Made by a program: the position numbers and the translations under genes. Below the pieces are notes generated by a model. That model was not told the DNA's origin and did no database searches. It was given only the letters and a program-made list of their open reading frames with translations. Shown here piece by piece: positions 1 to 64,000 of a DNA stretch of 64,000 nt. The stretch is taken from the IMG/VR virus record IMGVR_UViG_3300044712_001255, positions 186,001 to 250,000 of that record. One strand, written 5' to 3'. The first letter of the stretch is position 1; each line of letters begins with the position of its first letter.

Positions 1-8
1 ATGAATCA

Positions 9-242
9 ATGTTTCTTGAACGTACAAGAATATGGGATCAATTTTTGTTTCCGTGGAATGGAAACGATCAATATGAACCCGGAGATCTTGTTTATCGACG
101 AGGCGATAGAAGATTGCTAGGACTTGTCATCTCGGTTGTCAATGAAGACATGACAATTTTGTGGAACAAACATAAACGCGGCGTAGGATTGCCTGTGCCT
201 GGCGTGTATGTAAATATCTTTTCCAACATAGTGCAATCGTGA
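9..242 (+). CDS. small SH3/KOW-like 'PGD' family protein (outlier copy)
   Basis: YEPGDLVY...LGLVISVV pattern as in the 13-26 kb array; start uncertain. Confidence 0.6.
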   Translation: MFLERTRIWDQFLFPWNGNDQYEPGDLVYRRGDRRLLGLVISVVNEDMTILWNKHKRGVGLPVPGVYVNIFSNIVQS

Positions 243-264
243 TCACCAAATGATACGGTGAATC

Positions 265-1215
265 ATGAGTTTAGGACTTTGTTGCCACTACCTGTCAGAG
301 GTTCCAAATAAACGTGGGACATATCAAAACATCCTCAAACAACGTGTGTTGCAATTGGGTCGGTGGCAGGCTGGCGCGTATAGCGAAAAGTACGTGCGAC
401 AGTTATACATCGACAATGTCAATACGTTGATTACGCAGTTGCCTGACATCTTCGAGCGTTACAAGGTATTTCGCTTTCCAAGTGGTATCTTTCCGCTTTA
501 CGATGTCGTGCCACGCGAGTGGTGGGACAATGGCGTTATTACCACGATGCTCAGCGTATTGGGTAACATTGTCAAAGCGCATGGTGTCCGCGCGACATTT
601 CATCCTGGACAATTTTGCTCTTTGACTTCTGACGATTCGCGTATCATTGCAAATTCTGTGCGCGAAATTAACCACCACGCGTGGATCTTTGATGAAATGA
701 AGTTGCCTGCCACGCCGTTTCACGCTATCAATGTGCATGGTGGAAAAAGTGATAGGCAGGAACGCCTTGCGTTCATGTTAGACACGCATTCTGTCGGTCT
801 TGATGAACATGAGTTATCATCCTCAGCGCGTGCTCGCATTACACTCGAAAATGATGAGTCATGTTACTCGGTTATTGATCTTCTTGAGATACACAAATTG
901 ACCGGCGTCCCAATTGTCTTTGACTCTCACCATCACACATTCAATGATGATGGAATTGACATGGATCTTGCTTCCAAAGCATGCAAGGCGACGTGGTTGC
1001 CAAGCGGTTGCAAGCCGCTTCAGCACATCAGTAACAGCGATCAATTGCTTTCTGAATCAGCGTCGTTTATCAAGCGTCGAGCCCACAGTGATTACATCTG
1101 GCACATTCCTGAATGCCAGAGAATTGACGTAGTTAATGATATGATTAGCCTCGACGTAGAATGCAAGATGAAGAATTTGGCTGTAGACGCCCTCCAGAGG
1201 CTGTTGACTGGATGA
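265..1215 (+). CDS. uvsE: UV damage endonuclease (UvsE/UVDE family, TIM barrel)
   Basis: Motifs LGLCC, FRFPSGIFPL, FHPGQFCSL, NVHGG, LENDE, FDSHHH, HSDYI, VECKMKNLAV. Confidence 0.9.
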   Translation: MSLGLCCHYLSEVPNKRGTYQNILKQRVLQLGRWQAGAYSEKYVRQLYIDNVNTLITQLPDIFERYKVFRFPSGIFPLYDVVPREWWDNGVITTMLSVLGNIVKAHGVRATFHPGQFCSLTSDDSRIIANSVREINHHAWIFDEMKLPATPFHAINVHGGKSDRQERLAFMLDTHSVGLDEHELSSSARARITLENDESCYSVIDLLEIHKLTGVPIVFDSHHHTFNDDGIDMDLASKACKATWLPSGCKPLQHISNSDQLLSESASFIKRRAHSDYIWHIPECQRIDVVNDMISLDVECKMKNLAVDALQRLLTG

Positions 1216-1256
1216 ACACAACGCTCTAAAGATAGGAAAGAAAAGGTACAATACTT

Positions 1257-1544
1257 ATGAATGCGATGTCAGCGACCCGCAACCCCGACGCAGCTTCTCT
1301 TGGTCCCAATCAGACGGAGTTTCAGATCTACGTTGGCAGTAGGTCGCTCTTGAAAGATGGGCTTCACAAGCTTCTAGACTTCACAGAACACAAGCTTCTT
1401 AGATATGCAGAGAATGTTTTTGGTACCGAGAAGTTGAACGTAATGGTCTTGATCACAGAATATCGCAAGGGAAATGTGGCAGTGTGTTGGAAGCACGGCA
1501 AGCCACACTACATCCAGGTGAAACGAGAGTCTACTGGTCGTTGA
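1257..1544 (+). CDS. hypothetical protein
   Basis: ORF between uvsE and groEL; TACAAT just upstream. Confidence 0.6.
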   Translation: MNAMSATRNPDAASLGPNQTEFQIYVGSRSLLKDGLHKLLDFTEHKLLRYAENVFGTEKLNVMVLITEYRKGNVAVCWKHGKPHYIQVKRESTGR

Positions 1545-1578
1545 GTACATTGATCTCAATGCGGTATAAGATTGCCGC

Positions 1579-3159
1579 ATGCTTGATGATTCAAAGTCAG
1601 ATAAGTCAACGCACGTCTTGTTTGGAGACGATGCAAAGAAAGCACTTTTAGCAGGCGCAGAGATTGTCGCCGAGGCTGTGGGTTGCACGATGGGTCCCCG
1701 CGGCAAGACAGTGTTGATTCAGCAACAGGGAAAGGCACCCGTCCTAACGAAGGACGGCGTCACCGTTGCACGATCCCTGCGTCTCAAAGATCCGGTGAAG
1801 CGCATGGGTGGCGACTTGCTTCGAGACGCAGCAACGCGCACCAATGAAGTCGCTGGTGATGGCACCACAACCGCCACAGTAATTTCGTATGCATTGATGC
1901 GCGAAAGTTACAAGCTGATCGCCGCTGGCGTTGATCCCATTGTGTTAGCAGATGACATCAAGAACGCATCAGAAGTTGCCCTGCGAACGTTGAAGGACGT
2001 TTCTCGCAAGGTTGAGACACGTGAAGACATTGAACACGTTGCGACAATCTCTGCGAATGGTGACTCTGAGATTGGCGCCATTATCGTTGATGCCCTAACG
2101 AAGGTGGGACGCGACGGCATAGTCACCGTCGAGGACGCTAAGGGCACACGCACGTCAATGGAACTCGTTGAGGGCCTGCAATTCGACAGAGGGTATCTTT
2201 CGCCATACTTTGTTACCAACAATGATCGTATGGTTGCGCAGTACTCAGATTGCCAAGTTCTTGTGACAGACAAGAAGCTGTCAACATTGAACGACCTCGT
2301 GCCCGTGTTGGAATACGTTCATCGGCAAGGGCAGTCGTTGCTCATCATAGCGGATGACATTGATGGTGATGCCTTACACGGGTTGGTGCTCAATAGAGTG
2401 AAGTCAAATCTGCGAGTCGTAGCTGTAAAGGCGCCAGGTATCGGTCCAGTGAAGGCACATATCCTAGAGGACATTGCGACTCTTGTGGGTGCACAGTTAA
2501 TCTCCGCCAAGAAGGGTACTGAGATGAAAGACGCTCCCACACTCTTGGGCACTGTGAAGAGGCTTACGGTGAGTGCAAAGGCAACCACACTTGTGGGCAC
2601 AGGAAAAACTCGAGAGGCTGTGGATGCCCGGATTGTTGACCTGCGAGCTCAGTTGGCAGACCCAACGCTCGATCCTGATGAGCGCAACTTGCTTGGTACT
2701 CGACTTGCCAGGCTCGCAGGTGGCGTCGCGGTAATCAAGGTCGGTGGAGCAACAGAACTTGAGATGGTTGAACGTCGCTATCGTATTGAAGATGCCCTGA
2801 ATGCTACGAGGGCAGCGATCGAAGAGGGATACGTTGCCGGTGGCGGAATCACGTTGATGCGAATTGCAGAGACGCTTGCCGTAGACGTGCCGTCGCTGTC
2901 TGCTGCTTGTATGGAACCACTGCGACGAATCTGTAACAATGGCGGTGTGAACTTTGACGTTGTTCGTCACAGGTGGAATGCGTTGAAGGACGCTTCACTT
3001 GGAATGGGATACAATGCAGCCACAGATGAAGTCGTGGACATGTACATGGCAGGCATCATCGACCCAGTGAAAGTGTCTAGAACAGCACTTGAAAATGCAG
3101 TGTCTGTTGCAATCGCATTTTTGACACTCGACGCAGCGATCTACGAAGACGAGGAATAA
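1579..3159 (+). CDS. groEL: group I chaperonin GroEL (phage-type, no GGM tail)
   Basis: TMGPRGKTV, TKDGVTVA, AGDGTTTAT, GLQFDRGYLSPYF, RLARLAGGVAVIKVG, IIDPVKV. Confidence 0.95.
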   Translation: MLDDSKSDKSTHVLFGDDAKKALLAGAEIVAEAVGCTMGPRGKTVLIQQQGKAPVLTKDGVTVARSLRLKDPVKRMGGDLLRDAATRTNEVAGDGTTTATVISYALMRESYKLIAAGVDPIVLADDIKNASEVALRTLKDVSRKVETREDIEHVATISANGDSEIGAIIVDALTKVGRDGIVTVEDAKGTRTSMELVEGLQFDRGYLSPYFVTNNDRMVAQYSDCQVLVTDKKLSTLNDLVPVLEYVHRQGQSLLIIADDIDGDALHGLVLNRVKSNLRVVAVKAPGIGPVKAHILEDIATLVGAQLISAKKGTEMKDAPTLLGTVKRLTVSAKATTLVGTGKTREAVDARIVDLRAQLADPTLDPDERNLLGTRLARLAGGVAVIKVGGATELEMVERRYRIEDALNATRAAIEEGYVAGGGITLMRIAETLAVDVPSLSAACMEPLRRICNNGGVNFDVVRHRWNALKDASLGMGYNAATDEVVDMYMAGIIDPVKVSRTALENAVSVAIAFLTLDAAIYEDEE

Positions 3160-3160
3160 T

Positions 3161-3706
3161 ATGGCACAGAAACCAACACAGGCAGATTACGACGCTCTCA
3201 TCGCGGCCATGCAGGCTGAATTTCCGGGATGGCAGGTTGTCAAGAAGTCTGAATCGCCTCTCATGCAATGGATTAGACGCATTTTATTCTTCAATAAGAC
3301 GTTCATGACAAATTTCGTGACGTCATTTGGATTTTGGATGTGGACGCCTACTATGTGGGAATCGTGGAGCCTATCGACAAAGTGTGAAATTATCCGCCAT
3401 GAGCGCGAGCATTTTCGTCAACAAAAGCGTTTAGGTTTTCCTATGTTTGCGTTTCAATACCTGTTGTGGCCTCTCCCGCTGTTTTACGCAAAGAGTCGAG
3501 CTGAGTTTGAAAAGCAAGGATATGCAGAAAGCATGCGTGCTACTGCCGAATACTTTGGAGTGCAAGAGCTTGAGGACGTGGAATACCGTGAATTTGTGAT
3601 TGGTTGCTTCACAGGCCCAGACTACGGATGGATGTGGCCGTTTAGGGACGACCTCGATAAGTGGTACGACGGCATTGTCGCCGATATCAAGAAGAAGAAC
3701 AAATGA
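3161..3706 (+). CDS. HExxH zincin-like putative metallopeptidase
   Basis: IIRHEREHFRQQ motif, downstream E (EKQGY). Confidence 0.5.
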   Translation: MAQKPTQADYDALIAAMQAEFPGWQVVKKSESPLMQWIRRILFFNKTFMTNFVTSFGFWMWTPTMWESWSLSTKCEIIRHEREHFRQQKRLGFPMFAFQYLLWPLPLFYAKSRAEFEKQGYAESMRATAEYFGVQELEDVEYREFVIGCFTGPDYGWMWPFRDDLDKWYDGIVADIKKKNK

Positions 3707-4158
3707 TTGAAGAGGACGCAGAGTATAAGTCTATTGATGGCGCTACGATCTATGTTTCTAGCATAGAGGTAGCTCTTACGCTGTTGCTTGCAAACATCGA
3801 TCATCTTGATCAAGTAATAAACAAGTACCAACGTGGAGAGATTGCACACCTTACGAATGAAGCGTTGGGAGCGTTTACTGGACGCAATACATGGGCAATC
3901 CTATACTCAGCGAAGCTCATTGAGCTTGTGTTGATGGCGGCCACAATTGGCGTGTGTTTCGTCATTGGATATAGCGCATTGACAACGTTGATGATTGGTG
4001 TTGCTGCAAATATTGCGTTTGCGTTGTTCGCTAGCCTTGCGTATCGAGGGTTTACGCTGTTGGCAAATCGTGCCAACGAAGCGCTTGTTAAGCGACTCGC
4101 AGAACTTAACAGGGGATACGTTATTCAGCTTAACGCATTGAAGTCAAAGGACAATTGA
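3703..4158 (+). CDS. hypothetical membrane protein (2 TM segments)
   Basis: Two hydrophobic stretches; ATGA overlap with upstream gene. Confidence 0.6.
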   Translation: MIEEDAEYKSIDGATIYVSSIEVALTLLLANIDHLDQVINKYQRGEIAHLTNEALGAFTGRNTWAILYSAKLIELVLMAATIGVCFVIGYSALTTLMIGVAANIAFALFASLAYRGFTLLANRANEALVKRLAELNRGYVIQLNALKSKDN

Positions 4159-4159
4159 T

Positions 4160-4492
4160 ATGGTGACACCTGGCGCGTTCAAACATCACGATGATGAATT
4201 GATCGAAGTTCTCACTCAACGCGTTGAAGCGCTTGAATTGATTATCGAAAACTTGTCTTCTTCAATAGAGAGACTGCAAGCACTATCAACTAAACATCAA
4301 CGTCAAGACATAGCTGATGCCGCTGCTGAATTGGGTACAGCTTTGCAGGACGTCAAGGGATTTCTGTACGTCGCGGTGACGAAGGATGTCATTATCATTT
4401 ATGCGACTCGCAAGACGTTGAAGGAAGCGCCCGCAGAGTGGCACGGGTATCCTGTTGAAGTGAAGAAGACGACGGCACCACGACCGGCGTAA
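4160..4492 (+). CDS. hypothetical protein
   Basis: Abuts upstream gene, same strand. Confidence 0.55.
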   Translation: MVTPGAFKHHDDELIEVLTQRVEALELIIENLSSSIERLQALSTKHQRQDIADAAAELGTALQDVKGFLYVAVTKDVIIIYATRKTLKEAPAEWHGYPVEVKKTTAPRPA

Positions 4493-4681
4493 CGCTTCTA
4501 ACGGGTGGAATATCCCAACGACGTTCACATGTGACCATGTACGTGCAGTCTGCGTCTACACGTGGACCTTCGCACACTACTGCGGGACCACACACGATAT
4601 GTCCTACGCAACCCACCGTGATGGCACATGTGAACGCAATGTGTAGAAAAGACAAACGCATATTAGGATGAAAGTGTAAAT

Positions 4682-5722
4682 ATGAAGTACGCGTCAAAGA
4701 ATGATTCATACAATTCACGTTTGCTCAAGAAGATTGCATACGCATGTAAGTTGCCATTTGATGCAAAAGTTTTTGGTGAGTCCAAGATACCTGCGTTCAA
4801 CACGTTTCCATTCAACCCAGAATCTAAGACGGGGTTGAAAGGCGCCCAACGTTGGGCAGTGTGCGGATGGCGCGACATCTTTAAGCACGGCGATGCAATT
4901 CCATACGACGTTGTGGACAATACGCCAATCAAACTTCGGTTGATAGATCTTGAAGTTCGAAATCGAGGTGGAAGAGCTTATAAGGTATTAGATGAGCAGA
5001 ATCGTATGTTTGATCTGCGTGAAGATCAACTTATTGATACGATTAAGCTTTTTGGTATTGGGCCCGGTGGCCACTTGAACGGCGTTTTTGTGTGGGGGAT
5101 TCAAGGATCACAGATCAAGCTCGTTGTTGTTGGTGGCACACTTTATCGCGCAATGGTTGAAGGTGCCAAACTAACTGACGCTGTAAAGACGAACGCAATC
5201 ACAGCGTCGCAGCTAAAGCTTAATCATGTTTATCAACGTCGTAATGGTGATAACGTTTTCTTCGCTGGCAAAGTGATTATGCCTTTTGAGAAGACGGTAT
5301 CTTATGCGTTTTTGGAGGCGCCTTCACTCGAGCTCCCAGAATGGGAGCAAGATGAGTCCGATCGCGAAAAGTATCGTAATATGTCGTGGCGCCAAAAGTG
5401 TGCGAGATCTCACACATTTAATTACGGTTTGAACGTGCTTGTCATAAAAGATCCAAAGTTCGTTGCGCATCTCGGTGAGTCAGATATTGATTGCCAAGAG
5501 CGTATCAATTCATACGATAAAGAAAAGGTAAGTTTCAACAATCATCGTACATGTTCTCATATCCTCGCAGAGGCTGCGTATGAAAAGCAATATGGCAAAC
5601 GACCTGCGATTTCACATGGATATCGATATACTGATTACTGGGACAAGTACAGTCGTCGTGAACAAGATATACAAGATTGGGCTATGAAATTCAACGCTCT
5701 TGTCGAATGGAAAAAGGAATAA
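4682..5722 (+). CDS. hypothetical protein (346 aa)
   Basis: Long ORF, no recognised motif. Confidence 0.7.
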   Translation: MKYASKNDSYNSRLLKKIAYACKLPFDAKVFGESKIPAFNTFPFNPESKTGLKGAQRWAVCGWRDIFKHGDAIPYDVVDNTPIKLRLIDLEVRNRGGRAYKVLDEQNRMFDLREDQLIDTIKLFGIGPGGHLNGVFVWGIQGSQIKLVVVGGTLYRAMVEGAKLTDAVKTNAITASQLKLNHVYQRRNGDNVFFAGKVIMPFEKTVSYAFLEAPSLELPEWEQDESDREKYRNMSWRQKCARSHTFNYGLNVLVIKDPKFVAHLGESDIDCQERINSYDKEKVSFNNHRTCSHILAEAAYEKQYGKRPAISHGYRYTDYWDKYSRREQDIQDWAMKFNALVEWKKE

Positions 5723-5726
5723 TTCT

Positions 5727-5987
5727 ATGATTGTAAAGGCTTGCGTTACGCTTGTGCTGTTGATAGTTTTCTCTGCCGTCAGCGCTGGGTTGACAACTTA
5801 TCTACAACCACTCGAAACCACGGCTGCGCTTTCGCAGGCCGCTGATGGTGCCTTGTATCAACAGACCAAGGATCTTGTTGGATGGGCACGCGTATGTCTG
5901 TATGTCATGTTTGCCGTTGCATTTTCTATGTTGTGGATCAGGGAAATAGACGCGCTCGTCAGTCGATTCTTCGGTATGTTCAAGTGA
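5727..5987 (+). CDS. small membrane protein (2 TM)
   Basis: Two hydrophobic helices; precedes SPFH gene. Confidence 0.6.
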   Translation: MIVKACVTLVLLIVFSAVSAGLTTYLQPLETTAALSQAADGALYQQTKDLVGWARVCLYVMFAVAFSMLWIREIDALVSRFFGMFK

Positions 5988-6001
5988 TCAAAGGAAACAA
6001 T

Positions 6002-6961
6002 ATGAATATGAACAAGTATGCTCTGGTTTTGCTCCCGTTTCTTCTCATCGCATGTGGGCCGGCGCCCATCAAGCCGCTAGAGAATGTGGGCCCCAACGAA
6101 ACTGCGTTTGTGATCCCGTTGGAAGGCGATGTGGCTGAACAGAAGAAGGTGAACAGCGTAGAGTATTTGAACTCCACGAAGGTGATGGCAAAGCGAATCG
6201 AAATCCCGATTCGTCAGCGTACGACGGGACGCGGTCCGGGCGCATATGAGTGGGTTCCCACTGTGCGGGTGATCAAGGTCGACAGGTCGCTTGTGACTCG
6301 TGAGTGGACGTCGATGGATCCAAAGTCTGTGACGGCCATCGCCGTAGAGTCATCTGAGTCAATCAACTTCCACGTTGGCGTCAACCTCACTGCCACAATC
6401 CTCGAGGAGGATGCTGCGACGTATCTGTATTACCACACCACTGCGACGCTCGCGGCCGTGATCGACACCAATGTGCGTGGCTTCCTACAGGGAGAGCTGT
6501 CGAAGGAGTTCGGCAGCCGGCCGCTTGAGAAGTGTAAGGAGGATAAGGGAACAATCTTCCTTGAGATTGAGAAGCGTGCGAAGGAACACTTCAAGAAGTA
6601 CGGCATCACGATTCAGTATGTTGGCAATGCAAATGGTCTGTCGTACGATGACCCGAAGATTCAGGATGCAATCAACGAGGTGGCATCTTCGCGTATGAAG
6701 GTGCAGGTTGCGATTCAGGAGAAGGCAGCTGCAGATGAGCGCAACAAGACGTTGCTTGCGTCTGCAGAGAATGAAACGAAGATCGCCCGAGAGTTTGAGA
6801 AGACTCTGACGGTTCGACAGGCGCAGTTCCAGATGCAGCTCGAAAAGATGAGGGCCGAAGCTATGATCGAGGCTGCAAAGCACCTCCCTGCGAACATCCT
6901 GCCCGCGGGTTCTGGATTGCTCATGGGTCTTGATGTTCCGAAGGTGCCGACGGCGAAGTGA
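6002..6961 (+). CDS. SPFH/Band-7 domain lipoprotein
   Basis: Lipobox LLIAC; SPFH-like core (FHVGVNLTATI, GITIQYVG) followed by coiled-coil. Confidence 0.7.
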   Translation: MNMNKYALVLLPFLLIACGPAPIKPLENVGPNETAFVIPLEGDVAEQKKVNSVEYLNSTKVMAKRIEIPIRQRTTGRGPGAYEWVPTVRVIKVDRSLVTREWTSMDPKSVTAIAVESSESINFHVGVNLTATILEEDAATYLYYHTTATLAAVIDTNVRGFLQGELSKEFGSRPLEKCKEDKGTIFLEIEKRAKEHFKKYGITIQYVGNANGLSYDDPKIQDAINEVASSRMKVQVAIQEKAAADERNKTLLASAENETKIAREFEKTLTVRQAQFQMQLEKMRAEAMIEAAKHLPANILPAGSGLLMGLDVPKVPTAK

Positions 6962-7266
6962 GACTTATGACTGACGAAGAACTTGCAGATGAGTTGATCG
7001 TTAGGTTGAATGGACTCATCGCCGCTCCTGTGGTGAATGATGCGCTTACTCGATTGATAGAGACACGTATCGACGTAGGCGATACGCTAGATGCTCATCC
7101 TACAATTCAAGTGAGCTCGTCTGGGTTGCTTGGCTTTCAAGGTATGTTAAATGGTATTGTGGGCGCAATGCCGGGTTGTTGCTATCGTCAGAGAGGATTT
7201 GGATTCATCACTGTAATCATGAACGATGAACGTACGCAAATAATCAGATTCGAAAGGACGAAGTGA
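6958..7266 (+). CDS. hypothetical protein
   Basis: GTGA overlap with SPFH gene. Confidence 0.55.
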   Translation: MRLMTDEELADELIVRLNGLIAAPVVNDALTRLIETRIDVGDTLDAHPTIQVSSSGLLGFQGMLNGIVGAMPGCCYRQRGFGFITVIMNDERTQIIRFERTK

Positions 7267-7464
7267 ATGTGTACTGAGGACAAAGACGTCATTGACGAAG
7301 CGATCGGCATCCTGAAGGGCGCGGCAAACTGCGACGGCGCCCACCACAAGCAGTACGACATCGTTCGAGCATTGAAGGTGTTGATGGGGCCACGTGATTT
7401 TGATCTATGGACAAAGCAATTGGAAAATGAGTACGATTGCGTCCTAGATGAAGGCATTCCATGA
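7267..7464 (+). CDS. hypothetical protein
   Basis: Abuts upstream gene. Confidence 0.55.
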   Translation: MCTEDKDVIDEAIGILKGAANCDGAHHKQYDIVRALKVLMGPRDFDLWTKQLENEYDCVLDEGIP

Positions 7465-7548
7465 ATTCTAGAATGCGTGGTTGAACCATTTGTTGGGTGG
7501 TGACAAAAATTGTTGATACACGAGACCCTGATTTGATAGATACTGGCC

Positions 7549-7749
7549 ATGCAAAATTTTTCAAATCTTGTATCTTATACGTGTCTGCTCGTCTTTGGAA
7601 CCATCATGCTCTACGCCTCTACGGTGGGATGTGAGTCTAACACTGCGTTTACCGCGGGAGGAGCCGCTGGTGCTTCTGGCATTGCAAGTGGTGCGGGAAT
7701 CGCTGGTGGATTGTCTGGCGGGGCTGGCGGCGGATTGAACGCTCGATAA
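7549..7749 (+). CDS. small Gly/Ala-rich putative lipoprotein
   Basis: Hydrophobic N-terminus, TVGC lipobox-like site, GGAAG repeats. Confidence 0.45.
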   Translation: MQNFSNLVSYTCLLVFGTIMLYASTVGCESNTAFTAGGAAGASGIASGAGIAGGLSGGAGGGLNAR

Positions 7750-7831
7750 GCAACAATCGATAGTAGTCGATAGATTGGATGGGTCAAGGAAACTTGACCC
7801 ATTCGTCGTTAATGGTGTACGATAGTTAAAG

Positions 7832-8110
7832 GTGTTGGCCAGTCAGAACATTGTACCGGGTGACTTTGTGCTCTTCTTGGAAGACTACTTCCAAGCCAGT
7901 GGAGTTGTCATCGCTGCACTGCACGCCAATCACGGCACATACAACGCAAGCTTACACACCCAATCATTGAAGAATTTGGGACCATTGCAGTACTACGTTC
8001 TTCCAGATGGAAAAGGCGCCTATGATGGTATCATCGGTCCCTTTTGGGCGGAGGAGCTTACCAAGGTATGTGATTCAGAGGTTCCAGACCCACCCGTGCC
8101 CATCCAATAA
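7832..8110 (+). CDS. 'PGD' family SH3-like protein (outlier)
   Basis: NIVPGDFVLF...GVVIAA. Confidence 0.55.
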   Translation: MLASQNIVPGDFVLFLEDYFQASGVVIAALHANHGTYNASLHTQSLKNLGPLQYYVLPDGKGAYDGIIGPFWAEELTKVCDSEVPDPPVPIQ

Positions 8111-8137
8111 ATTGGCCAGCCCGGTATAAGGTTACCC

Positions 8138-8389
8138 TCACTGGTCCGTGTCAATTATCCTGCGCCAATTGATCCATACTGCATGTTTATCGCATCGAAA
8201 TAATACAAGGCAGTTTGCCAGCAAGACGCGCAGGTGTACTCGCCTTTCAAATTCACGAACTTCTACGACAAGGCAACGGGCGCCTGGCTCAGTCCACAGT
8301 GGTCCAACGCCACTACGATTTATCATCGCCTTGCAGAAGACAAGGTAATCACCGGGAACCGGCAGATCGTCAGACATATGAACCATCAT
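8138..8389 (-). CDS. 'PGD' family SH3-like protein (outlier)
   Basis: PVPGDYLVF...CLVVEV. Confidence 0.55.
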   Translation of the reverse strand: MMVHMSDDLPVPGDYLVFCKAMINRSGVGPLWTEPGARCLVVEVREFERRVHLRVLLANCLVLFRCDKHAVWINWRRIIDTDQ

Positions 8390-8412
8390 ATACCTATTGT
8401 GAGAGAATTACC

Positions 8413-8631
8413 ATGAAGATCAAGTTGGGCGCACTACGCAAGATCATTAGAGAAGAACTTGAGAGCGACATCCAACGAATGGCTAAGGGCGGCGTAGAGC
8501 TCAAGCGGCCGGTGACAACGCCAGAAGAAGAGCAACGTACTGTGCCTGACTGCGATGACGAAGACCTCAAGTTGGGTGATGACATTCTTCATGATGATCC
8601 TGACGTTGTACAACCTGTCAGAGGTGGGTAG
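8413..8631 (+). CDS. hypothetical protein with MKxxLxxLRxIIREE N-terminal leader
   Basis: Starts MKIKLGALRKIIREELE. Confidence 0.65.
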   Translation: MKIKLGALRKIIREELESDIQRMAKGGVELKRPVTTPEEEQRTVPDCDDEDLKLGDDILHDDPDVVQPVRGG

Positions 8632-8659
8632 ATTATCCACAACAGGAAAAGGAAACTAA

Positions 8660-8884
8660 ATGGCAAGAGAAGAGAGAGACGATCGGATTGAGTTTGAAGG
8701 CATTGTTGACGAGGTTATGCCTGGAACGATGTTTCGAGTCAAAGTCTCAGACAATCACATGGTGCTTTGTACGTTGAGCGGAAAGATGCGCCAGCACAAG
8801 ATTCGCGTTTTGCTTGGTGACAGAGTTCGTATCGAAGTTAGCCCGTATGACCTTACGCGTGGGCGTTTGTCCCGGCGTCTATGA
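8660..8884 (+). CDS. infA: translation initiation factor IF-1
   Basis: [18 protein letters not shown]...[34 protein letters not shown]; SD-like AGGAAA upstream. Confidence 0.92.
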
Positions 8885-9037
8885 GCATGTGGTCGAAATC
8901 TCGGCAGCTTGAGAGGCGAATACGAAAGTGTTCGCCTTGTCGTTGTTGGAGTTGCTCACCCATGTTGCGAAAAGAGACGTTCAACAAGAAGCGTCTGGCT
9001 TTGATGACGCCTGATAGAGAACTCGATACCTATCAAG

Positions 9038-9739
9038 GTGATACTCCTGAGAGAGTTTGTGAAGATGACGCTCGCGGAAGCCGGTGTCTCACTGAAACAG
9101 GCGACAAACCCTGACAACCCGCTTGGACTTGTCGTCAAAAATGATGGCACACAGCTCACGCTGGTGCTCTATAACCCATTTGCATTAGCAATCAAAGCAC
9201 AAAAGTGGGCGCAGGATGACATCTTTGGTGATCAAAATGAGCTGATGAAGCACGTTGTTGATCAGATCTTCATGAGCGAAAGCTTCCTTGGAGTCATCAA
9301 AGGGTACCTCACCGCCGTACCAAGCAAACAATTCCCTAGCGTTTGGGAAGTATCAGAATCATATGCCGTTGGAAAGCATGGGCCGCTTCTGTATGACATT
9401 GCCATGTCACAGCTCGGGTGGCTTACAAGCGACCATGAAGGTGATTCAAGCACAGACGCACAAGGCGTGTGGCAGTTTTATTTGAACAACAGGACAGATG
9501 TTGTTTCAAAACCGCTGGTTGCGCAACCCATATCTGCTGCTGATTATGCCTTCAAGGCGAAGCGTAAGGCAAACATCACACCATTGGTAACAGCTCATAA
9601 CAACGCAGCACAAAGTATTGCCACTGACATACGAAGTTCAAACCCACGCATAGGTGGAAACTTCAATGCAGATTTAGGTGAACTGTTGACACGTGGAGCA
9701 ATGAAACACTTTAGCGGTTATCGTCGCTCTGACTTCTGA
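9038..9739 (+). CDS. hypothetical protein, possible GNAT-like fold
   Basis: HGPLLYDIAM...SSTDAQGVWQFY resembles an acetyltransferase motif (weak); starts ILLREFVKMTLAE. Confidence 0.45.
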   Translation: MILLREFVKMTLAEAGVSLKQATNPDNPLGLVVKNDGTQLTLVLYNPFALAIKAQKWAQDDIFGDQNELMKHVVDQIFMSESFLGVIKGYLTAVPSKQFPSVWEVSESYAVGKHGPLLYDIAMSQLGWLTSDHEGDSSTDAQGVWQFYLNNRTDVVSKPLVAQPISAADYAFKAKRKANITPLVTAHNNAAQSIATDIRSSNPRIGGNFNADLGELLTRGAMKHFSGYRRSDF

Positions 9740-10004
9740 CGCCTCTGCATCATCCAGAACCCGACGTCAGCAAGTCGCTCAAAGAACCACGATACGATGC
9801 CAGGCAGCATATCGTTGACATGCAGGTAGTGCGACGCCTGTACGCTGAACCTTACGATGCTTGTACCAATCTGATTCCACATGCCAATATTGTAACCAGT
9901 GTTGGGGCAGAATACATATCTGCATGCTGACGATCCTTTTTAGAGCGATGGTTCATGCCGTCGACTCAGCCCCACACGTCGGAACAGTGAGGGCAACAGA
10001 CTCT

Positions 10005-10625
10005 ATGAAGGAACGAGTAAAGGCACAGAAGGAACGCATCCGTCGTCTGATAGCTCGAACAGCAGAGGCTCTTACCGCGGCAAAGAATCACTCTCACGGT
10101 GGAACACTATTGATGTCAACATCACAGCGTTCACGTGGCGGGCGCGCAGTCATAGACGTATACGTGGATTCAAAAGATCCGCTGAAAGACGAGCTCGTCA
10201 GCTACTTGCGTAAGAAGCTTCCCAAGGAGTTCAAGCGAGTTCACGAAGACAAGCAGGAAGAACTGCACCTTGAATCGCTATTGAGAGAGTACGTTGACAT
10301 CACGCTTCGTGGTGGAGGTGGGTGGAACTCACAAGCCCAACCAATACCGTCTGCAACGGCTCCCAAGGGCACACCGCTTGGTCTGGATATTCAACCGAAC
10401 AACTCTAAGTGGAATAAGGATGCTCTTGATGCAGATGAAGCAGGCGTAGCTGATCACTTGCAAGATCCAGACGCAGAGGATCCTGCTGGTGACACGTTTG
10501 GCCCGCTCTACTCAAAGGATCGCTACAAGACTGCACGCTGCAAAATGGACCCGGTGCCCAAGGGTGCCGTGGTGCAGGACGACCCGTTTGTTGGTGACGC
10601 TTATCCTTCGCGCCGCATTGGGTGA
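10005..10625 (+). CDS. hypothetical protein
   Basis: ORF; start placed at MKERVKAQ. Confidence 0.55.
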   Translation: MKERVKAQKERIRRLIARTAEALTAAKNHSHGGTLLMSTSQRSRGGRAVIDVYVDSKDPLKDELVSYLRKKLPKEFKRVHEDKQEELHLESLLREYVDITLRGGGGWNSQAQPIPSATAPKGTPLGLDIQPNNSKWNKDALDADEAGVADHLQDPDAEDPAGDTFGPLYSKDRYKTARCKMDPVPKGAVVQDDPFVGDAYPSRRIG

Positions 10626-10832
10626 TTAGTCGAACTCAATTACCTCAAAAACAAAATCATTTTTGATGTCATAGCGTTCAATACCCATCGATCGTCGAAG
10701 GACAACGACCTTGCGATAGTGCTCAGCATCGCTGTCGGTGTTTGCAATGACGATGCCTACCTCAAATTCATTCTTTGCAGGAATGAACACCAGCGTTCCT
10801 GGCTCGAGTTTTGAGGCAAGTTCATAGAACAT
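10626..10832 (-). CDS. 'PGD' family SH3-like protein
   Basis: KLEPGTLVF...GIVIAN. Confidence 0.6.
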   Translation of the reverse strand: MFYELASKLEPGTLVFIPAKNEFEVGIVIANTDSDAEHYRKVVVLRRSMGIERYDIKNDFVFEVIEFD

Positions 10833-11105
10833 CTACTCATAAGTAGACTCTCTGATGACTCCAAATCGTACAGCGTTGGAATCAGAATAAGAAAGATTCC
10901 AATAATCAAAGATCACATTGTTACGCAATATTGAGAGTTCAACTCGTGAGTCAAAAACTTTAACAGCAATTACAAGTGATTTGGGATATTTCGCCACAGT
11001 GCCGAGTGGCGTAGAAAATGCTACTATAACATCACCCGGGAGTGTCTTGCGATAGTCTACCCAGGTGACATTGCGATCAAAGTACAGCGATGTAATAGTC
11101 GACAT
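10833..11105 (-). CDS. 'PGD' family SH3-like protein
   Basis: TLPGDVIV...SLVIAV. Confidence 0.6.
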   Translation of the reverse strand: MSTITSLYFDRNVTWVDYRKTLPGDVIVAFSTPLGTVAKYPKSLVIAVKVFDSRVELSILRNNVIFDYWNLSYSDSNAVRFGVIRESTYE

Positions 11106-11847
11106 CGCGATTACGCTCCAGCTCTCCTGACAAGACACGCTCCTTCAACGAAGAGATAGCCTTACCCAAAGCAGGACCAGGGGCAATGCCAAACTTCTCA
11201 GAAATGACAAGTCCAAGTCCCTTGGGAAGAACGTTGCGATCGGCGTCGGCCTTCTTGATCTTTTCAATATAGGATTCAAGGTCATCAATGCGACGTTGGT
11301 GCTGCAAGAACTTCTCACGACGACCGGTGGTGACGTCTGCGCGTACAAAGCGCAAGAGAGCAGGCAGCCGAGGCCCACACTCAGTGATCAAGCGACGAAC
11401 GCCCGAATCCGACCACTCATCAACGCATTCCACGCGACCAGAATTGCGAATGAGCCATTCGATTTCCTCTGCCTGATCCTGTTCGTCATCCCACAGGTGA
11501 GTGCGCTTGGCAATAACGCGGAACATGTCAGCGCCACACGCTTCGTGGCCGTGAAAGGTCACCTCACGATTGATGATGCGAAAACATATAGGCTTACCGA
11601 TGTCGTGTAGTAGAGCAGTCCAACGCTGCGAAAGCGTCAGAGTGGTCTGAGCGACCACCTGGCGGGTGTGAGCCCACAGATCCTTGTGATGAACGCCATC
11701 GCCGAACCCAATGATGTTCATGAGCTCGGGAAAGAACAGCTTCACATCTGCCTGTTGCACGAGGTGCGTGAGTCGATCATTCGAGATAGTATGAGCGAGC
11801 AATTGAGAATCGATATATTGCTTCGTCAATGACATTGTGCTAATCAT
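11077..11847 (-). CDS. stand-alone HD phosphohydrolase resembling the C-terminal HD region of CCA-adding enzymes
   Basis: HHKDLWAHT, ALLHDIGKP, TFHGHEACGA, RADVTT; no nucleotidyltransferase head (no DxD domain). Confidence 0.8.
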   Translation of the reverse strand: MISTMSLTKQYIDSQLLAHTISNDRLTHLVQQADVKLFFPELMNIIGFGDGVHHKDLWAHTRQVVAQTTLTLSQRWTALLHDIGKPICFRIINREVTFHGHEACGADMFRVIAKRTHLWDDEQDQAEEIEWLIRNSGRVECVDEWSDSGVRRLITECGPRLPALLRFVRADVTTGRREKFLQHQRRIDDLESYIEKIKKADADRNVLPKGLGLVISEKFGIAPGPALGKAISSLKERVLSGELERNRDVDYYIAVL

Positions 11848-12028
11848 CCCAACTAGGGTTATGTGTCACGGGCTCAATGTGAAGTTCAACTGTCAACTTT
11901 GTTTTTGCGCCTTGAAGGATTTCATTTACAATTGTCCAATTCTCGGCGAGATAACTGTCATCAGTAACGATGCTCTCAAGTGTGACAGCAAGCTTCGTAG
12001 CTAACGCGACAAGTTCTTCCTTACTCAT
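11840..12028 (-). CDS. hypothetical protein
   Basis: SD AGGAGG upstream; overlaps HD gene start. Confidence 0.55.
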   Translation of the reverse strand: MSKEELVALATKLAVTLESIVTDDSYLAENWTIVNEILQGAKTKLTVELHIEPVTHNPSWDD

Positions 12029-12085
12029 ATGACAATACCTCCTGTCGGCGCGATCTGCACCGACACAATGATAGATATCGAAAAA

Positions 12086-12433
12086 TCAACCAACGATTTG
12101 ATTGATCAGCGTATCTAACGCATGTCTCACGCGACAGAGGTCAACAACGTCAACTCGCCGCAAGTATGATTTTGAAATGGGCCATTGAATTCCTTCAACG
12201 TTGTCGTATGCTGGCATGAGGTCAGTTGCCTCAACGCACCATACCATTTCACCTTCAATTTTGTCAACTCTATAAAGAGTCTTAGAGATCATCCCAGACA
12301 TTTCAGCATAGGCTACAATATCACCAACGTTTATCCTTGGGATGAGTCCTGTGGTGACTAGCATACGTCCACCCGTAGATTGTAGAGGTCCTGTGGCCCC
12401 CATGGGTCCAAATGTAATTGTGTTTGACATCAC
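12086..12433 (-). CDS. SH3-like protein with C-terminal 'DLCxxRxxLD' helix (paralog 1 of 3)
   Basis: INVGDIVAY...LYRVDK...VDVVDLCRVRHALDTLIN. Confidence 0.65.
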   Translation of the reverse strand: MMSNTITFGPMGATGPLQSTGGRMLVTTGLIPRINVGDIVAYAEMSGMISKTLYRVDKIEGEMVWCVEATDLMPAYDNVEGIQWPISKSYLRRVDVVDLCRVRHALDTLINQIVG

Positions 12434-12717
12434 GTGCCTTGCACACCGTCTTCGTCATCTTTGGCGATCGAATCGACTTCGGCGTTAATGAATAGATCAA
12501 TCTTTAGGCGTGCCGCCGCGAGGTCAGTCAAGACAACTGGCCGCATGTAACACGCTTGGAAACGTTTCTTGCGCCCTCTTGGCCCATCAAGATTTCCCCA
12601 CAACGATATCACAGGTTCTACGAGAAAATAGCTTGGATCTTTGTACGTTTCCACCACACGATACACAAAATCATGATGATCTACGTGCGTACACAACGAT
12701 CCAATCTTATACATCAA
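12430..12717 (-). CDS. SH3-like protein (paralog 2 of 3)
   Basis: YKIGSLC...VYRVVE...VVLTDLAAARLKIDLFIN. Confidence 0.65.
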   Translation of the reverse strand: MMYKIGSLCTHVDHHDFVYRVVETYKDPSYFLVEPVISLWGNLDGPRGRKKRFQACYMRPVVLTDLAAARLKIDLFINAEVDSIAKDDEDGVQGT

Positions 12718-12965
12718 TTGCTCTTTTCGTTTTTGTTTGCTGAGAACACTCTCACATTTTCAATGTTCAATAGAATACGGCACCCAATGCACTCTTTCTG
12801 AGTTATGAACACTTCTTGCAGATCGTGATGATCTATGATGGGTAGTCCACATGCTGGACACCGCACCTCAATTGTGCCTGCCGCATGGCACTTTATGATG
12901 TCATTCACGGTGTCACGGACGGTGTCACTCAGTTCCTGTTGCTTCTTCTTGTGCTTCATTGCCAT
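12714..12965 (-). CDS. small zinc-ribbon protein
   Basis: CPAC...CIGC. Confidence 0.6.
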   Translation of the reverse strand: MAMKHKKKQQELSDTVRDTVNDIIKCHAAGTIEVRCPACGLPIIDHHDLQEVFITQKECIGCRILLNIENVRVFSANKNEKSN

Positions 12966-13416
12966 CTGCAGCTCCTGTGCACGATTCTACAACGTCTGAA
13001 ACGAGCTGATCAATGAGCGTGCGGAGTTTGCAAAGGTCTACGATGTCAATCCGCATCAACCTACAAGAGTCGTAAGTTGTGCGACCACGATCACGTGCTG
13101 CCCTGTTGGGAACAGGAGATAATAACACAAGTGGCTTCACTTGCGTACGCCATATTGGTGATCCAGCGACTGGCGTCTTCGTTGTTTTGTACCGCGTGCG
13201 TCCTGTTTTTGGGTCTTTGTATGATCTCGACCAATTCGTCTTGGTTCGAAAACGTATCTTGCCTGGCTCTTCGTGCTTTTCAACCCTGTAGATCGTATTA
13301 GCCGCTGATCCGGTGGCGCCAACAACATAGACATATGATCCCACCGGAAATGCATTTTCTGGCGTGTCTTCAATCGTCTTGAATCTTGTCCTTAATTCCT
13401 TGAGAGTGCGTGCCAT
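12925..13416 (-). CDS. SH3-like protein (paralog 3 of 3)
   Basis: FPVGSYVY...IYRVEK...IDIVDLCKLRTLIDQLVS. Confidence 0.65.
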   Translation of the reverse strand: MARTLKELRTRFKTIEDTPENAFPVGSYVYVVGATGSAANTIYRVEKHEEPGKIRFRTKTNWSRSYKDPKTGRTRYKTTKTPVAGSPIWRTQVKPLVLLSPVPNRAARDRGRTTYDSCRLMRIDIVDLCKLRTLIDQLVSDVVESCTGAADGNEAQEEATGTE

Positions 13417-13447
13417 ACTAACATTTTACGCACCGGGAACGCAATTT

Positions 13448-13690
13448 TCAACTCGCAAGACGCTCTATGATTGCAAACCATTCATAGGCAAGGATTATCT
13501 CATCAGATGCTTCGCCCGTGGGCAGGAGCAATTTTATGCGTACAGCAGTATCGTATCTCCTGCTATTTTTCTTCACCTCGATAACGATACCAGTGCGTTG
13601 CGACAAGAACGTCAATGGAACGTTGGTCTCGGACCGCCACGCAAGCACGTAGTCACCGGGTACGATTTCGCATGTCTGTACTTGTTCCAT
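13448..13690 (-). CDS. 'PGD' array paralog
   Basis: EIVPGDYVL...GIVIEV. Confidence 0.7.
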   Translation of the reverse strand: MEQVQTCEIVPGDYVLAWRSETNVPLTFLSQRTGIVIEVKKNSRRYDTAVRIKLLLPTGEASDEIILAYEWFAIIERLAS

Positions 13691-13732
13691 TTAGAACATC
13701 CTAACTCGTGTGTCACGATGCTACACAAATAA

Positions 13733-13981
13733 TTACGTCTTCACAGATACAGAAGCCCCCACAGGCACCTCAAGATTTAACACGTAGTCGTCTTGCAGCA
13801 CCTGAAGCTTTATGACATGAGGATTGTCGCTTGAGCAGACGGGACCACTTACGATGACGCCCCAGTTCCAACGGAAGTAGGTGACGCGGAGGCCGTTTGT
13901 CGTCTTCCACTCCCAATCTCCAAGAACTTCGTCTCCTTCAAGCAGATCTTTGACGTTTCTACGAACGCTGTTGGCTGACAC
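13733..13981 (-). CDS. 'PGD' array paralog
   Basis: DLLEGDEVL...GVIVSG; SD GGAGGAG. Confidence 0.65.
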   Translation of the reverse strand: MSANSVRRNVKDLLEGDEVLGDWEWKTTNGLRVTYFRWNWGVIVSGPVCSSDNPHVIKLQVLQDDYVLNLEVPVGASVSVKT

Positions 13982-14028
13982 TTCACGGCCCTCCTCCCGT
14001 TGATAGGTAGGCTGTGAATCAATGTCGT

Positions 14029-14304
14029 TTATCTCTCGTAGATTCTAAATGGACATTTGTATGAGTAGAAACGTGTGTGTACGCTATTTGACGTATCAAG
14101 TGTGGTTATGTCGATCCATTTCATACCATCAACATTTTCTTCTGTCAAGATGCTGATGACCATTTGTGGTCCACTTTGCACGAGTAACGCGTCACCAGGA
14201 TGTTCAGAGTCGATGAAATATCCGACAACGACATCACCCGGTATCAAATCACATGCCGAGATGTCGATTGTATTTTCACTCGTTTGAGTACACTTCATAT
14301 TCAA
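14029..14304 (-). CDS. 'PGD' array paralog
   Basis: DLIPGDVVV...MVISI. Confidence 0.7.
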   Translation of the reverse strand: MNMKCTQTSENTIDISACDLIPGDVVVGYFIDSEHPGDALLVQSGPQMVISILTEENVDGMKWIDITTLDTSNSVHTRFYSYKCPFRIYER

Positions 14305-14506
14305 GAATTACTGAGCAGGTGATGACAATCACATTTGACTTCAAAAGTAATTTGACACGATTAAATTTCCAGTTTTCTTCACGGCCTATCACGAGCGCGT
14401 TCTTGAACGCCTCTTGCTTGCCATCTTCGCCAGTTACAGCATAGCGTACATTACCCGTCAACAAATCGCCAGGACTAAAATCATAAGCATATTTCCACTC
14501 AATCAT
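14276..14506 (-). CDS. 'PGD' array paralog
   Basis: DFSPGDLLTG...ALVIG. Confidence 0.7.
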   Translation of the reverse strand: MIEWKYAYDFSPGDLLTGNVRYAVTGEDGKQEAFKNALVIGREENWKFNRVKLLLKSNVIVITCSVILEYEVYSNE

Positions 14507-14765
14507 GAGCGTAGATTTCTATTTGTTCTTCTTTGTTGCGATGAATTGTGACTATGTGATGATTCTGTAAAAAGAGAGTGATGACGTATACGTCATAAGA
14601 GAAATTTCCTCTTAGCGTTGTGATAAATGAACATTTGCTAATCACCATTGCATTCACCCATGCCTTACTTTTAATAGACGGAGTTGGATTAAGAAGACCA
14701 TCTTTCCAAGTGCCTGTAAGCAAATCACCAGGCACAAGTTCGTCAACTGTGACATACTTCAACAT
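14499..14765 (-). CDS. 'PGD' array paralog
   Basis: ELVPGDLLTG...AMVISK. Confidence 0.7.
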   Translation of the reverse strand: MLKYVTVDELVPGDLLTGTWKDGLLNPTPSIKSKAWVNAMVISKCSFITTLRGNFSYDVYVITLFLQNHHIVTIHRNKEEQIEIYAHD

Positions 14766-15018
14766 CGCGAAAGACCTCGTAGCGCTCATGTTGAGAGCCT
14801 GACGCGTTATACCATCTGTGACACACTTCACCATTTGGTAGCATCACTGTCAACCCGAATAAGTCACTGTGCTGTGAGCTGATGATCATGACGTTTGCAT
14901 AATCGCGCACGTAAGAAATATCAGCTTTACGCGGTGGTGGATTTAAGAACTTGATTTTACCAGTCAACACGTCACCAGGTATCAGTTCACTGCCATGTAC
15001 GTAGATACACTCATTCAT
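14743..15018 (-). CDS. 'PGD' array paralog
   Basis: ELIPGDVLTG...VMIISS. Confidence 0.7.
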   Translation of the reverse strand: MNECIYVHGSELIPGDVLTGKIKFLNPPPRKADISYVRDYANVMIISSQHSDLFGLTVMLPNGEVCHRWYNASGSQHERYEVFRDVEVCHS

Positions 15019-15349
15019 CGTACTTTTCCCTTACACAACGCAAAGAACAACCACGTACGAACCCGGAAATAACCCCTGAGTCTGATGCTGATAATGGCAC
15101 GACCTCATTGTTTGTTGTGAGCACCGTAATCTTCCAAGGAAAAGTTATATGTTCACCTTCAACCAACGTAGTGCTACACAACGTAGGCGTCTTTGAAAGC
15201 AAGATGCAGCGTTTAGTCAGCGTGTATTTCAGTCCATCGTTCGCCCAAATTTGCGACGGCTCATATTCTGAATGATAGTTGTGCCATATCCACGTGACTG
15301 CATCACCCGGTTCAATGAGAGCTATGCCAACAGCGTCTATGGGCTTCAC
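15011..15349 (-). CDS. 'PGD' array paralog
   Basis: LIEPGDAVTW...CILLSK. Confidence 0.7.
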   Translation of the reverse strand: MKPIDAVGIALIEPGDAVTWIWHNYHSEYEPSQIWANDGLKYTLTKRCILLSKTPTLCSTTLVEGEHITFPWKITVLTTNNEVVPLSASDSGVISGFVRGCSLRCVREKYDE

Positions 15350-15361
15350 ATTTCAATGATA

Positions 15362-15622
15362 TCACATTTTACACACGTCTGCATCGCGCTTGAGTCGAAG
15401 GGTGTACCAATCACCCAAGCAATACGTTTGCAGTACAGCATCATGGTAGATATAGCTTATGGAATATAGATCGTTTTTAGCGCCTTTTAGCTCAATGCTA
15501 ATCACAAGCTTTGGAAATGATTGCTCTTCTACATAACATGACATCGATGTAGGGTAAAATGCACAGAATATTGTGTCTCCCGGTTCAAGCTGATTGACTT
15601 CTATATGTTCTAAGTTGTTCAT
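15362..15622 (-). CDS. 'PGD' array paralog
   Basis: QLEPGDTIF...KLVISI. Confidence 0.7.
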   Translation of the reverse strand: MNNLEHIEVNQLEPGDTIFCAFYPTSMSCYVEEQSFPKLVISIELKGAKNDLYSISYIYHDAVLQTYCLGDWYTLRLKRDADVCKM

Positions 15623-15831
15623 TCATTATCTCGTGGTCTGTATATGTCAATTTCTTCTTCACCGCTCAACGGATAACACGATTCGCCGTGAAATGCAGGC
15701 ATAAACGTGATGTTCCAAAATCTGGACATGAGCTTGTGCGGTGGGATGACAGACACGATGAGGTAATGCTTGCCTTGAAAGAGATTGACGTCTCCTGGCA
15801 TAACGTCTTTGACTTTCATTTTTTCAAACAT
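15619..15831 (-). CDS. 'PGD' array paralog
   Basis: DVMPGDVNL...YLIVSV. Confidence 0.7.
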   Translation of the reverse strand: MFEKMKVKDVMPGDVNLFQGKHYLIVSVIPPHKLMSRFWNITFMPAFHGESCYPLSGEEEIDIYRPRDNE

Positions 15832-16078
15832 CGTCGTCCCTAAGCAACGTGACAAAGCCATCTGCGTCATCTTTTACGACAAGCGTCTCAGCTAGCAATT
15901 CATTGTGGTGTATTTCTCCGTCTTCTAACCAATAAACACATACCATCGATTTGGTGAATACGCTATCAGGGACGAGGCGCGTGACTGCGACTATTATTTG
16001 TGACGTTGGTGAATCATCTCGCTTGCGACCGACCAACCAATCGCCAGGAACGAGCTCGTCCATTCTGCAATTCATCAT
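15824..16078 (-). CDS. 'PGD' array paralog
   Basis: ELVPGDWLV...QIIVAV. Confidence 0.7.
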   Translation of the reverse strand: MMNCRMDELVPGDWLVGRKRDDSPTSQIIVAVTRLVPDSVFTKSMVCVYWLEDGEIHHNELLAETLVVKDDADGFVTLLRDDDV

Positions 16079-16317
16079 TCACCTTCGCGTGAAAATCGGT
16101 ACACTTCTCGTGTCTTCCAATGCGTTACTCTAAATAGATGTCCCTGAGTATTGAGAAATGTCAAACTACATGACCCGCTATCGAAAAAAATTGCAATCAA
16201 TAACTTGTGAAAGTGAGCATTTCCTTTATGACCTTCCCACGCAAACACATCACCGGGCAGCAGTCGCGCTATGTAAGTCTTTGTGAAAAGTTTATCTGAT
16301 GACATAGATGATATCAC
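16075..16317 (-). CDS. 'PGD' array paralog
   Basis: RLLPGDVFAW...KLLIAI. Confidence 0.7.
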   Translation of the reverse strand: MISSMSSDKLFTKTYIARLLPGDVFAWEGHKGNAHFHKLLIAIFFDSGSCSLTFLNTQGHLFRVTHWKTREVYRFSREGE

Positions 16318-16519
16318 TTGGAGAAGTTACGTACTCGCTTACGTCTGTTCTACCACGTTCTAACATCGTAAACTTAATGCTACCATGACGCAATTCATTA
16401 ACAGCAACAATTAAACATGCGTGAAGCCACTCATACACAAGGTGTTCGATACCCAGCCCAACGATTGTATCGCCAGGATATGCATCTTTTGCGCGCAGCT
16501 TTATCGCATCACTCTGCAT
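16292..16519 (-). CDS. 'PGD' array paralog
   Basis: DAYPGDTIV...CLIVAV. Confidence 0.7.
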   Translation of the reverse strand: MQSDAIKLRAKDAYPGDTIVGLGIEHLVYEWLHACLIVAVNELRHGSIKFTMLERGRTDVSEYVTSPSDIIYVIR

Positions 16520-16718
16520 ATCGCCAACACGCTACGTGCAAGTTGCCGTAATTCGTTATCGAATGATACCCATATTTCCCAATATAAGTGATATTAACTT
16601 TATCACCATGATTTTCATGAATTACAGAGATTACCAATTTACGATCCCCTAGATACCAAAGCCTAGCGTATAGATCTCCTGGCAGAAGATCATTGTACGT
16701 GCACTCTGAAAATTGCAT
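16509..16718 (-). CDS. 'PGD' array paralog
   Basis: DLLPGDLY...KLVISV. Confidence 0.7.
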   Translation of the reverse strand: MQFSECTYNDLLPGDLYARLWYLGDRKLVISVIHENHGDKVNITYIGKYGYHSITNYGNLHVACWRYAE

Positions 16719-16764
16719 ATCCTCTACAATAGAACAACACAATCATGTGATGTACCATCATTGC

Positions 16765-17472
16765 ATGCTAAAGTATCTCGTGTGCACAATGTATTGCGGT
16801 GAGCCTGACCTTCCGCATCATCTGAAGGCGATATCGCAACAAGGCGTTGAGATTGATCACAGGATCATCAGCTTCAAGAACGAGATGGAGGCACACAATG
16901 CCGTGTACTCTGCCTTCAACACAGCAGGTCCTGAGTGGATTCGTGCCAAGATTGATGCAGATGTGGTGCTGACGCCCAGTGTACTGGCTCGCATAGACGC
17001 GCCGTCAAACGCGTGGATTGACCCACAGACACACGACTTCTTCACGGATAAACTGCTACATGCCGGTGTGGCAATATATGGTAGCAGCGTCAGATTTCGA
17101 GTGCAGACTGACCCTCTGAAGTGTGATCGCAATGTGATAATCCCACCAGTAAATCAATGCGGTATTGGAGTGATTGGAACACACGCTGCACACGCAGATG
17201 AAATCACCGGATTTCACTTTGGATTTCACAGGGGCCTGAAGAGCCAGCTTCCCGTCTATGAGGACTTGCTGGCTGCATATAAGAAACACGGAGATCGAGT
17301 GCGGCTCATGGCAATTCGCGGGTTTGAACTCGGACAGTCAGATCGCTACAAGGAATGGCACCTTGGAGGAAAGCCTGTGACTGCAGACCACAACTACGGC
17401 GACGGCTTGCGACAGTTATTCGATGAGTTCAAGGGCGATGACGCACCCGTGCTTACTCGTACGTGGCGATAG
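16765..17472 (+). CDS. putative glycosyltransferase (GT-A-like) on the opposite strand inside the array
   Basis: YLVCTMYCGE N-terminal strand and AKIDADVVL DxD motif; TACCAT-6nt-ATG start. Confidence 0.55.
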   Translation: MLKYLVCTMYCGEPDLPHHLKAISQQGVEIDHRIISFKNEMEAHNAVYSAFNTAGPEWIRAKIDADVVLTPSVLARIDAPSNAWIDPQTHDFFTDKLLHAGVAIYGSSVRFRVQTDPLKCDRNVIIPPVNQCGIGVIGTHAAHADEITGFHFGFHRGLKSQLPVYEDLLAAYKKHGDRVRLMAIRGFELGQSDRYKEWHLGGKPVTADHNYGDGLRQLFDEFKGDDAPVLTRTWR

Positions 17473-17473
17473 A

Positions 17474-17704
17474 TCACTTTATTCGCAACACTGGATCATT
17501 CTTTGTGAATTGTAGCTCTTTGTAGCAGTTATTCCATCTTGGCCACAAGACACCAATAAGCCAGTGAAATGGCATCTCAGGGTCGCGACGTGACGTTATT
17601 GCTATGGCGAAAAATTTTGGATGGAATGCACATTCAACAAAGAACATGTCACCAGGCAAAATGTCTTTGGCAAGTACCGGTTCAGTGTATTGATCATCAT
17701 TCAT
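17474..17704 (-). CDS. 'PGD' array paralog
   Basis: DILPGDMFF...FFAIAI. Confidence 0.7.
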   Translation of the reverse strand: MNDDQYTEPVLAKDILPGDMFFVECAFHPKFFAIAITSRRDPEMPFHWLIGVLWPRWNNCYKELQFTKNDPVLRIK

Positions 17705-17901
17705 GCTAGTCGACTCACAAGGTAGATTGAGTCATATTGTCCCAAGTACCATTCTTGTACATTTGTGTCTGATAAACAGATTAACTTACGACTACGTTCA
17801 CGATTATCAACGAGTATGGCAATCACGAGTAGCAATGATTCATCCCTTGCGACCAAGAGATCACCAGGATGGATTTTATCATATTGAATGTAGACGCCCA
17901 T
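17701..17901 (-). CDS. 'PGD' array paralog
   Basis: KIHPGDLLV...LLVIAI. Confidence 0.7.
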   Translation of the reverse strand: MGVYIQYDKIHPGDLLVARDESLLLVIAILVDNRERSRKLICLSDTNVQEWYLGQYDSIYLVSRLA

Positions 17902-18233
17902 TATCCCTCGATCCCGTAGTACCCATAACAATTCGCCCACCGCGGCATAATCCACGTGCTGAAGAGACCACGATTGTCGATCACAAAGAACCCGCGGTGT
18001 GAAGAAGATATACCCACTTCATTGCTTATCTCCGACACAATAAGACAACGACATATTGTTAACGATCCAGAGTCAAATGCTAATGCTTGCGTCCCAGGAG
18101 AAAAGTCCTGTATGATATATGGTCGCAAAATTTTGAGCATTTCTACCTTTGATAATCCAACGTAAGGTTCTGATGAGAACGATGCTTGTGGCAACGATAG
18201 AAAAAACTCTTCAAGTTCCGGATTGATTATCAT
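17901..18233 (-). CDS. 'PGD' array paralog (extended N-terminus)
   Basis: DFSPGTQAL...CLIVSE. Confidence 0.6.
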   Translation of the reverse strand: MIINPELEEFFLSLPQASFSSEPYVGLSKVEMLKILRPYIIQDFSPGTQALAFDSGSLTICRCLIVSEISNEVGISSSHRGFFVIDNRGLFSTWIMPRWANCYGYYGIEG

Positions 18234-18534
18234 GTTCTTCGCTATTGTCTATGGCAAAGCTGGACTCGGTACGCGAAACATACCCTAAACTTGCATCAAT
18301 AACTGTTCGTCGCAACACACCACAAGCGTCTAACACATAGATTGATGAGTATGCATGTATGTCGTCTTCGCTTAGTTTGTCCTTATTCACCGCTATGACA
18401 AGTAGCGGATTGTGTATTAGCCTGTTATATCCTTCATCAAAATCAGGTAGCGTACTCTTGTGAGGAATGTTATTGAAATCACCTTCTCGTGTCCAGTACA
18501 CAAGGTCACCAGGCTTTGGAACGCAAAACCTCAT
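18211..18534 (-). CDS. 'PGD' array paralog
   Basis: PKPGDLVYW...LLVIAV. Confidence 0.7.
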   Translation of the reverse strand: MRFCVPKPGDLVYWTREGDFNNIPHKSTLPDFDEGYNRLIHNPLLVIAVNKDKLSEDDIHAYSSIYVLDACGVLRRTVIDASLGYVSRTESSFAIDNSEEHDNQSGT

Positions 18535-18719
18535 AGGATTTCACCATCTCTCAGGACGACGAAGCGTTCATTGTTAACAATTCGACATGTTACAACGTGC
18601 GTCGTTCCAAATTGAATTATTGATAACATGACGTAGACATCAAATTGAATTGACACGACAAGATAGTTCGTATCTCTATACAAGATGATATCGCCCGGTT
18701 GTATGTCCTTGATCAACAC
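18531..18719 (-). CDS. 'PGD' array paralog
   Basis: DIQPGDIIL...YLVVSI. Confidence 0.7.
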   Translation of the reverse strand: MLIKDIQPGDIILYRDTNYLVVSIQFDVYVMLSIIQFGTTHVVTCRIVNNERFVVLRDGEIL

Positions 18720-18934
18720 GATTCATCTCGTATGATGTTCCAAATTGGATGAATGGGATGACGATCTACGAAGCACAACTTACCTTGCGTTAGGTAGTGC
18801 AAATTCACATATCCATAATGATTGTCTACGCTAACAATAAGTATGTGGCGACGATTAGATGGCCATCCAGGCATTATTGCCAAATCACCGGGCAATAGCT
18901 GATTAGTTTTGACTTCAATCATTGATGCACTCAA
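18713..18934 (-). CDS. 'PGD' array paralog
   Basis: QLLPGDLAI...ILIVSV. Confidence 0.7.
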   Translation of the reverse strand: MSASMIEVKTNQLLPGDLAIMPGWPSNRRHILIVSVDNHYGYVNLHYLTQGKLCFVDRHPIHPIWNIIRDESC

Positions 18935-19118
18935 CAGAAAGCGTCTCTAGATAGCGCTTATATACGCGGCCAGTGAGTATGTCTGAATCATTCAAGACAG
19001 TAAATTCACATACATCATTCTCGAATACGAGAATTGATATCAGCATAGTCAACTTACTACCGCCGACGTAGTACACATCGCCTGGTGTAAGGTTGATTGC
19101 CGTTTTACGTGACATCAC
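18915..19118 (-). CDS. 'PGD' array paralog
   Basis: NLTPGDVYY...MLISI. Confidence 0.7.
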   Translation of the reverse strand: MMSRKTAINLTPGDVYYVGGSKLTMLISILVFENDVCEFTVLNDSDILTGRVYKRYLETLSVECIND

Positions 19119-19366
19119 AATCCTACTTCATCTTCGCAATCTACGCGTATGATTTTATCAGTATACCGCAATGTACCACGTATTACTTGCATTGTAGGAG
19201 AAACAACCGCGACGTAATACATGTCGTCCCCATATCCAGAGTGTTGTATCGAAACAATCATGCCGAGTTTCGTAGCACCGACACCGCCCAGACCGCCGCC
19301 TCCCCCGCAGTACACTATGTTACCCGGGACCAGGCTACCAAATTCGACAGTTTTGTAACCGCTCAT
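19115..19366 (-). CDS. 'PGD' array paralog
   Basis: SLVPGNIVY...GMIVSI. Confidence 0.7.
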   Translation of the reverse strand: MSGYKTVEFGSLVPGNIVYCGGGGGLGGVGATKLGMIVSIQHSGYGDDMYYVAVVSPTMQVIRGTLRYTDKIIRVDCEDEVGL

Positions 19367-19545
19367 TGTATTATGTCCAGTTCTTGATCTAGCGCCCAAG
19401 CGAAGCTGTGCAATTCACTTTTGCAAGTAAGGATTGTCACGTAAACGCCTGTGCCCGCATGCAGTACAGAAATGACAATAAATGTCATATGACTGTTAGA
19501 CATGTATCGTCCTAAACTTCCTGGTGTGATATCACGTACGTACAA
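19363..19545 (-). CDS. 'PGD' array paralog
   Basis: DITPGSL...FIVISV. Confidence 0.7.
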   Translation of the reverse strand: MYVRDITPGSLGRYMSNSHMTFIVISVLHAGTGVYVTILTCKSELHSFAWALDQELDIIQ

Positions 19546-19548
19546 GCA

Positions 19549-19761
19549 TCACCCCTCTTCAAGGCGCATAATCACCGCCGTCCAAGCGCCAACCCACTCT
19601 CCCGGCAATGGAATACATCCCTTGGGCGATAGAAGCGTAAGCAAGTGAAGATCAGATTCCCTACGTTCTACGCTTATGACCAACCACAGGGCGTTTTTGT
19701 TATCGTCAGTGACGATGATATCACCTGGTATGATATCTCGAGTCATCATCCTACGCAACAT
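19549..19761 (-). CDS. 'PGD' array paralog
   Basis: DIIPGDIIV...WLVISV. Confidence 0.7.
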   Translation of the reverse strand: MLRRMMTRDIIPGDIIVTDDNKNALWLVISVERRESDLHLLTLLSPKGCIPLPGEWVGAWTAVIMRLEEG

Positions 19762-19984
19762 CGCGTATCACTCTCATCTTTTTCATGTGATGCATGATTT
19801 CTTTAATCAGTTTACCATCGTATGTCAGCAAACTACACTCGATGAGTCCAACGTGAATGTAATCGTCTCTACAACAACGAACGACAGCAATCACAAGCGC
19901 AAACCGTGAATTTACAATCATAACGTCGCCAGGAACTATTTCAATATCCAATGATCTTGCGTCATTCTTGTAGCCTCTCGACAT
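19751..19984 (-). CDS. 'PGD' array paralog
   Basis: EIVPGDVMI...ALVIAV; start uncertain. Confidence 0.65.
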   Translation of the reverse strand: MSRGYKNDARSLDIEIVPGDVMIVNSRFALVIAVVRCCRDDYIHVGLIECSLLTYDGKLIKEIMHHMKKMRVIRDVA

Positions 19985-20228
19985 ACAACGTCAACCTGCT
20001 AAAGCTAATGTTTGTCGGTAAATTGTACAGCTTACCATCACCATTTACGACGCATATGCAATTTATGCCTTCACCCGCCCGTATTTTTACGCTAATTACT
20101 AAAGCAGGCGGTCGTAAGATGCATAATTTTGGCGTTGCGTTGACCCACATAGTTCCTTGAGTCCACCAGATCAAATCACCTGGCAAAACATTGTCGAATA
20201 AATCCTGGCAACATGTTACAGTGATCAT
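19962..20228 (-). CDS. 'PGD' array paralog
   Basis: NVLPGDLIWW...ALVISV. Confidence 0.7.
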   Translation of the reverse strand: MITVTCCQDLFDNVLPGDLIWWTQGTMWVNATPKLCILRPPALVISVKIRAGEGINCICVVNGDGKLYNLPTNISFSRLTLYVERLQE

Positions 20229-20464
20229 GTTTCCTCTTCGCGAGGAAACCGCTTGAATTTAAAATCTGTTCTGTACATCACGTGTGTCGGACCAACGCTG
20301 TCTACGGAATTGAGAATCATCATAGCGACATTATCAACTATGCGTCCATTATACGTGTATATGAGCTGCGTAGAAATTATCAACCACTGCGTTTTGAACC
20401 ACAACACCACATCACCTGGGAGCAGTTCATCTGCTCGGCAATCGATCATATCATTATGAGTCAT
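20225..20464 (-). CDS. 'PGD' array paralog
   Basis: ELLPGDVVLW...WLIIST. Confidence 0.7.
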   Translation of the reverse strand: MTHNDMIDCRADELLPGDVVLWFKTQWLIISTQLIYTYNGRIVDNVAMMILNSVDSVGPTHVMYRTDFKFKRFPREEET

Positions 20465-20687
20465 CTTGCTTTAATCGACGTATTGTTCCAAATTGATGCT
20501 CCCCGATTGTTTTCTTACTCACCCTACCATTGTCATAAATCATCGTAAGCATGCGATATTGATAATCATCTAGTGCTGTAGATTTGACATTCTGCGCCGC
20601 AATGACCAACCGCCACACATTTGCCCACATGATCATGTCACCGGGCACAATTTCAAAGGGGTTGACGTATTCGTATTCGTCAGTCAT
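20454..20687 (-). CDS. 'PGD' array paralog
   Basis: EIVPGDMIMW...RLVIAA. Confidence 0.7.
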   Translation of the reverse strand: MTDEYEYVNPFEIVPGDMIMWANVWRLVIAAQNVKSTALDDYQYRMLTMIYDNGRVSKKTIGEHQFGTIRRLKQDDS

Positions 20688-20896
20688 GATTCATCCACTG
20701 CGAAACGATGTATCATAGTGTCACCTATAGGAAATGTTCTTTCTATCAACTTTTGTGTTTGAAGCACTATGAGCGTATATCCAATGTGTTTATGGTATTT
20801 CATTGTGATGACAAGACATAGGCCATCACCAAATACAGACACATACGCATCACCCGGCTGAAGATCACGTACGCACGCGTTTTTAGCAAACTTCAT
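20684..20896 (-). CDS. 'PGD' array paralog
   Basis: DLQPGDAYV...CLVITM. Confidence 0.7.
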   Translation of the reverse strand: MKFAKNACVRDLQPGDAYVSVFGDGLCLVITMKYHKHIGYTLIVLQTQKLIERTFPIGDTMIHRFAVDES

Positions 20897-21125
20897 GATG
20901 CATCCTCTCCCTTGAACACACGGGTGACTGTTCCATCATAGACAAAATACCTACTTTGATAACGCCCTTGTGACATACAACCAACTCACAAAGGTTGTGG
21001 CATTGATATGAAGTAGGGAGATTTTTAACGCTGATGACAATAGAGGGACTGTTAAAGTAATAAATCACATCACCAGGGCATAGGTCGCCCACATACGTTT
21101 GTTCGTGATGTATCCACTTGCTCAT
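20883..21125 (-). CDS. 'PGD' array paralog
   Basis: DLCPGDVIY...SIVISV. Confidence 0.7.
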   Translation of the reverse strand: MSKWIHHEQTYVGDLCPGDVIYYFNSPSIVISVKNLPTSYQCHNLCELVVCHKGVIKVGILSMMEQSPVCSRERMHHEVC

Positions 21126-21319
21126 GTGTTGTATCTACGGATGTGGCATATTGAGTATACAAAGTAATGCCTATGTTTCACAACGTCATCCAATATAATG
21201 GCATGAATACGTTCTTTTTCAACACATACGCTGAGCACAAGACACCATCGTAAGCCAACTTCCATTACGTCTCCTGGAAAAAGTCCCATTGCCGCTATCA
21301 ACATTTCATCATCATTCAT
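21122..21319 (-). CDS. 'PGD' array paralog
   Basis: GLFPGDVME...CLVLSV. Confidence 0.7.
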   Translation of the reverse strand: MNDDEMLIAAMGLFPGDVMEVGLRWCLVLSVCVEKERIHAIILDDVVKHRHYFVYSICHIRRYNT

Positions 21320-21539
21320 GAGCGTACTTCCATAGCGTCACAGTCCAATTTTCTGCGTAGTGAAATGAATCAACTTTACCATCGATCAACACTGATACGA
21401 TGATTCGCTCATATGATACACGCATGTTTATGGCTACGCCTACGACCATGCGCATGGCGCCAAGACAAAGTAACAGATCGCCCGGCTCGATTTCACAAGC
21501 GCGATGGCGATATTCGTCAGTAAGTTCGTCCTTAAACAT
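21312..21539 (-). CDS. 'PGD' array paralog
   Basis: EIEPGDLLL...RMVVGV. Confidence 0.7.
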   Translation of the reverse strand: MFKDELTDEYRHRACEIEPGDLLLCLGAMRMVVGVAINMRVSYERIIVSVLIDGKVDSFHYAENWTVTLWKYAHE

Positions 21540-21738
21540 GGATGTGACGCACGAACTTGACTGTTTCCAACTGCTCAAAGAGATAAGGGACATTCCGTCC
21601 GTTTATCAGAACGTCTGCTCGGATGTTATCGTACACTACTCTCCAAACTGCGATCACTAGCTTCTCACCCATACCAGACACGACAAGCATGTCTCCAGGT
21701 TGAAGCTCGTACGCAAAACCCATCTTTGCGTTTGTCAT
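21532..21738 (-). CDS. 'PGD' array paralog
   Basis: ELQPGDMLV...KLVIAV. Confidence 0.7.
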   Translation of the reverse strand: MTNAKMGFAYELQPGDMLVVSGMGEKLVIAVWRVVYDNIRADVLINGRNVPYLFEQLETVKFVRHIHV

Positions 21739-21947
21739 GATCTCTGCTCTTCTCCCCACTGCCAGGTATACATGGTGAAATTGAAGTGGAATTCTCTTTT
21801 CACTATAGCGTTGTTGCTGGTGAGTAACACAGTCAAACACGTAGAATTCCAATCGTGATATACACTTACGATGAGGCAGTATCTCGAGCCTTCGAGTATC
21901 ATATTACCGGGCACGAGATGCCGCACTTCCATTCTTGAAAAAGTCAT
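21735..21947 (-). CDS. 'PGD' array paralog
   Basis: HLVPGNMIL...CLIVSV. Confidence 0.7.
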   Translation of the reverse strand: MTFSRMEVRHLVPGNMILEGSRYCLIVSVYHDWNSTCLTVLLTSNNAIVKREFHFNFTMYTWQWGEEQRS

Positions 21948-22153
21948 GTTCGATACTTCACGCAATGCACAGTCCACCATCTCTGACATAGTTTGCGTTC
22001 TAATGTATTGTCACTGCGCAAGACAATAAAATTGATGTACGCCGAAGAACGACGTACGCTGACGACAAGTTTACCTTCAACTATGTCGCCTGGCTCAACG
22101 TCGTTCACAACCATTACGCCATCAAATACATCATCAACATAGTTTATTTTCAT
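21944..22153 (-). CDS. 'PGD' array paralog (close duplicate of neighbour)
   Basis: DVEPGDIVEGKLVVSVRRS. Confidence 0.7.
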   Translation of the reverse strand: MKINYVDDVFDGVMVVNDVEPGDIVEGKLVVSVRRSSAYINFIVLRSDNTLERKLCQRWWTVHCVKYRT

Positions 22154-22344
22154 ATTTGATATTTTGCACAATGCACCGTTGAACCTGTGATGCACACGAA
22201 TCGTTCCAATACGCTGTCGCGGTGCAGGACAGTAAAAACAACTCGAGTCACAGAACGATGAACACTGATGACGAGCATTCCCTCGACTATGTCGCCGGGT
22301 TCAACAACATCCACGGACATTATCCCAATGCTCTCGTCAGTCAT
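22150..22344 (-). CDS. 'PGD' array paralog (close duplicate of neighbour)
   Basis: VVEPGDIVEGMLVISVHRS. Confidence 0.7.
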   Translation of the reverse strand: MTDESIGIMSVDVVEPGDIVEGMLVISVHRSVTRVVFTVLHRDSVLERFVCITGSTVHCAKYQI

Positions 22345-22589
22345 ATAGCTTGTGCCAATTCAACACGCTCGAGCTGCACATGCTTGTGGAACTTATACTG
22401 TTGAACTTGTGTGCCAACGAGCACAGACAATGTTACACTTACGTTGGAATTGTCAATATCAACACTCACGATAATGCACCACCACTTCTTGGTATTGTGG
22501 TCAACCCATAATCCTACGATATCACCAGGGCAGATATCTGTTACAAATACCAATTTGCAATTTTCTCGAACAGGTCTCCAATTAGACAT
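22341..22589 (-). CDS. 'PGD' array paralog
   Basis: DICPGDIVG...CIIVSV. Confidence 0.7.
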   Translation of the reverse strand: MSNWRPVRENCKLVFVTDICPGDIVGLWVDHNTKKWWCIIVSVDIDNSNVSVTLSVLVGTQVQQYKFHKHVQLERVELAQAI

Positions 22590-22794
22590 ACAGCTTCACT
22601 TGTGTGTCGCACAAATAGCGCAATTCACGCACCCCAGAACGCCAAAGAACGCGCAGGAGAATGAAATGTTTTTGTTCGTAGACAATGCTTAATATAAGCA
22701 CCCGTTCTGGAGGAAAACATAACATATCGCCCGGCTCAAGATCACAGGCCAATACAGATATGTACTGTGGCAATTCGATCGTGTCTTTCATCAC
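22582..22794 (-). CDS. 'PGD' array paralog
   Basis: DLEPGDMLC...VLILSI. Confidence 0.7.
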   Translation of the reverse strand: MMKDTIELPQYISVLACDLEPGDMLCFPPERVLILSIVYEQKHFILLRVLWRSGVRELRYLCDTQVKLYV

Positions 22795-23021
22795 AGCTTG
22801 AGCTTTTTCAAGACAGACATACTGGAATACCCAATCTCAAGAAGGCCAAATTCTGTGAGAAACTGTAACTTCATAAGACGCTGACTATTAGTTTCTCTAC
22901 ATGTACCGATCACAAGCGCCCATCCAATTTGATGTCCGTGAAACCGCCACTGCGCAATGTCTCCCGGAACAATGTTGCCAGCATATTCCCATTCCCAATC
23001 GATTGCTTTACGCTCGTTCAT
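22791..23021 (-). CDS. 'PGD' array paralog
   Basis: NIVPGDIAQW...ALVIGT. Confidence 0.7.
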   Translation of the reverse strand: MNERKAIDWEWEYAGNIVPGDIAQWRFHGHQIGWALVIGTCRETNSQRLMKLQFLTEFGLLEIGYSSMSVLKKLKL

Positions 23022-23254
23022 GACCACTTCGCCCTGCGAATGTGCACACATGACGTTAGCGCAAACACATGTTCGGTTATTGCGCCATAGCGCAAACACG
23101 AAACAAAGATACGTTTGTTGCCTTGATATTCTCCTGATCGTACGCTAATCACAAGGGAAAATTCCATGCCAAATTCACGCAGAAGATCACCAGGTTCAAT
23201 CGAACATGCTTGGACGTATTCAATACCGAAGCTTGTGTGGGAATCAATAATCAT
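23018..23254 (-). CDS. 'PGD' array paralog (RSGEY subfamily)
   Basis: SIEPGDLL...SLVISVRSGEYQGNKRIFV. Confidence 0.7.
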   Translation of the reverse strand: MIIDSHTSFGIEYVQACSIEPGDLLREFGMEFSLVISVRSGEYQGNKRIFVSCLRYGAITEHVFALTSCVHIRRAKWS

Positions 23255-23480
23255 CAGCTCTTATCATGACAAAATACAAATCGTTGTTATCTACCCAAGT
23301 AGACATTAGCGTTGAATCTCGTAAGGTTGTCACATAGCTACGTTGTACGTCAACATTCTTGTGATGCTTCACACTCACTACAAGCACAGCACGCTTATTA
23401 GAGTAATTGCTATAGAACACAACATCGCCGGGAACCAAGTTCCCTGCACGTTCCCAACCTTGCCCACATTTATTGCTCAT
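23244..23480 (-). CDS. 'PGD' array paralog
   Basis: NLVPGDVVFY...VLVVSV. Confidence 0.7.
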   Translation of the reverse strand: MSNKCGQGWERAGNLVPGDVVFYSNYSNKRAVLVVSVKHHKNVDVQRSYVTTLRDSTLMSTWVDNNDLYFVMIRADDY

Positions 23481-23709
23481 TGTTCATCCTACGAACGTGA
23501 ATATGCGTCGTTGGAATAAACAGAGTCTCTAGCACAACACCGTGCTCAATATATGAGACAAACACGCGTTTTGCACCTCGATATTCTCCTGATCGTATGC
23601 TGATAATGAGGTGAAATTTCCCGTCGTAGTCGTACATCATATCACCTGGTTCAACCTTGTGGATTGGAACGTAAGCGACATCTGGGTCTGTGTGGGAACC
23701 AAAAATCAT
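23470..23709 (-). CDS. 'PGD' array paralog (RSGEY subfamily)
   Basis: KVEPGDMMYD...HLIISIRSGEYRGAKRVFV. Confidence 0.7.
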   Translation of the reverse strand: MIFGSHTDPDVAYVPIHKVEPGDMMYDYDGKFHLIISIRSGEYRGAKRVFVSYIEHGVVLETLFIPTTHIHVRRMNNEQ

Positions 23710-23906
23710 GTATCCCTCTCAAGAATCATAACGCCGTCACTTGGTAAGAATGTAACAGTTGCAAGTTGATTTCCTAACAATGTTGTAAGTTTGATGTAGT
23801 AATTTTCTGGCGTGGGAAGAAACACCGATATCACAAGTCCCCATCGAAACAACACATCACCCGGAATAACATTGCGAGCAGCTACGTGCATGATGTTATG
23901 GCTCAA
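23706..23906 (-). CDS. 'PGD' array paralog
   Basis: NVIPGDVLF...GLVISV. Confidence 0.7.
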   Translation of the reverse strand: MSHNIMHVAARNVIPGDVLFRWGLVISVFLPTPENYYIKLTTLLGNQLATVTFLPSDGVMILERDT

Positions 23907-24141
23907 TGTTCATCCTGCGAATGTGCAGGTATACTACTGGTATAAGTTTAATTTCTACCACCACACCACATTTCAAATATGAAATAAAGATGCGTGTTGC
24001 GTTGTGATATTCTTCTTGCCTTGCAGCGACCACGAGGTGAAATTTTCCAAGGTGATCATACAACATATCGCCCGGTTTAACCTCGTCCGCGCGAATGCAA
24101 TCAATTGTCATATCTGTGACGTCTGCATGAGTATCAAACAT
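23896..24141 (-). CDS. 'PGD' array paralog (RSGEY-like subfamily)
   Basis: EVKPGDMLYD...HLVVAARQEEYHNATRIFI. Confidence 0.7.
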   Translation of the reverse strand: MFDTHADVTDMTIDCIRADEVKPGDMLYDHLGKFHLVVAARQEEYHNATRIFISYLKCGVVVEIKLIPVVYLHIRRMNIEP

Positions 24142-24322
24142 TACAACACTCGCAAAGCACCAAGAATAATTCGTCGAGGCGTTCGCAACGCATGACAAGA
24201 AAATTCTCACGTAACATCATCACAGTGACATTGTGTGTATTTGGTCGAACACTCACCACAAGACAGACGTATCCACCATGAAAGACAAGATCGCCGGGTG
24301 TTAGGTTCTCAGCTTGTTTCAT
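24134..24322 (-). CDS. 'PGD' array paralog
   Basis: NLTPGDLVF...CLVVSV. Confidence 0.7.
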   Translation of the reverse strand: MKQAENLTPGDLVFHGGYVCLVVSVRPNTHNVTVMMLRENFLVMRCERLDELFLVLCECCNV

Positions 24323-24522
24323 TGTTCTCTCGTCAAAATCACGTACGAGTTTTCGATCGGTTGCCAAGGCCATGTTATAACACACCCCCTATACAATGTG
24401 ATTATCTTTGCAGAATGCTCAAGAGCGTTAAATTGCACTTTGATCACAAGAGCGGGACCGCCGCCAAAAATGATGACGTCGCCCGGGACAAGGTCAGCTA
24501 CTGGACACGCCTCGTTGTTCAC
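24319..24522 (-). CDS. 'PGD' array paralog
   Basis: DLVPGDVII...ALVIKV; GTG start. Confidence 0.7.
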   Translation of the reverse strand: MNNEACPVADLVPGDVIIFGGGPALVIKVQFNALEHSAKIITLYRGCVITWPWQPIENSYVILTREQ

Positions 24523-24773
24523 AGGTCCCTCACCAAGATTATGTGACCTGTACAATATTCTTTGTAGTAATTCCCTAAGACACCGTTAATCAATGTTGTC
24601 ACTTTGACGTGGTTACCATCATGCATCACACTTATCACAAGACCAGTATAACGCCCACGTCGATAGAAAACGATATCACCCGGAACCAGGTCTTCCGCTG
24701 CACACCATTGTTGGTCGCTCACTGAACTTGAGCTATCATCGATCGTCGAGCTCGTGGGGGAACCAAAAATCAC
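24519..24773 (-). CDS. 'PGD' array paralog
   Basis: DLVPGDIVFY...GLVISV; GTG start. Confidence 0.7.
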   Translation of the reverse strand: MIFGSPTSSTIDDSSSSVSDQQWCAAEDLVPGDIVFYRRGRYTGLVISVMHDGNHVKVTTLINGVLGNYYKEYCTGHIILVRDL

Positions 24774-25003
24774 GATTCCCTCACCATGCACGCATACCGA
24801 GACTCATTGACTGCGTGTAGAGTGATCACTTCACTGCCGAACAGATAGACAAGAACAGTACAATCCAAATGCGCTCGACACGACCTAACGCTTATGACAA
24901 GTGCCATGTCCTTTATGACATCGCCTGGCTCAAGAGATATCGCTCTACGCCATTCGTAGTTCTTGATCAACATGTCTTTGACGATAAAATCTGAATAGTT
25001 CAT
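24770..25003 (-). CDS. 'PGD' array paralog
   Basis: SLEPGDVIKDMALVISV. Confidence 0.7.
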   Translation of the reverse strand: MNYSDFIVKDMLIKNYEWRRAISLEPGDVIKDMALVISVRSCRAHLDCTVLVYLFGSEVITLHAVNESRYACMVRES

Positions 25004-25317
25004 AGCTCAACCACGGGAATCAACGTGAATTCATTGCTGAATTCAAATGAACTAATCGTCCCTCGCGCGGCAGACAAAATCCAAATCTTCCTCGCGTCTT
25101 CATTGTGAATACTGGCAATCACCATGCCCTTGTGCATCCGAAGCTCAACAAATCTGTCACCCACTGTCCAAGTACCACCTATGCTGTTGTGCAACAAGTC
25201 TCCAGACTCGAGCTCATACGGATATTTCAAGACTACACCCTCAATAGGCTCCAAGTACGGAGGCAGACCTCGCTTGTAGGGGACATACACAGCCTCAGGA
25301 TACTCTATGCTAATCAT
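25000..25317 (-). CDS. 'PGD' array paralog (extended)
   Basis: ELESGDLL...GMVIAS. Confidence 0.65.
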   Translation of the reverse strand: MISIEYPEAVYVPYKRGLPPYLEPIEGVVLKYPYELESGDLLHNSIGGTWTVGDRFVELRMHKGMVIASIHNEDARKIWILSAARGTISSFEFSNEFTLIPVVEL

Positions 25318-25568
25318 GGACTACACTCGAACATGTCCGTGCCGTCACGAAACCAACAATCACAATCCATCGTTGATTTTTCATGATAGTACATGGAATA
25401 CAATTCATAGTTGAGCGTGGCGGGATGATGTCCAAGCCAGTGCACAGAAATCCCGTTATGTTCAATGCGTTCCGTGGAGACAACAATGCGTGCACCACGA
25501 CGACCACGTACAATCATGTCTCCGGGCAGGAGTTCACCCACAATAACGTAATGATCCACTGACATCAT
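25314..25568 (-). CDS. 'PGD' array paralog
   Basis: ELLPGDMIV...RIVVST. Confidence 0.7.
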   Translation of the reverse strand: MMSVDHYVIVGELLPGDMIVRGRRGARIVVSTERIEHNGISVHWLGHHPATLNYELYSMYYHEKSTMDCDCWFRDGTDMFECSP

Positions 25569-25685
25569 AGTTCTCGTCGATCGTCGAATTCACATGCGTC
25601 ATCGATCGTCGAACCACGTCGACAACGCAATCAACCATGATGTCTCTCGATCTCCAACACATCTTCACGGCACCGCAACCAAAAA

Positions 25686-25916
25686 TCAAATCCATAAAAT
25701 ACGGACAGTGTCCCAGTATCTCAGCTTCTTATGGTAAACAGACTTACGCTTTAAGAAAGTCACATCATACCAGGCAGAATCACCACCATCACCCTTCTTC
25801 ACGCTGATCACTAGGCTCCACTGATCATTAGGCATGAAAGGTCTGTCTCCTAGAACATAGACAAGGTCTCCCGGCAGCAACTCACAAGCCGGCTTGTACT
25901 TCAAGTCGTCACTCAT
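25686..25916 (-). CDS. 'PGD' array paralog
   Basis: ELLPGDLVY...SLVISV. Confidence 0.7.
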   Translation of the reverse strand: MSDDLKYKPACELLPGDLVYVLGDRPFMPNDQWSLVISVKKGDGGDSAWYDVTFLKRKSVYHKKLRYWDTVRILWI

Positions 25917-26164
25917 TGCTCTCTCAATACAAGCAACAGCTCGTTCATCCAGATCCAAGGACCAAATGTTCGCAAATAGAAAGTCCCGTCCGATGTCAGG
26001 AGCTGCATTGATTTGCAATAGGCTGATATGACAAGCGTAGGCCTTCGAACATATTGCATCTCTGCATGCACATCCCAGGGTTTAGAGTGCCCTTTGACTC
26101 GAGCATCTACTATCAAATCTCCAGGTAGGGCATCTCCCCATGCTATCTCGATAAGTCTCTGCAC
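25913..26164 (-). CDS. 'PGD' array paralog (first in array)
   Basis: DALPGDLIV...TLVISA; GTG start. Confidence 0.65.
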   Translation of the reverse strand: MQRLIEIAWGDALPGDLIVDARVKGHSKPWDVHAEMQYVRRPTLVISAYCKSMQLLTSDGTFYLRTFGPWIWMNELLLVLREQ

Positions 26165-26762
26165 TGTACAACAGTACCACACGAACTCCCACAGCTGCAT
26201 CGAGTGAGTGCAGCGTCTCACCGCACTCACCTTCCATACAGGGGTGCGTGACAGGTGGATGCGTACCTGTTGACGCATAGGGGGCACAGGGTAAGGCGAT
26301 GTGTGCGAGGGGCTGCGGTGTGACGTGGTGGGTGGCATTATGCTGATATCTTTGATTTCAGGCACTTACGCACATCGCGCATAGTGCAGTTCACCAGCGA
26401 TGCGCAGTGGGCCCTTCGACCACCTTGCGCCACCTGCCCCCATATTTATCGCAATCGACATCGACTTACGCACAGCTCACGCAACACGCGAGCTGCACCG
26501 GCCCCGGCTAACCCTAGGGCGTGGTGACTGGAATACCCTCTTGCACCCATCTCAGCTGCACCAGATACATCAACGTTGATTGTAAGCATTGCAGATCTTT
26601 GGGATGCATCGACGGGAGCTGCACCCCGGCCCTCCGACAATCTGAGCACGGGATTGGTAAGTGGCTTAGAATAAATGGGACAGTGAGAGTGGGTGCTATG
26701 GGAGGCTGGTGACCCGGCAGGCTGTAGTGTAGGTGACCTTAACCTTATGGTAGTATTGGCTC

Positions 26763-27005
26763 ATGAGTGCAATACTATTCGTTTTCAATGTGTTCCGGTG
26801 GGTGACGCTCATCGGTGAAGTTTACTTCTATACATCGGTGTTTCTCATTGTGCCGACGTTCGCTGCTACACTCGCGTTCTTAGAGTACATGCGTGAACAA
26901 CCGGTACGATTCTTTGAGCACTTCGCGTGGTACACCCTGTGTTGGTGCATCGGCAGAACGATTAGGATCGCTGTCGATATCTGGCGCGTGTACACTGCGA
27001 AGTGA
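26763..27005 (+). CDS. small membrane protein
   Basis: Hydrophobic helices; TAGTAT-6nt-ATG leaderless-type start. Confidence 0.55.
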   Translation: MSAILFVFNVFRWVTLIGEVYFYTSVFLIVPTFAATLAFLEYMREQPVRFFEHFAWYTLCWCIGRTIRIAVDIWRVYTAK

Positions 27006-27086
27006 TGCACATATGCGCCTAACCCAGGGTGCAACGGTCTTAAATGCCGGCACGCGACAACGTCAATTGCACCGTGTAGATCATAG

Positions 27087-27326
27087 TTGAAAATGTCTAA
27101 TGAGCTTATATTCTTGCCCGGTGACATCGTGCAGTGTGATATCATCAGTGGTAAGCCAATTTTGATTGTCGCAGTCGTAAAAACATATTCTGTGGGTTGG
27201 CCACCAGATGTTCCTGTCTGGCAAGTGTGGTTTATGCGGTCTGCGTGTGAACGACATGAAGCAACATTTACATCGTGGATTTGGTCCACGAAAGATTGGA
27301 ATCAAGCAGTGATCAAGTTGAATTGA
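27087..27326 (+). CDS. 'PGD' family protein (plus strand)
   Basis: IFLPGDIVQ...ILIVAV. Confidence 0.6.
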   Translation: MKMSNELIFLPGDIVQCDIISGKPILIVAVVKTYSVGWPPDVPVWQVWFMRSACERHEATFTSWIWSTKDWNQAVIKLN

Positions 27327-27410
27327 GCGTAGATCATAGTTGATCTCATTCGAGCAACGTGCATGCCGTATACAACGCGCGACGGACAGCCCTCATGCGG
27401 GCGAGAGGAG

Positions 27411-27484
27411 TGCACCCCCTCGGGTTCGAACCGAGACTAGCCGGTTTATGAGACCGGGGCTCTGACCGATTGAGCTAGAGGTGC
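27411..27484 (-). tRNA. tRNA with anticodon CAT (elongator Met or Ile2); CCA not encoded
   Basis: Acceptor GCACCTC/GGGGTGC+A; D-arm TAGCTCAATCGGTCAGAGC; anticodon arm CCGGT-CTCATAA-ACCGG; T-arm CTCGG-TTCGAAC-CCGAG; G1-C72 argues against initiator. Confidence 0.92.
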
Positions 27485-27487
27485 AGG

Positions 27488-27721
27488 TCACAGTAGCTTA
27501 AAGACGATTCCCCTCGTATCAAGTTCGTGTGCAGCACTTACAAGGCCACCTTTGTACAAGAAAGTGATTTTGTACATATTATTGTCAATCATAGAGACAC
27601 CCAATACTAGCGCTGGCATGACATCTTTTAGGTCTGTCATCTCGGGCATTTGTGCAGCCTCAGGTGTCCATGTTACCATGTCTCCGGGTAAGAACGGCGG
27701 ATCATCAGAAGACTTTGTCAC
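27488..27721 (-). CDS. 'PGD' family protein (tandem duplicate)
   Basis: DPPFLPGDMVTW...VMPALVLGV. Confidence 0.7.
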   Translation of the reverse strand: MTKSSDDPPFLPGDMVTWTPEAAQMPEMTDLKDVMPALVLGVSMIDNNMYKITFLYKGGLVSAAHELDTRGIVFKLL

Positions 27722-27960
27722 AGTACTTTTACATAGTGGGCAGACATCGTTCGTGATGACTCTTTGCCACGCCCCAAGACGTTGTTCTTATACAAAACAA
27801 CTACGTCCCAAACATCGTCATCATCGACGCAACGATCATGTTCAACGCTCACGACCATCGCGGGCATTAGGTCTTTGGACGTAGGCATTAGGTCGGCCAA
27901 TTTTGAAATTTGAGGAGCCCATGTTACCATGTCTCCCGGTAAGAATGGCGGGTCAATCAT
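27718..27960 (-). CDS. 'PGD' family protein (tandem duplicate)
   Basis: DPPFLPGDMVTW...LMPAMVVSV. Confidence 0.7.
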   Translation of the reverse strand: MIDPPFLPGDMVTWAPQISKLADLMPTSKDLMPAMVVSVEHDRCVDDDDVWDVVVLYKNNVLGRGKESSRTMSAHYVKVL

Positions 27961-28156
27961 CTGGTCCCTTGAACTTGAGGTAGACAGGAGCCTCCACCTC
28001 TCCTTCACCCGGCACGTTGGCAACAACGATGATTGACATGAATCCTAGAGGAATTGTGAAGTGAATGACCTCAGTCCCGCGAGACGTGGGCTTGATTTTC
28101 CCAGTCACAACACGCTGGAAGAGGATGCCCTGCATGTTCTTGTTGTCCATGAACAT
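27953..28156 (-). CDS. hypothetical protein
   Basis: ORF overlapping next start. Confidence 0.5.
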   Translation of the reverse strand: MFMDNKNMQGILFQRVVTGKIKPTSRGTEVIHFTIPLGFMSIIVVANVPGEGEVEAPVYLKFKGPDD

Positions 28157-28233
28157 ATCCTATCAGGAGTTCGCGCCGATTGCACACAGTCCTACGATGA
28201 TAGCGATGATTATCACCAGTGCGAAGAGCTCTG

Positions 28234-28488
28234 TCACTTGCCCACCGCCTCAAAGTCAGCAGCAGTGATGCAGATCTCTCTCCCGTCCGGTGAGCGAGCG
28301 AACAGCTCAGCATAGGAGCCTTCATCATTGAGAGTCTCCCGCTTGATGCGTAGGAGCCAGACGACAGTATTCTCTGGCAGAGTATAGCGAGCAGGTTCGT
28401 CTGTGAATGTGACAGTCTTGTCGACTCGCGTGTCACGAAGGGCGATAGCCTGGCACGGGAGCTGTGATGAATTGAAGATGTGAATCAT
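28234..28488 (-). CDS. hypothetical protein
   Basis: ATGA overlap with upstream gene. Confidence 0.55.
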   Translation of the reverse strand: MIHIFNSSQLPCQAIALRDTRVDKTVTFTDEPARYTLPENTVVWLLRIKRETLNDEGSYAELFARSPDGREICITAADFEAVGK

Positions 28489-28925
28489 ACTTTTACCTCA
28501 ACGTAGGGAGCATCCTCTAGACGCGTCCTGCCAAGTGATGTGATTCCCCACGTGCCGTAGTGGATCTTTTCCGCAGCACCACTAGCATGCAAGTCGTAAA
28601 GTGTCCGCTGAACTTGCGACAAGGTGCCAATTAACCGTACAACGTTAGACGCCGTGAGAGTTGCCCAAATATGGTATGCACTGCACTCGCCGTCCACAAA
28701 CAAGATCTGAAGAATTGCGTCAGAACGATGTCGAAATGTGTGTAAAGGTCTCATCGGTTCTGGTGCATATGGGTTAGCCTTGTTAGGTTGCTTGTCTTGC
28801 ACCTTCTCAGCTGCCGCCACGCGATCTCGGACCTTTTGCGCCTCGAGACCAACCCACTTTGACAGTTCCTCGGGACTCCCCTCCAGTTCGACGGGAGTCC
28901 CATTAATGGTATACGTTATCTTCAC
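28485..28925 (-). CDS. hypothetical protein, possible winged-helix C-terminus
   Basis: ILQILFVDGECSAYHIW...VQRTLYDLHASGAAEK...TWGITSLG resembles a wHTH (weak). Confidence 0.5.
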   Translation of the reverse strand: MKITYTINGTPVELEGSPEELSKWVGLEAQKVRDRVAAAEKVQDKQPNKANPYAPEPMRPLHTFRHRSDAILQILFVDGECSAYHIWATLTASNVVRLIGTLSQVQRTLYDLHASGAAEKIHYGTWGITSLGRTRLEDAPYVEVKV

Positions 28926-29581
28926 TTGCGTTTGCCTCTCCGGGCGCGCTTCGCAGCACGCTCCTCGCGACGAGCTGTCTTCTCAGCAGTGATCGTCGCC
29001 TTGTCACGGTTCTTGGAACCCTTGGGTCGACCGCGCCCGCGCTTCTCTCCCGTCGTCGGAGCTGCAGGCTTCTGCGCAAGTTCTGCGACGACCTTGCGCT
29101 TGCGGCGGACCTGACCCGTCGACTCAAACACGGTCTCCGGGTTGCGTCCCTTGGGCGGACGCTTGAAAGAGAATCCCTCGATGATTCCACGCTTCCAATT
29201 ATTCATGCATTGTTGCTGCCTAACGGGATCTGACAACCGAAGAGATCCATCAGGATATGCGTCTTCTTTCATTAGGTAGACTCGAGTGTCCAACCATGGT
29301 TTTCCAGGTAAACAGGTGATGTATCTTTCGATAATGACGTAATCACCCTTTTTAGGAAGAAAAGTCGGGAGCTCATCTGCAGTATCCCAATCAATTGCGT
29401 CTTCCATCCATGAAATATCGGGTCGTTGAGCTTGACGTCGTGCAACAAGTTCTTCATTAGACATGGACGCAATCGCCCATGAAGTATCTTCATCTTCAAT
29501 GATCTCAGAAGATGATTCATTTGACTCGACAGGAATTGTCGCGTCAACAATCTCAATATCTTCGTTTTCTTCCGAATTCAT
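28922..29581 (-). CDS. acidic N-terminus, SH3-like middle, AT-hook basic tail (putative DNA-binding protein)
   Basis: LPKKGDYVII; KRGRGRPKGSKNRDK AT-hook. Confidence 0.65.
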   Translation of the reverse strand: MNSEENEDIEIVDATIPVESNESSSEIIEDEDTSWAIASMSNEELVARRQAQRPDISWMEDAIDWDTADELPTFLPKKGDYVIIERYITCLPGKPWLDTRVYLMKEDAYPDGSLRLSDPVRQQQCMNNWKRGIIEGFSFKRPPKGRNPETVFESTGQVRRKRKVVAELAQKPAAPTTGEKRGRGRPKGSKNRDKATITAEKTARREERAAKRARRGKRK

Positions 29582-29584
29582 GAT

Positions 29585-30277
29585 TCATTCTACCTTATTA
29601 GGTGTGGAACTACACTTGACGTCTTTCCAAAGAAAACCACAAACGGGTCTCACATGACGAGCGCGATAAATTTGATGAGCATCATCATGACCCTGTGAAG
29701 TTAGTTCAAGCACCGCGTGTTTGATAGAGGGAAAGATTTTGATAACGTTTCCCTCTAGATCACATTGCGCAATTTGTTTTCGTTGTAGTTTTGATAACTT
29801 TTCGCAGGTTTCTTGACGTACTTTACGCCCGCTTAACGCAATGCTAAGTTTTTGTTTCGTCTTTTCAGAGGTGACTTTCCCTTGATGAGACGCTTTCATT
29901 TTCAAGATTGAATCAGCTGAATGCGGCCCAAGTTTTTTGCCTTTATGAGCAAGACTCATTTTACGTCGAGTTTCTTCACTATGTTTTCCTCGAAAGCCGT
30001 CACCACCATCTGTACAGTTATATCCCTTAGGGGCTTTTGCGCCATGAGAGATTATATGGTGACGCTCTAACTCGTCCAACTCAGATTGAGTTTCTACATT
30101 TTCAAGGATTACCCACAGAAATTTATCACCTGAGCAACGCAACGCTCGGTGAAATGGAAAACTTGATCCATGGGTGGCGAAATAGAAGTGCTGAGCACAG
30201 CGATGTTCAAGATCAAATTTTGTTTGACCTACATACGCTTTCTCAGAAGAAATATTGAAGGCGAGGTAAACTATCAA
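29585..30277 (-). mobile_element. free-standing GIY-YIG homing endonuclease with NUMOD3/NUMOD1 repeats
   Basis: IVYLAFN...AYVGQT...R..QH, GYNCTDGGDG; HSEETRRKMSLAHKGK (NUMOD3); KQIAQCDLEGNVIKIFPSI (NUMOD1). Confidence 0.88.
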
Positions 30278-30495
30278 TCCTTGTCACCCACCCACACGTT
30301 ACCGTGAATATCAAGCGATGTCGAGAACCCTAGCACACGGGCACGGTACTCGAATGCATTCGCTCGATCTGGGTCGACGAACTTGAAGTGATATTTGCGG
30401 TCAGAATGGTCCCTGTCTGCTAGAGAGACCTCGTACTCATTATCTGCTTCGTCTCGGGCAATGCCTTCTAGACGACGATACTCTTCATTTGTCAT
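30274..30495 (-). CDS. hypothetical protein
   Basis: Start placed at MTNEEYRR after SD GGAGA. Confidence 0.55.
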   Translation of the reverse strand: MTNEEYRRLEGIARDEADNEYEVSLADRDHSDRKYHFKFVDPDRANAFEYRARVLGFSTSLDIHGNVWVGDKD

Positions 30496-30510
30496 GTGGT
30501 TCTCCACGTT

Positions 30511-30848
30511 GAGGTACAGTGGGAATCGAACCCACGAACGCTGTAGCCCTTGCAAACTACCGTCAATGGCGTCCACCACCAGGCACCAAATAATTCGAAA
30601 CCAGTATCGAAGTTGGTCTACCCTTGGTTGTACAAAATAGCGACGAGTGACCCGCAGATTCTAACATGCAGAAACATCCGAAAACAAGCTGGATCGAAGT
30701 CGCTCGTCAGCAGGTTGGAAAGGTCATGAGCCTTTTGGGCGCCCCATTTGCGCACCCAACCCAAAAACGTTACTGACACCTAGTGCACAGCGTTGTTCAC
30801 GTTTGATTTACAAATGTCCACAAGCCTGTCGACCTGACACCTGGACCC
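30511..30848 (-). ncRNA. candidate tRNA-ended structured RNA (about 338 nt), or a 76-nt pseudo-tRNA at 30511-30587
   Basis: Perfect T-arm GTGGG-TTCGATT-CCCAC then TGTACCT, which pairs 6/7 with GGGTCCA at 30848 or 5/7 with GGTGCCT at 30587; internal hairpins. Confidence 0.4.
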
Positions 30849-30913
30849 TAAGCGTCGTCATCAATTTTTGTTTTTTCTGTTTCGTGACATCGACGAGTTC
30901 ATCGCTCGTCGAC

Positions 30914-31001
30914 TGGTGGAACATCCCGAGAATCGAACCGGTGCCCCGAAGGGGCGGGAGCTCCGACTAAGCTCGGTATCCCAAGCTCTGGTCTACGCCC
31001 C
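30914..31001 (-). ncRNA. tRNA-like RNA (88 nt) with encoded CCA and non-canonical anticodon arm
   Basis: GGGGCGT/ATGTTCC-A-CCA acceptor (G3.U70, A73); GG-TTCGATT-C T-loop; GCCCC-TTCG-GGGC arm; upstream GGTTATACT -10. Confidence 0.6.
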
Positions 31002-31098
31002 CGAGAGCATCCTGCTCACAAGACGTCCCGTACGGCAGGTTACCCTGCAGCAGGTAAGTATAACCATACCACAGGGCCGTGCCGTGTACACATGTGGG

Positions 31099-31929
31099 TT
31101 ACTGGTAGGAGAACTCACCAACCTTGAAGAGACCCTCACCACCCATACCCAACAGCATTTGCTTGCCCGAAGATCCGAAACGATTCTTTGTGGTGCCGAG
31201 GATGCGTTGGCCGTAGAACTCTGACTTCTTATCGTCGTCGATGTAAAGATGCATATGGGCATCTACGGCATGCTTGACAGTGTTCTTACCTGCAAACTCT
31301 CCCGATTTGGTCACCTGGCCCACCAGGACGAGGATGGGATACACACCGTTGTATCCCTGCTTGCAGAAGTCGGTGAGCTGCTCGACCACGCGGACCTGAG
31401 ACGCCGGGATGATGTTGCCCGGACCGTACTTGCCGTCGTTGAAGGTCTGGAGAGAATCCGCCATGAGGAAGAAGTCCTTGCCCGGATTCATGTCCATGAG
31501 GTACTTGGCGTGGTCCACCATCGAAGACGAGTGGCCTGACCAGAGTTTGGGGTTCTCGACGCTGGCGAGGGGACCCACCAGCTCGTCCTGACCAACGTAG
31601 AAGTGAGAGTCGAGCTTCATGCGCTCTGACTGCATCTTGGTCTGGAAGAGTGACTCCTCCCGGGTGTTGAAGAGGACGATCGCGTCATTCCGCAGCGAGA
31701 TGGCGTTGGCCAGCTGCAGGGAGAGCGTGGTCTTGCCGGCACCGGGGGTGCCAGTGAAGAGGATTGCCGTGGAGGGGACCGCACCGTTGCCGGTTGCGGA
31801 GGCGAACAGTTCATCCACCCAGTCGATGCCGAATGAGATCCGCCGCCGCATGTGGGCCGGGACCTCGATGGAGTCGATGGTGGCTCCCTGAGGGAGATCG
31901 CGTAGCGAAACATTCAGTTTCATTGACAT
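31099..31929 (-). CDS. RadA/Sms-like RecA-family ATPase (no Zn finger or Lon domain)
   Basis: Walker A GTPGAGKTT; MADSLQT; VGQVTKSGEFAG...KHAVDAHMHL; KNRFGS. Confidence 0.85.
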   Translation of the reverse strand: MSMKLNVSLRDLPQGATIDSIEVPAHMRRRISFGIDWVDELFASATGNGAVPSTAILFTGTPGAGKTTLSLQLANAISLRNDAIVLFNTREESLFQTKMQSERMKLDSHFYVGQDELVGPLASVENPKLWSGHSSSMVDHAKYLMDMNPGKDFFLMADSLQTFNDGKYGPGNIIPASQVRVVEQLTDFCKQGYNGVYPILVLVGQVTKSGEFAGKNTVKHAVDAHMHLYIDDDKKSEFYGQRILGTTKNRFGSSGKQMLLGMGGEGLFKVGEFSYQ

Positions 31930-32090
31930 GGTTTCAATTTATCTTCTGGTCTGTTTAGCAGCACCGTGTGGTTGTTGGTTCCTGCGCTGGCTGTCTTGTG
32001 AGCCAGAATTACCATAACCCCAGAATGGTATACTAGGCCCTCGTGCCCTACACCTGTGCCGCTCGCGACGTGATAGAGTAAAGGTAGACC

Positions 32091-32330
32091 ATGGGCAACG
32101 TAATTGAGCATCCCGCGCAACACGCAAATAACTGGATCGAGAGCGTCGCAGAGGACTTGGAGTCCATGTTCCGCATCGGGCTCCCGCGAGCTCGTCGTCT
32201 CGCTCAGCAGGCTGCGTTCGTCAATGACGACGAGATGCTGCGGGCGATCGCTCGCATTCACGGAATCTACCAGGAACACCTCCTGGATGAATTTGTTGAC
32301 TACTGGACATATTCCGAGTCAGACAGCTGA
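32091..32330 (+). CDS. hypothetical protein
   Basis: AGACC-ATG start context. Confidence 0.55.
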   Translation: MGNVIEHPAQHANNWIESVAEDLESMFRIGLPRARRLAQQAAFVNDDEMLRAIARIHGIYQEHLLDEFVDYWTYSESDS

Positions 32331-32395
32331 GTGCACTCCATGTCTTGACAGGGTAAAGTAGACTCACCAACTAGACAAGGCACCAATAGAGGACT

Positions 32396-33613
32396 ATGGC
32401 AAAGACTACGCTATCAATCACCAACTTCCTAAACTGCGCCAAGCTGCTGCCGGCGTTCGTATCAATATTGATTCGCGCAGACCATGGCGTTGGGAAAAGT
32501 GACCTGACGAGAGAACTTGGTGAGTTCTTCAGGAATCGCGACTTCGATGGTAAGGGTTTTCCCGTCATCGACCGGCGACTCTCTCAGCTCACTGAGGGTG
32601 ACATGGTGGGTCTTCCCAGCACCGACGGCGAGGTCACCCGCTTCAATCCTCCCGATTGGGTGAAGCGTGCGTGCCTTGAGCCGTGTATGTTGTTCCTTGA
32701 CGAGATCAACCGCGCTACCCCTGAGGTGATGCAGGCTGCATTCCAGTTGGTGCTCGACCGTGAGCTCAATGGGTGGAAGCTGCATCCGCAGACTCGGGTG
32801 TTTGCTGCCGTCAACACCGGTGCGAGCTACACGGTGAACGAAATGGACCCGGCGCTGTTGGACCGTTTCTGGGCAATCGACCTGAAGCCCACCGTTGAGG
32901 AGTGGCTTGCATGGGCTCGGAAGCGCGAAGACATCCCCGAGATGATCGTGGACTTCATCCAGGCGAATGAGCGTCACCTCGACCCTCCCGTTGACTATGA
33001 GCTCGGTAGCAATACGTCGTCTCGTCGTTCGTGGCACCGCCTCGGCCGTGCTCATATCGAGGCAAAGGTGGATGACAAGCCCGATGATCCGATCTTCTTC
33101 CACATGTCCCTTGGCTTCGTAGGTCTGGAGTCTGCAACTGCATACGTGGACTTTGCCAAGCACTATGATGCCCAGGTCTCTGGCACTGAGATCCTCAACA
33201 AGTTCGCCAAGAAGCTGCACAAGGATTTCAAGCCAGGTGACATCGGTACCCCCGATGACAAGACTGTGTACACTCCCAAGGTCCTGAAGCGCCTGGAGCG
33301 CATGGGCCAGGAGCGTTTGGTGGGCCTGATCGAAAAGGTTGCTGACGCTATCCGCACTGAGTGTGCCGGGAAGGGTCTCACCCCCGAACAGGGTGCATCG
33401 GTTGGCAAGTTTGCCACGCTGCTCCCAGCAGAACTGCGAGTTGCACTGTGGTCCAAGGTCACTGACAACGAGCTGAATGACATGAAGCTCAACAAGGACG
33501 TGCACAGGTACATCGCGCCGTTTATCATGAAATCGTTTGGAGTTCCCATGGGCCGCGCAGGTGTCGGCGTAGCGCCCAACATTCCAGATGCTTTCAAACC
33601 TGGTAACAAGTGA
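32396..33613 (+). CDS. MoxR-like AAA+ ATPase
   Basis: HGVGKS Walker A, LFLDEINRA Walker B, FAAVN, MDPALLDRF, SRRSW. Confidence 0.85.
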   Translation: MAKTTLSITNFLNCAKLLPAFVSILIRADHGVGKSDLTRELGEFFRNRDFDGKGFPVIDRRLSQLTEGDMVGLPSTDGEVTRFNPPDWVKRACLEPCMLFLDEINRATPEVMQAAFQLVLDRELNGWKLHPQTRVFAAVNTGASYTVNEMDPALLDRFWAIDLKPTVEEWLAWARKREDIPEMIVDFIQANERHLDPPVDYELGSNTSSRRSWHRLGRAHIEAKVDDKPDDPIFFHMSLGFVGLESATAYVDFAKHYDAQVSGTEILNKFAKKLHKDFKPGDIGTPDDKTVYTPKVLKRLERMGQERLVGLIEKVADAIRTECAGKGLTPEQGASVGKFATLLPAELRVALWSKVTDNELNDMKLNKDVHRYIAPFIMKSFGVPMGRAGVGVAPNIPDAFKPGNK

Positions 33614-33637
33614 TCGATCGCTCGTCGATCGTCGAAC

Positions 33638-34003
33638 ATGCGCTACGGCGAAAGGAGTCTAATAGTGAACTCAACTGATGAGATCGATCGCCTGCTCACC
33701 TACGAGGTGATGCATGAGCTCGGCATCCTGCCGCTCAATATGGCGCAGTGCAACGTAAAGAAGATGCTCGATTCTCTTGACGAGATCGATGCCACTTCTG
33801 CGCGTCGGAAGTTCCGCAAGTTGTGGCGATCACTCGTCGCAGCGGCAAATACTACTCCTGAGAATCGAAAGAGAATGTACGGGTTGGGCGCTCCACAGCC
33901 AACCGTAGGACAACGTACTGCTCGTAAACAGATCGTCCTGATTCATGTCAGGCGCATCGTAGCGCAACGACGAAAGGCAATTGCTGATTCTCTGAACGGG
34001 TAA
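33638..34003 (+). CDS. hypothetical basic protein
   Basis: ORF downstream of ATPase. Confidence 0.55.
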   Translation: MRYGERSLIVNSTDEIDRLLTYEVMHELGILPLNMAQCNVKKMLDSLDEIDATSARRKFRKLWRSLVAAANTTPENRKRMYGLGAPQPTVGQRTARKQIVLIHVRRIVAQRRKAIADSLNG

Positions 34004-34106
34004 AGTTGGTGTCTTGGTAGACGGACATGGGAAGTACACTTGCTTCCCATCGTTCGTCGATCGTCGCGCGTTGTATACGGCGCGCAGCCACTCGCGGGGT
34101 GCCCGC

Positions 34107-34568
34107 TCACTCGGACGGCTGCACCAGCGACAGCGTCCACGGGGCGACAATCCTGTCGCGCAGGAGGAACGTGTGAATGATGTCCTTCGTTGTCACAGTT
34201 CGTCCGCTCTTGCGGTCCTTTGCCATGCGCTCCACTTCACGTGGACCGATGTACAGCATCATGTGACCAGGACCACAGATTTTATTAGCGTCCCCCTCAT
34301 GAGTCAACATGACGTTGCACTCATCGCCTTCCTTAGCGTCCCAGTCTGCTTTCATTGACGCAGAACTGAGCCACATCGTTCCTGGCACCAACGCAGTGTG
34401 GTACGCAGCAACTTGGTCGGCAGTCATGTCAAGAAAGGGATTGACATGGTGCTTGAGGTTGTGTTTCTTGCCCGTGGTTTGCTTGGGCACTACACCAGTG
34501 TATTTCTGCTGTGGATTTGCCACCAACACAACTTTGGTGCGCTGAACACGACGTCCATGAAGTTTCAT
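34107..34568 (-). CDS. hypothetical protein
   Basis: SD GAGG upstream. Confidence 0.55.
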   Translation of the reverse strand: MKLHGRRVQRTKVVLVANPQQKYTGVVPKQTTGKKHNLKHHVNPFLDMTADQVAAYHTALVPGTMWLSSASMKADWDAKEGDECNVMLTHEGDANKICGPGHMMLYIGPREVERMAKDRKSGRTVTTKDIIHTFLLRDRIVAPWTLSLVQPSE

Positions 34569-34585
34569 GAAGCCTCTTTCTGGTT

Positions 34586-34963
34586 CTAAGGTACCACACC
34601 AGACGGCTTGAGTGCATCAGGGTTGACTGGATATTCTGCCCAGTGGATTTCTCCCTCAGCTGTTTCAACAGCGCTCTTGTATTGGCTCTCGAGGGCCTCG
34701 ACGTTCTTTTCGAGGGCCAGAATGGTGGTTTCCACATCTTCTCCCTCTTCCAATTGTTTGGCACCAAACCGCGTATCGGCAAGCAGCCGTCGCCCGTCGA
34801 CGACCCGCTCGAGGGTGTCAATGACCGTAAAAGGAACGCCGATATCTGTGAGGGCTGTCTTGTATCCGTTATATTCTGCGCGAAGCGTGGGGTCGTCAAG
34901 GGTAAGTGTGTACCTGTCCTGGGCGCTGCGTAAGATGTCCGAGAGGTCTAAAACGTGTCTCAT
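34586..34963 (-). CDS. hypothetical protein (leaderless)
   Basis: Perfect TATAAT-ggattc-ATG at MRHVLD. Confidence 0.65.
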   Translation of the reverse strand: MRHVLDLSDILRSAQDRYTLTLDDPTLRAEYNGYKTALTDIGVPFTVIDTLERVVDGRRLLADTRFGAKQLEEGEDVETTILALEKNVEALESQYKSAVETAEGEIHWAEYPVNPDALKPSGVVP

Positions 34964-35080
34964 GAATCCATTATATAGCATATGCAGGAAGGTGGACCAT
35001 TGGATACGGTGGGACATGAGGCAATCATGGTACGCCATGAGGCCGGTGAACTCAACCCTAACATGAGGTATTCTACCACC

Positions 35081-35446
35081 ATGAAGATTGGTCGCATTTA
35101 CGCTAACATCGCCGGGGATTCTCGGTATTGCCAAATGCTCGAGGTACACCTTGAGGGCAACGAGGTAACCGTGCAGATCTGGGAGACTTCTCCTGTAGGT
35201 GGCATGGACGGTCCTGGTGGCTGCTATCCGACACGCTGCAGGGTGGAACGCAAGATCGAGAACTGCACCGGCAAGGCGCTCGCTGCTGTCATCAAGGACT
35301 TCATTGGGTACTACGGTGACACCATCCGACACTACGGCAAGCCCATGAAGAACTTCATCTGGTACGGCGACGGGTGCGACAAGCTGCGAGGCTACTCTGC
35401 CAAGACTTGTCAGGTTGCACTGGACGCCAACACCCGTCAGGGGTGA
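35081..35446 (+). CDS. hypothetical protein (leaderless)
   Basis: GTGAAC-17-TATTCT-accacc-ATG. Confidence 0.7.
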   Translation: MKIGRIYANIAGDSRYCQMLEVHLEGNEVTVQIWETSPVGGMDGPGGCYPTRCRVERKIENCTGKALAAVIKDFIGYYGDTIRHYGKPMKNFIWYGDGCDKLRGYSAKTCQVALDANTRQG

Positions 35447-35451
35447 ACCCA

Positions 35452-35703
35452 ATGCCTTCCTTAATCGCTTCATTCAACTTCTACAACGCCACCCCGGCCG
35501 CACTGCGTACCGAGGTGATCAACATGGTCCGTCGCATGAGCGATTTCATCGACTGGAACAACATCTCTGCTGCTCACCGTGAGCGTGACAACATCAACAC
35601 CCTCCTCACCCAGGTGCAGGCCTCACGTCCTGACCTCCTGGACGGGCGTACCTCGACCGAGTACTTGCGGCACCTGCTCCGGCCGGTGCAACAGAGGACC
35701 TAA
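35452..35703 (+). CDS. hypothetical protein
   Basis: Follows upstream stop; C-ending codon bias. Confidence 0.6.
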   Translation: MPSLIASFNFYNATPAALRTEVINMVRRMSDFIDWNNISAAHRERDNINTLLTQVQASRPDLLDGRTSTEYLRHLLRPVQQRT

Positions 35704-35720
35704 CAGGGTAAAACCAAACC

Positions 35721-35954
35721 ATGGACAACGGAAGCAACAACGGCAACGACGGCAAGCAAATGCCGGTCACCATCACGGTGGCTGGTCCTGGCACCCTGAC
35801 CAACTGGTCGATTGCCAAGGAGATTGCTGCCCTCCTCGAGGGTCTCAACGCTAACGTCACCGTGAAGTTCAACAAGAGTCCTCGCATCGACATCGGGACC
35901 GCCCAGTGCATCCAGCGCTCCGCGGTCACGGTGCAAATCACCAACGAAAACTAA
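35721..35954 (+). CDS. hypothetical protein (leaderless)
   Basis: TAAAAC-caaacc-ATG. Confidence 0.65.
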   Translation: MDNGSNNGNDGKQMPVTITVAGPGTLTNWSIAKEIAALLEGLNANVTVKFNKSPRIDIGTAQCIQRSAVTVQITNEN

Positions 35955-36065
35955 GGTAACAGATTGCGGTGGGTGAGTGTAGAACGAACCCCACCATGGT
36001 AGAACAGAACAGTCAACGGCAACCAAGCCAACCAACATCAACCAAGTAGAAAGAAGAGAAATCAA

Positions 36066-36806
36066 ATGACCGACATCAACACCTCCACCGTTTCCGAGAC
36101 CGCTTCCCTCACCGACATCGACGCTGCTCTCGCCAAGGCCAAGTCGGCCAAGCCCGGCCGTGTCGCCAAGCCCGCCAAGGTGGCCACCGAGTCCACCGAG
36201 GCTCCTGCAACTCCCACCGAGCCCAAGACCAAGCGCCCGGTGAAGTCGGAGGAGGAGAAGGCGGCCGAGCTGCAGGCTCGGAAGGATGCCGCTGCGGCCC
36301 GGAAGGCCGAGAAGGCGGTGGTTCGGGAGGGCAAGCTGAAGGAGCTCGAGGCTGTGAAGGCCGAGAAGAAGGCCGCTCGGGCTGCCAAGAAGGAGGCTCG
36401 GCTGGCGGGTCTCGCCAACCGCACTCCCCACCTCGCCAAGGTCGAGAAGGCGGCTGCACGGCTCCCCTCCATCTCCGAGGCTGAGCAGGGTCTGATCGAC
36501 GCTGTCATCGCCCTCGGTGCGGAGAACGCTTCGAAGGTGATCGCCCGGATCGAGCACTCCCTCCGCGAGGTGCAGACCAAGGCGTCCCTCGGTCGCAAGC
36601 TGACGGTCGGCCAGGTGGTCACCATCACCTCGGGTCCCGCCGCTTACCTCGGCGCCACCGGCACGGTTGTCAAGGTGCAGCGGATCCGCTGCCTGGTCGA
36701 GGTCCCCGGTCACACCAAGCCGGCCTACGTCTTCACCGCGGATTGCACCCCGGTCACCGGTGAGGCCTCCATCGAGGCCACCGAGTCGACTGCGGTCGCG
36801 GTCTGA
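36066..36806 (+). CDS. Lys/Ala-rich histone-H1-like protein with C-terminal KOW/SH3 domain
   Basis: AKAKSAKPGRVAKPAK and AEKKAARAAKKEAR tracts; LTVGQVVTITSGPAAYLGATGTVVKV KOW motif; very strong codon bias. Confidence 0.7.
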   Translation: MTDINTSTVSETASLTDIDAALAKAKSAKPGRVAKPAKVATESTEAPATPTEPKTKRPVKSEEEKAAELQARKDAAAARKAEKAVVREGKLKELEAVKAEKKAARAAKKEARLAGLANRTPHLAKVEKAAARLPSISEAEQGLIDAVIALGAENASKVIARIEHSLREVQTKASLGRKLTVGQVVTITSGPAAYLGATGTVVKVQRIRCLVEVPGHTKPAYVFTADCTPVTGEASIEATESTAVAV

Positions 36807-36833
36807 GAAACAGCAACACCAACAAGGAGGTAA

Positions 36834-36853
36834 GGCCCTGGGAAACCGGGGCC
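36834..36853 (+). terminator. GC hairpin after the histone-like gene
   Basis: GGCCCTGG-GAAA-CCGGGGCC; U-tract weak. Confidence 0.5.
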
Positions 36854-36914
36854 ACACCCGTTTAAACAGAGACGAGTTGCACGATCGATCGTCCGTGACG
36901 CTCGCGAGGGAAAA

Positions 36915-37070
36915 ATGTATACTGACGAAACGGCAGATTTCTTTTTCGAGTATTCAGAAGCTGAACACATCGTAGTTGGAATGCCACTTTGGTTTCGTGG
37001 TACGTCGTGGCGTGTCGTTAGGAAACGTTGCAGTCACGATGGTATTTGGTTAACACTGACTGCTTGGTGA
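36915..37070 (+). CDS. 51-aa protein, SH3-like pattern (below ORF-track cutoff)
   Basis: EAEHIVVGMPLWFRGTSWRVV; its TGA lies in the next -35. Confidence 0.55.
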   Translation: MYTDETADFFFEYSEAEHIVVGMPLWFRGTSWRVVRKRCSHDGIWLTLTAW

Positions 37071-37101
37071 AGCTCGTCCTCAACAGGAATATATTGAGAC
37101 C

Positions 37102-37500
37102 ATGGAAAATATTCAAGTCACCATCCTCCCCCACCACGAGAACGGCTTCAAGGCCTCGCACATCTGGCTCGATCGCGATCACCCCGCTCGCGCAAAGCTC
37201 ACCAACGACAACGGTCCGAGCTGGGTGCATTGCCCGCTGCGTGGGTTGAAGAAGGAGCACTGGGACAAGGAAGTGTTCGTCGACGGCAAATGGAAGCCCG
37301 CCACACTCACCCGGTGGACCGTGAAGACTGTTGTCGTCACCCTCACCCTCGAGGTGAATTCTGGTGCCGTGGCAGACGACATCGTGAACTCAGTCGCGGC
37401 TCCCGACAGCGATTTCATCGCTAACATCCACGCTTTCTTCAACGAAGGTTACAGTGAGAACGTTGTCAACATCACTGCCGTCGATTCTGAGATGCTGTGA
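37102..37500 (+). CDS. hypothetical protein (leaderless)
   Basis: TATATT-gagacc-ATG. Confidence 0.7.
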   Translation: MENIQVTILPHHENGFKASHIWLDRDHPARAKLTNDNGPSWVHCPLRGLKKEHWDKEVFVDGKWKPATLTRWTVKTVVVTLTLEVNSGAVADDIVNSVAAPDSDFIANIHAFFNEGYSENVVNITAVDSEML

Positions 37501-37532
37501 CAATCCACTCATAGAAGGGTATACTAAAGACC

Positions 37533-37916
37533 ATGGCAAGTCAACTGATCAAGGTCATCTTTTCAGACTCCACCACGTTCTTCCTCTCACCCAATGCGCC
37601 GGCACGGCGGTTCACCTCCGAGGCCGGGTGGGAGTACGGTACCATTCAGGAACGCATCTTCATCAAGGATGACTTCCAGGTGTGGAACGGCGAGGACTGG
37701 GTTCCTGCCCGCCGTACACCCGCGAAGACTAAGGTGCGGCGCAAGTTTGCGGTTGAGGTGGAGTTCGATGTGGACGGTGATCCCACTGACGAGGACGATG
37801 AGGATGTTCGCCTCAAGATTCAAGGAATTGAGATGTCAATGGTTGACGCCATTTCTGGCTGCGCTGATGACAACAAACTGACAGTGCTCACCATGGACCA
37901 CGGTCCCGCTCTGTGA
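37533..37916 (+). CDS. hypothetical protein (leaderless)
   Basis: TATACT-aaagacc-ATG. Confidence 0.7.
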   Translation: MASQLIKVIFSDSTTFFLSPNAPARRFTSEAGWEYGTIQERIFIKDDFQVWNGEDWVPARRTPAKTKVRRKFAVEVEFDVDGDPTDEDDEDVRLKIQGIEMSMVDAISGCADDNKLTVLTMDHGPAL

Positions 37917-37947
37917 CGATCGTCAGCGGGCGAGATAGAGTGGGACC

Positions 37948-38247
37948 ATGGCAAAGAAGCTCCCTGGCATCCCGCTCTACAAGGCGGCTGACATCGACTG
38001 GCATCTCGACACAAAGCCCGTCCAGGGCGTGGTTGAGATCTCCACACTCACTCGCAACAACGCACCCAGCCAGAATTGGAAGACGCGCATCTACCCGGAC
38101 GCGGCTGACATCGGGTTTCACGTCATCGGGCGTACCCGCACCCTCCTGTTCACGCTCATCGACACTGACCAGACCCATGAGGAGACTCTTGCCTGGCACT
38201 TCCGCAATGACGAGACCGGCATCGTGCTCACTGTGTTGAACGACTGA
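37948..38247 (+). CDS. hypothetical protein (leaderless)
   Basis: TAGAGT-gggacc-ATG. Confidence 0.7.
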   Translation: MAKKLPGIPLYKAADIDWHLDTKPVQGVVEISTLTRNNAPSQNWKTRIYPDAADIGFHVIGRTRTLLFTLIDTDQTHEETLAWHFRNDETGIVLTVLND

Positions 38248-38267
38248 AGAAAGGGTATACTGAGACC

Positions 38268-38768
38268 ATGGAAACCAACTCAATCGAAACCATCGCTTCC
38301 CCTGCCCTCTCCACGCTTGCGAAGGCAAACCCCACTCGCGCGGAGCTGATTGACGTCATCATCGACGAGATCGATGCAAAGCTCCAAGCGGCAAATAACG
38401 CTATCAACGCCCGTCTTGAGGAACTCGAGAAGGTGGAGTTCACCGCCGAGGAATGCGCAAACTCTCTCAAGGACGTGAAATACACGTTGGGATCTTACTC
38501 AGGCGCATTGCGTATGAACCTGGGCCGTGGCATGGATCTTGTCGTGGATACGCAGGATGCAAAGGTGTTTGCCGTAGCTCAGGAAATGAAGGAACTCCGA
38601 AAGCAGCAAAACAACATTCGTCACCACAAGTGTCTTGTCGAGCAGCCTCGCAAGATCAAGGCTTACATCACGAAGCGCCTTCTGGAGCAGTCCAAGGATG
38701 GGTGTACTCTTCTCGAGGCACTCAAGAACATCGCTAACACGTTCACGGCATCAACTCCCATCGAGTGA
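38268..38768 (+). CDS. hypothetical coiled-coil protein (leaderless)
   Basis: TATACT-gagacc-ATG. Confidence 0.7.
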   Translation: METNSIETIASPALSTLAKANPTRAELIDVIIDEIDAKLQAANNAINARLEELEKVEFTAEECANSLKDVKYTLGSYSGALRMNLGRGMDLVVDTQDAKVFAVAQEMKELRKQQNNIRHHKCLVEQPRKIKAYITKRLLEQSKDGCTLLEALKNIANTFTASTPIE

Positions 38769-38799
38769 AGGGCAGCTATGGGGGGGATAGAGTGGAATC

Positions 38800-39051
38800 A
38801 TGGTAAAACTCCACATCAATGAAGACGGTTTCTTCGCGATCCTGTACAAGGACGCGGGGGTAGACGACCCTAACAATTCGCTTGATTGCTCGAGTACACT
38901 AACGGAAACACGTGAAGAAGCGTTGAAGTCGCTTGTCGAAAACCGCTCTAAGGTTGCCCAGTTTCTGGAGAAGCGCATTGCACGTGACCAGGCAGAGCTC
39001 GCTGCTGTCAAGGCAGCGTCAATCGATGTGGTCGTGGACATAGTAAGGTAG
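38800..39051 (+). CDS. hypothetical protein (leaderless)
   Basis: TAGAGT-ggaatc-ATG. Confidence 0.7.
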   Translation: MVKLHINEDGFFAILYKDAGVDDPNNSLDCSSTLTETREEALKSLVENRSKVAQFLEKRIARDQAELAAVKAASIDVVVDIVR

Positions 39052-39060
39052 ATTGCTATC

Positions 39061-39606
39061 ATGAAACCAATCAAGACTCCACACGTTCTCACCCTCACCT
39101 CTCCTTCCGCGGTGTCCCTCTGGAAGGGCGAGTTCCTCGGCCAGCTCAGCGACGGCATGTGGGAGAACACCCGTCCGCTCGATCACTGGCGCTTCTGGCA
39201 CCACTGCGACGTCGTCCTGGGTGCGGTGAACAACCTCGACTTCGCCCTGGACAACTGGGAGCGCCCTCGCAAGGTGGGTTACAACTTCGCTGCACTCATC
39301 CCGATCGTCGGCGACCGGATGCTCAAGTGTGGTCGCTTCGGCAAGGCTCTGCCTGAGCTCTTGCGCCACGAGCTTGGGGGTTGCATCCTCGACGGGATGC
39401 CTGACACCCTCGAGGAGTTCACCACCAATCATGCCAAGCGTGGTGACATGCCGCGATATGCTGCTGCGGTCTACGAGATGGTCACCCTCGAGCAAGCTGC
39501 ACGGTACTACGCTACCGCCTACACGATGAAGGAGATGCGCGAGGACATCGAGCGCATCAAGACTGCGCTCCGGTCCGCCAATCCGAAGTCTTCCTTCAGG
39601 GGCTAA
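39061..39606 (+). CDS. hypothetical protein (leaderless)
   Basis: -10 TAGATT begins with the upstream gene's TAG stop. Confidence 0.7.
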   Translation: MKPIKTPHVLTLTSPSAVSLWKGEFLGQLSDGMWENTRPLDHWRFWHHCDVVLGAVNNLDFALDNWERPRKVGYNFAALIPIVGDRMLKCGRFGKALPELLRHELGGCILDGMPDTLEEFTTNHAKRGDMPRYAAAVYEMVTLEQAARYYATAYTMKEMREDIERIKTALRSANPKSSFRG

Positions 39607-39718
39607 CATCCCACCCACGTTCCCTCACGAGGGTCCCTCACGTTGAGGATGGGGTAACCCCTATCCCGCTTGGGGGATTCTCACGTGGGCCGTGAGAGCC
39701 CGATGCGGCGCGGGCGGG
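39607..39718. repeat. dispersed palindromic intergenic element, copy A
   Basis: CCCTCACG motifs; core GGGGTAACCCCTATCCC is the reverse complement of the copy B core. Confidence 0.7.
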
Positions 39719-39737
39719 AAAGGAATATACAGAGATC

Positions 39738-40022
39738 ATGAACGCAAAGAAGACGAAAGTCAAGTTGTTGAAAGCCAAGTCGCTCTACGCCGTCGTGGGG
39801 TATGCCACTACGGGATCAGGAACACTTACCTATCCCGAGGACTTTGATTTTGTGGGTGTCTTCCAGAGTTCTGGTGCTGCGCAAAAGTGTGCTGACCAGA
39901 AGAACAAGGAAGTCATTGAAGAGAATGAAATCGAGTATGATGATGACGATTGTCTCGAAGAAGCGTTGATGAGCTGTGGCGCGATGTGCTACGACGTCGT
40001 CGCGCTCCCGTTCATGGGGTGA
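39738..40022 (+). CDS. hypothetical protein (leaderless)
   Basis: TATACA-gagatc-ATG. Confidence 0.7.
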   Translation: MNAKKTKVKLLKAKSLYAVVGYATTGSGTLTYPEDFDFVGVFQSSGAAQKCADQKNKEVIEENEIEYDDDDCLEEALMSCGAMCYDVVALPFMG

Positions 40023-40024
40023 CC

Positions 40025-40231
40025 ATGAAAATCGTGGGCGCAGGTAATCTACGAGTAGGGATGAGAATCCGAAACGGGTTTGGCATCACCGCGACTGTCA
40101 CGGAGATCGAAGCTCCAAGTGATGAAAGTGATGGTCGTAGCCACATCGTGGTCGATTCTGGTCGCGATGGAGTGAACTCTGGCACCGGGTGGTGGATGAC
40201 ATACGTCCTTGAGCGGTGGGAACTGCTGTGA
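40025..40231 (+). CDS. hypothetical SH3-like protein
   Basis: AGNLRVGMRI...TATVTEI. Confidence 0.55.
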   Translation: MKIVGAGNLRVGMRIRNGFGITATVTEIEAPSDESDGRSHIVVDSGRDGVNSGTGWWMTYVLERWELL

Positions 40232-40262
40232 AAGTCTTGACCTACTGAGATATACTCGAATC

Positions 40263-40505
40263 ATGGCAAAGACCACTGAAGACATCGCCCAACTCGAGTT
40301 CAACACGCGAGGAATCGACTTCCTGGCACCGTGTTGCGAGATTTGTGGCTGCACGATGAGCAAGTCAGTGCAGAAGTGGTGGGTGGAATGGGAGGGAGCA
40401 CCAGAAGGTGATTGGCCTCGCTTTCACCCAGACTGCCTTGACGCGCAGATCGGCAAAGAGAAGTGCGACGGCGTTCCTTACACTGATGTATTCGCGTTCT
40501 CGTGA
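40263..40505 (+). CDS. small Zn-finger-like protein (leaderless)
   Basis: CEIC...HPDC; TATACT-cgaatc-ATG. Confidence 0.65.
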   Translation: MAKTTEDIAQLEFNTRGIDFLAPCCEICGCTMSKSVQKWWVEWEGAPEGDWPRFHPDCLDAQIGKEKCDGVPYTDVFAFS

Positions 40506-40520
40506 GGGTAGAAAAGAATC

Positions 40521-40748
40521 ATGGCAAACAAAATGATCGTTCCCCCGTACATCGCTCAGATCTGCTACCGCGAGGGTGAGCCCATCCTCTCGACGGTGAC
40601 GTTCCTCGAGAGGTCAGACGGCATGTTCTTTGCCGAGGCAGCTCACGACTTCATGCCTACCGAGCAGACCGTCTGCACACTCGAGCAGGCTCAGACCATC
40701 TACACCCGCCTAATGGCGAACGGCTTCATCCTCCCGGGTGTGGCTTGA
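40521..40748 (+). CDS. hypothetical protein (leaderless)
   Basis: TAGAAA-agaatc-ATG. Confidence 0.65.
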   Translation: MANKMIVPPYIAQICYREGEPILSTVTFLERSDGMFFAEAAHDFMPTEQTVCTLEQAQTIYTRLMANGFILPGVA

Positions 40749-40772
40749 TAGTTGAAGGGGTATACTAAGACC

Positions 40773-41732
40773 ATGTCAAGAGAACGAATCAATCCTGCGC
40801 CCGAGCGCGACAAGGTGCTCGACATCCTCAAGAGCCACAAACTCACTCTTCAGATGAAGGTTCACCCTGATTACGCCCGTGGGTCTCGGAAGCGGAATCT
40901 GCCGGTCGTCACCAAGAAGAAAGATAAGTTGTGGAACAGTGCATTTGATGAGATCGTCAGTGATCTGCGGGCGTATCTGGAGCTGTGTCGCCAGACAAGC
41001 TGCTCCACCCAGAACCGCCACATCATCTGCAACGTCTTCGCTAATGACGTTGGTCGCATCGGTACTGTGGAACTCACCTCCGATGAGAACGCCGTGCTGC
41101 GGTGCTGCGAGGGTTACACGGTGTGTGACACCGGTTCGCTGCTCGCTGCCGAGAAGGCCAAGGCTGCCCGCGATGCACTGATCAACAGCGAACGAGCTGT
41201 CATCGCCAATGCTTCTTGCGCTCTCCTGGAGAAGTTCGCAAGCACTGTGATGTTTGCATTCGAGAACACTGGGATTCGGGCAATGCCGAATGTCGAGGTC
41301 TCCTTCGATGCCAAGCGCTGTGCTGAAGTCATCAGGATGATGCGCGACAACCAGACTCGAGTGCTTCCTCCCGGCCAGGCGCCTACACCGGGGTGGTCGT
41401 ATGACATTCCCAAGCTGCGCATCAACTTCATCGCGCTGGGTATGAACGGTAGGCGGATGGATTCGGTGGAGATCTATGTCGATCCCCGCATCAGCATGTC
41501 CGAGTACGACTACTCGGAGAACCAGGTACCAGTGCGGTTCCACACGGGATTCAACTCGTCAGTTACGTGTGATCGTCCTGAGTACCTCAACGAGATCATG
41601 ATGATCCTGGCGCAGGTGAAGAGCATGATCGACTCCATCAATGAGCTGCACCCAACCATCAACGAGGAACTGCACGAGCTCCGCAGCAAGTGGAACGAGG
41701 TTCCCAAGCTGCACCCTGCTCCCGCTGTGTAA
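40773..41732 (+). CDS. hypothetical protein, 319 aa (leaderless)
   Basis: TATACT-aagacc-ATG. Confidence 0.75.
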   Translation: MSRERINPAPERDKVLDILKSHKLTLQMKVHPDYARGSRKRNLPVVTKKKDKLWNSAFDEIVSDLRAYLELCRQTSCSTQNRHIICNVFANDVGRIGTVELTSDENAVLRCCEGYTVCDTGSLLAAEKAKAARDALINSERAVIANASCALLEKFASTVMFAFENTGIRAMPNVEVSFDAKRCAEVIRMMRDNQTRVLPPGQAPTPGWSYDIPKLRINFIALGMNGRRMDSVEIYVDPRISMSEYDYSENQVPVRFHTGFNSSVTCDRPEYLNEIMMILAQVKSMIDSINELHPTINEELHELRSKWNEVPKLHPAPAV

Positions 41733-41761
41733 CGGAATCATCCTGGAGGTATAACAAGACC

Positions 41762-42127
41762 ATGGCAACTACCAAGGAAATCATCGAGAAGGCGTACAAC
41801 ACCGAGTTCCAGAGCGATGCCGCGCTGGCGGATGCAATCGCATACGAGTATGCCTATAGCAACATGGGCAAGTCGCTGGATGAGGTCTTCTATCGCGCCA
41901 ATCCCAAGTGGCTCGAGAATGAGCCCACTCGCATCTTCGTGACTGCATGGCGCGGCCTGTGTGAGGATTGCGGGTGCGAGGGGATCGACATCGAGGATGA
42001 ACTCCTCTATTGGAAGAAGGTGGCTCCCCTCTATGTGAAGGCGATTCGCAAGGCGGGTCTGCCGCTGACGGTGAAGTCGGCGCAGGACGTCAAGGTCAAG
42101 CTTCCCAAGATGGGCAAGCGCCGGTGA
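41762..42127 (+). CDS. hypothetical protein (leaderless)
   Basis: TATAAC-aagacc-ATG. Confidence 0.7.
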   Translation: MATTKEIIEKAYNTEFQSDAALADAIAYEYAYSNMGKSLDEVFYRANPKWLENEPTRIFVTAWRGLCEDCGCEGIDIEDELLYWKKVAPLYVKAIRKAGLPLTVKSAQDVKVKLPKMGKRR

Positions 42128-42158
42128 AGGCAACGGCGGGACGTGATAGACTGAGACC

Positions 42159-42383
42159 ATGAGCTACCTATCACGTCCCCTCGGCAACGGCCGATTCGAG
42201 GTCACCAAGTGGGGCGACGAGACGCGACCCCTGGAGGTCTACACCTTGCAAGACAAGGGAAAACGTGGGTGGGTCTGTGACTCACCCGGGTGTCGTGGCA
42301 AGCGCACCTGCAAGCACGTTGTCATCGTCCAGAAGCGCCTGGCAATGCCGCTGCATGAGGTACCTGATACTCTGATCACATGA
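42159..42383 (+). CDS. SWIM-type zinc finger protein (leaderless)
   Basis: WVCDSPGC...TCKHV. Confidence 0.65.
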   Translation: MSYLSRPLGNGRFEVTKWGDETRPLEVYTLQDKGKRGWVCDSPGCRGKRTCKHVVIVQKRLAMPLHEVPDTLIT

Positions 42384-42760
42384 GGACGGAAATGAAAGCT
42401 AAGAAGGACATGAACATTGACGCAAAGCACGATATCCTCATGGCGGAGTTCCTTAACCGCTATCAAGAGGTGAAGATGGAATACATGTGCTTGAAGCTTG
42501 ACATTGATCACAAGGCTTTCTTCACGCTTGTGCCGATTCTGACCCAACGGTTTGACATGGTCATCTTCTCGCTCCATGCGGAGAACTGCAAGTACACCGT
42601 TACCGTGACGCCCTCATGCGATGTGCGGCCATTCCACAATACCAATGCGTCGCGGGTAACTCGGTTGGAACACATGTTCGCGAACGGACCAATCTGGCCC
42701 AGCGTTGAGGTGCTAACTGCATTCATCGATGGGTATAATGCCAAGCTCTACGAGTGCTGA
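42380..42760 (+). CDS. hypothetical protein
   Basis: ATGA overlap. Confidence 0.55.
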   Translation: MRTEMKAKKDMNIDAKHDILMAEFLNRYQEVKMEYMCLKLDIDHKAFFTLVPILTQRFDMVIFSLHAENCKYTVTVTPSCDVRPFHNTNASRVTRLEHMFANGPIWPSVEVLTAFIDGYNAKLYEC

Positions 42761-42805
42761 CGTCGATCGTCGTGCGTCGATCGTCCGTTACACGCGAGAG
42801 GTAAC

Positions 42806-43054
42806 ATGAAGAACATTCTCCAATCAGAAGTCGTTGTATACGCGATGCTTGCATTTGGATTCGTGGCGATGATGACCATCGCATTGATTTGCGGGTTTGC
42901 TGCACCTGCAAAGGCAGCCTCATCGCGCGACGGGGAGTGCCGCAACAAGTCGTGCCCAGCGAACCACGTGAAGGTGTGGGTGGAGGGAACGAGCACGATC
43001 ACAGTCTTCAACATGCGTGACTGTGCGTGCCTGTGTATTCCCGAGGCGCAGTAG
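42806..43054 (+). CDS. small secreted Cys-rich protein
   Basis: Signal/TM helix then CxxxxC...CxCxC; SD GAGG. Confidence 0.55.
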   Translation: MKNILQSEVVVYAMLAFGFVAMMTIALICGFAAPAKAASSRDGECRNKSCPANHVKVWVEGTSTITVFNMRDCACLCIPEAQ

Positions 43055-43067
43055 GTATACTGAACCC

Positions 43068-43274
43068 ATGATAACGGAAGACCAAATCAAGCGACTCGCC
43101 TCTCGCAAAGGTGTGAAGGCAATTGCTGTGGAAAACTTTTTAGGCAGTATCGATTGTAATGCCGATGCGTCAACCGCATTCGGTAACGCTGCCATCGACG
43201 CCAAGCTGTACAAGTGGAACGCTGCCACGGTGCGAGCTATCAACGACGGCATCGCGTTGCACTTCAAGAGGTAA
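43068..43274 (+). CDS. hypothetical protein (leaderless)
   Basis: TATACT-gaaccc-ATG. Confidence 0.7.
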   Translation: MITEDQIKRLASRKGVKAIAVENFLGSIDCNADASTAFGNAAIDAKLYKWNAATVRAINDGIALHFKR

Positions 43275-43275
43275 C

Positions 43276-43428
43276 ATGTTCAACTTCGACTTCAACAACT
43301 TCATGTCTTCCTGGTGGGAGAACGACATCAAGCCAGAGCTCAAGTGGCTCGGCTGTGTGATTCCCATCATCATGGCGTGGGCGGTGATCTCTCTCATCCT
43401 CATTGTGTTGCTAATGATCTATTGGTGA
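43276..43428 (+). CDS. small membrane protein
   Basis: C-terminal TM helix. Confidence 0.5.
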   Translation: MFNFDFNNFMSSWWENDIKPELKWLGCVIPIIMAWAVISLILIVLLMIYW

Positions 43429-43442
43429 TATAGGTACCAGAC

Positions 43443-43640
43443 ATGAGAGACCACGACGACGAGGACGAAGACGTTGCGCAGGAAGACAGACACATTCGCT
43501 ATGAGCTGACGATCACTGCAACGAAGTCGCTCTATAACTCGTTTAGCGCAACTGAGTTGCAAGAAACGATCGAAAACTTCCTATCTCGAGAGCTTGACGA
43601 CGACACAGTGACGGCAGAGCTCGAGTACATAGACGACTAG
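43443..43640 (+). CDS. small acidic protein
   Basis: D/E-rich ORF. Confidence 0.55.
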   Translation: MRDHDDEDEDVAQEDRHIRYELTITATKSLYNSFSATELQETIENFLSRELDDDTVTAELEYIDD

Positions 43641-43719
43641 GGTCTTCCTTACAGGATAAGTCGCTGCACTGCTCACCTGCACCGGTGATAATGGTTTGCG
43701 CCTAGGGTATACTGAGACC

Positions 43720-43962
43720 ATGGACAACGCCAAGGCCTACTACGAAAACCGAATCGCTCGGCTCCGCTCCCTCAGGGACTACATCGCAGCCGCGATGGAC
43801 GAGGCTGACGTCTTCATTGACACCGAGGAGACCATGCCGGTGGCTGTCACCGACATTGACGTTGCTGCACACGTCAAGGGTGAACTCGCGAAGCTGCACA
43901 GTGCGGTGATCGGTGACATCGAGGCAACCCGTGTCATGGTGGAGATGAGTGGAGGCAAGTGA
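43720..43962 (+). CDS. hypothetical protein (leaderless)
   Basis: TATACT-gagacc-ATG. Confidence 0.7.
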   Translation: MDNAKAYYENRIARLRSLRDYIAAAMDEADVFIDTEETMPVAVTDIDVAAHVKGELAKLHSAVIGDIEATRVMVEMSGGK

Positions 43963-44174
43963 AGAACATCGATCAGCTGGAGGCTGAGAACAACGGGTGT
44001 AGTGGGCTCCTCAATCGAGTGTCCCACATCTCGTGCTACAAGGATGATGCTGTTCGCGACATCGCTGGCATCTTCGAGGTGGACACTGCGACTGCATTCC
44101 TGCTCGATGCCGCTGCGACCATGCGGGAACAGTGGGACGCCGAGTCGGGCCGAGTTACTCGGCCCATTCTCTGA
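43959..44174 (+). CDS. hypothetical protein
   Basis: GTGA overlap. Confidence 0.55.
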   Translation: MKNIDQLEAENNGCSGLLNRVSHISCYKDDAVRDIAGIFEVDTATAFLLDAAATMREQWDAESGRVTRPIL

Positions 44175-44221
44175 CACCACCGGCAGGTGCTCCCTGCCGG
44201 CGCGGGTTGTATCTTGAGACC

Positions 44222-44761
44222 ATGGACAACGGACTCACCCGTCAGCCCACGATGGAAGCGATCCTCCACGCCCTGGAGACCATTCCCGGCCTCGAGCGTG
44301 GCATCACCCTTATCGCTGCTCGGCAGACTGCGGACGAGCGGCAGGAGTTCACCACCAAGTACGACAACGACAAGGGCTTCGAGGCCTGGGCAGCTCGCAA
44401 GGGCACCCGCATCGCCAACGAGATCAGTGAGGGAATGAAGCTCTCCACCAACGCCGAGTGGCTCGCCTTCACCAAGAAGGTGCTGAAGCGCAATCGCTGG
44501 CAGCTGCTCGAGGAGGCGTGGAAGAAGTGGTGGAAGGCCAACGCTGACCGCATCCACGAAGGCGCTGGGCTCGTTATCAAGTACGGCTTCACCCTCAGCG
44601 ATGGCACCAAGGTTCGCCACGGGGCGATGTTCCTCCTGCTCGAGACCACGGAGCCTCGACCAGGATTCCCCGAGGGTAGCATCCGGTTCCTGTACAAGGA
44701 CATTGTGCATGAAGAGACTCCCTCTTACGTCTTCCGGCGTATGCAGGAAGTGGTGGTTTGA
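44222..44761 (+). CDS. hypothetical protein (leaderless)
   Basis: TATCTT-gagacc-ATG. Confidence 0.7.
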   Translation: MDNGLTRQPTMEAILHALETIPGLERGITLIAARQTADERQEFTTKYDNDKGFEAWAARKGTRIANEISEGMKLSTNAEWLAFTKKVLKRNRWQLLEEAWKKWWKANADRIHEGAGLVIKYGFTLSDGTKVRHGAMFLLLETTEPRPGFPEGSIRFLYKDIVHEETPSYVFRRMQEVVV

Positions 44762-44776
44762 GGGTATAACAAGAAT

Positions 44777-45031
44777 ATGACCAACTCCAAGTCCGAGATC
44801 AAGTACCGCCGCAACAACGCATTCCTCGCCGGTGTGGACTATGCTGGCGACGTCGTCAGTGACGTAGCTCGCGACCGTGTGCTGACGGCAGCCGAGGCCG
44901 CTGACCTCGACAATGAATTCCAGAGTAATGCCCCAGATCTCGCGGGTGATAACATGGACGCTGACATGGTGTACGAGGGAATGCTGTGGGTGCTCCAGGA
45001 GCGCCAGAAGAAGGCAACTCTCAGCCGGTAA
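44777..45031 (+). CDS. hypothetical protein (leaderless)
   Basis: TATAAC-aagaat-ATG. Confidence 0.7.
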   Translation: MTNSKSEIKYRRNNAFLAGVDYAGDVVSDVARDRVLTAAEAADLDNEFQSNAPDLAGDNMDADMVYEGMLWVLQERQKKATLSR

Positions 45032-45095
45032 TCGATCGTCCGTCGACACGCGAGGGCCCTGTGTGGCCATCAGTCACTTGAGATACAGTACGATC

Positions 45096-45323
45096 ATGCC
45101 TAAGCCAAAACATACCAAGAGGGTTTCTGTCCTCGTCACCGTCCAGTTCGAGGTGGATGCGCTCGAAGACCACGATGAAATCGCCAACGCATGTGCGGAA
45201 GACATCAAGGAGGTGTTCAAGGTTGATGACATCTTTGACACTGCATTTGGAACCGCAGCTGCCGCCAAGGGACGAGCTACTTATCTTGGATACACTGTGA
45301 AACCAACTCCTCGCTGGTGGTAA
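45096..45323 (+). CDS. hypothetical protein (leaderless)
   Basis: TACAGT-acgatc-ATG. Confidence 0.65.
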   Translation: MPKPKHTKRVSVLVTVQFEVDALEDHDEIANACAEDIKEVFKVDDIFDTAFGTAAAAKGRATYLGYTVKPTPRWW

Positions 45324-45335
45324 AGTAAAAACACA

Positions 45336-45545
45336 ATGGCAAACTGCAACAATATGCTCCCGATGATCTCCGAGAAGAACCTTTCCGAGGCTCGCAACCA
45401 TGTCGGCGGGGGGTACCGAGCTGCACGCTGGGAAAAGAAGCACTCTCACCGCAAGGACCGCCGGGTGAACAAGACTCTCCTGGAGCGTGACCTCGAGGAC
45501 TACGAGCCCGATGTGGTGCGGGGGAGTGGATGGAACGTCTCCTGA
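45336..45545 (+). CDS. small basic protein
   Basis: RWEKKHSHRKDRR. Confidence 0.55.
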   Translation: MANCNNMLPMISEKNLSEARNHVGGGYRAARWEKKHSHRKDRRVNKTLLERDLEDYEPDVVRGSGWNVS

Positions 45546-45796
45546 TCCTCATCGTCCTGCTGGTGATCGGCTGTGGCGGTGCTGAGCACTACCCGAACAC
45601 CGACACCACTGGACCGATGCCGAGTTCGTCTTCGGTCGGCGTCCCGTGTCTCAAGGGTTCGCAAGCAGAGTGCACGCTCTACCTCCAGACGCACGGAGAC
45701 GTCACCTTTTGCTTCAAGGGATTGGTGACATGCGATGTAAATGGTCACTGGGGTCCCTGTGTTGGACCCGGTACGGTTGTTCCCAATAGTCAGTGA
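45530..45796 (+). CDS. Cys-rich lipoprotein
   Basis: Lipobox LVIGC; CFKGLVTCDVNGHWGPCVG. Confidence 0.65.
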   Translation: MERLLILIVLLVIGCGGAEHYPNTDTTGPMPSSSSVGVPCLKGSQAECTLYLQTHGDVTFCFKGLVTCDVNGHWGPCVGPGTVVPNSQ

Positions 45797-45827
45797 TCTT
45801 TCCACCTGAACGAGATATATTCAGACC

Positions 45828-46028
45828 ATGGACAGCCCAAGTACGAGTGATCCCGTCGCAATCGATGTGGATCAGCAACGTTCGCTCCTTCAGGCCTTGC
45901 ACAACAGGCCGCTCACCCCCGTCCAGTTCGCCGCATGGACACACGTGTATGACGCAGTCCACCGCGGCTATCCTACTGACTCAGCGTCTGTCGCTGCACT
46001 GCGCAAGCTGGTGATGAACGCAGCGTGA
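45828..46028 (+). CDS. hypothetical protein (leaderless)
   Basis: TATATT-cagacc-ATG. Confidence 0.65.
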   Translation: MDSPSTSDPVAIDVDQQRSLLQALHNRPLTPVQFAAWTHVYDAVHRGYPTDSASVAALRKLVMNAA

Positions 46029-46383
46029 CAATCAAATAAATCTGCTGGAAAGACCCGGTGCAGGAGAGACAGTAAGGTGGTATCCTGCAACAGTAAGGAC
46101 GGTAACCAAGAAACAAAGGCGGATATGACATGAGTTGAAAGCGTGCAGTTGGTGGCTGCTCACTGATGTATGGCGAAAGCAATTGGAAAAAATAAAAAGC
46201 TTGTTCGACGTCCACGAAAATGACAGAAAAGACATTCCTTCTAATCGTGCGGCTTGCGGCCGCACACTCAATTCGCTCGCCAAAGAGCACCAAAAACTAA
46301 ACGGGTAACAATCCCATGACAGCCGAGACCATGTACAGCACAATGTCGCTGGAAATCTCGGCTGTCACCTATTTAAGCTTACT

Positions 46384-46731
46384 ATGAAGGTACGTCTTGG
46401 TGAGCTTCGACAGGTGATTCGCAATGTTGTTTCTGAGGGTGCTGAGGTAAACTTGCCTCCTGGCACTGTTTCAGGTCCAGGTGAACGTGGCGGGTGGACC
46501 GTTGAGCTGCGAGGTTTTGCAGTGACAAAGCCGACTCAGGAAGAAGCAGAAGCTGCATTCGCACAGCACTGGCCAATGATGGCAGAGTACTTCCCAGAGC
46601 CTGCACCTCGCAAACCGGTTGCGCCCGCAGGTAGTGCAAAGCCTTACAATCCAACAGCAGGATGGTCCGAAGAGGATTTCGTCCGCGGTGGTCCAGAGAA
46701 TACCAGAGCAGGCCGTGGGTTAGGGTCCTGA
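46384..46731 (+). CDS. hypothetical protein with MKxxLxELRxxIR leader
   Basis: MKVRLGELRQVIRNVVSE; CACCTATTTA 8 nt upstream. Confidence 0.65.
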   Translation: MKVRLGELRQVIRNVVSEGAEVNLPPGTVSGPGERGGWTVELRGFAVTKPTQEEAEAAFAQHWPMMAEYFPEPAPRKPVAPAGSAKPYNPTAGWSEEDFVRGGPENTRAGRGLGS

Positions 46732-46822
46732 GCCCTCACGTTCGTTTCAGGTTCCCCTTCCTTTCATAGGTAGGTAGAACCACCATCAAGGCTCCAAGAC
46801 TCCCACGTGGCGATCTGGAGCC
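46730..46822. repeat. degenerate copy D of the dispersed palindromic element
   Basis: GAGCCCTCACG, GGTTCCCCTTCC, GACTCCCACGTGG. Confidence 0.45.
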
Positions 46823-46859
46823 TGGTGTCGTTAAAGCAACTACGTTGTATACTACGACC

Positions 46860-47555
46860 ATGGCACGATGGTTCATTGCAATACTGTTCGCAATAGTAAG
46901 TTGCGCATGTGGTCCTGCCGAACCGCCCACAGAATGCAGGCTTCCAGATTCACTTGCAACGACTTCACAGTATCCATACACTGTGAGGATCTCAGCGCGA
47001 CACGCAAACGGTAAGTCTGATCGTTGCGTTGGCGTCATCATCAGCCAGAAAACGGTGCTTACTACTGGGCATTGCGTGAATACGGCTGTGAAATGGACGA
47101 TTAGATCTATGACTGGCGAAGCTTTGACGACTTCCACGGACGCCATTGCTATGTCACCATTGACTATACCCAACAGCGATATTATACCCGATGTCGCTGA
47201 CGTCGGATTGATTTTTGTTGAGACTTTTGCGAAACTGATAGCGTATCCAGAACTTGATGCCAATTCAGCTGAAAATGCAAGCGCTGAGATTGTTGACACG
47301 AACAATATGTCGCATCCAGTGACGCTATACTCTGGCACTGAGTATTCTTATCATGATGGCGCGAGTTTTGTGATCTTTGAGTGGGATTACTTTGCCGATA
47401 AGGTCACTGTTCCTGGCGATTCAGGAGGTCCCGTATTTGCACGAGATTCTCATCGCCTACTTGGTATCACTCATGGTCTTGGTCGAGATAGGTGCATGTC
47501 GTACATCACTCGTCTTGACAAGGTGTTGCCCTGGATCAAGGCGAACATGCGCTAA
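46860..47555 (+). CDS. trypsin-like (S1) serine protease lipoprotein (leaderless)
   Basis: Lipobox VSCAC; CVGVII..TVLTTGHC (His), DVGLI (Asp), GDSGGP (Ser); TATACT-acgacc-ATG. Confidence 0.88.
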   Translation: MARWFIAILFAIVSCACGPAEPPTECRLPDSLATTSQYPYTVRISARHANGKSDRCVGVIISQKTVLTTGHCVNTAVKWTIRSMTGEALTTSTDAIAMSPLTIPNSDIIPDVADVGLIFVETFAKLIAYPELDANSAENASAEIVDTNNMSHPVTLYSGTEYSYHDGASFVIFEWDYFADKVTVPGDSGGPVFARDSHRLLGITHGLGRDRCMSYITRLDKVLPWIKANMR

Positions 47556-47590
47556 GTGTATAACGAATTCCAGCGTGATAGAACGTTTCC

Positions 47591-47854
47591 ATGGCAAATA
47601 AGAAGCTCACTGCGACTCAGGTGAAGGCGATCTACAACGCAGGATTGCGGGCGTTCATGAATTCCAACGCAATGTTGGTGGATGACATCCTGACCGGTGT
47701 GAAGCCACGTGCAAGCGCATACGGTAAGTTGGCTTGCAATGATTCGCTCTGGTTCCAAGCAATGGCATTGCACATTTGGAAGTGCATCAAGTGGGAGAGC
47801 CTTAGCGACACCCGTCGCGGCAATATCATTGCGCTGGTGAATCTTGGCAAGTGA
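47591..47854 (+). CDS. hypothetical protein (leaderless)
   Basis: TAGAAC-gtttcc-ATG. Confidence 0.65.
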   Translation: MANKKLTATQVKAIYNAGLRAFMNSNAMLVDDILTGVKPRASAYGKLACNDSLWFQAMALHIWKCIKWESLSDTRRGNIIALVNLGK

Positions 47855-47886
47855 CGCTGCGATTGGCAAGGGGGTATCTTAGGACC

Positions 47887-48075
47887 ATGACAAGCGAACA
47901 AACCATGCTCGATAAGATGATGGTTCTCGGCGAGGGGCTTGTGAAGAACAGAGCATCAGTGGAACAATGCAGACTGCTGGCTAAGGATGTCGCCAAACTC
48001 ACTAGTCGGCCGTATGCAACGGTGCGTAAGGTGCTCAACGCGGTACTGCTCATGCACGGGATGCCGCTCATCTGA
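47887..48075 (+). CDS. small helical protein, paralog of 56232..56414
   Basis: EQTMLDKMMVLGE...LAKDVAK...LMHGMPLI. Confidence 0.75.
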   Translation: MTSEQTMLDKMMVLGEGLVKNRASVEQCRLLAKDVAKLTSRPYATVRKVLNAVLLMHGMPLI

Positions 48076-48095
48076 ACGTGGGGTAAGGTGAGATC

Positions 48096-48317
48096 ATGGC
48101 AAAAGTAACGGTGAACGTCCAACTAACCTTCGAGGTTGATGAGAATGCAAACATCACTATCCCGCTTGAGGCCATCGAGGATGAACTCAAGGCTGAGCTG
48201 AACGAAGTCCTACACCCCGGTGGCTGCATGTTAGTCGATCTCGCAGGCGTTACTGTCTTTCGTAAGAATAGCACCTTCATCCCGGTGGAGCTTGTTTCTG
48301 CTTGTGTGGTTGACTAG
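48096..48317 (+). CDS. hypothetical protein (leaderless)
   Basis: TAAGGT-gagatc-ATG. Confidence 0.65.
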   Translation: MAKVTVNVQLTFEVDENANITIPLEAIEDELKAELNEVLHPGGCMLVDLAGVTVFRKNSTFIPVELVSACVVD

Positions 48318-48338
48318 CTCTTGAGGTATACTAAGACC

Positions 48339-48692
48339 ATGAAAAACCCCTCCCTGTTCGGCATGATCATCGTTTTCGTGGTTCTCGCAGGAGTAGCTGT
48401 CCTGCTCAGCGCTGCTTGGCAGGGAGCCACGGCTGACACCGAGACGATCAAGGTGACTGAGAAGTACATCAAGCCCGGCAGCAAAGATGTATCCAGCTCG
48501 TACCGCATCGTGGGTGAGAGTGAAACGTTCGAGCTCGAGGACAGCATCGTGCAAGGCGCTTTCGATTCTGCTGATCGCTTCGCCCGGATGAAGGTGGGTC
48601 ACTGCTACAAGGTGAAGACTGTCGGCGTCCGAGTGCAGGTGGTGTCGTCGTTCCGGTCGATTTTCGACCCCGTTGAGGTTCCCTGCGGGTGA
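48339..48692 (+). CDS. membrane-anchored secreted protein, DUF1523-like
   Basis: N-terminal TM; ETFELEDSIVQGAFDSAD...VGHCYKVKTVGVRV. Confidence 0.55.
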   Translation: MKNPSLFGMIIVFVVLAGVAVLLSAAWQGATADTETIKVTEKYIKPGSKDVSSSYRIVGESETFELEDSIVQGAFDSADRFARMKVGHCYKVKTVGVRVQVVSSFRSIFDPVEVPCG

Positions 48693-48723
48693 ATTCGCAA
48701 TGCGCCGGGGGTATACTGAGACC

Positions 48724-48912
48724 ATGGAAAACATCGAAAAGTTCCTCTACAACGTAAACACTGGCATGATCAAGAAGGCTGATCAGGACCTTGTCACTTC
48801 GCACTACGCCTTCGAGCTCGGTCTCATCGACATCGATGATAATGGCAAGATCAAGATCACCTCTGCCGGTTGGAGCAAGCTGCTCCGGCAGCCTGCACGC
48901 CGCGTCCGGTGA
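48724..48912 (+). CDS. hypothetical protein (leaderless)
   Basis: TATACT-gagacc-ATG. Confidence 0.7.
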   Translation: MENIEKFLYNVNTGMIKKADQDLVTSHYAFELGLIDIDDNGKIKITSAGWSKLLRQPARRVR

Positions 48913-48943
48913 CAGCTAGCGTGAGCTAAGGTATACTAAGACC

Positions 48944-49168
48944 ATGGCAAATACTCCGCCCGACGCACTCACCCTCGCCCAGGACTTCATTGACAACGCG
49001 GGCCTTGTCACCGTTGACAGTGTAGATTCCAAAGCGACCGGTGATGCGCAGATGGCAACCTTCCTCGCGTACTGGTACGCTTCCACGGGGTTCACTCGTC
49101 GCACGTTTCGTATCACTGTGACAGAGATCCCGGACGAGTCCAACGAAGACGGGTGTCAGCTGGCGTAA
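48944..49168 (+). CDS. hypothetical protein (leaderless)
   Basis: TATACT-aagacc-ATG. Confidence 0.7.
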   Translation: MANTPPDALTLAQDFIDNAGLVTVDSVDSKATGDAQMATFLAYWYASTGFTRRTFRITVTEIPDESNEDGCQLA

Positions 49169-49187
49169 CCTGAGGTATAACAAGACC

Positions 49188-49490
49188 ATGGAAATTAAGA
49201 CCAATCTCAACTGGTTCAACAGCGGTATCACACCTGACACTGTGGTACACGCTCGTGCACTCCGGGAGCCTGAGACTCTTACGGCGATCCTGGTGAACGT
49301 GTTCGTCACGAACGCCATCCAAAACCTTCAGGATAACAACGCCCTGATGCGTATCACCCCTGCACGTCTTCAGGCGATTGTGGATGATGTTGCGACCAAG
49401 GTGACATCGAACATCGAGAATGACCTGCATAACGCGTTCGAGGAGATTACCGAGCGGGTGGTCCGTGCTGGGGATGAGAAAACCAAGTGA
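49188..49490 (+). CDS. hypothetical protein (leaderless)
   Basis: TATAAC-aagacc-ATG. Confidence 0.7.
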   Translation: MEIKTNLNWFNSGITPDTVVHARALREPETLTAILVNVFVTNAIQNLQDNNALMRITPARLQAIVDDVATKVTSNIENDLHNAFEEITERVVRAGDEKTK

Positions 49491-49638
49491 TCCCATAATG
49501 GGTGGCTCAAGTCACTCTTGTACCACTCTAATCGCTTTCTACGAGTGGGATGGGGTCCAATACCATCCCGTGGTGGGACCCTCGTGAGGGCTTCGGTGGG
49601 CGGTGATAATTGCGTCTGCGGGTTGTATATCTAAGACC

Positions 49639-49785
49639 ATGGACAAGCAACGAAAGTCACGCTCGATCTCAGCCCTGGTGGCGATCACCAAGTGCAAGGG
49701 TGGTGCCATGGCTGATCGCCGCACCCATCGTCGTCGCTCACGCGGTGACAATCGCCGTGCTGCGATCCGTGATGCGTCCTTCTGA
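49639..49785 (+). CDS. small Arg-rich peptide (leaderless)
   Basis: MDKQRKSR...DRRTHRRRSR. Confidence 0.6.
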   Translation: MDKQRKSRSISALVAITKCKGGAMADRRTHRRRSRGDNRRAAIRDASF

Positions 49786-49806
49786 CGAGAAGGGTAGGAT
49801 CGAACT

Positions 49807-50097
49807 ATGGAACTGTCTGAGAGTTTCTATCCCCTGTTCGATAATGACTGCATACGAGAGGTATTCCCGTGGGTCAGGCAGCTGTTTGTCATTCGAGACG
49901 AGAAGGGCAATATCTGTCATGTCACTGGTGAGCTTGAGCACAATCGTATTGGGCAACCTCCTGTTCATGTGATTTTCACCTTTCCCGGAAGCAAGCCAGC
50001 AAGAGTGAAGCAACTTGTGGATACGCTCGAAAAGTGGCTCCCAAATGAACTGGTTGTTCGCGTCACAGACCACGACATTATGGTGTTGAATTCATGA
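49807..50097 (+). CDS. hypothetical protein (leaderless)
   Basis: TAGGAT-cgaact-ATG. Confidence 0.6.
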   Translation: MELSESFYPLFDNDCIREVFPWVRQLFVIRDEKGNICHVTGELEHNRIGQPPVHVIFTFPGSKPARVKQLVDTLEKWLPNELVVRVTDHDIMVLNS

Positions 50098-50312
50098 AGC
50101 CCTACGGACTCCGAGTGATCGAATTCCCTGACGTTGGCGATATCAAGGAGATGGGTGCCAAGAGTTCCTGCGGTAGATTCCGCAAGAAGGGCGGTGATTA
50201 TAACGGCTATGCCTCTGGCACCGTCAAGGATCGCACCCGGCGCAGATGGAAGCGTAAGGCTCGCCGACAGGGACTCAACGACATCTGCGCCCAAGGGAGT
50301 GAGTGCGACTGA
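50094..50312 (+). CDS. small basic protein
   Basis: MKPYG...RTRRRWKRKARRQG; ATGA overlap. Confidence 0.6.
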   Translation: MKPYGLRVIEFPDVGDIKEMGAKSSCGRFRKKGGDYNGYASGTVKDRTRRRWKRKARRQGLNDICAQGSECD

Positions 50313-50351
50313 ACGCGTGTCGCTTGTAGCCAACTGAGATATCTAGAGATC

Positions 50352-50792
50352 ATGCTCACCAAGGACGATTTCGAAGAGATTCAGGCGTATGAGAGCGAGG
50401 TTGCTGCTGGCATGAACCCGCCAGACAATGCTCGCCCACGCATCTACGCCAAGTATGCTGGCGCTCCCAACACCTACATGGAACTGCGCCTTGACACTGA
50501 CAACATCGGTGGAGGCATTTACAGCGATGAGGTGAGCGTCTTCCTGGCACCAAACAGCAAGCCACTCCAGTGGCCAGTGTCCCAGATCATCACTGACCTC
50601 AACATCCCGCCTGACGTAAAGGTGATTCCCTTCGGCGACTTTGGTAAGATCGCCCTCGAGTCGTTGGTGCGCGAGGTTGTTGAAAGCGAGAAGAAGCCCA
50701 AGAAGGTGAAGAAGTGGAGCAAGGCCTTCGGCAAGGACAGCAAGTGGGCCAAGCGACTTGAGAAGCGCCGTGCAGAAAAGAACAAGGCGTGA
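50352..50792 (+). CDS. hypothetical protein with basic tail (leaderless)
   Basis: TATCTA-gagatc-ATG. Confidence 0.7.
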   Translation: MLTKDDFEEIQAYESEVAAGMNPPDNARPRIYAKYAGAPNTYMELRLDTDNIGGGIYSDEVSVFLAPNSKPLQWPVSQIITDLNIPPDVKVIPFGDFGKIALESLVREVVESEKKPKKVKKWSKAFGKDSKWAKRLEKRRAEKNKA

Positions 50793-50804
50793 TACCATGA
50801 CTTC

Positions 50805-51125
50805 ATGGTACCCATTCATGTAGAAGGCGGCAAGGAAACATACTTCCCGTGGTCGGGCACTGCGACTCGCTATCAGGTGGGAGACACAACCTGGTGGCTG
50901 TGGAAGTCGTATGTACCTGAGCTGAAGACCTATATGTGGGCAATCTACGGTCACTCGAGATCGTCTGGATATGTGGGTAGGGGAACCATAAGGCTGGTCG
51001 GTTCAGAGGGCACGCGCCCCATCCGCGAAGCACCGGCAGCCAACGTGACCAACTGCGGACCGGATGTCTGGTACGCTCCCGAGGTGAGCATGTTGGTTAC
51101 CATTGTGAAGCCACAGAAACGTTAG
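50805..51125 (+). CDS. hypothetical protein
   Basis: ORF in array. Confidence 0.55.
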   Translation: MVPIHVEGGKETYFPWSGTATRYQVGDTTWWLWKSYVPELKTYMWAIYGHSRSSGYVGRGTIRLVGSEGTRPIREAPAANVTNCGPDVWYAPEVSMLVTIVKPQKR

Positions 51126-51139
51126 GGTATAAAGAGACC

Positions 51140-51382
51140 ATGGCAAGCAAGACTGCTGTTCGCATCGACATCAGCGTGTACAAGAACACCTACACCGGCG
51201 AGTTCGCAGAGGATGACTCTTTGGAAGTCATTGAGGATGGGTTCGATCACCTCGGCAATGAACGCCCACGGCGGATGGTGGAGCTGACTCTCGTGCAGGC
51301 TCTGAATGAACTGCGTGAAGAAAATCTGCGCTTGGCAGAACGTATTGCTGAGCTCGAGCGAGTGCCATATACTCAACCGTGA
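51140..51382 (+). CDS. hypothetical protein (leaderless)
   Basis: TATAAA-gagacc-ATG. Confidence 0.7.
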   Translation: MASKTAVRIDISVYKNTYTGEFAEDDSLEVIEDGFDHLGNERPRRMVELTLVQALNELREENLRLAERIAELERVPYTQP

Positions 51383-51396
51383 GATATTCTACGACC

Positions 51397-51651
51397 ATGG
51401 AAACCACCCGTCCCACCTCCCTCTCGATCCTCCTCGCTCCCCGCTCGAACGAGGTCTCCTACCTCACCCTCGGCTACGCCCTCACCGGTGCCTCTGACGA
51501 CACGGTGCGCTGCATGCTCGGTGAGCTCATCGGAGATGTGGATGACGGTGACTACGAGGAGGAAGAGTACCGCGTGGGTCAGCTTCTCCCCGAGCTCGCC
51601 CGTGACCTCGACATCCTCGCTGTCTACGCCCAGGAAACGAGCGCGGTGTGA
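51397..51651 (+). CDS. hypothetical protein (leaderless)
   Basis: TATTCT-acgacc-ATG. Confidence 0.7.
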   Translation: METTRPTSLSILLAPRSNEVSYLTLGYALTGASDDTVRCMLGELIGDVDDGDYEEEEYRVGQLLPELARDLDILAVYAQETSAV

Positions 51652-51682
51652 AAGACTCATCCCACCGAGGTATAACAAGACC

Positions 51683-51925
51683 ATGATAAAGATCACGGTT
51701 GCCCCGGCAGGAATCATCGCGGGTCTCTATTCGACACCCTCAGAACTACACTACCTCGGTGTCATGGGGGACTGGTGTACGAATCAGGAAGACGCGATCG
51801 CATCGTGCATCAAGGATCGTGATCACAAGGTGAAACTTCTTAAGAAGAGGGTTCAGAAACTCCAGGATGAAATCAATCTCCTTGAGTCTGCGTCACTCGA
51901 CGTGGGATCGAGTGAAAGACTCTGA
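51683..51925 (+). CDS. hypothetical protein (leaderless)
   Basis: TATAAC-aagacc-ATG. Confidence 0.7.
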   Translation: MIKITVAPAGIIAGLYSTPSELHYLGVMGDWCTNQEDAIASCIKDRDHKVKLLKKRVQKLQDEINLLESASLDVGSSERL

Positions 51926-51946
51926 TCGTTGAAGTATAACAAGACC

Positions 51947-52270
51947 ATGAAGAAGATCAGTCGTTTCTATCCCAAGTGGAGCTTGGGTGTTCGTGCCCAG
52001 GTCGAGGTACTTTACTGGACACTTGGCGTGGTGGGCTTTTTGTTTCTCGTTGTCTACGTACCTGCATACGTGTTGGCGCTGCCACACAAGCTTCTCGAGT
52101 GGGTGGACGAACGCATTGGTGCGTTTTACGCACGTTGTTACAGGACTCGTGAACTCGTCAATGGGCGAGTGCGGCGGAGCGACATCTCCTGTTCGCCAGG
52201 AATGGAGGGTGAACCCAGCAAATACTTCCTGGCGCAGACTGGTGAGCAGGTCGAGTTCCTCGAGGAGTGA
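51947..52270 (+). CDS. membrane protein (leaderless)
   Basis: TATAAC-aagacc-ATG; TM helix. Confidence 0.65.
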   Translation: MKKISRFYPKWSLGVRAQVEVLYWTLGVVGFLFLVVYVPAYVLALPHKLLEWVDERIGAFYARCYRTRELVNGRVRRSDISCSPGMEGEPSKYFLAQTGEQVEFLEE

Positions 52271-52596
52271 ATATGATAGATGAACGAGTGGCTGCGATCT
52301 TCGCGCTCATGATGTATGCGCATGGGTTGTTCACTGGATGGTACTTGAAGCGTTATAAAAACGCTGTGAAGGACTCGTCAAAGGTATATACTGTTTGCGT
52401 CAAAGAAGGCGACGCGGCTGCGTTCTTCGCGTTCCTCACCCGTGAGGATGCCCTGGCGCAGCATAACAAACTTGTCGCACAAGGATATGATTCAACGGTG
52501 TATGCATGTGATGAAGGCCTGATCATTTCTACCGGTCCAGCTGACCTTGCTACGCGATTGACAATTGCCCTTCGGCACGGTGACCCTCATCCGTGA
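52267..52596 (+). CDS. membrane-anchored hypothetical protein
   Basis: N-terminal TM; overlaps upstream stop. Confidence 0.55.
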   Translation: MNMIDERVAAIFALMMYAHGLFTGWYLKRYKNAVKDSSKVYTVCVKEGDAAAFFAFLTREDALAQHNKLVAQGYDSTVYACDEGLIISTGPADLATRLTIALRHGDPHP

Positions 52597-52614
52597 GCGA
52601 GGTAGAACTAGACC

Positions 52615-52818
52615 ATGGCAAAGAAGAACTATCTCATAGGTCGGTCGGCATTCATCAATGACATCCATCTTAGTTCAGGTGAAACTGGGCTTGTGAGGAT
52701 CGTTGCCTTTTCTGTGAAGGGACCCGAATGGGTGATCGTCGAGTACCAACGTGAGGACCATCGACATTTTGTCGGTGACGTCATGGTCATCCCTCTGAAT
52801 TATCTCTCAGTCAGGTGA
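52615..52818 (+). CDS. small SH3-like protein (leaderless)
   Basis: TAGAAC-tagacc-ATG. Confidence 0.65.
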   Translation: MAKKNYLIGRSAFINDIHLSSGETGLVRIVAFSVKGPEWVIVEYQREDHRHFVGDVMVIPLNYLSVR

Positions 52819-52852
52819 ATGTCTCCCAACGATGAGGTAATCTAAAACTAAC

Positions 52853-53032
52853 ATGGCAAAGGACATCAACGACAACCTGGGCTTTCTCGGTAAAATGCTC
52901 AACGGGGTGGGCAAGCTCGCCGATGATGTGATCGGATTCTTCATCATGCTCATCCTGGGCATGGCTGTCATTCCGGTGATCTCGCTCATCGCGTGGGGAG
53001 CGTACCTCCTCGTGAAGCTGCTGACGTACTGA
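52853..53032 (+). CDS. small membrane protein
   Basis: 59 aa with TM helix. Confidence 0.55.
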   Translation: MAKDINDNLGFLGKMLNGVGKLADDVIGFFIMLILGMAVIPVISLIAWGAYLLVKLLTY

Positions 53033-53044
53033 GGTAAGACCATA

Positions 53045-53272
53045 ATGTACTCTGTTTACCTGTGGCACGAAGACGATCATTTGCTCTGGCTCACGATTCA
53101 CACGTCTCTTGGGTCTGCGCAAGCGTGTTTCGCAGATGCCAAGGGAGACACGTCGTATCCAGAGTCATTGACGCTAGCTGGCCCGTGGGAAGACGGCGAT
53201 AACATCCTGAGTGAGTGCAACAACTGCGATAGCGTGATTGACAACTTCACGCCCGACTACCCCAGCACCTAG
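53045..53272 (+). CDS. hypothetical protein
   Basis: Resembles the 58114..58323 product. Confidence 0.6.
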   Translation: MYSVYLWHEDDHLLWLTIHTSLGSAQACFADAKGDTSYPESLTLAGPWEDGDNILSECNNCDSVIDNFTPDYPST

Positions 53273-53306
53273 TGAAAGACTTGCTTCGTTGTGGTAAGGT
53301 GAGACC

Positions 53307-53534
53307 ATGATCGTAGATGAATTGATGGTTGACGCCAAGGGAGTCATCTGGCACGCGGAGAGCTTTGAGAATTACGTCTGCATCTCACGTCGTGAACCCC
53401 CGCCAAGTCAGTGGCCCAATGATCCTTCCACGTTTATCGCGGTTGAGATTCAGGACGGTGAGGTACACCTGTACCAACGTGTGCCAACGGACGTTGTCCA
53501 GAAGGCGCTGGAACTCTGGACTTGGCGACCGTGA
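53307..53534 (+). CDS. hypothetical protein (leaderless)
   Basis: TAAGGT-gagacc-ATG. Confidence 0.65.
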   Translation: MIVDELMVDAKGVIWHAESFENYVCISRREPPPSQWPNDPSTFIAVEIQDGEVHLYQRVPTDVVQKALELWTWRP

Positions 53535-53568
53535 GTGAAAGACTCTGAGCTCTGAGGTAGTATAAACC

Positions 53569-53802
53569 ATGGAAAACGAGCAACTCGTAATTGTTATCAA
53601 GGGTGACTGCGCCTCGGGCAAAACCACGCTGGCACTCGCCTTGCACGACTTCCTTTTGTCACGGGGTTTCACCAACGTTGATGTGAATGACTACGACATC
53701 GACAATGATATCTGTTATCCCGCTCTTCAAGAGTCTCGGATGAATGCGATCAAGGATCGTAAGGTCACCATCAACACAATACAGGGACGTCTTTCTTGGT
53801 GA
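53569..53802 (+). CDS. 77-aa protein with Walker A motif (leaderless)
   Basis: IVIKGDCASGKTTLA. Confidence 0.65.
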   Translation: MENEQLVIVIKGDCASGKTTLALALHDFLLSRGFTNVDVNDYDIDNDICYPALQESRMNAIKDRKVTINTIQGRLSW

Positions 53803-53833
53803 AAGACCCGCCTCACTGAGGTAAAGTGAGACC

Positions 53834-53998
53834 ATGACGAAGACAGAGGCTGTTCAACAACTCGCCCAGGTGAAGCGGATCCTAGCTCGACTCGCAGAGT
53901 GTGCTGAGTTGATACCCGCTGAACATTTTGACATCATCGAGCTGCAACGTCACGCGGACCAGGTCGAGATCGATCCTGAAGAGTGTGAAGAGGGGTGA
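53834..53998 (+). CDS. hypothetical protein (leaderless)
   Basis: TAAAGT-gagacc-ATG. Confidence 0.6.
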   Translation: MTKTEAVQQLAQVKRILARLAECAELIPAEHFDIIELQRHADQVEIDPEECEEG

Positions 53999-54001
53999 CA
54001 C

Positions 54002-54217
54002 ATGACGCAGAAGACAGTATCGAAGACCACGGTGACCTGCGACAGGTGTAACGCGGAGGGTGAGCCCTTCAGGGGTCCCTTCGCGAATGGTCACACTACC
54101 ATCACTGCAGACCACAGCGTTCGAAGCTGTCAGGGTGATTCTGGTGGGTGGAAGACGACGTACGACCTTTGTGCGACTTGTCAGGAGTTGTTCCTCCAGT
54201 TCATGGACGGCAAGTGA
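54002..54217 (+). CDS. small Zn-finger protein
   Basis: VTCDRC...DLCATC. Confidence 0.65.
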   Translation: MTQKTVSKTTVTCDRCNAEGEPFRGPFANGHTTITADHSVRSCQGDSGGWKTTYDLCATCQELFLQFMDGK

Positions 54218-54248
54218 AAGTCGCGTGGGGACAGGGTAGAACTAGATC

Positions 54249-54476
54249 ATGGAAACCAACATCGAACTCTACACGAAGTACCTCGCTCAGATCGGTCGCC
54301 GGATAACACCTCCTACTGGTAAGCTTACCGTCTGGGTGGTGCAGTCTGTCATTGCATTCAAGGGACTCGGCGGTGGCATTGAGTTCAGGCTCGAGCTAAC
54401 CGCCAGTGATTGGACCGAGGCACGCTTGACACTTGAGGAGCTAGGCGATCTGGAACGTGGTGTAATCTCCTTTTGA
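54249..54476 (+). CDS. hypothetical protein (leaderless)
   Basis: TAGAAC-tagatc-ATG. Confidence 0.65.
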   Translation: METNIELYTKYLAQIGRRITPPTGKLTVWVVQSVIAFKGLGGGIEFRLELTASDWTEARLTLEELGDLERGVISF

Positions 54477-54493
54477 GAAGGGTAAGGTGAATC

Positions 54494-54736
54494 ATGTCGG
54501 ACAGAACATGTTTGGGCGATCCCGAGTTCAGCGTCTCCGTTGGACGAGATGACATCGACGTCACCTGCTACGTGGACGCCGGTCGTGTCAACGTCCAAGT
54601 GGACAACTACCGTGGTTCTTTCTACGGCAATGAATCATGCGACATCAACCTGAGTGAAGATCAGGCTCGTGAGCTGCGTGACGCCCTGAACGATTTCCTG
54701 GAGCTGAGGGCTGCCAGGGCAAGCATCCCGGCGTGA
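54494..54736 (+). CDS. hypothetical protein (leaderless)
   Basis: TAAGGT-gaatc-ATG. Confidence 0.65.
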   Translation: MSDRTCLGDPEFSVSVGRDDIDVTCYVDAGRVNVQVDNYRGSFYGNESCDINLSEDQARELRDALNDFLELRAARASIPA

Positions 54737-54825
54737 CCCACGGGTCCCTCACGTGAGACTCCCACAGGTGGGATAGGGGTTACCACCTTGGGCGAGAGGG
54801 ATTCTCGTGAGGGACCCTCTCGCCA
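54737..54825. repeat. dispersed palindromic intergenic element, copy B
   Basis: GGGTCCCTCACG...GGGATAGGGGTTACC...CGTGAGGGACCC (12-bp terminal inverted repeat). Confidence 0.7.
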
Positions 54826-54860
54826 GTGCAGGAACGGCGAGAGAAAGGTATAAACAGACC

Positions 54861-55187
54861 ATGGCGAGCAAGAAGATCAAGTTCCCGCATGACTTTGCGA
54901 ATCGTCCCGATAGCGAGCGACACCGAGGGATGGCCCGGTACGTCTTGGTGAAAGAGCCACTCGAGGCTCACATCACAGTTCAGCGCGCGGACGGCAATAC
55001 GGATGCCGTGTTCGTCTCCGTGTGGATCGGCAAGGGTGCCGTGGGCGAAGGGTGGGGTGGGTACGGTGCCATCACCCACCAGGAAGACCTGCTGCCCATC
55101 ATGAACAAGGCTCGTGAAGACATTCTCGAGTACATGCGTAAGGAAGTGGTGAAGTGGAAGGCAACGCTCAACGCTGCGAAGGTGTGA
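54861..55187 (+). CDS. hypothetical protein (leaderless)
   Basis: TATAAA-cagacc-ATG. Confidence 0.7.
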   Translation: MASKKIKFPHDFANRPDSERHRGMARYVLVKEPLEAHITVQRADGNTDAVFVSVWIGKGAVGEGWGGYGAITHQEDLLPIMNKAREDILEYMRKEVVKWKATLNAAKV

Positions 55188-55218
55188 CGTACTCAATACG
55201 TTGGGGTATACTCTGACC

Positions 55219-55466
55219 ATGGCAGGTATCTCAACGGTGAGCGCCTCTGCATGCCGGGCAACGAGGCTGAGGCTGCGTTCCGCCTTGTCACCTCCCGCCT
55301 AGTGGCCGAGATGGTGGAGAATGAAGAGGAGATCGACATCGATTGCTGTGATGAGTGTTCTTCTTGGACTGTGACTGACCGCCGCTGCTCGTGCGGCAAT
55401 CGTCGGATGGAACTCACCTGGACTGGTACCTTCGAGGACCCTACCTACTACGCCGAGGCTTACTGA
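55219..55466 (+). pseudogene. Zn-finger gene whose leaderless ATG is out of frame (1-nt deletion or sequence error)
   Basis: TATACT-ctgacc-ATG GC AGG TAT CTC...; downstream frame encodes CCDEC...CSC. Confidence 0.5.
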
Positions 55467-55505
55467 CACTGTGATCTTCCGGCTTCCTTAGCTTATACTG
55501 AGACC

Positions 55506-55670
55506 ATGGAAAACCTGATCACCGAGAGCGGACGCTCTGATCTCTCACTCATCAACCGCGTCCGCACCTTGCTGGGATACGGGCTGAATGATGCCGAGAT
55601 TGCGGGCATCCTCAACGTCTCTCGCGGCGATGCGTTCCTCATCATCACTGCCACCAAGATTCTCGAGTGA
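55506..55670 (+). CDS. small HTH-like protein (leaderless)
   Basis: GYGLNDAEIAGILNVSRGDA. Confidence 0.6.
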   Translation: MENLITESGRSDLSLINRVRTLLGYGLNDAEIAGILNVSRGDAFLIITATKILE

Positions 55671-55701
55671 TTCAAACGAGCGCGAAGGGTATAAAGAGAC
55701 C

Positions 55702-56115
55702 ATGGTAAACACCAAAGAGTTCCCCAACGTCGGCGATACCATCACGATCCACAACTGCAACATCGGTAAGGAGTACGACAAAAAGAACTGGGCTTGCACG
55801 CAGCGTGCCCGGAAGGGCAACGCCCTCACCATGAAGGTGACCAAGACGGCGTGGAATGGTGGAGGTCAGGCTCCCGACACCAACTTCCCCAACGGGTGGC
55901 ACGTGACGGCGACTGTCATTGCCACGGGCGAGGTGGTCCACTTCTATCGCAAGGACACGGGTTTCTTCAATGACCACATCACTGTCGCTCCCGGTGAGAT
56001 CCGCCTCGTTGAGGCGGGTGAGGTCACCAAGGCGAATCGGCGGGCCCGCATCGCTGAGATTGATGCCGAAGTCGCTGCCCTCCAGGCCGAGAAGGCTTGC
56101 CTCATTGATCTGTGA
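55702..56115 (+). CDS. hypothetical SH3-like protein with coiled-coil tail (leaderless)
   Basis: FPNVGDTITI; TATAAA-gagacc-ATG. Confidence 0.7.
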   Translation: MVNTKEFPNVGDTITIHNCNIGKEYDKKNWACTQRARKGNALTMKVTKTAWNGGGQAPDTNFPNGWHVTATVIATGEVVHFYRKDTGFFNDHITVAPGEIRLVEAGEVTKANRRARIAEIDAEVAALQAEKACLIDL

Positions 56116-56181
56116 GCCCTCACGAGGGCCTCGCGTCAGCGGGATAGGGGAACCTACCTTTGGCGCTTGAGGCCCTCACGT
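56114..56181. repeat. dispersed palindromic intergenic element, copy C
   Basis: GAGCCCTCACGAGGGC...GGGATAGGGGAACC...GGCCCTCACG. Confidence 0.65.
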
Positions 56182-56231
56182 AGCGAACGGTGACCGGTGT
56201 TTCTCCAGCGGGGGAAGGATATACTCTGATC

Positions 56232-56414
56232 ATGGAACAAACCACGCTCGACAAGATGAAGGTTCTCGGTGAGATGTTGGTGAAGGACAAGGCGACCCCT
56301 GCGCAGTGCCAGGCACTGGCCAAGGATGTTGCCAAGATCACGAACTACAGTTATGCAGACGTGAAGCGCCTGCTCAACTCAGTCTTCCTCATGCACGGAA
56401 TGCCGCTGATCTGA
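56232..56414 (+). CDS. small helical protein, paralog of 47887..48075
   Basis: MEQTTLDKMKVLGE...LAKDVAK...LMHGMPLI. Confidence 0.75.
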   Translation: MEQTTLDKMKVLGEMLVKDKATPAQCQALAKDVAKITNYSYADVKRLLNSVFLMHGMPLI

Positions 56415-56434
56415 CAACGGGATAAGGTGAGACC

Positions 56435-56563
56435 GTGGCAAGTTTCTTCAAGCGACTCGATGACAACAACTGGCTCATGTGCGGGGTGCTACTCACCGGC
56501 ATCGTTGTCATCGTGTGTGTCTTCGCGTACTTCGGCGTTGAAATGCCCCTCGTCATTCGGTGA
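56435..56563 (+). CDS. small membrane peptide (leaderless, GTG start)
   Basis: TAAGGT-gagacc-GTG; TM helix. Confidence 0.55.
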   Translation: MASFFKRLDDNNWLMCGVLLTGIVVIVCVFAYFGVEMPLVIR

Positions 56564-56594
56564 CGTGGCGCGGCAAGAAGGGTAAAACAAGACC

Positions 56595-56906
56595 ATGGCA
56601 AAGACCAAGGCTGAGATTGCAGAGACCCGGAAACTGAAGCGCATGGCGAAGCAGGTTGCTGCGCAGCTTGCACGTGAAGAGGCAGCTGTTGCAGAGCAGG
56701 CGGCACGAGAAGCGCGCCTCGCAAACATCTGCACGCTTGCGCAGCTGCGTACCTTCAATGAGATCCCCTACGACGGTATCTGGCCTGCGGATGAGGGCAC
56801 CCTCGGTGAGTACGTCCTGCGCGAGGAGGTGGAAGCGCTGGTGAAGAACCTCGAGAAGCGCATCGCAGAGGCGCAGCGGCTGCCGTTCCCCGACGAGATC
56901 CGGTGA
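56595..56906 (+). CDS. hypothetical coiled-coil protein (leaderless)
   Basis: TAAAAC-aagacc-ATG. Confidence 0.7.
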   Translation: MAKTKAEIAETRKLKRMAKQVAAQLAREEAAVAEQAAREARLANICTLAQLRTFNEIPYDGIWPADEGTLGEYVLREEVEALVKNLEKRIAEAQRLPFPDEIR

Positions 56907-56936
56907 CGCCAACGAACCACTGGGTATAACAAGACC

Positions 56937-57179
56937 ATGGCAAGGAACCTCAATCACCAGGTCGCAAACGTAGTCCTCTCCCTCCCATGCTGCGTCATGT
57001 CCACCATGGTGGCGTTCGTGGCAATCTTCATCACAGTGGCGGGGGTCACGGGACTCGCCTTCAGCATCCTCCTCGGTGTGGACTGGAACATGGGGTGTGC
57101 CCTTGGCATGGTTGCCTGGTTCGGCGTCTACGTCATCGTGGGCCTCATCATTGAGGTGGTGAAGGCCCGCTCTCACTGA
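56937..57179 (+). CDS. membrane protein, 2 TM (leaderless)
   Basis: TATAAC-aagacc-ATG. Confidence 0.7.
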   Translation: MARNLNHQVANVVLSLPCCVMSTMVAFVAIFITVAGVTGLAFSILLGVDWNMGCALGMVAWFGVYVIVGLIIEVVKARSH

Positions 57180-57193
57180 GGTATAACAAGACC

Positions 57194-57367
57194 ATGCACG
57201 GCAAACACTACTACCACTTCACTGTCGAAGGCACCTACATGGGCAAGAAGACGACGCTCTTCATCAACGCCACGTCTCCTCTCCACGCCATGAAAGCATG
57301 GTGCCGCAAGATGAAAGCAAACATCGAACTCGTCGCGTTCAGCTACGTCAACGTGGACGGCGAGTGA
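57194..57367 (+). CDS. hypothetical protein (leaderless)
   Basis: TATAAC-aagacc-ATG; 57 aa. Confidence 0.65.
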   Translation: MHGKHYYHFTVEGTYMGKKTTLFINATSPLHAMKAWCRKMKANIELVAFSYVNVDGE

Positions 57368-57420
57368 CAGAGACTCTTCCTTAGCTTATACTGATCTCAG
57401 GTAACGGAAACAAAAACAAC

Positions 57421-57523
57421 GGCCTGCGGGTGTTGGTGGAATCTCTGCTGCAGAGGAGATGAAACCACGGAAGCATATGGCGTCTATGACGACAAGGTTT
57501 AGGTTCAAATCCTGAGCGGGTCA
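57421..57523 (+). ncRNA. tRNA-like RNA (103 nt): acceptor and T-arm intact, interior non-tRNA
   Basis: GGCCTGC/GCGGGTC-A; TTAGG-TTCAAAT-CCTGA; own promoter GTGACA-17-TATACT. Confidence 0.6.
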
Positions 57524-57578
57524 CTGTGAAGATATGATCTTCCAAGGTTATACTCTTCTTAGATACGGAAACAAACAT

Positions 57579-57717
57579 AGTCTGTTGGTGTGGATGTTCT
57601 CCGACGCTGGAGCTTGCTCCAGCATAGGGAATACACGGTCAACACACAGCGTTGAAGGCGCAAGCGCTTTCATTGAAGGCGCTGAGTCGCTAGGTTCAAA
57701 CCCTGCACAGACTACCA
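57579..57717 (+). ncRNA. tRNA-like RNA (139 nt) with encoded CCA and two long internal hairpins
   Basis: AGTCTGT/ACAGACT-A-CCA perfect acceptor; AGG-TTCAAAC-CCT T-arm; hairpins GCTGGAG-CTTG-CTCCAGC and GAAGGCGC-AA-GCGCTTTC; own promoter GTGAAG-17-TATACT. Confidence 0.7.
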
Positions 57718-57793
57718 TGCCCTGGAACGCCTCTGGAGGTGGACGGGAAGTGATATCACCCGAACGAATGAAGTTCGAATCTTCACTGGGGCA
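57718..57793 (+). tRNA. degenerate tRNA (possible GAT anticodon, pseudo-tRNA-Ile)
   Basis: TGCCCTG/CTGGGCA with one mismatch; perfect T-arm TGAAG-TTCGAAT-CTTCA; imperfect anticodon stem around GT-GAT-AT. Confidence 0.45.
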
Positions 57794-57832
57794 CTGAGTG
57801 ACAACAGACCTCCACTGAGGTACAACTGGACC

Positions 57833-58075
57833 ATGGCAAACACCTCCTACCGAGTCGAGCTCTTCAAGATCAATCCCAACGCCCAGGAGAATGACGTCTG
57901 CGGCAACGTGACCACCTCCACGTTCTCCACCCTCGAGGCTGCTCATGACTGGTTCGAGTTCTTCAAGGCTCAGTGTGTCCACGCTGACGACACTGTGGAG
58001 CTCCTCCGGGCCGAGCACGCCTCGGACGGCAGTGACGACTTGGTTGACCTCCAGGCGATTTCCTACTACCCCTGA
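57833..58075 (+). CDS. hypothetical protein (leaderless)
   Basis: TACAAC-tggacc-ATG. Confidence 0.7.
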   Translation: MANTSYRVELFKINPNAQENDVCGNVTTSTFSTLEAAHDWFEFFKAQCVHADDTVELLRAEHASDGSDDLVDLQAISYYP

Positions 58076-58113
58076 TCGGTGATCCCAACAACTCACAAGG
58101 GTATAACAAGACC

Positions 58114-58323
58114 ATGGAAAACATCTACGCGGTAACTCATATTGATTACGAGGGTACCTACTCCGTCAAGGTCTACCGCTCCGTGGTTGACGCCTTTACC
58201 AGCTTCGCTGCCATCAAACTCTACGGCAATTGATCTTTCAAGCAGCTGGTCGGTCCCTGCACCTTCGGCGAGGATGTTACTTCCTCCACCAACGTCATCC
58301 GTCAGGAGTTCAACGAGGGGTGA
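58114..58323 (+). pseudogene. leaderless gene interrupted by an in-frame TGA at 58231
   Basis: Frame continues 29 biased codons (SFKQLVGPCTFGED...) to the next TGA. Confidence 0.5.
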
Positions 58324-58336
58324 TACCTACACAGGG

Positions 58337-58550
58337 AGGGCCCCCTATCCACGTCGAAGAGTGGCACGGTGAAGGGGCCCCATGGCCCCCTGGCTACGTC
58401 GAAGAATGTGGCTAAAAGGGCCCCGTGGCAGCCCCCTTCGATAGCCCCCTAAGAGCCCCCATGTAGCCCCCTTCGTGAAGGGGGCCCCCGGCCCCCTGCT
58501 TAAACCTTTGTGGGGCCTCCCCGTGCAGCTGCCCCGCGCTTAGCCCATAC
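58337..58550. repeat. GC-rich C5/G5 run repeat region
   Basis: AGCCCCC at 58430, 58443, 58454, 58465 plus GGGGCCCCC palindromes. Confidence 0.7.
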
Positions 58551-58671
58551 GCAAATCCCGGGAAAATTTCTCAAATCCCACTCAGCCATTCTTGACGCTG
58601 CGTCTGCTATTCCACAACACCCCCCGCACAAAATTTCCCACGGGAATTTCTCACACCTATTTACTCATACC

Positions 58672-58977
58672 ATGAAGATCACTGTAAAGCAATTTAGACA
58701 ATTGATTCGAGAAGCAACGGATTCAGGTGACGATTGGTCGGGTGGGCCGTGGATCGTTGCTATGCATAATCAATATGAGGGCCTCAGTGAAATCACCTAT
58801 TTTGCAACAGGCGACGTGGCACAAAAAGAATTCAATTCACGAAAAAAGCCACAATACACTGTTGTAGCATATAGACTCACTAACGGCATGGTTTTAGATG
58901 ATTCCTCTAAATCTAAACCGACGCATGTTGCCGACGGAAGCAACGAGTTCGAAGAAGTTAACGTCGGGTGGGAATGA
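58672..58977 (+). CDS. hypothetical protein with MKITxxQxRxLIRE leader
   Basis: MKITVKQFRQLIREA; CACCTATTTA 8 nt upstream. Confidence 0.65.
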   Translation: MKITVKQFRQLIREATDSGDDWSGGPWIVAMHNQYEGLSEITYFATGDVAQKEFNSRKKPQYTVVAYRLTNGMVLDDSSKSKPTHVADGSNEFEEVNVGWE

Positions 58978-59018
58978 CGCTTGTGTAACCCGTATGGGTC
59001 TGGTGTATACTAAGACCC

Positions 59019-59606
59019 ATGAGCAACGCCCCTACATTCATGCCGCCAATCAAGTTCTGTGGTGCTGATCGACTTGAAACACTCCCAACACATGGTTTAC
59101 ATAGCTATGTCTATAGTTTCAATGGTGATCTGCCGTATCTTACGTTCAAAGATGTTCATACCTGTATAAGGGTGACACATTGTCCCGACGTGGAGTGCTC
59201 CACTTGGGACGTGAGTTATGGTGGAACTCACATCACTGTCAACAGCGAAGATGAACTTCGATTTGCGATGTTCACTTTGCGAGACGCGATGGTTGACACA
59301 TTCTGGTCTATTGCAAAAACACTTTCAAAGAATCTTGCTCGAACTGAGAGCGTTACAAGAAAATTGCAAGATGCTGATGACTCTGCGTACGTTGCAGACA
59401 AGCCTGTTCACACTCTAACGCTGCAGCTGAAATGGACGGGAGACATTTCTCCTGAAACCGCAGAAGACTGCATCATCAGTTATGTAGAGGGCGAGCATCC
59501 GGGCGCTCCCACTCATGGCCCGTTCACTGTTACCGAAGTGAACGTTGTGGAACAACATCATCACATTGATGACGATGAGACCATTGATTACATGCACAAC
59601 CGCTGA
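59019..59606 (+). CDS. hypothetical protein (leaderless)
   Basis: TATACT-aagaccc-ATG. Confidence 0.65.
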   Translation: MSNAPTFMPPIKFCGADRLETLPTHGLHSYVYSFNGDLPYLTFKDVHTCIRVTHCPDVECSTWDVSYGGTHITVNSEDELRFAMFTLRDAMVDTFWSIAKTLSKNLARTESVTRKLQDADDSAYVADKPVHTLTLQLKWTGDISPETAEDCIISYVEGEHPGAPTHGPFTVTEVNVVEQHHHIDDDETIDYMHNR

Positions 59607-59687
59607 CAGGTGTCACTCGACCCACTTGCAATTATTCGAGGTGTCCCGATGTGGGTTCCATTTTTCTTTTGCAAGAATATTTCGTGA

Positions 59688-60662
59688 TCAATAATTCTCG
59701 TTTGGGAGATCGAATAGACCCGGGTCTGAGATGACGACTGTGCCGTCGTGACGTGCCATTACGTTGCAACGTCGCACGTCCGAGAATTTCACATTGTTTT
59801 TCTTGAACCAGATAAGTGCTTTTTGTAGCTCTTGTACTGTTGGATCTAGGCCCGCTGGATCTACATTTGCCGGATCATCATATGATTCTTCTGGCAGTTT
59901 CTTGGAGCGGGAATTAAATTGGCGTCTTTTGATCCAATCATCTGCGAAATTGGCTCGTTCTGTGTCCGTTGCTCGGAACTGCAACATGTCAATGATTTCT
60001 TGTGGCATTGAACGCGTGTCATGTACGTCCATGAATTGCACAATGTTGCCCGGGCCGCGATTGAGGCGATTTCGCTTGAGGCCGTCTAACATCCAATTGT
60101 AAAGCAAGTCAACGTCTTTTGGCGTTAGGTCTGGCATGTTTGTGGTGATGAGTTCTTCGCCCTCGTGGTACCACAATGCCGCATCGCGATGCGATGTTTC
60201 TTGCTGATCAAAGCCACCTATGCCTGCTGCTTGGCCCCTGTGAAGTGGGACGAGTCGCTCTGTCACCACGGCAACCCACCTATTCTCTGCCCGATCAAGC
60301 GGCCCACGGCCCTCGACTTCCATGTCTAATGAAATGATGTCGAGCACTCTGATCATGTGAGTTGCGACTTCTGGCGGCGCCGATTTGCGTATTTCTTCCC
60401 ACTTGGTGTATTGTCGCGCCTCTGAGGGCGAGGTCACCTTGGCCACGCACGGCTTCCCTTTGTAGTTCACTTTGAACACTGCCGAGAATGAACCGTTACC
60501 CAAGAATGCCGATCCGAGCGATCCCCTGTCGACTGGTGGGATTCCTGCTCTGCGGAGCGCGTCCATAGCACCTGTGATCCATTCATCTTGGTCTTCACTT
60601 GATTCTGTTAGCACATTTCGTATGAACGTTCGTAGCTCGCTGATTGTGGGCTTCAATAGCAT
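59688..60662 (-). CDS. protein kinase-like (ePK/ELK fold) protein with the shared N-terminal leader
   Basis: LGNGSFSAVFKV Gly loop, CVAKV Lys, SDVRRCNVM catalytic loop, ISDPGL (DFG-like); starts MLLKPTISELRTFIRNVLTE. Confidence 0.75.
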   Translation of the reverse strand: MLLKPTISELRTFIRNVLTESSEDQDEWITGAMDALRRAGIPPVDRGSLGSAFLGNGSFSAVFKVNYKGKPCVAKVTSPSEARQYTKWEEIRKSAPPEVATHMIRVLDIISLDMEVEGRGPLDRAENRWVAVVTERLVPLHRGQAAGIGGFDQQETSHRDAALWYHEGEELITTNMPDLTPKDVDLLYNWMLDGLKRNRLNRGPGNIVQFMDVHDTRSMPQEIIDMLQFRATDTERANFADDWIKRRQFNSRSKKLPEESYDDPANVDPAGLDPTVQELQKALIWFKKNNVKFSDVRRCNVMARHDGTVVISDPGLFDLPNENY

Positions 60663-60796
60663 TCGACTAAATAGCGAGCTGGCGATATATTGTTTTGGTG
60701 CCTTCTGTTGAGGAATCGATGTTGTTTTGTCGCGCCGCGGCGCAAAAAGCCCATCTGTGTGCAACCGTGCGTGTGACTCCGGTGTGAGTGTAGAAC

Positions 60797-61171
60797 TTGG
60801 CGTGGGGGGGTTACGATGGGCCTATGATGAAAGGTTATTGTGTTGCAATGCCGTATCAAGCGATCCCGTGGCGACAGTGGAGAATGTTATCGAATCGAAT
60901 AAGGGCATATGTCGGTGTCGAGTGCGTATTTTTCGATAGCCTAACGAAGTCTGAGATCATTGACAAGATTGTCGAAGAGGTGCCACGTTTCCACTTCGAG
61001 TTCTTTCACAAGAAACCGAAGAAGTGGTACAAGATTCCACGCAAGCTCGCTCGTGATACGTTCGATCGCCTGATAAAGACTGGACACGTGTGGAAAGATG
61101 AGTGCGGATTTTTTCTGACGAGGCGTGGTGAGGAACACTTGCACCGCGTATTGAAGGCGTGTTGCCCGTGA
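60797..61171 (+). CDS. hypothetical protein
   Basis: ORF; start uncertain. Confidence 0.5.
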   Translation: MAWGGYDGPMMKGYCVAMPYQAIPWRQWRMLSNRIRAYVGVECVFFDSLTKSEIIDKIVEEVPRFHFEFFHKKPKKWYKIPRKLARDTFDRLIKTGHVWKDECGFFLTRRGEEHLHRVLKACCP

Positions 61172-61491
61172 GTTCAGAGATGCGTGGTTGGGCGTGCGTT
61201 TCCAGCGATTCAGTGCTTGGTTCTTCGCTCTATAGAAAGCGTATTGGTGAGCACATCGACCTCTACGCCCTAGATGCTGGCACAACTGTGCCAGAGGAAC
61301 AGCGCTTTTCTTTTTGGGCTTTTGTGATGAGTCATAGGGGAGAATATCCAAATCCTATGATGATCGTTGAACCTACGTATGCGCCAACGTTGATCACTGC
61401 ACGAGACAGTGTGATTGCATGCGCCATTGAGTGGTTCTCTGCACGTAACAACGAGATCATTGAATCACTTCATGCGCCTAATATGAATTGA
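61159..61491 (+). CDS. hypothetical protein
   Basis: ORF overlapping upstream stop. Confidence 0.5.
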   Translation: MLPVSSEMRGWACVSSDSVLGSSLYRKRIGEHIDLYALDAGTTVPEEQRFSFWAFVMSHRGEYPNPMMIVEPTYAPTLITARDSVIACAIEWFSARNNEIIESLHAPNMN

Positions 61492-61502
61492 TAAGTAGTT
61501 CT

Positions 61503-61850
61503 ATGAAAATTTCAATTGGTCAACTGCGTGGGTTCATTAATGAGACTTTGACGTCACAAGATGATGCGCTTCAGCAACGCATGCGTCAGCGATATTCTGC
61601 GTCTATTGCTGCTCGACTGTTTGATGAAATTAATGATTTTGGTGCTGATTCTGATAGACAAGAAGTCTTTCGGGATAGGGCTGGTGACATGTTCGGTAGG
61701 CATCTAGACCCACGTGATGTTGATCAGATCGTAGCTCACATGGAACGCATTTCTGATGGAGATATGTCAACACGACGTGAATCTTGCAATATGTTGGCAG
61801 ACGACATCGTGTCTCGCATGTATGCGCCCGACGTTCCAATTTACTTCTGA
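61503..61850 (+). CDS. hypothetical protein with MKISIGQLRxFINE leader
   Basis: N-terminal motif shared with 8413, 46384, 58672, 63816. Confidence 0.65.
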   Translation: MKISIGQLRGFINETLTSQDDALQQRMRQRYSASIAARLFDEINDFGADSDRQEVFRDRAGDMFGRHLDPRDVDQIVAHMERISDGDMSTRRESCNMLADDIVSRMYAPDVPIYF

Positions 61851-61917
61851 CGTGTGCAAAACGTAGCCCTCAGTGGTATGATGTTCTCTGTAATGTCAGA
61901 CCCTGAGGGTTGTTTGC

Positions 61918-62766
61918 ATGTCTAATGAAGCAAAGCTTATTGAAAAAATTCACAAAGTAATTGCAAATCGTGGTAGAGATCGAGTAAGCACATCATCGAT
62001 TGACGATATGTTGCTGCTTGGAAACACGACAATTAACACCGTATATCACGAGTCGTTGAGCAATTATCGCTATCATTACATGTCTGACGAAGATCAACCT
62101 GATGCTTTGGGACACGTGCCTGTTTATTCGGCGAGATACAAGCGATCATTTGATACTTCTCCTGATTCACGATCGTTGCGTTGGCCTCGATTCAACCCAA
62201 ATCGCCTTGATACAAAGGACGGGTGGCGAAAGATTGAGAGGTCGTACGTTCGAGCAACGCAAATTTCCCACCGTACGTGGAATAAATTGGGCGAAACGCT
62301 CCTACAAACAATAGAAGAATGTTCACTCGCGGTTGTCAATAACGTGTATGTGTTGTTCAGAGAAGATGACGAGATATCAGCCATTGTTTTTGAGTTTACC
62401 AAAGATGGTAAACTTCGATCGTTTGCGAATGTCACGAATAAGTCAGAGCTAGATTACACAAATCCTGGTATTGCGATCATTCATGAACAATTCTCGGCGA
62501 CGATAATCTCTGCGTTCCGCCAAAACAGAAACGCGCAAAGACGTTACGAACTCATGCGGTTTGTTCTGATGCGTTGGGCGTTCCCCAAATACCACGCAAA
62601 AGAAGAATTTGAGGTCATTGACGCGCCTGGATCTGTCGTTACGACCATTATCGCACGAGCTACACCTGATTGTCCATTTGACAGGGCATATGTGATGCAA
62701 GGCAGCTCGCAAGAGGTGCATTTTCCTGCGTTTTGGCCATACGGAAGTTTGAACACGATTGAGTGA
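61918..62766 (+). CDS. hypothetical protein (282 aa)
   Basis: Long ORF; TATGAT upstream. Confidence 0.65.
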   Translation: MSNEAKLIEKIHKVIANRGRDRVSTSSIDDMLLLGNTTINTVYHESLSNYRYHYMSDEDQPDALGHVPVYSARYKRSFDTSPDSRSLRWPRFNPNRLDTKDGWRKIERSYVRATQISHRTWNKLGETLLQTIEECSLAVVNNVYVLFREDDEISAIVFEFTKDGKLRSFANVTNKSELDYTNPGIAIIHEQFSATIISAFRQNRNAQRRYELMRFVLMRWAFPKYHAKEEFEVIDAPGSVVTTIIARATPDCPFDRAYVMQGSSQEVHFPAFWPYGSLNTIE

Positions 62767-62945
62767 TGTGTAGAAAAATCTTCTACATATTAGGATGATT
62801 GTATGTTGAATCCAAATCTTGTGTTGTTGATGCTTACGTTCGCGCTTGCCGGGTTTCTTATCGGCGGTACGACGGGCGCTGTGAGTGGTGCTCTTGTTGT
62901 TTGCATATTGGGACTTATTGCAAACTTTATTGACGTCTTTCGTCG

Positions 62946-63284
62946 ATGATGCGTATGAGAACATTTTCAACTCTAACGTTCAAGCGAATCGTAACGCGAT
63001 CAAAGACGCATGAAGAAACGTGGTGCGCTCACGTTGGTACGAATCGTCTGTACTTGAAACGTACTCGTAGCAAATTGTTTCCAGGTGATACGTGGTCTCT
63101 TGAGGCTTGGGGTCGAGGCCACAATAGATTCGGCCTTGGTGATACGTGGATCGTTTACGATGATGGTGATTTTGACATCATTGATCATCACAGACAGTGC
63201 AGTGATGCGCAAGATCCTGATGTTTGGTTGGCACGTGATCCTGACGTGCTAATTGCTTTCTGGTTGAAGATACACGGAAGATGA
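62946..63284 (+). CDS. hypothetical protein
   Basis: ORF, ATGA overlap with next. Confidence 0.5.
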   Translation: MMRMRTFSTLTFKRIVTRSKTHEETWCAHVGTNRLYLKRTRSKLFPGDTWSLEAWGRGHNRFGLGDTWIVYDDGDFDIIDHHRQCSDAQDPDVWLARDPDVLIAFWLKIHGR

Positions 63285-63808
63285 TCGATCAATCAAATTG
63301 GGCAAATACGCTTGAAAAGCTTGTGGGCGAAGAAGCGTCATTGTCAAATTGGGCGGCGTTTTTGTGGCGTAAACGGAAGCATACCCAAGTCAAAAAGATG
63401 CACGTAATTCATCTAAAGCATGAAGAACATAAAAATGCTTTTCGCCCTGGCGATGTTCTTCAGAACGTATACCGCCGCAGTGAGAAGGTGCGTGTTCAAT
63501 CATACGACGCAAAACGCGAACGTTATGATGTGGTGTATTGCGACTCAGGAACTTGTGGCTTTTACTCTGCGAGAAAACTTGAAGATGAATACACAAAAGT
63601 TTCATCTACGTTACAGACACGTCAGGAAAATTTGAATCTATTGCCAGGTATGATGTACAAGAACGTAAAAACTGGCGCATACATTTTCGTAGAAACAAAA
63701 CCAGATGCGAACATGAGAGTACTTGTGAACACTGATAATGGACATCGTACAATGAGCGTTGATGAATTTTGTGATGGTGACTGGCGTCGTGTTGATTTGC
63801 CTTATTAG
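63281..63808 (+). CDS. protein with two tandem 'PG(D/M)' SH3-like modules
   Basis: FRPGDVLQNV and LLPGMMYKNV. Confidence 0.6.
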   Translation: MIDQSNWANTLEKLVGEEASLSNWAAFLWRKRKHTQVKKMHVIHLKHEEHKNAFRPGDVLQNVYRRSEKVRVQSYDAKRERYDVVYCDSGTCGFYSARKLEDEYTKVSSTLQTRQENLNLLPGMMYKNVKTGAYIFVETKPDANMRVLVNTDNGHRTMSVDEFCDGDWRRVDLPY

Positions 63809-63815
63809 TTAAACA

Positions 63816-63992
63816 ATGAGAATTACGCTCGGTGAGTTGAAGGCGCTTATTCATGAGGCGGCATCGAATGATCGTGGTAAGTGTCAAAAGTGTGGCAAAA
63901 TTGTGATGTTGACCGACGACGGGTTAATTGATCAACACGACGATTGTCGTGGGGCTGGCGTAAAACCTGTTTCGACGGCACCACTTACGTAG
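63816..63992 (+). CDS. 58-aa protein with MRITLGELKALIHE leader and Cys cluster
   Basis: Leader followed by CQKC...HDDC. Confidence 0.6.
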   Translation: MRITLGELKALIHEAASNDRGKCQKCGKIVMLTDDGLIDQHDDCRGAGVKPVSTAPLT

Positions 63993-64000
63993 TTGCTTGC

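What the first reader, a model, noticed from the sequence alone, without database searches (positions are those of the whole stretch)
57399..57793. Cluster of tRNA-ended RNAs with the D/anticodon domains replaced by long hairpins
Seen: three consecutive elements. The 103-nt (57421-57523) and 139-nt (57579-57717, encoded CCA) elements each have a 7-bp acceptor stem and a canonical TTCRA T-loop but no recognisable anticodon arm. Each has its own promoter tile and a shared A-rich leader (ACGGAAACAAA). A 76-nt degenerate tRNA follows directly. Established: the acceptor/T-arm top half is what RNase P, 3' processing enzymes, CCA-adding enzyme and EF-Tu recognise, and tRNA-like domains occur in tmRNA and bacterial Yrl RNAs. 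Inference: a possibly undescribed class of phage tRNA-mimic RNAs, acting as decoys for tRNA-targeting defences or as stably processed scaffolds.
Basis: partly seen in the sequence, partly recalled or inferred. Interest (0 to 1): 0.82.

Follow-up and report, generated by a model that had tools for sequence, protein, structure and literature searches.

The report
tRNA-ended small RNA genes in phage
An uncultured 324-kb phage carries three back-to-back genes for tRNA-derived small RNAs, two of them with long hairpins where the decoding part should be; phage T4's "species 1" RNA, whose role has never been found, has the same build, so this is a new example of an old puzzle rather than a new kind of molecule.

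Summary
At 57421-57523 (E1, 103 nt), 57579-57717 (E2, 139 nt, encoded CCA) and 57719-57793 (E3, 75 nt) there are three tandem elements. Each has a perfect 7-bp acceptor stem and a TTCRA T-loop. No dinucleotide shuffle of the window (0 of 200) puts even two such hits within 400 nt. ARAGORN at default settings and Rfam find nothing there.

E1 and E2 each sit behind a GTGAnn-17-TATACT promoter that aligns in register with about 23 leaderless gene promoters nearby. Both share the leader ACGGAAACAAA. They look like paralogues, with three compensatory changes in the acceptor stem.

Their D arm is replaced by a 45-49-nt hairpin. A 17-nt hairpin remains at the anticodon-arm position but has C33, not U33. 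E3 is a degenerate tRNA-Ile(GAU)-like gene.

The claim of an undescribed class is only partly right. T4 rnaC (species 1 RNA, 139 nt) has the same plan, is conserved in 748 phage records with covariation, is absent from Rfam, and has no known function. A covariance model of rnaC does not detect E1 or E2, so they are analogues, not detectable homologues.

I found no orthologues anywhere, so the inner hairpins have no covariation support and the function remains inferred.

The parts
57364..57392 (+). E1 promoter: -35-like GTGACA (57364-57369), 17-nt spacer, -10 TATACT (57387-57392). Predicted start is A57399.
   Evidence: scores it 10 of 12 against the sigma-70 consensus. A 19-nt block is identical to the promoter of the leaderless gene at 55506. 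It aligns in register with 23 gene tiles.
57399..57420 (+). E1 5' leader, 22 nt, containing ACGGAAACAAA (57404-57414). Predicted to be removed by RNase P.
   Evidence: The sequence is. The start site is inferred from the fixed 6-nt spacing between the -10 box and the A of ATG in the gene tiles. Cleavage is inferred.
57421..57523 (+). E1, a 103-nt tRNA-ended RNA. Parts: acceptor 57421-57427 paired with 57516-57522; long arm I about 57430-57474 at the D-arm position; 17-nt arm II 57478-57494 (loop UCUAUGA, closable to a UAU triloop); T arm 57499-57515; discriminator A57523. No CCA is encoded.
   Evidence: The MFE fold gives acceptor pair probabilities of 0.65-0.93 and T-stem probabilities of 0.85-0.93. 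It was found by the top-half scan. ARAGORN at the 80% threshold calls the 3' 80 nt a tRNA-Ile(UAU).
57526..57554 (+). E2 promoter: GTGAAG (57526-57531), 17-nt spacer, TATACT (57549-57554). Predicted start is A57561. It begins 3 nt after E1, with no terminator in between.
   Evidence: Register alignment. No terminator-like site lies in 57100-58300.
57561..57578 (+). E2 5' leader, 18 nt, containing ACGGAAACAAA (57565-57575).
57579..57717 (+). E2, a 139-nt tRNA-ended RNA. Parts: acceptor 57579-57585 paired with 57707-57713; arm I 57589-57637 (49 nt, apical G(CUUG)C tetraloop); arm II 57639-57655 (5 bp plus 7-nt loop ACACAGC); arm III 57657-57688 (32 nt, at the variable-arm position); T arm 57690-57706 (C.C at pair 49-65); A57714; encoded CCA 57715-57717.
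   Evidence: MFE is -54 kcal/mol with z = -3.3, and 0 of 200 shuffles fold as well. Acceptor pair probabilities are 0.80-0.99. Found by the scan.
57719..57793 (+). E3, a 75-nt degenerate tRNA-Ile(GAU)-like gene. It has a 7-bp acceptor, a 4-bp D stem with a GG-containing 6-nt loop, and a T arm with a UUCGAAU loop. The anticodon loop GUGAUAU has U33 and A37, but pairs 30-40 and 31-39 are mismatched, which gives an 11-nt open loop. It has A8 instead of U8.
   Evidence: ARAGORN finds it only at the 80% threshold or in mitochondrial mode. Rfam's tRNA model gives no hit at E<=10.

Best explanation
E1 and E2 are phage genes for stable, non-decoding small RNAs that evolved from tRNA genes, probably by duplication of one ancestor.

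Proposed pathway:
1. Each is transcribed from its own sigma-70-like promoter, of the same class that drives the surrounding block of tiny leaderless genes. This is probably the early, host-takeover block.
2. There are no terminators, so transcripts run on into the next unit.
3. The acceptor/T-arm top half serves as a handle for the host tRNA-maturation machinery. RNase P would cut before G57421, A57579 and G57719. Exonucleases would trim E2 back to its encoded CCA. The CCA enzyme would finish E1 and E3.
4. The result would be discrete, exonuclease-resistant RNAs of about 103, 139 and 75 nt.
5. The enlarged arms at the D position (E1, E2) and the variable-arm position (E2) are the functional payload. 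They most likely bind or sequester a host or phage protein.
6. E1 and E2 cannot decode, because they have no U33 anticodon loop and no D-loop to form the elbow.
7. E3 is a divergent tRNA-Ile(GAU)-like RNA. It may still decode, or it may be a variant that resists nucleases.

Shown: the sequence anatomy, the promoter class, non-randomness, paralogy with compensatory acceptor changes, and an architectural match to T4 species 1 RNA. Inferred: transcription, the processing sites, stability and the payload function.
For: - The three top halves in tandem are non-random: 0 of 200 shuffles give 2 or more in 400 nt.
- The locus is intergenic. The only overlapping ORFs have no family match and no gene tile. 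A Logan assembly of the same phage calls no gene in the gap; the JGI call of this contig has only one 56-aa minus-strand ORF there.
- The promoters align in register with 23 gene promoters: GTGA at -35, TATAAC or TATACT at -10, and a fixed 6-nt spacer to +1. A 19-nt block is identical to another promoter.
- E1 and E2 are alignable paralogues. Three of their 7 acceptor pairs are changed on both sides and remain paired.
- The leader and the GGUGU that follows the acceptor strand are kept exactly, while the bodies have diverged.
- E2 folds far better than shuffles (z = -3.3) and carries a G(CUUG)C tetraloop.
- CCA is encoded, and a 1-nt spacer leads to E3, as in phage tRNA operons (PMC11143913 on T4 dimeric precursors).
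- RNase P is documented to process non-tRNA phage RNAs with tRNA-like ends (PMC11143913).
- T4 rnaC has the same plan, and 19 of its 46 pairs show compensatory change. This shows that the design is a maintained, functional one in phages.
Against: - No orthologue was found, so nothing shows conservation or covariation of the inner hairpins.
- The fold z-scores of E1 and E3 are unremarkable (-1.6 and -1.3).
- In the context of the full predicted transcripts, the acceptor helices are not the favoured fold (probabilities 0.07-0.39).
- The T stem of E2 has a mismatch and low predicted probability.
- There are no expression data.
- The host is unknown.
- Nothing in the window encodes a tRNA-directed enzyme or an obvious partner.
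Confidence: 0.55

Rival explanations
1. The elements are relics: a small tRNA array decaying into pseudogenes, with insertions in the D and variable regions and no present function.
For: ARAGORN at default settings and Rfam reject all three. The anticodon arms are degenerate: C33 in E1 and E2, and two mismatched pairs in E3. The E2 T stem has a C.C mismatch. No orthologues exist to show purifying selection.
Against: All 21 acceptor pairs are intact, with three compensatory double changes between E1 and E2. All three T loops are canonical. E1 and E2 each keep a full promoter in exact register with active gene promoters, plus an identical 11-nt leader. The inserted segments form stable helices with a G(CUUG)C tetraloop, and E2 has z = -3.3. 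The locus sits in a very tightly packed gene block where dead DNA would be unusual.
Confidence: 0.15
2. They are working decoder tRNAs of unusual shape. For example, tRNA-Ile variants remodelled to escape host anticodon nucleases, as described for phage tRNAs with altered anticodon loops.
For: Relaxed ARAGORN reads GAU (Ile) in E3, with U33 and A37, and UAU (Ile) in E1. All three have A73 and C4-G69, which I recall as IleRS-relevant positions in E. coli. Phage tRNAs that evade tRNA-targeting defences are documented (PMC10264068, PMC11555353).
Against: The candidate anticodon loops of E1 and E2 have C33. In E1 the loop can close by U32-A38 and C33-G37 pairs into a triloop. The D loop, needed for the elbow and for ribosome and EF-Tu geometry, is replaced by a 45-49-nt helix. 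E2's loop ACACAGC gives an anticodon not used by bacteria. There is no sign of stop-codon recoding that would call for special tRNAs. This reading is plausible only for E3.
Confidence: 0.12
3. They are tRNA-processed antisense or regulatory RNAs, like the C4 RNA of P1 and P7. The tRNA-like ends only direct RNase P maturation, and a loop pairs with a target mRNA.
For: RNase P maturation of the phage C4 antisense RNA is a precedent (PMC11143913). E1 and E2 have their own strong promoters in a regulatory-looking early block.
Against: No complementarity longer than 11-13 nt to anything else in the window, which is chance level. No loop-loop or extended single-stranded seed is apparent. Host targets cannot be tested because the host is unknown.
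Confidence: 0.1
4. The region is protein-coding (the 87-aa ORF 57534-57797), or it is a structured 5' UTR of the next gene.
For: ORFs of 87 aa (+) and 182 aa (-) overlap the locus. JGI called a 56-aa minus-strand ORF inside it.
Against: None has a family match. None has the gene tile that precedes every real gene here. The ATG at 57534 lies upstream of the E2 promoter. The next gene (57833) has its own complete promoter tile, starting right after E3. The Logan gene call of the same locus has no gene there.
Confidence: 0.03

Closest known systems
Bacteriophage T4 species 1 RNA (rnaC / RNA C), 139 nt, and its relatives in Tevenvirinae
   Same: - The 5' and 3' ends pair in an acceptor-like stem, next to a 5-bp T stem with a UUCGAAU loop.
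- The D and anticodon region is replaced by one long hairpin plus a second hairpin.
- The size is the same as E2 (139 nt).
- It lies head-to-tail with tRNA genes, with spacers of a few nucleotides, and is made from the tRNA precursor transcript (PMC2330249).
- It is missed by Rfam.
- Its function is unknown (PMC3014915, PMC9697503).
   Different: - There is no detectable homology. The rnaC covariance model hits only the T arms of E1-E3, at 2-5 bits.
- The rnaC acceptor has two conserved U.U mismatches and no encoded CCA. E1 and E2 have perfect 7-bp stems.
- rnaC has no promoter of its own and has been classed as a late RNA (PMC9697503). E1 and E2 each have a promoter of the class shared with the leaderless gene block, plus a shared leader.
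- rnaC carries invariant UUGACG and CGUCAA motifs that are absent here.
Canonical and class II tRNAs (Rfam RF00005)
   Same: 7-bp acceptor, T arm, discriminator A73, CCA (E2), and arm order compatible with a cloverleaf. E3 also has a D arm with GG, and a GAU loop with U33 and A37.
   Different: The D arm is replaced by a 45-49-nt helix. E1 and E2 have no U33 anticodon loop. E2's arm III (32 nt) is longer than the variable arms I recall for class II tRNAs. Rfam gives no hit at E<=10, and ARAGORN finds something only at the 80% threshold.
Bacterial and phage Y-RNA-like YrlA with Ro/Rsr
   Same: A non-coding RNA that contains a tRNA-like module. Some jumbo phages carry the Ro/TROVE protein together with a tRNA-like partner (PMC7824862).
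   Different: In YrlA the RNA ends lie in the Ro-binding stem, not in the acceptor stem (my own knowledge). No TROVE gene is in the window. No Rfam hit.
tmRNA tRNA-like domain
   Same: Acceptor plus T arm without an anticodon arm; an RNase P substrate.
   Different: No mRNA-like reading frame and no pseudoknots. No G3:U70 pair. The size is far too small. The ARAGORN tmRNA search is negative.
C4 antisense RNA of phages P1 and P7
   Same: A phage small RNA matured by RNase P through a tRNA-like end (PMC11143913).
   Different: C4 is an antisense regulator with a known target. No target complementarity was found for E1 or E2.

Membership tests
tRNA (RF00005) | Scores above threshold with tRNA covariance or heuristic models | tested here: not met
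   Rfam gathering threshold and E<=10 give no hit at 57300-57900. ARAGORN at default settings finds none. At the 80% threshold it finds only E3 and the 3' 80 nt of E1.
tRNA (RF00005) | 7-bp acceptor stem, 5-bp T stem and 7-nt T loop with UUCRA | tested here: met
   The E2 T stem has 4 of 5 pairs.
tRNA (RF00005) | Anticodon arm of 5 bp with a 7-nt loop carrying U33 and a purine at 37 | tested here: not met
   E1's loop is UCUAUGA and E2's is ACACAGC (C33 in both). E3 has U33 and A37, but pairs 30-40 and 31-39 are mismatched.
tRNA (RF00005) | D arm with a GG-containing loop able to meet the T loop | tested here: not met
   In E1 and E2 this position holds a 45-49-nt helix. The feature is met only in E3.
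T4 species 1 RNA (rnaC) family | Sequence and structure homology to the family profile | tested here: not met
   Model R1 was built from 5 divergent members. It gives only T-arm-local hits of 2.4-4.7 bits (E 0.8-3.3) over E1-E3.
T4 species 1 RNA (rnaC) family | Architecture: paired ends, long hairpin, second hairpin, then T arm | tested here: met
   Folds of E1 and E2 compared with the rnaC fold and its covariation-supported consensus.
T4 species 1 RNA (rnaC) family | Embedded in, and co-transcribed with, a tRNA gene cluster | tested here: inconclusive
   E2 abuts the tRNA-like E3 with a 1-nt spacer. However, there is no canonical tRNA within 30 kb, and E1 and E2 have their own promoters.
T4 species 1 RNA (rnaC) family | Invariant UUGACG and CGUCAA hairpin motifs | tested here: not met
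   These are invariant in alignment A4. They are absent from the corresponding loops of E1 and E2.
YrlA / Y RNA-like | Encoded with a Ro60/Rsr (TROVE) gene | tested here: not met
   No TROVE family among 113 ORFs of the window. The remaining 260 kb of the contig was not examined.
YrlA / Y RNA-like | Ends of the RNA form the Ro-binding helix, and the tRNA-like module is internal | tested here: not met
   The ends form the acceptor stem. No Rfam match at E<=10.
tmRNA | tRNA-like domain with G3:U70, plus a tag reading frame and pseudoknots | tested here: not met
   ARAGORN tmRNA mode is negative, including relaxed settings. Pair 3-70 is CG, UA and CG in E1, E2 and E3.
RNase P substrates with tRNA-like ends | Cleaved by RNase P at the base of the acceptor stem | not testable with these tools
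   This needs an in vitro cleavage assay or 5'-end mapping.

The most novel reading that the evidence does not exclude
E1 and E2, together with T4 RNA C, may represent a recurrent and possibly convergent phage strategy: a tRNA top half used as a natural 'tRNA scaffold' to mass-produce stable structured RNAs early in infection. These RNAs would act as decoys or inhibitors of host enzymes or immune nucleases that recognise the acceptor/T-arm end of tRNA. If so, this would give the 50-year-old orphan RNA C its first functional context.
Probability: 0.15. Interest if true: 0.8.

Novelty: new variant of a known kind. Interest (0 to 1): 0.5.

Why it matters
Phage tRNAs are now recognised as counter-defence tools. 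In contrast, the tRNA-shaped but non-decoding RNAs of phages, such as T4 RNA C, have had no known function for half a century and are missing from Rfam and from most annotations.

This locus is a second, unrelated example. It has its own strong promoters and two diverged paralogues. That argues that the design (a tRNA processing handle plus hairpin payload) is selected repeatedly. It also gives a compact 470-bp fragment that can be expressed and assayed. Finally, it shows that standard tRNA and Rfam scans miss such genes.

Tried and rejected
**Searches for orthologues, all negative or self only**
- blastn of the locus and of E2 and E3 against GenBank phages.
- IMG/VR pattern scans for promoter plus leader, for leader plus GGTGT, and for the gene tile. 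These returned only the source contig IMGVR_UViG_3300044712_001255 and chance hits. The one other contig with the tile shares no proteins with the window.
- A metagenome scan for leader plus T loop gave 65 hits. All were ordinary tRNAs or coding sequence.
- Two scans of genome contigs.
- The neighbouring proteins (80 aa and 137 aa) are orphans among 5.8 billion proteins. The 358-aa neighbour was found only in the source contig.
- Other assemblies of the same phage are identical across the RNAs, so they give no variation.

**Explanations rejected**
- Stop-codon recoding with suppressor tRNAs: no recoding signal, and no CUA, UCA or UUA anticodon in a proper loop.
- Introns: ARAGORN's intron mode gives only forced, inconsistent calls.
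- Mobile hairpin insertions: the hairpins are not repeated elsewhere in the window.
- Antisense targets within the window: matches of at most 13 nt.
- Loop-loop kissing in E1-E3: none found.
- SRP, 6S, RNase P and other known RNA families: no Rfam hit.
- T4 rnaD shows no T arm, so it is not a useful comparator.

Full report
**Where the window comes from.** The window is part of IMGVR_UViG_3300044712_001255, a 324,468-bp uncultured phage contig. Window position 1 corresponds to about contig position 186,004. The same locus occurs in four independent assemblies. The one whose DNA could be read is identical across the RNA cluster. The sequence is therefore real, but it offers no natural variation. 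The window also encodes a GroEL-like chaperonin, IF-1, UvdE, a trypsin-like protease and AAA ATPases. It encodes no Ro/TROVE protein, RtcB, RNA ligase or CCA enzyme.

**Checking the observation.** ARAGORN and Rfam find only one tRNA in the window, tRNA-Met(CAT) at 27411-27484(-). They find nothing at 57399-57793, even at E<=10.

I wrote a scan for a perfect 7-bp acceptor stem next to a T arm with a TTCRANN loop. Shuffled windows give 1.4 hits on average and never two within 400 nt (0 of 200).

- The acceptor stems are fully paired in all three elements.
- The T loops are UUCAAAU, UUCAAAC and UUCGAAU.
- The discriminator is A in each.
- E2 alone encodes CCA, followed by one U and then G1 of E3.

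**Promoters and leader.** About 23 genes between 35.7 and 58.2 kb begin with a tile (GGTATAACAAGACCATG and variants) in which a -10 box lies 6 nt before the A of the start codon. These are leaderless units. When the upstream regions are aligned on that A, a GTGA-type -35 element appears at a fixed distance in nearly all of them.

E1 and E2 fit the same register: GTGACA-17-TATACT-6-A57399 and GTGAAG-17-TATACT-6-A57561. Nineteen bases of the E1 promoter are identical to the promoter of the gene at 55506. Both leaders contain ACGGAAACAAA.

No terminator-like site lies in 57100-58300. The E2 promoter starts 3 nt after E1, and the next gene's promoter starts right after E3. Transcripts must therefore be separated by processing.

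**Anatomy.**
- **E1** folds as a four-way junction: acceptor, a roughly 45-nt imperfect hairpin at the D-arm position, a 17-nt hairpin, a 4-nt linker, and the T arm.
- **E2** folds as a five-way junction: acceptor, a 49-nt hairpin capped by a G(CUUG)C tetraloop, a 5-bp/7-nt-loop hairpin, a 32-nt hairpin at the variable-arm position, and the T arm. Its energy is z = -3.3 against shuffles.
- **The 17-nt hairpins** sit where an anticodon arm would be. However, their loops (UCUAUGA, ACACAGC) have C33, and E1's can close to a triloop. They are not decoding loops.
- **E3** is close to a normal cloverleaf, with a D stem, a GG-containing D loop and the loop GUGAUAU carrying U33 and A37. Two mismatched pairs open its anticodon stem, and it has A8. 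ARAGORN accepts it as tRNA-Ile(GAU) only at the 80% threshold. At that threshold it also reads the 3' 80 nt of E1 as tRNA-Ile(UAU).

**Paralogy.** E1 and E2 align through the promoter, the leader, the acceptor strand, the GGUGU that follows it, and the T arm. Three of the seven acceptor pairs differ on both sides yet stay paired. This is the only covariation evidence available. It supports selection on the acceptor helix, not on the inner arms.

**What it is not.**
- The overlapping ORFs have no family matches and no gene tile.
- There is no evidence of stop-codon recoding.
- The hairpins are not repeated elements.
- There is no complementarity to other window sequences beyond chance.
- The tmRNA search is negative.
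- There is no Ro gene and no match to any Rfam family.

**Closest known thing.** T4's tRNA region encodes two stable RNAs of unknown function, rnaC (species 1, 139 nt) and rnaD (PMC3014915; PMC9697503). They are co-transcribed with the eight tRNAs (PMC2330249).

Folding rnaC gives paired ends (5 bp plus two U.U), a 65-nt hairpin closed by a 3-bp stem, an A-rich linker, a 10-bp hairpin, and a CCGGG-UUCGAAU-CCCGG T arm. This is the same plan as E1 and E2. rnaC is present in 748 phage records, mostly unannotated.

An alignment of five divergent members from four genera gives a consensus in which 19 of 46 pairs show compensatory change. These include the acceptor and T stems. In Klebsiella phage KaAlpha the element sits between tRNA-Trp and tRNA-Gly.

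Rfam has no model for rnaC. A covariance model built from this alignment detects only the T arms of E1-E3, at 2-5 bits. E1 and E2 are therefore architectural analogues, not demonstrable homologues, of rnaC.

**How it probably works.** RNase P, 3' exonucleases, the CCA enzyme and the T-loop modification enzymes recognise the acceptor/T-arm half of tRNA. RNase P is known to mature other phage RNAs with such ends (PMC11143913).

The most economical reading is that the top half is a processing and stability handle, and the long arms are the payload. The RNAs would be produced in quantity from promoters of the same class as the surrounding small-gene block. What the payload does is not shown. Candidate roles include:
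- sequestering a host tRNA-directed enzyme or immune nuclease (the tRNA-targeting defences in PMC10264068, PMC11555353, PMC12851939 and PMC12445682 make this plausible);
- binding a phage protein;
- regulating by base pairing.

I put 0.55 on 'processed, stable, non-decoding tRNA-derived RNAs'. I put much less on any specific target.

**Limits.** No orthologue was found in GenBank phages, IMG/VR, JGI metagenomes, GTDB genomes or, through neighbouring proteins, the 5.8-billion-protein collection. The collections could be searched only with exact patterns, so diverged relatives may have been missed. There are no expression data and the host is unknown.

**Verdict.** This is a new variant of a known but unexplained kind.

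Noticed in passing
window 35707-58116 (+): About 23 genes start with a near-identical 17-nt tile, GGTATAACAAGACCATG: a -10 box 6 nt before the start codon, so the mRNAs are leaderless. A GTGA-type -35 element lies at a fixed distance. Most of these genes encode orphan proteins of 40-140 aa, and the block has no terminators.
   Followed up: partly
window 30511-30633 (-): A possible fourth tRNA-ended element in an intergenic gap. It has a T arm GUGGG-UUCGAUU-CCCAC followed by UGUAC, which pairs with GUACA about 110 nt upstream (only 5 bp), and two hairpins in between. It gives weak Rfam hits to tRNA-Sec (15.3 bits) and mascRNA (14.2 bits). Its fold z-score is unremarkable.
   Followed up: partly
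window 8660-8881 (+): The phage encodes a 74-aa translation initiation factor IF-1 homologue (Pfam eIF-1a, E 1.6e-20). This is notable beside the many leaderless genes. The window also encodes a GroEL-like chaperonin at 1579-3159 and a UvdE endonuclease.
   Followed up: no
L008:1409-1547(-) (T4 rnaC) and alignment A4: In T4 species 1 RNA and four divergent relatives, the two hairpins carry invariant hexamers that are exact complements: UUGACG near the tip of hairpin 1 and CGUCAA in the loop of hairpin 2. This suggests a conserved loop-loop contact. The family is absent from Rfam and unannotated in most of 748 phage records.
   Followed up: partly
L165:653-762 (-) (metagenome contig Ga0209542_10088025): A 110-nt tRNA gene with an insertion of roughly 35 nt, followed by a T-run. 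ARAGORN misses it, but Rfam's tRNA model finds it at 39.8 bits. This shows that Rfam can tolerate inserts, which makes its silence on E1-E3 more telling.
   Followed up: partly
L006:8235-8251 and L007:7181-7197 (IMGVR_UViG_3300027754_000067); L178 (Halioglobus MAG): The exact gene tile also occurs in an unrelated 86-kb viral contig behind consensus TTGACA -35 boxes. It occurs once in a Halioglobus MAG behind GTGAAG at the phage-like spacing. No protein similarity to the window was found in L006/L007; L178 was not compared.
   Followed up: partly
window 27411-27484 (-): The only canonical tRNA in the window is tRNA-Met(CAT) at 63 bits, without encoded CCA. I did not test whether it is an elongator or initiator tRNA-Met or a lysidine-type tRNA-Ile2.
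   Followed up: no
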